From contig NW_021835076.1 of assembly GCF_006345805.1 (NCBI RefSeq), positions 1-43,574 on the forward strand: a DNA stretch of 43,574 bases, written 5' to 3'. A program made the translations under genes and the position numbers. Under the pieces are notes generated by a model. The model did no database searches. It was not told the DNA's origin and saw only the letters and a program-made list of their open reading frames with translations. Below are positions 1 to 43,574 of the stretch, piece by piece (the first letter of the stretch is position 1; each line of letters starts with the position of its first letter). This DNA comes from Octopus sinensis. Lineage: Eukaryota.

Positions 1-557
1 AATATATAAGAATACTAATCCCTTTATCACTCTCTACTCAGTATATTTACGCATGTTGATTTTCCTCCCCTCCATTGCTGTTCTGTTCTTACTTTCTACC
101 TCTGCCTTAATCAAGTTTTCTTAGATTTTCCTTTACTTTTTTTTCTCATCTATATTTTTATAGTTCCTATATTTTCATATAAATATTCTTTCATATGATT
201 TTGTTTCGAATTCTTCATATCTACTATTTTAATAATTAGATTACTCCTACAGTATCCTTCCTTCTCAAATACATACATACTTTCCTTGTTTGCTTACAAC
301 CAATATTACTGAATCACCATACGTCTAAAGTACGTGTACACACGTTATAATCTAACGCTTGCAAATATTACTTCTTATTTTTCTTTCCCCTTTCCCTGTT
401 CATTATTCTGTGATATGTCTCTTCAATCTTTTTTTTTCTTTTCTTCTGTATTTTTCACATTTTGTGCTTTCTCTTTCCCTTTCCCTTCATATTATATTAC
501 TTACTCCCCTACTTCTTCATTTCTGGCTGCCTCCTGTCTCATAACATACTATATATA

Positions 558-594
<37 letters not shown>

Positions 595-775
595 ATATAT
601 ATATATATATATATATAATAATTTGGTTTGTCAACGGTCGATTTTCAAAGTTTTGAAATTGCTAAGCTTTTTTAAGTGTTAGAATCTTTGTATTCTTAAG
701 ACTCAACTTAAGCAAATATTGCTCCATATGTTAAAATGATAGGGAAGAGAGTAAGAACAGAACAACGGAGAGAGC

Positions 776-831
<56 letters not shown>

Positions 832-843
832 ACACGTACGCAC

Positions 844-889
<46 letters not shown>

Positions 890-891
<2 letters not shown>

Positions 892-1005
892 CAAATGTGC
901 AGAGAACCGAAGGCAAAAACAAGTGAAGGAACAACAAGCTGGTGTACTAGCTTGACGATCGAGAAGAATAGAAAAGTCTTTGTCGTTTCGAGCCTACGAT
1001 CTTCC
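890..1005 (-). mobile_element. Penelope-type terminal (pseudo-LTR-like) remnant with the 3' half of a hammerhead-like motif
   Basis: Minus strand reads GGAAGATCGTAGGCTCGAAACG followed by a pyrimidine-rich tail. It is bounded by (CA)n and (TACA)n tracts. The CTGANGA half of the hammerhead core is missing. Family assignment is by recalled resemblance. Confidence 0.4.
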
Positions 1006-2130
1006 ACATACATACATACATACATACATACACATATATGTACACATACATAGATATGGACGCGCCCACATACACACACATATACTCACTTAATTTTATT
1101 TACTGATATCAAGCAATGGTTTGATTATATTTCATTTGATTACATGAATTGCCGTCGACGATGCTCGCTGCTATTTCTGTTGTAGACCAACTCCGTCTCC
1201 ATATCTCTTACAGTCACTGTAGCCATGACAGAGAGGGCGGGCTCTTCATTTTCCTGAACGTTTCCTTTGGTCAAGGAGTAAACGATTTAAGGGGCAATTT
1301 CTGAAGTCTCGACTGGCGATGCTGTTCAAACGGCATCCTCCGTCTCTTCCTGTTTTTGCCGTCTCTTAACTTTACATGACAGAAAATTCTATGTGGCGCT
1401 TACTGCAATATCTAAAACAGCGTACCTTCTACTCTGCATTTATGACAGGGTAGAGTTCTGGAATGGCTCTTTAGTCTTCAGAGACCACAAAAATTTGCTT
1501 ATCTTCAGTGACTGCTTCGAATGAAATGTTGTTTTTCGTGATCTTTTTTCTTATCGCCAACCAATATTGCTCCAGTGGGATCATGTTGCTAGCAAAATTC
1601 CTTACAGTCAGTATTGCATTGCGTCTACTCATATTGGATTGTGTGCCTAACGTTCTATCTAGGCATCGGTTTTAAAGAGCAGTGTCAATGTTTCCGTCGT
1701 ATTTGCCACGGCAGATGGATGCCATACTACCTCATGCAACACCCATAACTTCTCTCAATTACCTCATTGGCTGTAAGCGGCAAACCTGCTCCACTTTGAG
1801 TGAGGCATATATTTATCAACTTTCTCTTTACCATTTGTCGACAAAATTCGTCGATAGAAGTGACTGAGACTTTGCTAACGCAACATTGCCCTAGCTTGTC
1901 CTCGGTTTCATCCTTGTCCAGTTATAGAGATTCTCTGTTTGAAGCAATATGAGCTGAGTTATATTTTTCCACTTTAAATCAAATAGCCAATGCTATTTGC
2001 ATTGAGAGAGAGAGAGAGAGGAGGATACGGAGAGAGGGAGAGAGAGGATACGGAGAGAGGAAGAGAGAGAGAGAGAGGATACGGAGAGAGGGAGAGAGAG
2101 AGTGAGAGTTGAGAATATTCCATGAGATAG

Positions 2131-2190
2131 TTTTTTTTATTTCATCTAGTTTCAGCTCACGATCTGTGGCCATGCTGGGGCACCGCCATT
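2131..2190 (-). mobile_element. Retroposon 3' tail plus poly(A), related to the SINE-A tail
   Basis: AATGGCGGTGCCCCAGCATGGCCACAGATCGTGAGCTGAAACTAGATGAAATAAAAAAAA aligns with the SINE-A end AAAGGCGGTGCTCCAGCATGGCCGCAGTCAAATGACTGAAACAAG (e.g. about 10605-10652). Confidence 0.7.
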
Positions 2191-2209
2191 AAAAAAAATA
2201 CTGCCATGT

Positions 2210-2282
2210 AGCCCCCAGTGAGAATCGAACTAACGACCCCTGGTTTCCAAGACCAGTGCTCTAACCTCTGAGCTATGGAGGC
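2210..2282 (-). tRNA. tRNA with a Thr(UGU)-type body but TGG (Pro) anticodon; probable retrocopy/pseudogene
   Basis: Sequence GCCTCCA TA GCTC AGAGGTTA GAGC A CTGGT CTTGGAA ACCAG GGGTC GTTAG TTCGATT CTCAC TGGGGGC T folds as a cloverleaf. It has a 7-bp acceptor stem, D and anticodon stems, one T-stem mismatch and discriminator T. A T8 run follows after an 11-nt trailer (2191-2198). Confidence 0.85.
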
Positions 2283-2974
2283 TCAGTTGAGAATGTTCCT
2301 TGAGAGAGTTGAGAATATTCTGCACAATGAACTTGACATGCCGAAAGTTTCAGCTCGCGGACTGCCGCGTCTTCTGACACTAGATCAAAAACAAAACCAG
2401 TCTGATCATATCACGGGAAAATCTGACATTGTCTGAGGTAGATGCAGCTAGTTTCCCTGAACGATTCCTAACTCAGGATGAGTGTTGGTTTCATGAATTT
2501 CAACCAGAGACAAAGAGACAATCCATGCTTGTGGAAACACCCACCACGCCTGTTCCAAAGAAGGCCAAGTAGATATATCAGGTTTCCTTGAACTCTTTCT
2601 AACCGAAGGCTGTTGTTGCTGATATCGAGTGAGGCATTAAAAGCACTCTCGTGTGATTGAAAAGTCCTATTTTTTAAAATCCTTTTGAAACGTTTATGCA
2701 TCGGTGTAAACTATGTTTCATGACTTTTACCTTGCTTATTGTATTCTGCTTTCTTTGACGATATTGTTGAAAAATAAAACGATAAAAGTTGCAACCCGAA
2801 CCAAAACTGTTTTATTATCTAGTATTTCACTTATTCAAAAAGGCGAAAGAATAAAACGTAAACACCTTTGTTGTACAGTGCGACACAGAACAATAGAAAT
2901 TTTTGTACGTTTAAAACCAGCGAAGACAAAAAGGAAAAAGAAATCAGTTTCGATAACACAAACAGTAACAATGG

Positions 2975-3190
2975 TTTGAAATTTTGGCACAGGACCAGCG
3001 ATTTTAGGGTTTTGAGTTAGTCGATTAGATCTACCCTAGTCTTTAAATGGAACTTATTTTTAACGACCCGGAAAGGATAGAAGGCAAAGATAATTTTGAC
3101 GGAGCTTGAACTCAGAATACAATGAGTCAGGAGAAATGCGGTCTAATATTTTTACTGACGCGCTTATTATTCTGCTAACTCGTCGCCTTA
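2975..3190 (-). mobile_element. Degenerate SINE-B copy
   Basis: Reverse-strand similarity to the SINE-B head (AAGGCGACGAGTTAGCAGAA), the TTCTGAGTTCAA box and the CCTTTCCGGGTCG core. Confidence 0.6.
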
Positions 3191-3559
3191 CGAGCAATAA
3201 ATATAAGAAGCAATTACAGGGATAGGTTGCAGAAATTTAGGGTTTTCCATAGAAATTGGATATGAATTGGTACACCGTTTTAAAATATGTTACTGTCTCA
3301 AGAACATCCCCTAGAGCCAAACAAGTAATCCCTTATATACTACTGTATTACGCTGGCAACATGTTTATGTGCTTTCTCCCAATTATCGTACCTCAGACAT
3401 GCTGGTATTGGCCCATTCACTTCAACCATCTTTGCTGCCTTCAGCAAATTAACTCATGAGTACCAGCTATCTCTCGAACCTCCCTTTATTGTCCAAGTAA
3501 ATATTGAAGTTGTTACTGAGGACCTGATCGAAGAGCATCTGTCCTCATTCACTTCCTGC

Positions 3560-3930
3560 ACACATCTTTCACAAAAGCTACAAACAAGTAAATTGCCTGT
3601 CCTTCTTGACTAGGGAAAGCTGTGGCGCAAACTTCACATTGGACTCGGCTGTTCAACCCGCAACTTCATGGCATCTATGGGTATCATCAGTCACGAAACA
3701 TACCAACAGCTTCGCCCCTCAGACGGATCGCCTGACTAGTGAAGCACGCCGCTTCCACAAGTCACGAAACCGCGGACATTAGAATCTAGTCAAACCAACG
3801 GAAGCAACAGGCGTGTTCACCGCATCTGCCCGACTTTTGAAGGATGTCTTGCTCTTAGCCCATTTCTGGGTGAGACAACCTATCCTACTCGTCCTACTTC
3901 TTGGAGGTCCGGTCCGAACTAGACCCTAAA
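3560..3930 (+). pseudogene. Penelope-like retroelement RT, N-terminal part, heavily decayed
   Basis: Frameshifted peptides GIISHETYQQLRPSDGSP, LPQVTKP, SARLLKDVL, PFLGETTY and YFLEVRSELDPK follow the order of the PLE pre-RT/RT motifs (..GLPKIHKP..PL..). Confidence 0.5.
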
Positions 3931-4084
3931 CAACTCCACCATCGCCCCACCACTCTTACCTCGTCAGCTGCTGATCAGAGTTGTTCCGATTAATTTTTTT
4001 AGAACGGTCCAAGCTATATCCATTTCGGTGGTGTCCGACATCATTATGCTGAATGGTGCACCTCTGAACACCTCTAAATTCTAC

Positions 4085-4290
4085 AGCAGTGGCTCGAGAG
4101 TCAGTATATACAAATGAGCTGTGAGTGGACGTTGTTAATGGACGGCATATGTAAGGGTAAATAAATATTGATTTCTGACTAATGTTATTCTCATCAGCAA
4201 GAATGGAAAACAACGTATGAATTTGGAGTCTGTTTGAAACGTTATCAGTGAATTGAGGCGTTTTTTTAGTCTGTGGTCGTTTACTTAAGT
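4085..4290 (+). mobile_element. Very decayed RTE-like LINE RT C-terminal fragment
   Basis: ESVY..CEWTLLMDG resembles the RTE motif ESVLLYGCEAWTL..LDG; several indels. Confidence 0.3.
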
Positions 4291-4420
4291 CCGTATTTTT
4301 AATCAATCAGTCCTAAGATCAAAATATTCCAGCTTTAAACAGATCATCTTCCTTTTTCAAGTATTATATGAAAAGGCAGAAGATCTAAGAACAGTGTAAA
4401 GGCTGTTGAAAAAACATCTA

Positions 4421-5243
4421 CGAGGTTGGGCTGATAAGATCATAGGCTGACTATGAAGGTGTGAAATCTTTGCAGACATTACTTTCACCTCTTTTTATTA
4501 ATAACTGCATTGTTTCTTTCCAGATAAACTGACATCTACCAGTTCAAACATTTTAGATGTAACACGTAGCTTCTCTGGAAAATGGAGAAAATTCAGCATC
4601 GTGGTGTTATCAAGTACCTGCAGAAAAAAAAGGGTTTAGCCCCCAAAGACATTCATGATGACAAGGTTGCTACATTAGGTGATGATGCTCCAGTTTTAAG
4701 GAGTGGCTGTGTGGCAAGTAGCTTGCTTACCAACCACATGATTCCGGGTTCAGTACCACTGCGTGGCATCTTGGCCAAGTGTCTTCTACTATAGCCTCAG
4801 GCTGACCAAAGCCTTGTGAGTGGATTTGGTAGACGGAAACGGAAAGAAGTCCGTCGTATATATGAATATATATGTATGTATGTGTGTGTATATGTTTGTG
4901 TGTCTGTGTTTGTCCCCCCACCCAACATCGCTTGAGAACTGATGCTGGTGTGTTTACGTCCCCGTAACTTAGAGGTTCGGCAAAAGAGTGATAGAATAAG
5001 TACTAGGCTTACAAAGAATGAATCTTGGGGTCAATTTTCTCGACTAAAGGCGGTGCTCTAGCATGGCCGCAGTCAAATGACTAAAACAAGTAAAGAGTGC
5101 AAAAGTGAGCAGCTGAACTTAGGAGGGGAAGGGAAAATCTTGAAGATGACCCAAGGTCTGGACATCCTGCAACTGCCGCCACTGAAGTAAACATTGATGG
5201 TGTTCACCACATGGTCATGGATGAAAGGCAATTGACTATAAAT
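4421..5243 (+). mobile_element. Mariner 5' half (left TIR plus transposase N-terminus) interrupted by SINE-A
   Basis: TA then CGAGGTTGGGCTGATAAGATCATAGGCTGAC (TIR-like). ORF at 4582 reads MEKIQHRGVIKYLQK..GLAPKDIHDD..ATLGDDAP. It resumes after the SINE at 5096 as VQK.AAELRRG..NLEDDPRSGHPATA..VHHMVMDERQLTIN (HTH region). Confidence 0.9.
4699..5097 (+). mobile_element. SINE-A (tRNA-derived head) nested in mariner
   Basis: AGGAGTGGCTGTGTGG head with a GGTTCAGTACC B-box-like motif, an internal TA/TG microsatellite and the tail GGCGGTGCTCTAGCATGGCC..AAGTAAAGAG. Homologous to 10267-10668 and 28352-28761. Confidence 0.9.
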
Positions 5244-5320
5244 TTAGTCTTTATGCGTACATACATATATACATACATACATACACACACATAGACGCAC
5301 ACGCATCTCTCATTATATAT

Positions 5321-5531
5321 GGCGGCGAGCTGGTCGAAATGCTTAGTGGTATTTCGCCTGTCTTTACGTTCTGAGTTCAAATTCCGCCGAGGTCGACTTT
5401 GCCTTTCATCCTTTCGGGATCGATTAAGTAAGCACCAGTCGCGCACTGGGGTCGATGTAATTGACTTAATCCGTTTGTCTGCCCTTGTTTGTCCCCTCGA
5501 TGTGTAGCCCCTTGTGGGCAGTAAAGAAATA
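5321..5531 (+). mobile_element. SINE-B
   Basis: GGCGGCGAGCTGG head, TTCTGAGTTCAAATTCCGCCGAGGTCGACTTTGCCTTTCATCC core and CCCCTTGTGGGCAGTAAAGAAATA tail. Confidence 0.9.
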
Positions 5532-6329
5532 ATATATATATATATGTAATCCAAATTGAGGGAGTGGAGTTGGTAAAGTTTTGGCTACATGTGTTTCCTA
5601 GCTAGCAGATCCTCTAGAGCGGTACCTAGAAGGGTACTCCGCTAGCTACTCTTCAAGTCGAAAGTCCCTTAATTATATGAAGATTACATTGTCGTTAAGG
5701 AATCCCAAATTAACTCGCCGAAGATACAATTTGAAAATGAGTGGCAAATATTAACGACTGGGGGCAGTGTAATACTATGTCAATGTGAATTACACAAAAC
5801 AAAGCATAAAATAGAAATGCCATAAAGTAACCCCTAGAAGATTCGGCGACTATTTTCCTCATCGGCAATGTTGTATTAAAAGGTCGAAGCACGTGTACCA
5901 GCATACTATATAGCAATTTATGATATCCCGAGTTGTTGCTACATAACTACACAGGTAATACTCAAAAGAATTAAGCGATGACTTTATATTATTCAATGAC
6001 AATATAATATGGAGCGCTTAAATGTATCTGTGTGCGTATTGATCTATTTTAGGGGGATAAAATAGGCAATAACTCCAAACACTAGATGTGGTTCTTTTCA
6101 GTTATACGTATGTACGAAAATTTTCATCCCACAATTTGAAATTTTTCTCGGGTTCTAGTGATCTTATAAGATCAGACAGGCAATGAAAATAGTGTTCTGA
6201 CAACCGAACTAAAAGTTAAAACAAAAGCAATGCAAGTATTCATTGGCAGTGTGACCCACCCAAACGATAATGGTTTGTGCCCTCAGTTTCAGGTCGAAAT
6301 TACTGCAAAACAAATTTTAAAAATTTATA

Positions 6330-9260
<2,931 letters not shown>

Positions 9261-9479
9261 CATACGCACACATACACACAAACACGATATCATCTTTGCA
9301 ACCTCCCCCACTTCTTACCGTTGTAGCGAATAATGAATTTCAATTATCATTGCAAGAAATTATTATTGTCGTCATCATCACCACCACCACCACCACCACT
9401 ATTATTATTTTATTTGTCTACATCTTCCGCTACTTTTTCCTTATTTTTTTCACGAGCTTTAATAGAGTTTCTCTAACCC

Positions 9480-9860
9480 TAACCTCGTACCACCACGTGC
9501 ACATCTGTGTTCCCGAGTTGTGTGCATGGAATATGACTCCTGAAATTGCAGACCTGTGTTTCTATACTGCATCAGTTTTGCTCTGCTAAGGGTTTGGTTT
9601 GTTGCTTCTGGTACTATCTCAGTTTTCCTTCTGTTGTATAGACTATACGCTATATGAAGTGCGCTATTTTGTTGGGTGGTGATTACGTTTTGTATGTGCT
9701 GTGAGTTGATTAGTGTTGCGTGTTTCATTGCCAGAGAGTCCTTGTGAAGAGTATGTGGAGTGTGATTTGTTTAGCATTAATAGGTTGCAGATGTGTATAA
9801 TGTTAGTTTGCGTTATAATATCAGATATCAGTTATGAAAGAGCGTTTGTTGTGTTATTTT
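9480..9860 (-). mobile_element. Possible decayed LINE (I/Jockey-like) RT C-terminal fragment
   Basis: IQNVITTQQNSALHIA resembles the post-RT motif LQ..QNSALRIATGC; otherwise degenerate. Confidence 0.3.
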
Positions 9861-10084
9861 ATGGCGTGTTGATTTCGTAGATCCGTCATCATCACCATCA
9901 TCGTCACCGCCTCCCCATCATCATCATCATCGTTATCATTGTTACTCAATATTGTTAAAGGATGTAAGAACTCATAATAAGGATTGTTATTGGCCGCAGG
10001 GATGGGGCACTTAAAATAGAATATCACAGAAAAAATATTTCAATGAAATTATATAGAAAAGTTGGGGAAAGTTATGTTGAGATG

Positions 10085-10117
<33 letters not shown>

Positions 10118-10144
10118 TATATAGATATATATATATATATATAA

Positions 10145-10220
<76 letters not shown>

Positions 10221-10266
10221 TATATATATATATAGATATATATATAGTATATATATATATATATAT

Positions 10267-10668
10267 AGCGCAGGAGTGGCTGTGTGGTAAGTAGCTTGTT
10301 TACCAACCACATGGTTCCGGGTTCAGTCCCACTGCGTGGCACCTTGGGCAAGTGTCTTCTACTATAGCCTCGGGCCGACCAATGCCTTGTGAGTGGATTT
10401 GGTAGACGGAAACTGAAAGAAGCCCGTCGTATATATTATATATATGCGTGTGTGTGTTTGTGTGTCTGTGTTTGTCCCCCTAGCATTGCTTGACAACCGA
10501 TGGTGGTGTGTTTATGTCCCCGTTACTTAGCGGTTCGGCAAAAGAGACCGATAGAATAAGTACTGGGCTTACAAAAGAATAAGTCCCGGTGTCGAGTTGC
10601 TCGATTAAAGGTGGTGCTCCAGCATGGCCGCAGTCAAATGACTGAAACAAGTAAAAGAGTAAAAGAGT
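10267..10668 (+). mobile_element. SINE-A, near full length, embedded in (TA)n
   Basis: GCGCAGGAGTGGCTGTGTGGTAAG head through AAGTAAAAGAGTAAAAGAGT tail. Confidence 0.95.
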
Positions 10669-10678
10669 ATATATGTAC

Positions 10679-10710
<32 letters not shown>

Positions 10711-10933
10711 ATATATATATATATATATATACACAGCAAAAAAGTGCAAGATATATACACACATAGATCTTTTTATCATTTATCTTGTACTTGGTTAACC
10801 GGTGCTTACGTTGAAATAGGAAGATTTACTTTCATTTTGACATGTAATAAAGAACATGTATCATTTGTTTCAATAAAAGGAATATGGATTTTATTATCAA
10901 TTTTTAAATCCTACTTTTCACCCTCCTGTATAT

Positions 10934-10971
<38 letters not shown>

Positions 10972-11204
10972 CATGGATACAAACAGAAACGGTTGCAATA
11001 GTCAGTCAGTGAAGGCCGGGGTACCCTACTTCCAGACCGTCTCAGCTTCGGGCAATTCTTCTCTGAACTTCACTTTCCATACAGAATTTAGCCATTTACA
11101 ATTCTGTCTGGCAGATACTTTCTTTTGAAATTAAAGTTGTTCAACAAACAATCTATCCAGTCGCCGTCTATCTGAACGCGCGCGTGTGTGTGGTATGTAC
11201 AAGG

Positions 11205-11495
11205 TCTTTCACACTTCAGAAATCGAACAAAAGTATCCTATCTTAGAAGCCTCGCACAGCGATAAAAGACAATATGTGTATCACTAAGTCAAACGCACAT
11301 GATCCCAGGCGTATTGGATGTAGAAGTACATATGTCAGATTATATACTATTCAGAACTAACTACAAAATACGGAATCAAGGAGAAATAGCGATCTTCATT
11401 AAGGAAGACCTAGCAATAAATGTCCTCTTCTCCCACTCCAAAACAATGTCTGATACACTAATAATGCATGTGACATCACAGTGTGTGAATAATAA
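11205..11495 (+). pseudogene. LINE apurinic-like (APE/EEP) endonuclease fragment
   Basis: CIT.S..HMIPGVLDVEVHMSDYILFRTNYKIRNQGEIAIFIKEDL matches the EEP pattern TE(T/S)H..Y..FR.DR..GG(V/I)AI(Y/F)IKE. Confidence 0.7.
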
Positions 11496-11590
11496 GTAGA
11501 TAGACAGACAGATAGTATTTAAGAAACAGTAAAGCGCTAATTGTGGAAGCATTCTAACCTGTAACATGTATGTTCAGTGTTATATATATA

Positions 11591-12908
11591 CTAGCAGAAT
11601 TGCCGGCGATGCTCGGGGCTGAATTGCTTGAAAGTACTGTTAATGATTGCACTGAATTATGATGATTATTCAGGCAAATATTGATATAAGTTTACGGTGG
11701 GAGATAAGGACTTAACGATCAAACGTGTGCCATTGCATTGTTTTGGGGGAACCAAATTTCTAATGAGCATTATAGGGGCACCAACTTTAAGTTTGAGAAT
11801 GTGTGTGGTGGTAGTCCGGGGGGTTCAAAGGAATTGAGTACCTCTATTGGATAATTGATGACGTCCTCTGGGTCAGGAGTTCTATCGATAGACTTATATA
11901 CATAGACATCCCCAGGAATGAGTTTTAGCATTTCATCATTAATATGGTGAACAGTTTTATTACTCGGGGCCAGAATAGCCCTTTGGCCAATCCAATACAT
12001 ATTCTGATAATTAGCTTGTAGATCTGGGAACACTGCATCTCTGAGATCAGAAGGCGTTTTAACAATGTTACAAATGGAATCGATGGCAATATTACCATTT
12101 TCATCCCCTGGTATTTTGCCTTCGCCAAGTGCAAGGAGGGTGTGAGAAAATGCTGCTGATGTGATATTACGTCGCATATGAGCACGCATATTGGTGTGAA
12201 GTTTGAGAGTCTTCACCAGTGGCGACAATGTGGATGACTTAAGACACGCACTTACTGCATCAGCTGTATTCCCTTTGGGAATAACGGGAAGTGTTTGTCG
12301 GAAGTCCCCTGAAAGAAGTGTTATGCTTCCCATGGGAGCTGAAGAGTGTTTGATGTCTCTGAGAGATCTATCTAGTGCCTCAAGAGCACCTCTGTGGGCC
12401 ATCGTGTATTCATCCCAAACGATAAGCTTGCATCGTCTGAAGACTTCTGCCTGGTCGGAGCTGTTACTGATGTTGCAAGTTGGTGTCTCAGTCTTCGCTA
12501 AGACAAGCGGAAGCTTGAAAGTGGAGTGAGCTATCCTGCCGCCTGGCAACAAAGTAGCCGCAATTCCAGATGATGCCACAGCTAGGGCAATGCCTTGTGT
12601 CCGCCTAATCTCAGCCAATATTAATTTGTTGACAAAAGTTTTCCCAGTGCCCAAAGGAGCGTCCAGGAAAAAAATCCTCCCAGCTTTGGCCCGGACTGAA
12701 TTAACAACGGAGTTGTAAGGAACTTCTGTTCTGGAAGGAGCTTTGGCTCATTGTCGGCTATGTACTCGGCAAGCTCGTCAACATTAAAACATGTCTCACG
12801 CAGCAAATGTGAAGACAGAGTGTTTGTGCCTTCCCGGTTTGTTGAAGGTAGGCCATAGACCGGCAAGGCACTACCGCCCATTTAACGTACAGTATCTTCG
12901 AACGTAGT
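11591..12908 (-). mobile_element. Helitron remnant: PIF1-like helicase pseudogene plus intact 3' terminus
   Basis: FFLDAPLGTGKT (Walker A), LIVWDEYTM, GDFRQTLPV, LKLHTNMR, RAILAP and PPGLPPH..LKLKVGAPIMLIRNL..CNGTRL, with frameshifts at about 12654 and 11800. The 3' end has the hairpin CCGAGCATCGCCGG (11603-11616) and ends CTAG (11591-11594) followed by T. Confidence 0.95.
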
Positions 12909-13688
12909 TTGTTACCACACAGCCACACCTGCCCCTATGTATGTGTCTGTGTGTGTGTGTGCGTGTGTGTGTATCGGTAGATATATTATGCATGTATATA
13001 TGTGTATATATATATGTGTACATATTACATGTACATCTATATATACATCTACACATAAAATACAAAATACAAAGTTATATCTTGATATCGCTAGTGATAA
13101 CAATACTCAAAATATATAACAGACTGGAATTGTAGGCCCGTCTCTTGCAATTTCAATCAATTGGATCTTGTCCTCCCTCTTGTATAGAAGTGTACGGCTG
13201 CAGCGAAATTCATTTTTGGACTTTCTTCTATCGAAGGCATTTTAAGAAAAATGCTTCCGTAAAGACGGTGAAAATATTGTCAATTTCCCCAAACAGGAAC
13301 ACAATTCAATTTTGAAACAATAACCAAAGCCCCTTCTCCGAAAGGGGGAGGGTTACGGTTTACAATTATTTAACAAATGCAACACAACAACGTTTCCCTG
13401 ACTAGGAACCAACAAACGTGATTACAATAGTCAAACTAATAATAATAACAACAAACCTTTTTAATTTATCCCCATTTATGTGAAACCACTTATTCAAGTT
13501 CAAGTCATTGATGCAATTTTATACGAATTGCTAATACACACACACACACACATAATAAGGGTGAAAAATTGAATATTAATTTGATTAATATGAATTGAAA
13601 ACCAGTGGTGTAGCATATAAGACCATAGCGGATCTTCCTCTAGCAAAAAGGATGACCAGTATTAATGGCTCATCCCTGTTACACACAC

Positions 13689-13725
<37 letters not shown>

Positions 13726-13895
13726 CACACACACACACACACACACACACACGCGCGCGCACACACACACACACCTTAGCTTACAATTTTCTTTCAACAA
13801 TTGACACTGTCATATATGTATATGTTTGCGTGTCTATGTGTGTAAAGAGAAAGTGGGAGTAAGTGTGGTAATAGGCGGAGTAAAGCCTTTGAAGT

Positions 13896-14312
13896 GAGAG
13901 AGGGAAATCGTAAAATATTGAGTTTTCTCGAATTTTTGCTTAATTAGGGGTGAAATTGAAAGAAATTTATATGCCATGACCGAATGGAATGTACTTGGAA
14001 AAATCATAGGTAAACTCCAATTGAAGAAATTGTGTGAGGTGTAAATCGTTATGTATTCATTTCTTTCTGTTTGCTCTGTATTTTTTTGAGTAGTGGTTTA
14101 AGGTACACTTGCAAAGAGAAAGTAGGAGAAATTATGGTAATAGCATGAGTGAAGCAGTTAAAATTAGAGAGGCAAATCGTAAAATATTTACTTTTCTCGA
14201 ATTTTTGCTTAATTGGGGGTCAAATTGAAAAAAAAACTTTATATGCCATGACCCAATCGAATCTACTTGTAAAAATCGTAGGTAAATTCCAATTGAAGAA
14301 ATTCTATATTGT
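13896..14312. repeat. Two diverged direct repeats, period about 270 bp
   Basis: GAGAGAGGGAAATCGTAAAATATT..TTCTCGAATTTTTGCTTAATT..ATGCCATGAC..CCAATTGAAGAAATT occurs at 13896-14040 and 14166-14312. Confidence 0.85.
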
Positions 14313-14580
14313 AGAATTGTATTAAAAAGGAACATGGGAACAGGCAGGGAAATCTGCCTTTTATCATAAGAGATATATATAAATACGTGTGTGAGTCCGT
14401 GTAAGTTCTCTTTTGATTTTAATTATTTTTAATTCTTCCTCTGAGGAAGGAGCTAGTTTCTAACAAAGATACAAATTCTATCGTTGAAGTGTTGATAATA
14501 CTTGTTTCCTGATGATGTTGGTATTGGTTATGATGTTGATAGAGTTGATGATGCATGTATATATATGTATATATATGATT

Positions 14581-14828
14581 AATAAATGCGCCCTTATAAG
14601 GCCTAGCCAGGCTCATGGGCCCGGTTTCCCGGTTTCGATGGAGTATATGTTCCCCAGCTGGACGGGACACCAGTCCATCGCAGCGATACTCATTTTTGCC
14701 AGCTGAGTGGACTTGAGCAACGTGAAATGAAGTGTTTTGCTCAAGAACACAACGCGTCGCCCGGTGAGGAATCGAAACCACAATCTTCCGATCATGATAC
14801 TGACACCCTAACCACTAAGCCACGCGCC
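14581..14828 (-). mobile_element. SINE-C
   Basis: Head GGCGCGTGGCTTAGTGGTTAGG..GGTTTCGATTCC (A/B boxes), core TTGAGCAAAACACTTCATTTCACGTTGCT..CACTCAGCTG; homologous to 26200-26405. Confidence 0.9.
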
Positions 14829-14835
14829 CCCACAT

Positions 14836-14867
<32 letters not shown>

Positions 14868-14939
14868 GATTCATATATACATATATATATATGTGTGTAT
14901 GTATATAACTATATATATATAATATATTCATACATACAT

Positions 14940-15015
<76 letters not shown>

Positions 15016-15165
15016 AGAAAGCTGGAACACAATAGATAAGTTCGACACACAACCAAAATCTGGTTCAGTAGTGGATTCCACTCCACTCTAGTATCGAGTG
15101 TAGTACGATGCAGGCCGCCTAACTCGGGATAGACTAGAGTGCCGAATACGAGCAAAGTAATAACA

Positions 15166-15212
<47 letters not shown>

Positions 15213-15559
15213 CAAACAGCAAACGTGTGGTATTCAAAGCTTAATAGGACATACACACGTTTCAGCGAAATCCCGAAATAATAAAGAAATTATTTCGACA
15301 ACTTGATGAAACGCGTGTATGTGTGTGCTATAAAACTTTGAATGCCTCACCTGTTTTTTGTTATTATGACTTTCTCAGTGCCTCTCCTCCCTCTCTCTCA
15401 GTCTATTTCTCTTTCTCTCTATATATATGGAAAGAGTGATAGAGAGAAAGAGAGAGGGGAAATAGAAAGGGAGAGAGAGAGTGCATAATAAATAGTAAAA
15501 AGTGGGAGGTATTTAAAGCTTTAGAGGATATGTACGCGTGTCACTTAAATGCCGAAATA

Positions 15560-15600
<41 letters not shown>

Positions 15601-16139
15601 CGTATGTGCGTGTGTACAGTGTCGTCTTAAGGTATAGGCACAATGAATGGTTACCTGGCGACTTAATGGTCTTAGGGACCTAGTTATGATCTATGTACAT
15701 TGTGGCTTGCTGTCAATAGATAAATACTGTAAGGCCCAGTGAATTGACTTGCACAGGACCAATAATGCTTGTTAAGACGGTTCTCACAATGCCGTTGCTG
15801 ACATTGTTCGCAGGGTAGGTAGTACTGTTGAATTTGGCGGGGTGGTGTTTGGTGTTGGTATTGGTACAGCTGCACGTAGTTAATTTGGTTGATGGCGGTG
15901 TTGCTGGTGTTGATGGTAGTATCAGTTTTGTTGTTGTTTTTGTTGTTGGTGGCTGTGCTGGTGGTGTTCGTGTTGATGGTGCTTTAGAAGTTTCGCCGGG
16001 AACCAGCTTTGTCAGACTGATTCATAATCCCAATAACCAGCAAGACTTTCTTTTCTGTGCGAGCGAACACGTGTGTGTGTGCGTGCGTATGTGCGTGTGT
16101 GCATATGTGTGCATGTCTGTGTGTGTGAGTGTACGTACC

Positions 16140-16420
16140 TGTACACCTACCCACCTATACCTACCTACCTACCTACCTACCTACCTACCTACCTACCTAC
16201 CTACCTATCTATCTATCTATCTATCTACCTACCTACCTATCTACCTGCCTACCTATCTACCTATCTACCTATCTACCTACCTATCTACCTACCTACATAC
16301 CTACCTACCTACATATCTACCTGCCTACCTTCCTACCTACCTACCTATCTACCTACCTACCTACCTACCTACCTACCTACATACCTACCTACATACCTAC
16401 ATGCATACATACATAATACA
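16140..16420. repeat. (CCTA)n/(TCTA)n tetranucleotide tract
   Basis: Directly visible. Confidence 0.95.
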
Positions 16421-16426
16421 TGATGG

Positions 16427-16630
16427 CTGCCCCCTCGTTATCGATTATGGCCATTGTACGAAGCTTAACTGTTACTGGTGCTGTGATCGAATGTGACTTT
16501 TTAGCCAGGCTAAAGATCTACAATGTCTTGTACAGAATTGGCAGCTAAAACTTTTACCTGCAATAGCCTATTGTAGTTGTAACTGGGCTTCATATACCTT
16601 TGCATGTTGTTTAAGTCCTCCTGCCGAACA
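16427..16630 (-). mobile_element. RTE-clade LINE 3' end
   Basis: FSCQFCTRHCRSLAWLKSHIRSQHQ* (terminal C2H2-like finger typical of RTE ORF ends) followed by a short 3' UTR ending in GGGGGCAGCCATCATG and a microsatellite. Confidence 0.65.
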
Positions 16631-16863
16631 TACAAACATACATGCATGTACACCGAATGAGAGATACAAAGAATTTAAATTCGAATTTGAAATGCCTTAA
16701 ATTATGTTACATAGGACTTTAATAACTTGGAGAAGCGTGGAGGGCTACGATTTGGAGTGATGTTAAATTTGTGAGCTTGACAGTATCAAGTTCGCAGAAT
16801 TGAAAAGAATATTTCGTAAGAAACGAGATTAATATCAATATCGTTGCAAGACTTTCTCATTCT

Positions 16864-17125
16864 TTCTTTAAGTTTCTTTTATTCTTTTATTTGTTTCAAT
16901 CATTTGACTGTGGCCATGCTGGAGTACCGCATTTAGTCGAGCAAATCGACCCGAGGACTTATTCATTGTAAGCCTAGTACTTATTCTATCGGTCTTTTCT
17001 GCCGAACCGTTAAGTGACGGGGACGTAAAGACACCAGCATCGGTTGTCAAGCGATGTTGGGGGAACAAACACAGACACACAAACATACATACATACATAT
17101 ATGTATGTATATATGTATATATATA

Positions 17126-17171
<46 letters not shown>

Positions 17172-17182
17172 TATATATATAA

Positions 17183-17256
<74 letters not shown>

Positions 17257-17718
17257 ATATATATAATATATATATATATATATTGTATATATATATATAT
17301 TATATAATATATATATATATATTATATATATATATATATAACATTAATTAAGGGTAGAAATTGATATTTATCAATTAAAACCAGTGGTCTAGCATATTAA
17401 AAAAGAATCCGAAGATTAAAATATTTATATATACCAATTAAGGACTGAACACGAAAAGTGGACAGTCAACATGCTAGATATAGACATCAAATCGCCATTC
17501 TCCACAAAAGATTATGTTCTCAAATCAAACTCAGCATATATATATATATAAATACGACGGGCTTCTTTCAGTTTCCGTCTACCAAATCCACTCACAAGGC
17601 TTTGGTTGGCCTGAGGCTATAGTAGAAGACACTTGCCCAAGGTGCCACACAGTGGGACTGAACCCGGAATCATGTGGCTGGTAAGCAAGCTACTTACCAC
17701 ACAGCCACTCCTACGTCT
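16864..17718 (-). mobile_element. SINE-A split by an expanded internal (TA)n and a 190-bp insert (about 17342-17535)
   Basis: 5' half at 17552-17718 and 3' half at 16864-17090 are both homologous to 28352-28761. Confidence 0.9.
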
Positions 17719-17980
17719 TGTTTTTTTTTATATACAAAAGTATGCATGTCTCATGATAGTATAAGATTGCACCAGCGTGCACATGTAAGTAAAACATACA
17801 TAAAATATTGGAATTTCATTCCGGGTGACTAGATGTAATGCAATGTCTGTTAAGAAAACCTGCAATTCATGTGAAGGATTGATTGAACATTCATAAGAAA
17901 CAAGCGAAAAATGGAGCCAATGCTGCAGTGAGACATTGCCGCAGTATATGTTTGCAATCAGCTCTTCAAACGTCTTTCAG

Positions 17981-18042
17981 GGTTCAAAAGTATTTTAAAA
18001 TTTCACGCTTGGGAAGAAGAGCTGAAACTCTGCAAGGAGCAG
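17981..18042 (+). other. Candidate 62-nt coding exon of an unidentified gene
   Basis: Pyrimidine-rich acceptor CTCTTCAAACGTCTTTCAG and donor CAG|GTAACC. Open frame (x)FKSILKFHAWEEELKLCKEQ ends on a codon boundary. No partner exons found. Confidence 0.25.
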
Positions 18043-18118
18043 GTAACCACTTTGTATTCATATACCAGCATCTATGTCCAGATTATATCTATCTCTCTAT
18101 GTATCCATCTCTATTCAT

Positions 18119-18158
<40 letters not shown>

Positions 18159-18239
18159 TATATATATATATATATCTATATATATTATATATATATATAT
18201 ATGCATATATATGTGTGTATATATATATGTATAAAATCA

Positions 18240-18500
18240 TATCTATGCCAATAATAATTGGTCCACGCGGTTTTGTGAGTAAATGCTTAAGTTACAATCT
18301 AAACAAGTTTGGGTTTCCAGAAAAAGAAATCAATCAGCTAACTCACGCATTACAAATACAATCCGTGAGTGGAACAGTAAAAATGTGAATTTGTTTTTAG
18401 TTATCTACATTCCAACAATGGAGCTTTGTATATTTGTTAGGAACCAGCCCTTATACATGGAGCCCCTTTACACATACGTTAAAGGTTAGAATGATCCCCC
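18240..18500 (+). mobile_element. Restriction-like-endonuclease LINE (R4/Dong-like) 3' end
   Basis: MPIIIGPRGFVSKCLSYNLNKFGF..LQIQSVSGTVKM* matches the C-terminus of R4/Dong-type ORFs (PIVIGALG.V...LQ....GT..I). Flanked by TA-rich repeats. Confidence 0.6.
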
Positions 18501-18648
18501 AGTTAGCGTTTTTTAAATATCTCTAAATACAAAAAACTCATTAATATAAAATATACTACACACATAACAAACACACCCCTACATACATAAATAAAAGATA
18601 TATATATGTAATGTATGTATATAAGTATGAGTGTGTGTTTGCTCGCGT

Positions 18649-18695
<47 letters not shown>

Positions 18696-18715
18696 GTATT
18701 TGTATATGTATATGT

Positions 18716-19785
18716 GTCTATTGTTGTTGTTTTTGTCTCATTTGGTCTAAAGTCGTATGACAACCACCGTTATATATATTTTGTTTATTCATTACTGTTT
18801 TCAATTTCGTTTTCGTCTCTTGTATTCACATCCGTCTTGTGCGTTCACATTCCTGTCTTCTACCAAAAATCTAATGCTTACAGCTTAGTTTTTTTTCTTG
18901 GGGCTGGCCGAGTTGGAGCAATATCAGAATTGAACAGCCGAAATTTGCTATGATGATTCGGTGTCTGACTGAAGATTGAAGGCTTCGAATGATTTGTCTG
19001 TGTTCCGTGTTCGTCCCTTCCTGTATTTCACTTCATTATATATAAAAACATTCATTCTTATATTATTGCGGCGTTACGTGCACCCCCCCCCCGTTTGTTT
19101 GTCCAATTTTAAACCCTGCACGACTTCTATACACACTGTCTTTCCTACCCGCCATTGCTTCTTCACCAACTTTTTGGCGCCCTCCGATTCTTCCCCTCTC
19201 TTCCTCCCATCCTCCTCCCCTCTTCCTCCCATCCTCCTTAATCCCTTCTTTCTCCTTTTCTCTTGGTCACTGATTCTGTCCCCTGCCTTCCACCCTCTTT
19301 GATTCCCTCTCTCTCTGTCTCTCTTTCTCTCTCTCCTGCGACCTGCTGCTTCTTAAACCATTCTGTTGGCCTTCGTATCTCGACCAACATGTGTCCCCGC
19401 TACCGAAACGGTAATTATTTCTACGCCAGCTATGTTGTTGTTGTTGTTTTTGTCTCATTTGGTCTAAAGTCGTATGACAACCACCGTTATATATATTTTG
19501 TTTATTCATTACTGTTTTCAATTTCGTTTTCGTCTCTTGTATTCACATCCGTCTTGTGCGTTCACATTCCTGTCTTCTACCAAGAAATCTAATGCTTACA
19601 GCTTAGTTTTTTTTCTTGGGGCTGGCCGAGTTGGAGCAAATATCAGAATTGAACAGCCGAAATTTGCTATGATGATTCGGTGTCTGACTGAAGATTGAAG
19701 GCTTCGAATGATTTGTCTGTGTTCCGTGTTCGTCCCTTCCTGTATTTCACGTTCATTATATATAAAAACATTCATTCTTATATAT
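18716..19785 (+). mobile_element. Tandem about 350-bp direct repeats around a pyrimidine-rich spacer; Penelope pseudo-LTR-like structure
   Basis: 18716-19070 is nearly identical to about 19432-19785. Each copy has CTGACTGAAG..CTTCGAA (hammerhead-like, degenerate). Flanked by (TA)n. Confidence 0.5.
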
Positions 19786-19856
19786 ATACATATATGTACA
19801 AATTAAATAGATATAGCAATATCTCCATCTATCTCTATCTATCCATCTCTATTCAT

Positions 19857-19896
<40 letters not shown>

Positions 19897-19901
19897 GCAT
19901 A

Positions 19902-19932
<31 letters not shown>

Positions 19933-20036
19933 GTATGTATATATGCATATATTTATGTATATATATATATGTATATATATATATATGTATATGTATATAT
20001 ATATATGTATATATATATGTATATGTATATATATAA

Positions 20037-20067
<31 letters not shown>

Positions 20068-20839
20068 TGTATGTATGTATGTATGTATGTATGTATGTAT
20101 GTATGTGTGAGTGTGTGTGTGTATGAAAGGGGTACATATAAATACATATAAATACATACACATGTGTTATGTGTGATAGCTGTTAGTTAAAGGAAAGGGG
20201 CTATACAGGAGTTGCTGGTGTCTATTTGGGCGGTGGTGAACATTAGCAGTCTTTGATATAGTTTACACCTCCTCACCACCATGCTTTCACTTACTTACTA
20301 CATCACATCCATATTATATTTTACGATTTTTATTACTGAGGAATGAGGAAAGCATAAGATGATCGCAATGATGATGATGATGATGATGATGATGTTCATG
20401 ATGATGGCGACAACGACAACGATGATGACGACGACGAGGCTGATGATAATGATGATGATGATGACGGTTGCGGCTAAGACAACGATGAGGAATAGACTGG
20501 TTTTGTGTAGGAATGGAAAATGATCAAAGCGTTAGAATAGAAGAGAGATGGGGAGAAGTGGAAAGGAAAGGCGGGGGAAAGGGAAGTAGGAGAAAAATGA
20601 CTAAGAAACAGAAGGAATAAAATAACAGATTAAGGAGCTGGGTGAGAAGGAAGTCACATATGGAAGAGGGGCGTAGTATGTAGAATGGTGGTGGTAACAC
20701 TAGTGTTAAACTAGTGTTTCTGACGGTGTCGTTCCCATAATGTCATGGCTTATGTTTGTGGAGTAGTGTTGGATGTTATGGTGTATAGGTAGAAGTGGTG
20801 TCGAATGCTGTTGTTCTTAAGGCCCACTTCAGTATTGAA

Positions 20840-21830
20840 CGAATAGAATACGCTCAAAATTGTTCCCACCGTGACCGTCCCAATTTTTCCCTATGTTTAG
20901 TTTACTAGGGACCTCGGATCATTTCGGTTTGAACGGCAGTTTTTTTTCTAGCGGTGTCATATGAAATTGTCACCCATAATTATGACCCTAGTATCGATCT
21001 ATTGCATTTCAATGTTTTAGGGTTAGGGTTAGTTAGGGTTAGGGTTAGGGGTGGGGGAAGGGTATCTTTTTTTTCTTCACAAATGTAAATAAACCCAATC
21101 TGTTTCTTAAACGAGGGACATATTCATACGGCACAGAATGTTGTTTACCTCAATGGACGTCAGTGATTGGTTGAAATTGCAGAAATTGAAGAAAAAAAAA
21201 CAACAAATATCTTACAAACTATAGAATTTTCTCAATAAAGCCAAGAGAAAAAGAAGTTTTATAAACACATTCTACCAGTATACGAAGTTTATAAGTGTTT
21301 AGTTACGTGGAAATTATTTTAAAAAACTGCCGTTCAAACCCAAAAGATCCGGGACCTCATTATCTAACGCAATGTTTTGGCGGTACGTTCAGTTAGAGGG
21401 ACATATATCTGTTGCTTCTAGCATACCTAGCGACCACATGGAGCTCATGAAGGCCTCCTTGTTGGCTTGTGATGGTGGTAGTGGCGGTGCAGTCATGGCA
21501 ATGCTTGTGTAGTAGCGTAAGTGGTGTTGAACTTGAGAGGTGGAGCTCACGGTGTATTTATAGAAATAGCGCTGGATACTTTCAGTACTGAACGAGTAGA
21601 CCAAGGAACGAAATGGTTCCCACCGTAACCACCCCAATTTTTTCCTGTATTCAGCTAACATGGGGCCACATTATCAAATGCAATATTTTGTTGGTACGTT
21701 TAATTAGAGGGATATATATATCTGTTATTTCTAGCACTTTAAGCGACCACATGGGGTAGTACAGGCTTCCTCCTTGGCTTGTTGTGGCGGTGGTGATGGT
21801 GTAATGGTAACGTTTGTGTGGTAGCATTAG
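20840..21830. repeat. Diverged about 310-bp tandem repeat (about 3 units)
   Basis: ATTATC..GGTACGTT..TTAGAGGGA..ATCTGTT..CTAGCA..GCGACCACATGG at 21359 and 21670. TTCAGTA(T/C)TGAACGA..TTCCCACCGT..CCCAATTTTT at about 20828-20890 and 21580-21645. Confidence 0.8.
20916..21350 (+). mobile_element. MITE with about 29-bp TIRs, 8-bp TSD (GGGACCTC) and internal (TTAGGG)n; Merlin-like by inference
   Basis: TIR GGATC(A/T)TTTCGGTTTGAACGGCAGTTTTT..AAAAACTGCCGTTCAAACCCAAAAGATCC. TSD at 20908-20915 and 21351-21358. Confidence 0.9.
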
Positions 21831-22406
21831 TAGTGGGGAAGTGTGGTGGTGGTGGTGGTTGGGGGGGCTCGCATAATGGTAGTTATAGTAACGATGCCGT
21901 CAGTGTGGAGTGGGGTGGGCAAGAATGGTATAGTAGGCAAGAAGTGGGTATAGGAAGCAGGGGTGGTAGCATGGCGGCAAGGAATGGTATGGTGGGCAGG
22001 GAATGGCAAACGTTCTATTATTTCCCAGAAGTCGTCGTTTCTTGAGGAATGCTTACCAGATGTTCTCCATCTTTCGCGCCCAACCTCCACCCTCCCTCAC
22101 GAGCAACCGCCACCACCACTACCACCATCAATAGAGCCTCCGTCGTTGCCGCCGCCAGTTACGACTACCTTGTCTTCAACTCACGTGACACCCATATCCC
22201 ACCCCGTATGAACCCAGTTTTAGTCAAACCCCTACCACGTGCTTTATTCCTCTCCCCGTTCGTCCCTCTTTTTCTCGTTCTCACACACACACACATTAAC
22301 ACACATACACACACACATGTATATATACACGTACACATGCATGTAAATATGTCAATATGTATATATAATATATATATACATACATACATACATATATATA
22401 CATACA

Positions 22407-22442
<36 letters not shown>

Positions 22443-22698
22443 TATACATATATATATACATACATACATACATACATATATATATATATATGTATATATA
22501 TATATGTATATATATATATAAACGCACAGAGGCATACACATACATAAATGTACGCATACATTCATAAATGTAAATATATGAATACACATATATTTATATT
22601 CTTCAGTTTATTGCCGTTCTTGTTGTCTTTGTTATAATTGTTTCCTTACTTCGTATTTTTCTCGTTATCTGTTTCGATAAGAAACTTACATATGTGCA

Positions 22699-22759
<61 letters not shown>

Positions 22760-22886
22760 ACACATGCATGCGTGCTACATATTTATTTATATATGTATCT
22801 TTGTGCGTATGTATGGATGTATGTACCTATGTATTTATAAAGATAGCTAGATAGACAGTTAGCTAGCTAAATAGAGAGATGGATAG

Positions 22887-22920
<34 letters not shown>

Positions 22921-23022
22921 AGGAGCGACTGAAGTTGGGAGTGAGTGTTTGGTGTATGATACTTATGAATATATATATACGCATTTGTATGTATGTCAAT
23001 CTCTCATTCTTTTCCTTCTTTC

Positions 23023-23086
<64 letters not shown>

Positions 23087-23094
23087 TACGAATA

Positions 23095-23410
23095 TATGAG
23101 TACCACCTCGACCCAACTGCTTCTGCATTATCCTAAACCTCCACTGGAGTATTTTTCCTTACGAAGACTGAAGTCCTTGAATAAGGCGGAAATCAACAAC
23201 GGCGTGGCCATGTTCTTCAAGGGACAACCACACTGAGTCTGTTTCCAAGATGGTGGATCATCGTCTACCCAAGATTGTGTTGTATTACGAGTTCTGCTCT
23301 GGCAACCATGGGAGAGGGCACCTCAGCCATGTACAAGTTCCTTTTTGGTGCTTGTTACATTGGCCATCGCCAGAAGTCTGCAATGACCACCAATCACGAG
23401 GCTTGGAGAA
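23095..23410 (+). mobile_element. RTE (BovB-like) LINE RT C-terminal fragment
   Basis: TEVLNKAEINNGVAMFFKGQPH*..VSKMVDHRLPKIVLYYEFCSGNHGRG resembles EVL..A.I.SIEAML.K.QLRW.GHV.RM.DHRLPK.VLY.EL. Confidence 0.75.
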
Positions 23411-23429
23411 ATATCAATCTTTTACATCT

Positions 23430-23537
23430 TTATCTTTTACTGCAGCCATGCAGGGAAACCTCCTTGGAGGGTTTTAGTCGAACAAATCGACCCCAGGACT
23501 TATATTGTAAGCTTAGTACTTATTCTATCAGACTCTT
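23430..23537 (-). mobile_element. SINE-A 3' fragment
   Basis: Reverse complement of GATAGAATAAGTACT..GGGGTCGATTTGTTCGACTAAA. Confidence 0.7.
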
Positions 23538-23599
23538 ATACACACACACGCACACACACACACACACAGACAGACACACACACACACACAAGCACACAC

Positions 23600-23976
23600 A
23601 CAAACATTAGTAATAATTAGGGAATTAGTAATAATAGTACACCTCTCCAACATGACGACTGGAATGACCAGTCACTATAAGTAAGGCGACGTCTGCCAGT
23701 ATCGAGAGTGCTTAGAGTACGAGAGTGCATGTTAGACTGTGATGTTAGTCGTGTTTGTACTGATCTAGTAATTATACTGCGATACTGAGTGTCGGGCGTT
23801 ATAACGATCCGACCTTTTGAGGATAATAACTCTGTATGACTTGGGGTCGAACAGTGCCAGATAGAAACATCTATCGATAACTTCGGAATATAACAATATC
23901 TGTCAGAGCGACAACCTTCGTACAAGACAGATACAACAGTGGCAACAGACCGCTTTATAACAGTGACGACAAGGAT
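23600..23976 (+). mobile_element. Probable Gypsy 5' LTR remnant and primer-binding site
   Basis: Ends ..ATAACA followed by GTGACGACAAGGAT (23963-23976; TGGCGACGAG-like PBS), directly upstream of gag. The 5' boundary is uncertain. Confidence 0.45.
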
Positions 23977-24034
23977 TCAAACAACTCAACGAGGATTTAA
24001 ACAGCCCGACGAGGTTTAAACAACTCTCGAGAAG

Positions 24035-25946
24035 TTGACAAACTCACAAAGTTTTGTTGTGTGGATTTTACGTAAATCGTCAAGATTATGCTCGAGTTGC
24101 AAGGAACAACAACAACAGATTCAACTGCAAGAGCAACAACAAAAGCAACAACAACAACTAATTTTGCAACAACAAATGCTGCAATTAATGAAGTCGTCAG
24201 GAAAGTCAGAAAAAGTGTTCTCGCCAGACTGTGTCGCGATGTCAATAACTGAATTCAAATACAAACTTGACGGAGTTACCTTCGAAGTATACAACTGGAG
24301 ATATGAGCAAATCTTCGAGAAAGAATGTAAAGATTGGGGCGACGAAATGATAAGGCACTTAATTTTGAGAAAACTGGCGGCTGCAGGACACGGACGATAC
24401 AGTAATTATGTACTTCCAAGAAAACCTTCGGACATAAATTTTAATGACACAATACATATATTGTGTAAAATTTTCAGTGAAAAAAGCTCATTGTTCAATA
24501 TACATTGAAAGTGCCTGAACATAGAGAAAAACAACGACGAAGACTTTGTTACACATGCTGGTAGATTAAACAGGGAATGCGAGAATTTTAAGCTGGATAA
24601 ATTAACTCCAGATATGTTCAAATGCCTGATTTTTACACAGGGACTGACTGCCGAAAAGGACGCAAAAGTCAGTACTAGAATTCTTGCAAAGCTGGAGCAA
24701 AACCAGGATGTACCTCTGCAAAAAAGTGTCTGAAGAATGTGAAAGGAAACTTTCGTGTTTAATGTGAAATGATACTGTGTCGTATGCAAGACAGGACACA
24801 AGAAATTGAACGTGAAGATTGTTTTCAAGTAAAACCAGTGCGGAATAGTCTAAATAGAGATAAAGTGTCTTCTAAAAAAGACGACAAACATCAGAATAAA
24901 AATTCATGATTTTCACGCGGTGGTATGCACTTAAGGAAAAATTGTCTATTTAAAAAAGCGAAGTGTTTTCGTTGTGGTAATATAGGACATATTTCGTCTG
25001 TCTTTACGTTCAGAGTTCAATTTCCGCCGAGGTCGACTTTGCCTTTCATCCTTTCGGGGTCGATAAATTAAGTACCAGTAACGCACTGGGGTCGATATAA
25101 TCGACTTAATCCGCTTGTCCCCTCTGTGTTTAGCCCCTTGTGGGTAGTAAAGAAATAGGTAATATAGGACATATCATTTTGTCTGTCTTTACGTTCAGAG
25201 TTCAATTTCCGCCGAGGTCGACTTTGCCTTTCATCCTTTCGGGGTCGATAAATTAGTACCAGTTACGCATTGGGGTCGATATAATCGACTTAATCCGCTT
25301 GTCCCCTCTGTGTTTAGCCCCTTGTGGGTAGTAAAGAAATAGGTAATATAGGACATATCATTTTGTCTGTCTTTACGTTCAGAGTTCAATTTCCGCCGAG
25401 GTCGACTTTGCCTTTCATCCTTTCGGGGTCGATTAAATAAGTACCAGTTACGCATTGGGGTCGATATAATCGACTTAATCCGCTTGTCCCCTCTGTGTTT
25501 AGCCCCTTGTGGGTAGTAAAGAAATAGGTAATATAGGACATTATTTCGTCTGTCTTTACGTTCAGAGTTCAATTTCCGCCGAGGTCGACTTTGCCTTTCA
25601 TCCTTTCGGGGTCGATAAATTTAGTACCAGTTACGCACTGGGTCGATGTAATCGACTTAATCTGTTTCTCCTTGTTTGTTCTCTCTGTGTTTAGCCCCTT
25701 GTGGGTAGTAAAGAAATAGGTAATATAGGACTTATTTATTTCGTCTGTCTTTACGTTCAGAGTTCAAATTCCGCCGAGGTCGATTTTTCCTTTCATCCTT
25801 TCGGGGTCGATAAATTTAGTACCAGTTGCGTACTGGGGTCAATATAATCGATTGCCCCCCCCACCTCCTCCCCCAAAATTTCAGGCCTTGTGCCTAGAAT
25901 AGAAAAGAATGTAGGACACATTAAGACACACTGTTGAAAGAACGAC
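24035..25946 (+). pseudogene. Gypsy/Ty3 (Mag / K02A2.6-like) gag pseudogene with CCHC knuckle, interrupted by a SINE-B array
   Basis: TFEVYNWRYEQIF..W.DEM..LILRKL..RYSNYVLPRKPSDINFNDTIHILCKIFSEKSSLFN, stop at 24506-24508, then CLNIEK..DFVTHAGRLNRECENFKL..DMFKCLIFTQGL. Knuckle CFRCGNIGHI/(insert)/KTHC. Confidence 0.9.
24994..25907 (+). repeat. Tandem array of five 5'-truncated SINE-B units (182-192 bp) separated by gag-derived spacers
   Basis: GGTAATATAGGAC recurs at 24976, 25158, 25342, 25527 and 25719. Outer TSD-like pair AATATAGGACATATT (24979-24993) and AATGTAGGACACATT (25908-25922). Confidence 0.95.
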
Positions 25947-26199
25947 AAACTAAGAGTTTGTACAGATATTTCAACAAAGGTGAACGGGTTGTTAGTCTCA
26001 TATGCTCACATTTGTTAAAAAATTAACACACACCATGGCTGATAGTAGATTTAAGCGCCAGTGGGAATTACTGCTGAAAAAAAAACTCAAAATAGGGAGG
26101 TGGGGGTTAACAGTATTTGGGGGAAGAATTGTCACAGAGCAGCATGGATTCCTCATTTGTCTTATAATACAAATGCATATTTGTATTCATACATAAGAT

Positions 26200-26405
26200 T
26201 GTCGTTTCGATTCCTGAACCAGGCAACGCGTTGTGTACTTGAGCAAAACACTTCATTTCACGTTGCTCCAGTCCACTCAGCTGGCAAAAATGAGTAACGC
26301 CGCGATGGACTGGCGTCCCGTCCAGCTGGGGAGCACATACGCCATAAAAAAACCGTGAAACAGGGCCCGCGAGCCTATCTAGGCTTTAAAAGGGTGCATT
26401 TATAT
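26200..26405 (+). mobile_element. SINE-C, 5'-truncated
   Basis: Homologous to 14581-14828. Confidence 0.85.
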
Positions 26406-26525
26406 TTTATTTATTATTCATACATACAGAATTGCATACACACACGCACATACACGCACACACACGCATACACACACACACACACACCACACACACACAC
26501 ACACACACACGAGGGTAAAGATGTG

Positions 26526-26855
26526 TGTACCTTTGGTCATGAATGACCATGAGATGCATCTAGAAAGTTCCCCTTTGAGGCACAAGTCTGGGCAAGGTTG
26601 TTTTCGAAAAACCAGCTGTCGCCCATGCATACCAGATTCTCCTTCCCAGACCACCGATGTTATCCAAGGGAAAGGCAAAGGTCAATACAGTTTGGCACCA
26701 GTGACGTCGCAACCCATTTTTACAGCTGAGTGGACTGGAGCAACGTTAAATAAAGTGTCTTGTTTAAGAACGCAATACACAGCCCGGTCCGAGAATCGAA
26801 CTCACTACCATATGATTGTGAGCCCGATACTCTAACCACTGAGCCATGCACCTTC
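26526..26855 (-). mobile_element. SINE-C variant with alternative 3' tail
   Basis: Head GAAGGTGCATGGCTCAGTGGTTAGAG..GAGTTCGATTC and core ACGTTGCTCCAGTCCACTCAGCTG. The tail is shared with 35695-35882. Confidence 0.85.
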
Positions 26856-26866
26856 ACATACATACA

Positions 26867-26900
<34 letters not shown>

Positions 26901-27170
26901 CGTACATACATACAGTTTGAGAGATAGTAAGAGAGGGAAAGAGAGCGGGGGAGAAAGACAGAAATTGATAAAGTAACCTCGTGAAGATGGAAGGCTGGAG
27001 GAAAGAGTGATAGAGGTGTGGTACGTAAAGATGGGTGTGTGTGAGAGAAGGAAGGAGAGAGAGAGGGGGAGAGAGAGAGAGAGAGAAACTTGATGTTTGT
27101 CTTTCAGTATGTGCCTTTTACAAATACATGTGCATGTTTGTGTGTGTGTGTGTGTGTTCGTGTCTGTGTG

Positions 27171-27204
<34 letters not shown>

Positions 27205-27464
27205 GTGTATATATCTATGTAGTAGAATGTAAGAATTTCTGTGTGCATGGAGGGGTGTGCATTGAAGAAGTAACAGAAAGAAAAAAAAAGGGGGGGGTAT
27301 CCGCTATTCCCCACCCTCTATAACACGTGACCCCATTTCTAATCCATCAGTCCCAAACCATCTTACATACCTCCCCCACATCTACTTGTCTAGCTACCTA
27401 TTTACGTACCCCCTTCAGTAAGTAATCTGTATATCCCCCTGTCCCACCTATATGTGCCTGTATG

Positions 27465-27975
27465 TCTCTCTCTCCCTCTCTCTTTCTCTCTCTCTGTCAG
27501 TTTTTCTCTGTCTGTTTCTCTCTCTCCCACCTCTCTCCCTCTCTCTTTCTCTGTCTGTTTCTCTCTCTCCCACCTCTCTCCCTCTCTCTTTCTCTCTCTC
27601 TGTCAGTTTTTCTCTGTCTGTTTCTCTCTCTCCCACCTCTCTCCCTCTCTCTTTCTCTGTCTGTTTTTCTCTCTCTCTCCCACCTCTCTCCCTCTCTCTT
27701 TCTCTGTCTGTTTTTCTCTCTCTCCCACCTCTCTCCCTCTCTCTTTCTCTGTCTGTTTTTCTCTCTCTCTCTCCTCTCTCCCACCTCTCTCTCCCTCTCT
27801 CTTCTCTGTCTGTTTTTCTCTCTCTCCCACCTCTCTCCCTCTCTCTTTCTCTGTCTGTTTTTCTCTCTCTCCCACCTCTCTCCCTCTCTCTTTCTCTGTC
27901 TGTTTTTCTCTCTCTCTCCCACCTCTCTCCCTCTCTGTCTGTTTTTCTCTCTCTCTCTCTCTCCACCTCTCTCCC
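27465..27975. repeat. Polypyrimidine/polypurine minisatellite, about 41-45-bp unit (CTCTCTTTCTCTGTCTGTTTTTCTCTCTCTCCCACCTCTCTCC), roughly 11-12 copies
   Basis: Directly visible; explains the six long ORFs called here. Confidence 0.95.
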
Positions 27976-28351
27976 TCAGTTCTTCCTACTACAACCGCCT
28001 CTATCACTACAACATTAACTTCAACACTACCATATCGCTTCCAACACCACCACCACCACAACCGCTCGGCCGACGCCACCCTTCCATTACCATCGCTATA
28101 ACTATTAACGTGTCCCTATTCCGTGATTTCTCACAGTGGCAAAGATTTAGCCAACGAAGCACACGCACAAACACGATATGCTCACACATACACACACAAA
28201 AGCACAATACACGCACATACACGCACTTACACGTGCACACACAAACACAAAATGCACACACACTCACGTATAATGTTTTCAGTGTGTCCCATAAACGAGG
28301 TAGTATTTTAACGTCTTTTAAACTTAAAAACTTTCAGAAAAGTTCAGAATA

Positions 28352-28761
28352 GGCGCAGGAGTGGCTGTGTGGTAAGTAGCTTGCTAACCAACCACATGGT
28401 TCCGGGTTCAGTCCCACTGCGTGGCATCTTGGGCAAGTGTCTTCTGCTATAGCCCCGGGCCGACCAATGTCTTGTGAGTGGATTTGGTAGACGGAAACTG
28501 AAAGAAGCCTGTCGTATATATGTATATATATATAAGTGTGTGTGTATATGTTTGTGTGTCTGTGTTTGTCCTCCTAGCATTGCTTGACAATCGATGCTGG
28601 TGTGCTTACGTCCCCGTCACTTAGCGGTTCGGCAAAAGAGACCAATAGAATAAGTACTGGGCTTACAAAGAATAAGTCCCGGGGTCGATTTGCTCGACTA
28701 AAGGCGGTGCTCCAGCATGGTCGCAGTCAAATGACTGAAACAAGTAAAAGAGTAAAAGAGT
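28352..28761 (+). mobile_element. SINE-A, full length
   Basis: GGCGCAGGAGTGGCTGTGTGGTAAG..AAGTAAAAGAGTAAAAGAGT. Confidence 0.95.
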
Positions 28762-28776
28762 AATATAAGGGAATAC

Positions 28777-29214
28777 GGATCTTTTCGGTTTGAACGGCAG
28801 TTTTTTAAAATAATTTCCACGTAACTAAACACTTATAAACTTCGTATACTGGTAGGATGTGTTTATAAAATATCTTTTTCTCTTCGCTTTATTGAGAAAA
28901 TTCTATAGTTTGTAAGATATTTGTTGTTTTTTTCTTCAATGTCTGCAATTTCAACCAATCAATGAGGTCTATTGAGGTAAACAACATTCTGTGCCATATG
29001 AATATGTCCCTCGTTTATGAAACAGATTGGGTTTATTTACATTTGTGAAGAAAAAAGATACCCTTCCCCCACCCCTAACCCTAACCCTAACCCTAACTAA
29101 CCCTAACCCTAAAACAGATTGAAATGCAATAGATCGATACTAGGGTCATAATTATGGGTGACAATTTCATATGACACCGCTAGAAAAAAACTGCCGTTGA
29201 AACCGAAAATATCC
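28777..29214 (-). mobile_element. TTAGGG-bearing MITE, copy 2 (TSD GGGAATAC)
   Basis: Reverse-orientation homologue of 20916-21350. TSD at 28769-28776 and 29215-29222; (CCCTAA)n at about 29073-29111. Confidence 0.92.
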
Positions 29215-29299
29215 GGGAATACACCAATTCCTCAAAGAATTCGATACAAGTTAAAGAACAAGTAGAGCTATTTTATTTGATTTGATTTCAAATTCTGCA

Positions 29300-30183
29300 C
29301 GAATTTATTCAGTTTTCACGCCTATCCTCATCTATAGTAATGGATGTTGGGTAATGACCAAAAGTGTCCAATTACGAATATAAGCGGCTGAAATGGGGTT
29401 TCTACGAGAGATCTCAGATCTTTTCGGTTTGAACGGCAGTTTTTTCTAGCGGTGTCATATGAAATTGTCACCCATAATTATGACCCTACTATTGATCTAT
29501 TGCATTTCAATCTGTTTTAGGCTTAGGGTTAGTTAGGGTTAGGGTTAAGGTTAGAGTTAGGGGTGGGAGAAGGGTATCTTTTTTTCTTCACAAATGTAAA
29601 TAAACCCAATCTGTTTCTTAAACGAGGGACATATTCATACGGCACACCTCAATGGACGTCAGTGATTGGTTGAAATTGCAGAAATTGAAGAAAAAAAAAC
29701 AACATCTTACAAACTATAGAATATTCTCAATAAAGCCAAGAGAAAAAGATACTTTATAAACACATTCTACCAGTATACGAAGTTTAACATTTTTTAGTTA
29801 CCAATAAATTATGTTAAAAACTGCCGTTCAAACCGAAAAGATCCGAGATCTCGAGAGTAATGTTATTCGACAGAGTGCGTAGCTCGGAGTTCAAGTCTCG
29901 CCGCTACTTCTCTGCACTGAGGAGGTATCACGGACATGTAAGTAGAATGCCGTAGGAAAGAATTGCAAAACAGATTCTTCAAGCCGAGGGAAGTGGCGGG
30001 AGACCTTGGGGTAGACCAAGAATGAGATGGTTGGATAATAACTAAAGTTTCAGTTAATCACGCTTGGAAATCCAACCAAAAAATGTAATCGTGATTGCTT
30101 CTGATTGGACTCTATGAAAGGTACCACAGGATTCTTCTTCCAAGAGCCTCTCAAGACTAATGGAAGAAAAGATGGTGGGATGC
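29300..30183 (+). mobile_element. RTE-like LINE 3' fragment interrupted by MITE copy 3
   Basis: SVFTPILIYSNGCWVMT..AAEMGFLREIS | VMLFDRVRSSE..YHGHVSRMP*ERIAKQIL..GRPWGRPRMRWLDN. Confidence 0.8.
29416..29844 (+). mobile_element. TTAGGG-bearing MITE, copy 3 (TSD GAGATCTC)
   Basis: TIRs as in copy 1; TSD at 29408-29415 and 29845-29852. Confidence 0.92.
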
Positions 30184-30259
30184 AGTTACTGCGTTTGGTG
30201 GAAGGGGCAGTGCCCGCGGCCTTTGCAAGTTCTCTGAAAAGGCTGCAAAGGTTGATATT

Positions 30260-30500
30260 GTGAACTTTTCGCTTAAACTGCTACGTGTCGACACCTGTAA
30301 GAAAGACACGAATAAGTAAGAGATTCCAGAGGGATGGAGTTTTAGGAAAGAAGGACTGGATGTAGGAGTTAGTGCCAGTCCAGAGCGGGGTGGAAAGGAA
30401 ACGAAATGAGTGACAAGAGGAGTGGGGGGTTGAGTTCAGCGCTAGAAAAAGGCAAAGAGAAAAGGGAGCACATTTATAGATCAAAAGCTGGAATGTGTGG
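30260..30500 (-). mobile_element. CR1/Zenon-like LINE ORF2 C-terminus
   Basis: TNSYIQSFFPKTPSLWNLL..QFKRKV matches the ..SFFPRT..LWN.LP..FK.. end of CR1-group RTs. Confidence 0.65.
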
Positions 30501-30521
30501 CCCTCTGGAAGTGGTCTAGGA

Positions 30522-31219
30522 CAGTGATTCTCAACCATTTTTTCCTCTATGAACCCCTTTGAATACTAGTTTATTCTAGTGGATCCTGCTCCATAGCCAT
30601 TCCATGTTTAAAAGCTGGCTTCATAGATACTTCTTTCAAAATTACTATTTTGTTTTTCGCACATTCTCTGAGAGAACACGTTTCAGTGACCAGAAACTAT
30701 ATTAAACTATGGAAAGCATTAGAGAAAAGAACCTAGTTATTTCTTGCAGTAAATACATCCAAATCAATTTTTTTTTCATGGACACTTAATTCCGCCGAGG
30801 TCGACTTTGCCTTTCATCCTTTCGGGGACGATAAATTAAGTACCAGTTTCGCACTGGGGTCGATTTAATCGACTTAATCCGTTTGTCTGTCCTTGTTTTT
30901 CCCCTCTATGTTTAGCCCCTTGTGGGCAATAAAGAAACAGATACTTATTTTATCAACTCTGAACGATAAAAGTCAAAGTCGTGTACGGCTGGATTTGAAC
31001 CCAGGACGTAAAGAGCTGCAAGAAATGCCGCTAAGTAGTTTGCCCGCTGTGGGAATACTTCTAACAGCTCACTGCCTTAGTCACGAGAACAATAACAAGA
31101 GTAACAACAATAACAGCAACGATACCATGGATTACAATTTACAATTTTCCATGCGCGGACCCCCAAAAATTCTTATATGGATCCCCAAGGGTTATATAGA
31201 TTCTGGTTGAGAACTACCG
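30522..31219. mobile_element. hAT (Charlie-like) MITE containing a SINE-B plus flank insertion
   Basis: TIRs CAGTGATTCTCAACC (30522-30536) and GGTTGAGAACTACCG (31205-31219). Degenerate 8-bp TSD GTCTAGGA / ATCTATGA (NTCTAGAN-like). Confidence 0.7.
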
Positions 31220-31774
31220 ATCTATGACGTCCCTGTGTGTGCAGCATCAGCTCTAACACTGGTGTGAACATTACACCATTATTGGCTCAGTTGAATTGGT
31301 ACAGTGTCGGCAATGTTAGCAGAAGTGAGAATGAAGTATTTTCTAGTCCTGAAGAGAAGGACCAGATTTTGGAACACAATGCAAATTATGTTAAGGACGT
31401 GCTTTCTTTGGGGGAAGACCTGAGTGACAATGATACATAATATTTGCTTGATTATAAGGGCTCTAGTTTGTATGCTACTCATGTTTGTCGAGTGTTAGGT
31501 GCAATGATGTATAATTGATACGCAAAGTGCAAGTGAGTAGATTTTTGGAAGAAATAACATTAGTACGTAGGTATATCCATTAAAGAAGATGACTTCCAAA
31601 CCATTATTCAAAGATTTATTCAATAATCCTGACAGAAATAGCCACGCATAATCATATTTGAGCCCTGCCTCTGCAATAGAATCAAATGTTTCAAGTTGTT
31701 AACTTCTTACTTGCCGGGAGCACAAAACTGTTCTGTGCTCCTGAAGAGAGTTCCAGCAGGAACTTGAAGCTCTC

Positions 31775-31985
31775 TCTCTCTATCCGCTCAGTCGAAGTCG
31801 ACTCGTGGTCACTCGTTGGATCAGTGTCCTCCAGTCAGTTCTATCCTGGGCCGCTTCTTTCAGATAGGCTATGTCCATTCCGGTATCACTCTTGATGGTG
31901 TCAAGCCAGCGGGTTCTTGGTCAGCCTCTTCCTCTCTTGCCACTGACCATTCCGAGCATGATGTCCTTCTCCAGAGATTTTCTCT
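31775..31985 (-). mobile_element. RTE-BovB-like LINE 3' end
   Basis: SLEKDIMLGMVSGKRGRG*PRTRWLDTIKSDTGM..LKEAAQDRTDWR..VTTSRLRLSG* parallels the BovB C-terminus. Confidence 0.85.
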
Positions 31986-32093
31986 TGAAGCACTTAATTT
32001 AATTGTTGAGCCATAATTATGTTTTACACAAATAAAGATAATTGAAGTTTTATTTACTGATTACTACATTGAAGAATGATCTTTTCATATCTA

Positions 32094-32182
<89 letters not shown>

Positions 32183-32459
32183 ATTGATCGTTTTTTTCTT
32201 CTTCCCCTTTTTTCCCCTTTTTTCTTCTTTTTTCATTTCTCTTTTCTTTTGTTCCTTTTCCTTTTCTTTTTTTTTCTTTTTCTTTTATTTTTTATTTTTT
32301 TGTTCTTTTCTTCCCTTTTACGATCCCTCTTGATCGAAAACCTACGCCACCCCCTTTTTTTGTTTCTTTTGTTTTTTGTTTTTTTCATCCCCCAAAAGAA
32401 AAGCTCTACATTGTAACTTGTCGCATCTGTGTGCAGCCCTGTGTGGCCAATAAAGAAAC

Positions 32460-32549
<90 letters not shown>

Positions 32550-33517
32550 ATTTATCTGTTTGTTTCCGTGTGCCTGCCTGTCCATGTGTGTGTGCGTGTG
32601 TGTGTGTGTGTGTGTACTATGCATTTTCTTTAAAGCAGAAACGAATTGTACTCTGTATGCACGCGCACGCACGCACGCGCGCACCCACACACAGACACAC
32701 ACGTCATTTCGCTATCAGACAATTAATTACTCAGTCATTTTGGTTATGATGAAAGTGGTAGCGATGATGGTGGTGGGAGGTGGTGCATGCGCGTGTGTAT
32801 GTTTATTTGTGTGCGTGTGTGTGTGTTTGTATGTGTGTGTGGCGCGTATTTGTTAAGGAAACAGATGAAGCTTTTACTGGATTAGAAAGGAAAATAAGCG
32901 GAGGTATGACGCTTATTAATGGTGTGTGGTGGCCGATTTTTGAGAGATTTTTCAGAGCAAATTGTTTGTTAGTCTTCGGTTTTTGTTGATCTTAATGTTT
33001 TAATGCTATCAAAGGGAAGGATGTTGTTGTAACCCTAAGCCCTTTTCACCCATCACCCATCACCCATTGTCGTCTCTGTTATAGGATTTCAAAAAGTTAT
33101 CCCAGATCTTATAAGATAGCAAACAACAAGAAACAACAAGTACAACAGCAAACACAAGAGTACCACTATGCTGTCGAGTCTACGTCAGAGACCCCCTATC
33201 CTGGTCATCCGACCCGCTAGAAATAACAGCAAAACTCTCCTTTAGATTAAACCCTAACATATGTAAATACAGAGAAAAGACTCTTTAGCTAATTTAGTGC
33301 TAGATATACTATGTCAAAAATAAAAGCAAAGCATTCGACAGGAATGTTTTTGATTATAGATGTGTTCGTTTCTGGTTGATATGGACTCAAACAACAACTA
33401 GATTAATATCTATAGCTGCAATAACAACAATTATGATCCCGCACTTTGTATCCATCAGCATCGTAAGAACAATCGCCACCAGTATTGCTATCACAATGTT
33501 TATAACGGTCACCATAT

Positions 33518-33934
33518 TTTTTTCTTTACTACCCACAAGGGGCTAAACATAGAGGGGACAAACAAGGACAGACAAAGGGATTAAGTCGATTACATCGACC
33601 CCAGTGCGAAACTGGTATTTTATTTAATGATCCCGAAAGGATGAAAGGCAAATTCAACCTCGGCGCAATTTGAACTCAGAACGTAATGGCAGACGAAATA
33701 CCTATTTCTTTACTACCCATAAGGGGCTAAACACAGAGAGGACAAACAAGGACAGACAAACGGATTAAGTCGATTACGTCGACCCCAGTGTGTAACTGGT
33801 ACTTAATTTATCAACCTCGAAAGGATGAAAGGCGAAATCGACCTCGGCGGAATTTGAACTCAGAACGTAGCGGCAGACGAAATACGGCTACGCTTTTCGC
33901 CCGGCGTGCAAACGTTTCTGCCAGCTCGCCGCCC
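33518..33934 (-). mobile_element. SINE-B dimer with 18-bp TSD
   Basis: TSD TTATAACGGTCACCATAT at 33500-33517 and 33937-33954; internal junction AAAGAAATA|GGTATTTCGTC at about 33702. Confidence 0.92.
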
Positions 33935-34094
33935 TATTATAACGGTCACCATATATAAAAACAATCATGATTCTACAACATCTACAAGTTAACGAGGAAG
34001 TCTCTATATGATCACTCAGACTAGTAGGAATAGCAGTTAGACCTACCGGAGGATTACATTGACCCCAGTGCTCGAGTGATACTTATTTTATCAA

Positions 34095-34510
34095 GGCGGC
34101 GAGCTGGCAGAAACGTTAGCACACCGGGCGAAATGCTTAGCGGTATTTCGTCTGCCGCTACGTTCTCAGTTCAAATTCCACCGAGGTCGACTTTGCCTTT
34201 CATCCTTTCGGGGTCGATAAATTAAGTACCAGTTTCGCACTGGGGTCGATGTAATCGACTTAATCCGTTTGTCTGTCCTTGTTTCCCCCTCTATGTTTAG
34301 CCCCTTGTGGGTAATAAAGAAATAGGTATTGCGTCTGTCGTTGCGTTCTGAGTTCAAATTCCGCCGAGGTCGACTTTGCCCTTCATCCTTTCGGGGTCGA
34401 TAAATTACGTACTAGTTTCGCACTGGGGTCGATGTAATCGACTTAATCCGTTTGTCTGTCCTTGTTTGTCCCCTCTATATTTAGCCCCTTGTGGGCAATA
34501 AAGAAACAGA
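34095..34510 (+). mobile_element. SINE-B dimer
   Basis: Head at 34095; junction AAAGAAATA|GGTATTGCGTC at 34324/34325. Confidence 0.92.
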
Positions 34511-35383
34511 TACTTATTTTATCAACTCTGAACGATAAAAGTCAAAGTCGTGTACGGCTGGATTTGAACTCAGGACGTAAAGAGCTGCAAGAAATGCCGC
34601 TAAGTAGTTTGCCCGCTGTGGGAATACTTCTAACAGCCCACTGCCTTAGTCACTAGAACAATAACAAGAGTAACAACGATAACAGCAACGATAGCAATAG
34701 AAGCAACAACAGCAATAAAAATAATAGAAACAACGTCAAAAGCAGTAACGGCCTAGGGTTTCACATTTCAGTGTTGGTCTATTTTTAAAACTGTAGGGCA
34801 ATGATACTGAAATGGTGATTCACAAGAAGCATTTAGATTTAGGGGTCAGTGATTTTTAAAAATATAAAAATATAATTTACGTCTTTAAAACACTCCATGC
34901 TTAATATTTGAACATCTTGAAAACACGTTTATAAATTTGTTACAATATACAAATGTGATTAAAAAAATTAATAAATTAACAAATTAAAATTTATAATAAT
35001 AATATTAATTAACAAAGATAAGCTATAATTGTCTATATACTTTTTCTTTTTAACTAAAATATAGTTCTTTCTCTTTCTTTTTCTAACTTTTCATATACGA
35101 AGTGTCGCAAAAATGTCAAAAAAGTTGAGAACTACTACAGGAATATTTTGACAAGTTTTGCCGATGGTAATTATAGTACCTCGCGGCATCACTAACTACA
35201 GACAGATCACGCCCATGGACCACCTACACAAGGAAACCAATATACTAAGAATAAATAAAGGATTATTCGGACATGCGAGGCGTGCAGTTTGTTATTGTAG
35301 TAATATTCAAACCAAGCCCTTTCCTTTGCAAGCTCAATTATGCACAATGAGACAACAACACCCACAAAACTACCAAGCTCAGC

Positions 35384-35882
35384 GGAGGTGCAATGGCCCA
35401 GTGGTTAGGGCAGCGGACTCGCGGTCGTATGATCGCGGTTTCGATTCCCAGACCGGGCATTGTGAGTGTTTATTGAGCTAAAGCTCCTGGAGGCTCCGGC
35501 AGGGGGTGGTGGTGAACCCTGCTGTACTCTTTTACTACAACTTTCTCTCACTCTTTCTTCCTGTTTCTGTTGTGTCTGTATTTCAAAGGGCCAGCCTTGT
35601 CACACTCTGTGTTGCGCTGAATCTCCCCGAGAACTACGTTAAGAGTACACGTGTCTGTGGAGTGCTCAGCCACTTGCACGTTAATAAATGATCTGTGACG
35701 TCACTGGTGCCAAGCTGTATCAGCCTTTGCCTTTCCCTTGGATAATATCGGTGGCGTGGAGAGGGGAGGCTGGTATGCGTGAGTGACTGCTGGTCTTCCA
35801 TAAACAAGCATGCCAAGACTTGTGCCTCGGAGGGTAAATTTCTAGGTACATTCCCATGGTCATTCATGACCGAAGGGGGTCA
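35384..35882 (+). mobile_element. Long SINE-C-type element with TSD
   Basis: tRNA-like head GGTGCAATGGCCCAGTGGTTAGG..GGTTTCGATTCC; flanking direct repeat containing ACCAAGCTCAG on both sides. Confidence 0.85.
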
Positions 35883-36439
35883 CAACAACCAAGCTCAGAA
35901 CAGTACTATGACGCCATTGTATTTCACTGAGCAAACGAAGGTAGCCTCTACGTGGTGGATCGACCTGCTAGAAATAACAACCAAATATCCCTCCTGAAAT
36001 CATACACTACCTAATAAAAAGAAACGTTACATTGGTAACATAGTCCTTGATACACTGTTTGTAATACAGACGGAATGGTCATGCATGGAATACATTTTCA
36101 GTCAAAATCATACCTGGGTAAAAAACAATATCCCTATCGTTCCCACTCAGTACAGGCAATCATAAACAAGCACACAAAAATATCGACGGCATCAGTAACT
36201 TACTGCCATCACTCTTACTAAATGAAACACCTCTACAAATGTCGCCAACAAAGCGGCGGCCGGTTGTGTGTGTGTGTGTGTGTGTGTATGTTAGCGCATA
36301 CGCGCGTGTATTATATTTTTAATATAGTTCTTGATACTTTGGGCATGGACAATAGACGAAATTGTAAGCGCCAGAAAGTCGTTGAATCTAGGTTTGTACA
36401 CATCTGGAAGTGCAGGATTCGTTCCGGCTTTCTGAGTTA

Positions 36440-36444
36440 ATTCT

Positions 36445-36485
<41 letters not shown>

Positions 36486-36602
36486 GCTACCACTACTACT
36501 TCTTCTTCTTCTACTTCTTTTTCTTCTTCGTCTTCTTTTTCTTCTTCGTCTTCTTCTTTTCTTCTTCTTCTTCTTCTTCTTCTTCTTCTTCTTCCTTCAT
36601 CA

Positions 36603-36641
<39 letters not shown>

Positions 36642-36660
36642 CACACACACACATGCATTG
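36440..36660. repeat. Compound (CTA)n(CTT)n(TA)n(CA)n microsatellite
   Basis: Directly visible. Confidence 0.95.
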
Positions 36661-37349
36661 ATGGACACAGGACGTCACTAATGGTGCAAATAACATAAAA
36701 TACGTAAACAACGAAAACAAAATGGAGAACAGGACAAGTTAACACAGAGAAAGGACCCTTCATAAGTTGTCGGTGTCTATCTACTCCTCATTTCGAGCAT
36801 TCAACGCCAATACGAGTCTCTAAAGACAGTTGCTCCCATAAATTCTAAAATAACATTTAGGATTTGTGGAGGGTCAAATTTGGGAACAAAAAATGACAGT
36901 GGAGACGTACAAGGAAACCGGTAGAAAACAAACATGGAAGGTCGTTAGACCAGAATGAGAGGATAATAGTGAACACTGAGGGAAACATTTTTAAAAGAGA
37001 AAAGATAGAAGAGAGAGAGAGAGAAATACGTTCGCTCGTTTAAACGTCCGTGCAGGAAAAGAAAGATGGAGGATGGTCACATGTGAACAATGAGAGAGAG
37101 AGAGAAAAAGAGAAAGCGGGGGAGATAGATAAAAAACGGTGACGGAGGGAGGGGCAGAAAAAGGGAATTATAAAAGGGAAATAGAAAAAGGGAATTAGAT
37201 GGAGGAAGAAAACAGCATAGAGTAGAGAGTGACATCAGAAAGGTGAAGATAAACTTATCTGGAAATGGATGCGTCCTCTTTTTTAAAAATATGTTTCTCC
37301 CAACGTTCACTATTTTTTATAACTCTCCTCTAGCACTCACTAACTTGCC

Positions 37350-38770
37350 TGATAAAAGTGGCGAGAGATTTGTTCTCTGGTATACACCTTCATTCGATTT
37401 AAACGTAAGGTCCTCGCTAAAGCATTCATTAAAATAGTAGACTCTAATTTCTCACGTAACAACAAGTACCATTCTATCTTAACAGATCCACTTTGAAATT
37501 ATCCTGTTCATCTACACCAAATATAGAATCTATTATCATCTCATCTAAGAAACGTAAACTTAGCTCTTACTATCTCAATGCATACAACCCTACCTAGACC
37601 TACACAATGAAAACACTAACACCGATCGCTATAACTTATCTAATGCCTCTGGCCTGACCACTTTAAACAACTTAAACATACATGATATAGTCCCCACCTC
37701 GGAAACTAATGGGCGCGCAGCTGAAACCGACGCAAACACTAATGGGCACACTGATACTTACAATACTAAGTATATTATAACCACTACAACTAATAATACA
37801 TATACTTCAACTACTAATAGGACTGGCAATAACATTAATACTAACACCAACGGCAATATTACCGTTACTGAAAATACTACTACGACTAATACTCCTACCA
37901 CAAACGCAACTACTAATAGCTGCTATAACATCACTACTACTATCTCCTCTACCACCGCTAATAGTAACACTACTACCAATGATACTACTACTTCCACTGC
38001 TGCTGCTACTGCTGCTGCTGCTCCTCCTCCTCCTCCTACTACTACTACTACTACTAGTAGTAGTAGTAGCAGTAGTAGTAGTAGTAGTAGTAGTAGTAAT
38101 AGTAGTAGTAGTAATGATAATAATAATTACAGCAGCGATGTCGATAACGATAATGACGATAATAATAATAACGGTAACGCTGACGTTGATATTGATATTA
38201 GAAACGATAGTAATAATAGCAGTAATACCACGAGCGATTCACCTAATACTACCCTAACCACTACCAGCACTACCTCATCTCTCTCTCCAATAAACCTTCG
38301 TAGAACTGATAACTGCAACTGCAGATCCAGGGCAGACTGCCAGCTGCAAGCCCAATGCAGAAGATTCAACGTTGCATACTAATGCACCGTTCACAACATA
38401 GTAAATAATTCCTATAGCTACTATATTGGATATACCACTATTTTAAATAAAGATATTATGCACATTTAAATTCGTTTAAATATAAAGGGAATAACAATTC
38501 CACACCACTAGCCAGCCACGTACACCATCAAATTAATAGAAAAATACAATATAAACTTTCCTGGGCTATAATAGACTCGGGTATCCCGTATCAGGACCAA
38601 CACTCCATTTGTGGACAATGCTTAAAAGAAGGCCTCAAGATTTTAACCCATAACTCACCACAATTGGTTAATAAACACAACAAAGCCTTCACTGCATGTA
38701 AGCACAAATTCTTCCCTGCTTTAAAATTCTTTCATAAATCTAGATGTAAGTTCATCCCTCACGAATAGCA
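37350..38770 (+). pseudogene. Penelope-like element: thumb region, long low-complexity linker, GIY-YIG endonuclease
   Basis: RFVLWYTPSFDLNV..AKAFIKIVDSNF..NRSTLKLSCSSTPNIESII. Then an open frame 37564-38379 ending CNCRSRADCQLQAQC..NVAY*, then SYYIGY, YKLSWAIID, ICGQCLKE and LVNKH..CKHK. Confidence 0.85.
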
Positions 38771-39204
38771 CCCACATACAAGCCCCTATGATCATTAACA
38801 CATGCTCCTTTATATCTCATCTATCTCTCGTATATCTCTCATATCTACCTCATCTCTTATATCTCTTCTATCTACTTTACCTCATCACTTTATGAGATAA
38901 ATATTAATTAAATAATCTTTAATCTATTTTTAATCCTTAACCCAATAAATCCCCTAATATCTAATTCTAACTCCCACTCATAAATAATTTAACATTCAAC
39001 TAGCTCCTCCATTCTCGACTACCTACACACCCATAACCTCATTGCTAAAAATAACTCTACAGCCACTGAACTTAGCCAGAACGAACACAAGTGTTTAATA
39101 CTAGATTTCCTCCTAAACACTGATGGACTAGAAGACTACCACCGACACTTACTACTCTTCAAATTCCTTTCATTTTGCACTATTTTCTTTGTTTTTTTTA
39201 TATC

Positions 39205-39690
39205 AAGTGTCTATATACGGGGATCCCACACCACGAAGGATTCTTGCCCTCAAGCACTTTCTTGTCCTTCGACCCAACACCCAGCCTGGCACCTCCACAC
39301 TTCTTAGTCTGGCCGAATTTGTTCTCTCCCTCTACTGCTTCTCGTTCGCGGAGGAATTTTACCAATAGTTCTCGGTAGTGGCCATGGGAACGAGAATGGG
39401 TCCCAACTATGCGAACCTGTTCGTTGGCTACATTGAGGCCCAAATATTTTCAAGATTCCCTTGTCCCACTTTCGAATTATGCGGTCGTTATATTGATGAC
39501 TGTATCGGAGCGACCTCACTCTCTCGCGAACAAGTAGACTCCTTCCTCAATTTTTTCCAACCCTCAAATCCTGCCCTCGAATTCTCCTGCACCATTTCCA
39601 ACACTTCCGTGGCTTTTCTCGACATATCGGTCAACATACACTACTTCACTCTCACTACTTCCATCAACTACAAACACACAGACTCACACT
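39205..39690 (+). pseudogene. Penelope-like reverse transcriptase core fragment
   Basis: LYTGIPHHEG..ALKHFL..TSTLLSLAEFVL..AMGTRMGPNYANLFVGYIE..RYIDDCIG..VAFLDISV..YKHTDSHS; stop and frameshift present. Confidence 0.9.
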
Positions 39691-39988
39691 CCCGCACATA
39701 TGTACACACACTCAGGAACATAACTTGCTGTGGTCCAGTCTGGAGAGTGATACACTCTTCAAAGTGTAGATGGCTATGATATGTTCTATTTGACGATACT
39801 GCCCAAGGAAACGTCAACTAAATAACCTCTGACTGAGACTACATAGCTACCAATAACACAAAATGCAACCAAAATTCCCTTTTGGGTCTAGGGTGCTTTT
39901 ATCAGAGCCCAGTCTGTTGCAAGAATTGGAGCCAGTTTAGGTTTGAGAACTTCTATTCTCATTCCTTCTACAATCTCAGCAGCCAGTG

Positions 39989-40083
<95 letters not shown>

Positions 40084-40306
40084 ATATATATATATATATA
40101 TAATATATATATATATTATATATATATATATATATAGGTAAGAAAGTTGGTATGTGAAAGCACGTGGTTGAATATATAGAAAATAGTAAAAAAATTTATA
40201 ACATTCTTCAGACATATTGACTCAAATATATATATTTTAACCTTTTAAAACAAGCCTTCTGTAGTTTTTTTTCACTTTTTACTATTTTCTAGATATATAT
40301 ATTATA

Positions 40307-40357
<51 letters not shown>

Positions 40358-41856
40358 CTATATATATATATATATTAAACTAGGTCTCTTGCCCTTCTTT
40401 CTCCGACTACCATACTATCAACATAATCTCTACATCAAGACCAGCACCAGCGACACTAGGAATAAACTACAAGTGATAAATAAATTTATATTAAAATGCA
40501 TAAAGGATTTAAAAGAATGATAATGTACAGGAATAAATATTGAAGTGTGTGAGTGTACAACTCACACACTTGTATAAAATGCAGATGTCAACAGATGGCA
40601 CATTGCTCAAGGGACGACAGCTCCAGTATTTTGCTTACGGCTGCAGTTACACGGTCTCTCATGTCACCAGATATAATTAAAAACATTTTCAGATTAAAAT
40701 CGCCACAGGAAAATCTTTATTCTATCGTTGTTGGTAAAAATCTGCTTCAACTACAGCTGTTCTAGGTTTCACGAATTTCAATCCATCTCAATTTATGTAG
40801 TTTTGTCAAGGGTAGAAGCTGCATTTAAGAGATTTATAGGTCTCTGAAGACCCATGAAACTGTCGACATCTGCAAGAATAAAACATAACTAGGAATGGAA
40901 TTCGAGAGGGTTGACGCTTTTTTACAGATTGAATTGAGAACTGCAAAAGCACCTATCTAAATAGGCTTTACTCCCTTTAATATATTAATATGTACCTACT
41001 GTTGCTCAGCCCAAGTCAACCCTGTTTCCAGAAACTTAGGATCACTATTATTCCAGCCGTGACTATCCATTTCTTTTTCATTTGAAGCGCATTGTCTCCT
41101 AGCAAGTGGCTATCTAGAGTATCTTCTTTTTGTTACAGGAAAGTTCGGTGTACATTGAAGGAGAATTTGCTGCCCCACCAAACAGGAACTCTTCTTCTGA
41201 GACTACTGAGTTGCGAGAGAGATCCAATACAGCTGCTGATGTAGAGTCTAGGATCAAAATAAACGGAGATAGTTATTCTTATATTGTGACAATTCATACC
41301 CATTAAAAATAGACGTCTCCACGAGGAGCTATGGTGGGGTTAAGGTAGCGGATCTTTGAAATATATTTATCCTGAAACATTATAAATACGCAGGAGCCTC
41401 CATAGCTCCGAATTTTATAGAGATGGAGATGATGGGTTAGTAATCCCATGCACTAGGAATAGTCACATTACGGATAAATACAAAAATCTTTATTAGGATT
41501 ATTTAAGGCGTTTGACTCAAATATAACCATTAGTACTGCCCTAACTTAAAGATAACCAACTTCACAGGCACAATGTTAGATTGGAAGTCTGGCAAATATT
41601 ACTTGTCGAGTAGAGGGGAGAAATATATTTATAATATCAACAATTGGCAGTGTACTCTGAGATTCATTCATGAATATCACAGTCTGGAGCGAATTTCGAG
41701 ATTAACTTTGCGTATCATTCTTCTGGAATCGAGAAAATAAAGTACCTGTCATATACTGTGACCAATTTTATGTTCTTATAAAAAAATCCATATTATCAAT
41801 AGAATTATAATGGAAGAGGGGACTCTTTCTTTTAACAGTACTTCAACACTTTGAAG

Positions 41857-43165
41857 ACGGCAAACTGGCCGAACCGTTAGCACGCTGAGTAAAATGTTTA
41901 GAGGCATTTCGTCTGTCACTGCGTGCTGAGTTCAAATTTTGCCGAAGTCAACTTTACCTTTCAGCGTTTCGGGGTCGATAAAATAAGTACCAGTTGAACA
42001 CTGAGGTCAATGTAATCGAATCGCCGCCGGTTGCCACTTCAAATTTCAATACATTGCCGGGCAGTTGTATTAAAGAAAAAATACTTGCGGTATTTGTCAA
42101 TTCTGAGTTCAAATTCCCAAGACTGCCTTACCTAAAATTACCAAAAGTACCGGAATGTCGATTCACCCCAAAAACGCCAATTTGGCATATTTCAATACAT
42201 CAAGACGGCAAGATGTTAAAATCATTAGAGCACCGGAAAAATGCTTCACGGTATTTCTCCAGATCATTACATTCCAAGTTCAAATTACACAGAGGTCATC
42301 TTTACTTTTCATCCTTTCGAGGTTAATAAAATAAGGTACCAGTAAAGAACTCGGGTTAATGATATGGTCGAACCACCTCCACCCAAAGTTGTTGGTTTTG
42401 TATCTAAATCAGAAATCGTTATTTCAACACTTTGCACAGTGTTTAGCAGTATCTGGAGACGCAGAATATCCGTTCCGGTATTTACAAGCGTCAAATTACG
42501 TTTTGAGTTCGTACCCCGCCGAGGTCAATTTAGCTTTTCATCCATCCGGAGTCTTTTAAATGAGCTCTAGCTCTATAAATATCCTACCGTTCCTTCACGA
42601 ACTTTTTACTCTTGTTTAGACACAAGACTACATATTTTGTGAAGGAACAGCTGGAAATCATTATTTTTCATAACGACTTTCATCCTTCTAGAGTCGATAT
42701 GATATGTATCATTTAAGTACTGGGATCAATTTAAAGGACTGTCCCCTCTCCCAAATTTCTGGTTTTGTGTTAGAAATTATTAGAGCGGTGAATTGGCAGA
42801 ACCGTTAGATTGTCGGATAACTTACTTTGCAGCATTTAGTTACGGCTCTTTATCTTCTGAGTTCAAATTCTACTGAAGTCAAAGCAATAATATTTACCCT
42901 TCTGGGGTTGATAAAGCAAAGTACCGGCATAATACAGGAGTCAATGAAATATATCCGTTCTCTTCTCTCCATAAATATCTGGCATTGCCAGAAAGTACCT
43001 ATGTAAAAAAATTATTATTATTCTGGTTTAATAGAAATTCCGCAGAGATCAACTTTGCCCTTCATCATTTCAGTATCGATAAAATAAGTACTGGGTCGAT
43101 GTTATAGACTAGCCCCACACCTAGAAATTTCAGCTTTGTGCTTATAGTAGAAAGGATTATTAACT
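41857..43165 (+). mobile_element. Cluster of about 6-7 old, head-to-tail SINE-B-family copies
   Basis: Repeated degenerate CTGAGTTCAAATT / CTTTTCATCC / ATAAAATAAGTACC motifs near 41925, 42100, 42275, 42500, 42680, 42860 and 43040, all on the same strand. Confidence 0.7.
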
Positions 43166-43184
43166 GACACTATGTCGGTTACAT

Positions 43185-43437
43185 CGACGAGGGTCCCAGT
43201 TGATACGAAATTAACGTGCAAGTGGTTGAGCACTCCACAGACACACATACCCCTAACGTAGTTCTCAGGGAGAGTCAACGTGATACAGAATGTGACATGG
43301 CTGACCCTTTGAATTAAATGTACAACGCGTTTTTACCAGTTGAATAGACAGGAGCAATGTGAAATAAAGTGTCTTGCTCGTGCCGCCGGGAATCGAACCC
43401 GTGACCTTATGGTCATAAGCTGAATATCCTAACCACT
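43185..43437 (-). mobile_element. SINE-C-type element
   Basis: Head GTGGTTAGG..GGTTCGATTCCCGG, core GAGCAAGACACTTTATTTCACATTGCTCC, body shared with 35585-35685. Confidence 0.8.
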
Positions 43438-43574
43438 TTCCAGAAAGGATTATTACTTTGGTTTAATGGACATAATGAAAGAAAGAGTGTAGAAAATTCC
43501 GGATAAACTATTCAGCGGTATTTAGCTATTTTATTTATAAGTTCAATTCCTATTTTCACCAATATTAGAAAGCA

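What the first reader, a model, noticed from the sequence alone, without database searches (positions are those of the whole stretch)
2107..2308. Pre-tRNA fused to a retroposon tail: a U6/L1-style chimera or SINE caught at birth
Seen: on the minus strand a 154-bp insert (2131-2284) reads GA leader + complete 73-nt tRNA + 11-nt trailer + T8 + about 50-nt tail homologous to the SINE-A 3' end + A8. It is flanked by 24-bp direct repeats (AGTTGAGAATATTCCATGAGATAG at 2107-2130, AGTTGAGAATGTTCCTTGAGAGAG at 2285-2308; 3 mismatches). Both flanks are mariner transposase sequence, so the tRNA arrived after the mariner. Known: mammalian U6/L1 chimeras join a full Pol III transcript ending in oligo-U to a LINE 3' end, and SINEs are thought to arise as tRNA head + LINE tail. 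Inference: a LINE RT switched template from a retroposon tail to an unprocessed pre-tRNA (leader and trailer retained, no CCA). The internal T8 should terminate Pol III before the tail, predicting a dead-end single copy rather than a family.
Basis: partly seen in the sequence, partly recalled or inferred. Interest (0 to 1): 0.75.

Follow-up and report, generated by a model that had tools for sequence, protein, structure and literature searches.

The report
Pre-tRNA fused to SINE tail retrocopy
A 154-base insert inside a decayed mariner transposon, probably in an octopus genome, is an unprocessed threonine-type tRNA transcript joined head-to-tail to the 3' end of a SINE-like retroposon; this most likely copies the known U6/LINE chimeras, but it could not be shown to be a one-off.

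Summary
On the minus strand, 2284-2131 reads GA, a 73-nt tRNA (Rfam 62.8 bits), an 11-nt trailer, T8, a 52-nt tail and A8. A profile of the window's CORE-type SINE tails, built without the insert, hits the tail at E=2e-5. Both flanks are one mariner copy (1969-2569).

Corrections:
- The tRNA body is Thr(TGT)-type (64/73 identical to human tRNA-Thr-TGT), but its anticodon now reads TGG.
- The mariner segment that forms the 24-bp repeat occurs once in relatives and three times here, next to a GA minisatellite grown from the mariner's own GAGAGAG. The repeat is therefore either a 24-26-bp target-site duplication or a slippage triplet with a 2-4-bp duplication.

Best reading (about 0.55): one LINE-mediated event joined a pre-tRNA ending in oligo-U to a retroposon tail. 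That is a new member of the known chimeric-retrocopy kind. U6 chimeras with L1, L2 and RTE LINEs, tRNA/L1 chimeras and pre-tRNA retropseudogenes are all published.

Copy number, the parent tRNA gene and the empty site could not be tested, because no cephalopod DNA was reachable. "SINE at birth" remains speculation, and T8 argues for a dead end.

The parts
2283..2284 (-). 2-nt 5' leader GA. It would be 4 nt (CTGA) if the flanking array, rather than a TSD, explains the repeat.
   Evidence: Sequence between the repeat copy and tRNA position 1.
2210..2282 (-). Complete 73-nt tRNA with a Thr(TGT)-type body and anticodon TGG. It has no CCA and one broken T-stem pair.
   Evidence: Rfam tRNA 62.8 bits; ARAGORN; cloverleaf MFE -27.8 kcal/mol; 64/73 identical to human tRNA-Thr-TGT-1-1 with two compensated pairs.
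2199..2209 (-). 11-nt 3' trailer ACATGGCAGTA.
   Evidence: It matches nothing else in the window.
2191..2198 (-). T8, a Pol III terminator-type run (the oligo-U end of the primary transcript). It marks the junction with the tail.
   Evidence: Runs of A or T of at least 8 occur only 22 times in 43.5 kb.
2139..2190 (-). 52-nt retroposon 3' tail. It is homologous to, but diverged from, the 3' end of the window's CORE-type SINE-A. Hairpin 1 is kept and hairpin 2 is altered.
   Evidence: nhmmer profile built without this sequence, E=2.2e-5, model positions 140-188 of 206; alignment; folds.
2131..2138 (-). A8 tail. Two of the A's may belong to the target.
2107..2130 (.). Left copy of the 24-bp direct repeat (head1 + tail1 of the mariner-derived 22-bp unit).
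   Evidence: 21/24 identical to 2285-2308.
2285..2308 (.). Right copy of the 24-bp direct repeat (AG + head2 + tail2). It runs directly into the mariner reading frame: ...LER|VENILH.
1969..2010 (+). Upstream part of the same mariner copy (TLNQIANAICIER), ending in the first copy of the repeated segment (tail0, 2000-2010).
   Evidence: tblastn gives 7/7 and 6/7 residue matches in the right order and frame; 27/32 nt identical to L003; joining 1971-2010 to 2309 onward reads in frame.
2011..2108 (.). GA-rich minisatellite (periods 2, 23 and 31) grown from the mariner's GAGAGAG. It separates the left repeat copy from the rest of the mariner.
   Evidence: TRF; the repeat finder.
2309..2569 (+). Downstream part of the interrupted mariner transposase pseudogene (VENILHNELDMPKVSARGLPRLLTLDQK...FQPETKRQS...PKKAK, with stops and one frameshift).
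   Evidence: Best homologue is Octopus bimaculoides SETMAR-like, E=8e-19; alignment; blastn/tblastx to mariner loci L001-L003.

Best explanation
The insert is a dead retrocopy made in a single LINE-driven reverse-transcription event from two RNAs.

Inferred sequence of events: a LINE reverse transcriptase started target-primed reverse transcription on the A-tailed 3' end of a CORE-SINE-like retroposon RNA (or of its partner LINE). After about 52 nt it continued onto the oligo-U 3' end of an unprocessed nuclear pre-tRNA of the Thr(UGU) type. The continuation happened either by template switching or because the two RNAs had already been ligated. The enzyme copied the pre-tRNA to its 5' end, and the product was sealed, antisense, into an old mariner transposase pseudogene.

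Since then the copy has decayed: the anticodon changed from TGT to TGG and one T-stem pair broke. Because T8 lies between the Pol III promoter boxes in the tRNA and the tail that the LINE recognises, a Pol III transcript of this locus should stop before the tail. The locus should therefore not propagate.

Shown: the anatomy, the homologies and the interruption of the mariner. Inferred: RNA mediation, a single event, the joining mechanism and the non-propagation.
For: - Full-length tRNA with 2-nt leader, 11-nt trailer, T8 and no CCA. This is the form of a Pol III primary or 5'-processed transcript.
- The tRNA body is 64/73 identical to human tRNA-Thr-TGT, with compensated pairs 2:71 and 50:64. 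It scores 62.8 bits, while none of the SINE heads in the window reaches Rfam's threshold. That fits recent derivation from a true tRNA gene rather than an old SINE head.
- Tail homology to the SINE-A 3' end starts at the T8 junction, runs in the same orientation as the tRNA and ends in A8. The retained part covers the two-hairpin region of the SINE tail.
- The insert sits between contiguous pieces of one mariner copy. Joining 1971-2010 to 2309 onward reads in frame.
- Flanking direct repeats are 21/24.
- The insert is single copy in the window.
- Precedent: U6 chimeras made by template switching are documented for L1, L2 and RTE clades, and pre-tRNA retropseudogenes are known (PMC4476161). tRNA/LINE-1 chimeras are reported in primates (10.1101/2025.02.02.635956).
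Against: - The TSD is ambiguous. The repeated mariner segment is single in relatives but triple here, next to a minisatellite. The repeat may therefore predate the insertion, leaving only a 2-4-nt duplication.
- The four SINE-A copies in the window show no clear adjacent TSD, so a 24-bp one would be unusual for the same machinery.
- The nick site (AGTT/GAGA) is not L1-like.
- Eight U's is long for a Pol III transcript end.
- No parent gene, partner LINE, second copy or empty site could be examined.
- Octopus genomes are reported to hold about 900 computationally defined SINE families (PMC13282606). That raises the prior that this is a member of some small family.
Confidence: 0.55

Rival explanations
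1. It is one member of a low- or moderate-copy SINE-like family, or the daughter of a master locus. In the master, a 5'-truncated SINE or LINE tail had inserted at the T-run terminator of a tRNA-Thr gene. Rare Pol III read-through transcripts (tRNA + trailer + U-run + tail + A-run) were then retroposed through the tail.
For: - It has the head-plus-tail architecture of a tRNA-derived SINE.
- Octopus genomes are very rich in SINEs, with about 900 automatically defined families. The window alone holds five SINE-A copies.
- T-runs followed by A's are typical retroposon target sites (established knowledge for L1-type endonucleases).
Against: - T8 is a strong Pol III terminator, so read-through should be rare.
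- There is only one copy in 43.5 kb, against five SINE-A copies.
- The tRNA is far better preserved than the SINE heads.
- Retention of a gene-like trailer is not a feature of known SINE heads (own knowledge).
Confidence: 0.2
2. It is two independent events or a DNA-level capture. Either a 5'-truncated tail inserted first and a tailless pre-tRNA retrocopy later landed exactly at its 5' edge, or a stretch of genomic DNA (a tRNA gene plus downstream sequence) was copied in as filler during double-strand-break repair in an unstable minisatellite region.
For: - If the 24-bp repeat is a pre-existing array, nothing ties the two halves to one event.
- The site is demonstrably unstable, with a GA minisatellite and a 22-bp unit triplication.
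- Tailless pre-tRNA retropseudogenes exist in mammals (cited in PMC4476161).
Against: - Exact abutment of the oligo-T end to the tail's 5' end, in the same orientation, is improbable for independent hits.
- The insert's ends coincide with RNA ends: 2-4 nt before tRNA position 1, and an A-run. Arbitrary DNA breakpoints would not be expected to do this.
Confidence: 0.1
3. It is a resident, possibly functional, tRNA gene with its own terminator that happens to lie beside a SINE-tail fragment. On this view the flanking repeats are only the local tandem array.
For: It has a complete cloverleaf, tRNA-like A and B box regions, and a terminator 11 nt downstream.
Against: - It lies inside a mariner reading frame whose two sides are otherwise contiguous, so it arrived by insertion.
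- A Thr-type body with a Pro anticodon and a broken T-stem pair indicates a pseudogene.
Confidence: 0.05

Closest known systems
U6/LINE chimeric retrocopies (U6/L1 in mammals; U6 with L2 and RTE clades in other vertebrates), formed by template switching or prior RNA ligation
   Same: A full-length Pol III transcript ending in its oligo-U, in sense orientation, is joined to a 5'-truncated retroposon 3' end with an A tail and inserted as one unit (PMC4476161).
   Different: The 5' partner is a pre-tRNA rather than U6. The 3' partner is a SINE-like tail of unknown LINE affiliation in a mollusc. The TSD is not secure, the target site is not L1-like, and only one locus is known.
tRNA/LINE-1 chimeric insertions in primates (bioRxiv 10.1101/2025.02.02.635956)
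   Same: tRNA sequence and a LINE-derived 3' part lie within one insertion.
   Different: Those are mostly tRNA halves in antisense orientation, ascribed to twin priming (21 loci). Here the tRNA is complete, unprocessed at its 3' end and in sense orientation.
Pre-tRNA 'tailless' retropseudogenes (Schmitz et al. 2004, as cited in PMC4476161)
   Same: The retrocopy derives from a nuclear, unprocessed tRNA precursor.
   Different: Those lack any retroposon tail or A tail. This one carries both.
tRNA-derived, LINE-tailed SINEs, such as the CORE-SINEs (octopus OR2, mammalian MIR), and the template-switch model of SINE birth
   Same: tRNA head with internal promoter boxes plus a tail shared with a retroposon family in the same genome. 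The window's SINE-A has a MIR-like CORE motif.
   Different: There is no body region. A complete trailer and a T8 terminator lie between head and tail. It is single copy in the window, and no evidence of amplification is available.

Membership tests
Bipartite chimeric retrocopy (U6/LINE type) | 5' part is a complete small Pol III RNA in sense orientation, ending at its own oligo-U | tested here: met
   73-nt tRNA, 11-nt trailer and T8, with no CCA.
Bipartite chimeric retrocopy (U6/LINE type) | 3' part is a 5'-truncated retroposon 3' end in the same orientation, followed by an A tail | tested here: met
   Profile hit E=2.2e-5 to the last ~65 positions of SINE-A, followed by A8.
Bipartite chimeric retrocopy (U6/LINE type) | One target-site duplication brackets both parts | tested here: inconclusive
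   A 21/24 repeat brackets the insert. However, the same mariner segment is present three times against once in relatives, beside a minisatellite. The TSD could be 24-26 bp or only 2-4 bp.
Bipartite chimeric retrocopy (U6/LINE type) | The junction is unique, and the two parts have separate source loci | not testable with these tools
   No cephalopod DNA was found in the searchable collections. The insert is single copy within the window.
Bipartite chimeric retrocopy (U6/LINE type) | L1-type endonuclease site (TTTT/AA) at the insertion point. This applies only to L1-driven cases. | tested here: not met
   The inferred nick context is AGTT/GAGA on the + strand. That is compatible with a non-L1 LINE.
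tRNA-derived SINE | tRNA-related head with A and B box regions plus a tail shared with a LINE or SINE lineage | tested here: met
   The partner LINE itself was not identified.
tRNA-derived SINE | The whole unit can be transcribed by Pol III, with no strong internal terminator | tested here: not met
   T8 lies between head and tail. Termination at T runs is established knowledge and was not assayed here.
tRNA-derived SINE | Many dispersed copies with different flanks | not testable with these tools
   One copy in 43.5 kb, against five SINE-A copies.
Functional tRNA gene | Intact cloverleaf, and an anticodon that matches the body's identity | tested here: not met
   Thr(TGT)-type body with anticodon TGG and a T51.C63 mismatch.
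Mariner (Tc1/mariner) transposase pseudogene, as the host of the insertion | Collinear similarity to mariner transposases on both sides of the insert | tested here: met
   1969-2010 and 2285-2569 on the + strand match consecutive residues of mariner homologues.

The most novel reading that the evidence does not exclude
This locus is a fossil of the first step of SINE genesis by a non-L1 ('stringent') LINE. Its reverse transcriptase jumped from the tail it recognises onto a pre-tRNA still carrying its oligo-U. On this reading octopus genomes contain many such independent pre-tRNA-tail chimeras from different tRNA genes. The few that lost the T-run would have founded some of the hundreds of small SINE families reported for Octopus. 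That would turn the template-switch model of SINE birth into something countable in one genome.
Probability: 0.12. Interest if true: 0.7.

Novelty: new member of a known kind. Interest (0 to 1): 0.4.

Why it matters
SINEs are thought to arise when a LINE reverse transcriptase joins a tRNA to a LINE tail, but intermediates are rarely seen. Published tRNA/LINE chimeras are mostly antisense half-tRNAs in primates. A complete, sense-oriented pre-tRNA still carrying its trailer and terminator, fused to a SINE-type tail in a mollusc, would be a clean example of that intermediate. It would also show why most such products die: the terminator blocks transcription of the tail. As a single unverified locus it is an anecdote. 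Its value is as a search template (tRNA + trailer + Tn + tail + An) for a genome-wide census in cephalopods.

Tried and rejected
- **Junction peptides.** I searched the 5.8-billion-protein collection with six-frame peptides of the trailer/T8/tail junction to find other copies. There were 0 hits.
- **SINE-A peptide.** The same search with a conserved SINE-A antisense peptide, to see whether any octopus non-genic DNA is indexed, also gave 0 hits. The first negative is therefore uninformative.
- **Exact-pattern scans.** Metagenome contigs gave 0 for the trailer junction and 0 for the tail. Prokaryote genome contigs gave 0 for the tail.
- **Contig look-ups.** Neither a window ORF nor the Octopus bimaculoides mariner protein was on record. 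The mariner relatives that could be fetched (L001-L003) carry no SINE-A, so they are probably not cephalopod.
- **Solved structures.** A PDB sequence search with the mariner fragment gave nothing useful.
- **Literature search by sequence.** Searching papers for SINE-A or tail sequence strings gave 0.
- **Idea rejected: U8 pairs with A8.** The thought was that this tethers the two RNAs, but the minimum-energy fold of the insert does not pair them.
- **Idea rejected: part of the tail is mariner-derived.** Positions 2148-2166 match mariner 2346-2364 at 16/19. The same stretch aligns almost as well to SINE-A, and the match is near chance level.
- **Early reading rejected: the left flank is not mariner.** The mariner seemed to be truncated exactly at the repeat. 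This was overturned when 1969-2010 proved to be the upstream mariner sequence.

Full report
**What is there**

Read on the minus strand, 2284-2131 is GA, a 73-nt tRNA (2282-2210), ACATGGCAGTA (2209-2199), T8 (2198-2191), a 52-nt segment (2190-2139) and A8 (2138-2131). That is 154 nt in all.

Rfam's tRNA model matches 2282-2210 end to end at 62.8 bits (gathering score 29), with a single non-standard pair in the T stem. It is the only Rfam hit in the 43.5-kb window. ARAGORN finds the same gene and reads the anticodon as TGG. The sequence folds into a cloverleaf as its minimum-energy structure.

**Identity of the tRNA**

Against the human tRNA-Thr-TGT-1-1 sequence printed in PMC10359600, the tRNA is 64/73 identical without gaps. 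The differences fall as follows:
- Four form two compensated pairs (2:71 and 50:64), so the octopod parent probably had them.
- One (G51 to T) breaks a T-stem pair.
- One changes the anticodon from TGT to TGG.
- Three lie in loops.

It is therefore a Thr(UGU)-type tRNA that has begun to decay. There is no CCA. An 11-nt trailer followed by a T run is the normal downstream arrangement of a eukaryotic tRNA gene (established knowledge).

**The tail**

The window holds four full copies and one fragment of a roughly 400-bp SINE ('SINE-A'): 4699-5105, 10268-10672, 16868-17712 (minus strand), 28352-28766 and 23416-23540. SINE-A has a MIR-like CORE motif. Together with the best mariner hit being Octopus bimaculoides, this points to an octopod genome and an OR2-like CORE-SINE. 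The OR2 assignment is from memory and was not tested.

A profile built from the four SINE-A 3' halves alone finds 2192-2144(-) at E=2.2e-5. It aligns to model positions 140-188 of 206, that is the 3' end, beginning at the T8/TAA boundary and in the same orientation as the tRNA. Identity is about 88% over the first 27 nt and 61-66% over 62 nt. The donor was therefore a related subfamily or the partner LINE, not SINE-A itself.

SINE-A tails fold into two hairpins. The insert keeps hairpin 1. In hairpin 2 it has one C-G to U-A double change and one disrupted pair.

**The flanks**

Right of the insert, 2285-2569 is a mariner transposase pseudogene. Left of the insert there seemed at first to be only a GA-rich satellite. 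However, 1969-2010 encodes TLNQIANAICIER, the residues that precede VENILH in mariner relatives, and is 27/32 identical to the mariner locus L003. Joining 1971-2010 directly to 2309 gives an in-frame TLNQIANAICIER|VENILHNELDMPKVSAR.

The insert therefore interrupts one mariner copy, and it arrived after the mariner. The GA minisatellite (2011-2108; periods 2, 23 and 31) has grown out of the mariner's own GAGAGAG.

**Is the 24-bp repeat a TSD?**

The repeat is real (21/24, or 23/26). But the mariner junction CATTGAGAGAG|TTGAGAATATT is single in L001-L003 and occurs three times here:
- tail0 2000-2010, then the GA minisatellite, then head1 2109-2119
- tail1 2120-2130, then the insert, then (AG) head2 2287-2297
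- tail2 2298-2308, then head3 2309-2319

A TSD can explain one extra copy, not two. Two models remain:
- **M1:** one 22-bp slippage duplication, then an insertion with a 24-26-bp TSD that happens to equal one period.
- **M2:** a 3 x 22-bp array formed by slippage, then an insertion with a 2-4-bp duplication. In this case the leader may be CTGA and the tail A6.

An insertion into a tandem array always mimics a TSD of one period, so adjacency does not discriminate. The neighbouring minisatellite shows the site is slippage-prone. The four SINE-A copies show no clear adjacent TSD. L1-Tx1-type LINEs, which typically make long TSDs, are however reported as active in Octopus. I treat M1 and M2 as about equally likely. 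An empty orthologous site would settle it.

**Mechanism**

Under either model, the ends of the insert coincide with RNA ends: 2-4 nt before tRNA position 1, and an A run. The two halves abut exactly at the oligo-T, in the same orientation. That is the signature of the U6/LINE chimeras.

Those chimeras are attributed to template switching of the LINE reverse transcriptase and are documented for L1, L2 and RTE clades. Pre-tRNA retropseudogenes show that nuclear tRNA precursors are accessible to LINE machinery (PMC4476161). tRNA/L1 chimeras were recently catalogued in primates, but they are mostly antisense half-tRNAs.

My best explanation, at about 0.55, is a single chimeric retroposition of a pre-tRNA-Thr plus a retroposon tail. 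The sequence alone cannot separate template switching from RNA ligation before reverse transcription.

**Rivals**

- **A small SINE-like family, or a daughter of a master locus, about 0.2.** In the master, a tail would have inserted at a tRNA gene's terminator. About 900 SINE 'families' are reported for O. vulgaris, which raises this prior.
- **Two independent events or DNA-level filler capture, about 0.1.**
- **A resident tRNA gene, about 0.05.** This is contradicted by its position inside a contiguous mariner frame and by its mismatched anticodon.

**What could not be done**

All need the octopod genome, which none of the collections holds. The only copy-number statement possible is one copy in 43.5 kb, against five SINE-A copies.

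**Verdict**

This is a new member of a known kind of chimeric retrocopy, of moderate interest, mainly as a template for a genome-wide census.

Noticed in passing
window 4573-5243 (+) versus 1969-2569 (+): A second mariner piece holds the N-terminus (MEKIQHRGVIKYL... to ...MVMDERQLTIN) and is itself split by SINE-A at 4699-5098. It ends at ACTATAAAT (5243), exactly where the piece hosting the chimera begins (ACTTTAAAT, 1971). The two pieces are complementary with a 9-nt overlap but in permuted order: the 3' piece lies 3.26 kb to the left of the 5' piece on the same strand. Possible causes are a large insertion with a 9-bp TSD plus a segmental duplication, a misassembly, or chance at about 1-2%. 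No larger repeat in the window explains it.
   Followed up: partly
window 2011-2108: A GA-rich minisatellite (periods 2, 23 and 31, with GGATACGG interspersed) has grown out of the GAGAGAG that encodes E-R-E in the mariner reading frame. It is a clear case of a microsatellite or minisatellite born inside a transposase pseudogene.
   Followed up: yes
window 4699-5105, 10268-10672, 16868-17712(-), 28352-28766, 23416-23540(-): There are five copies or fragments of a roughly 400-bp tRNA-headed SINE. It has a MIR-like CORE motif (ACCTTGGGCAAGT), an internal microsatellite that is greatly expanded in one copy, a two-hairpin 3' tail and (GTAAAAGA)n ends. None shows a clear adjacent TSD.
   Followed up: partly
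window 24976-25851, 33521-33933, 34093-34506; solo units at 5332-5537 and 30788-31124: A roughly 185-bp unit with a tRNA-like start (GGCGGCGAGCTGGTCGAAATGCTTAGTGG...) occurs both as solo SINE-like copies and as tandem arrays of 2-4.7 units in both orientations. It shares a stretch with SINE-A (profile positions about 84-148).
   Followed up: no
window 11770-12654 (-): A 294-aa ORF carries a strong PIF1-like helicase domain (E=1e-51). It is probably a Helitron remnant.
   Followed up: no
window 2148-2166 versus 2346-2364: The middle of the chimera's tail is 16/19 identical to mariner sequence 198 bp away, on the same strand (AGTTTCAGCTCACGATCTG / AGTTTCAGCTCGCGGACTG). I judged it a near-chance resemblance, because the stretch aligns about as well to SINE-A.
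   Followed up: partly
window 18721-19066 versus 19438-19787; 20903-21358, 28776-29213, 29403-29852: One pair is a 350-bp direct duplication at 98.9% identity. A separate roughly 450-bp repeat family has three copies, two of which form an inverted pair immediately downstream of a SINE-A copy.
   Followed up: no
window 24035-24508 (+): An ORF has a DUF7083 domain (E=2e-13) and lies just upstream of the 185-bp tandem array.
   Followed up: no
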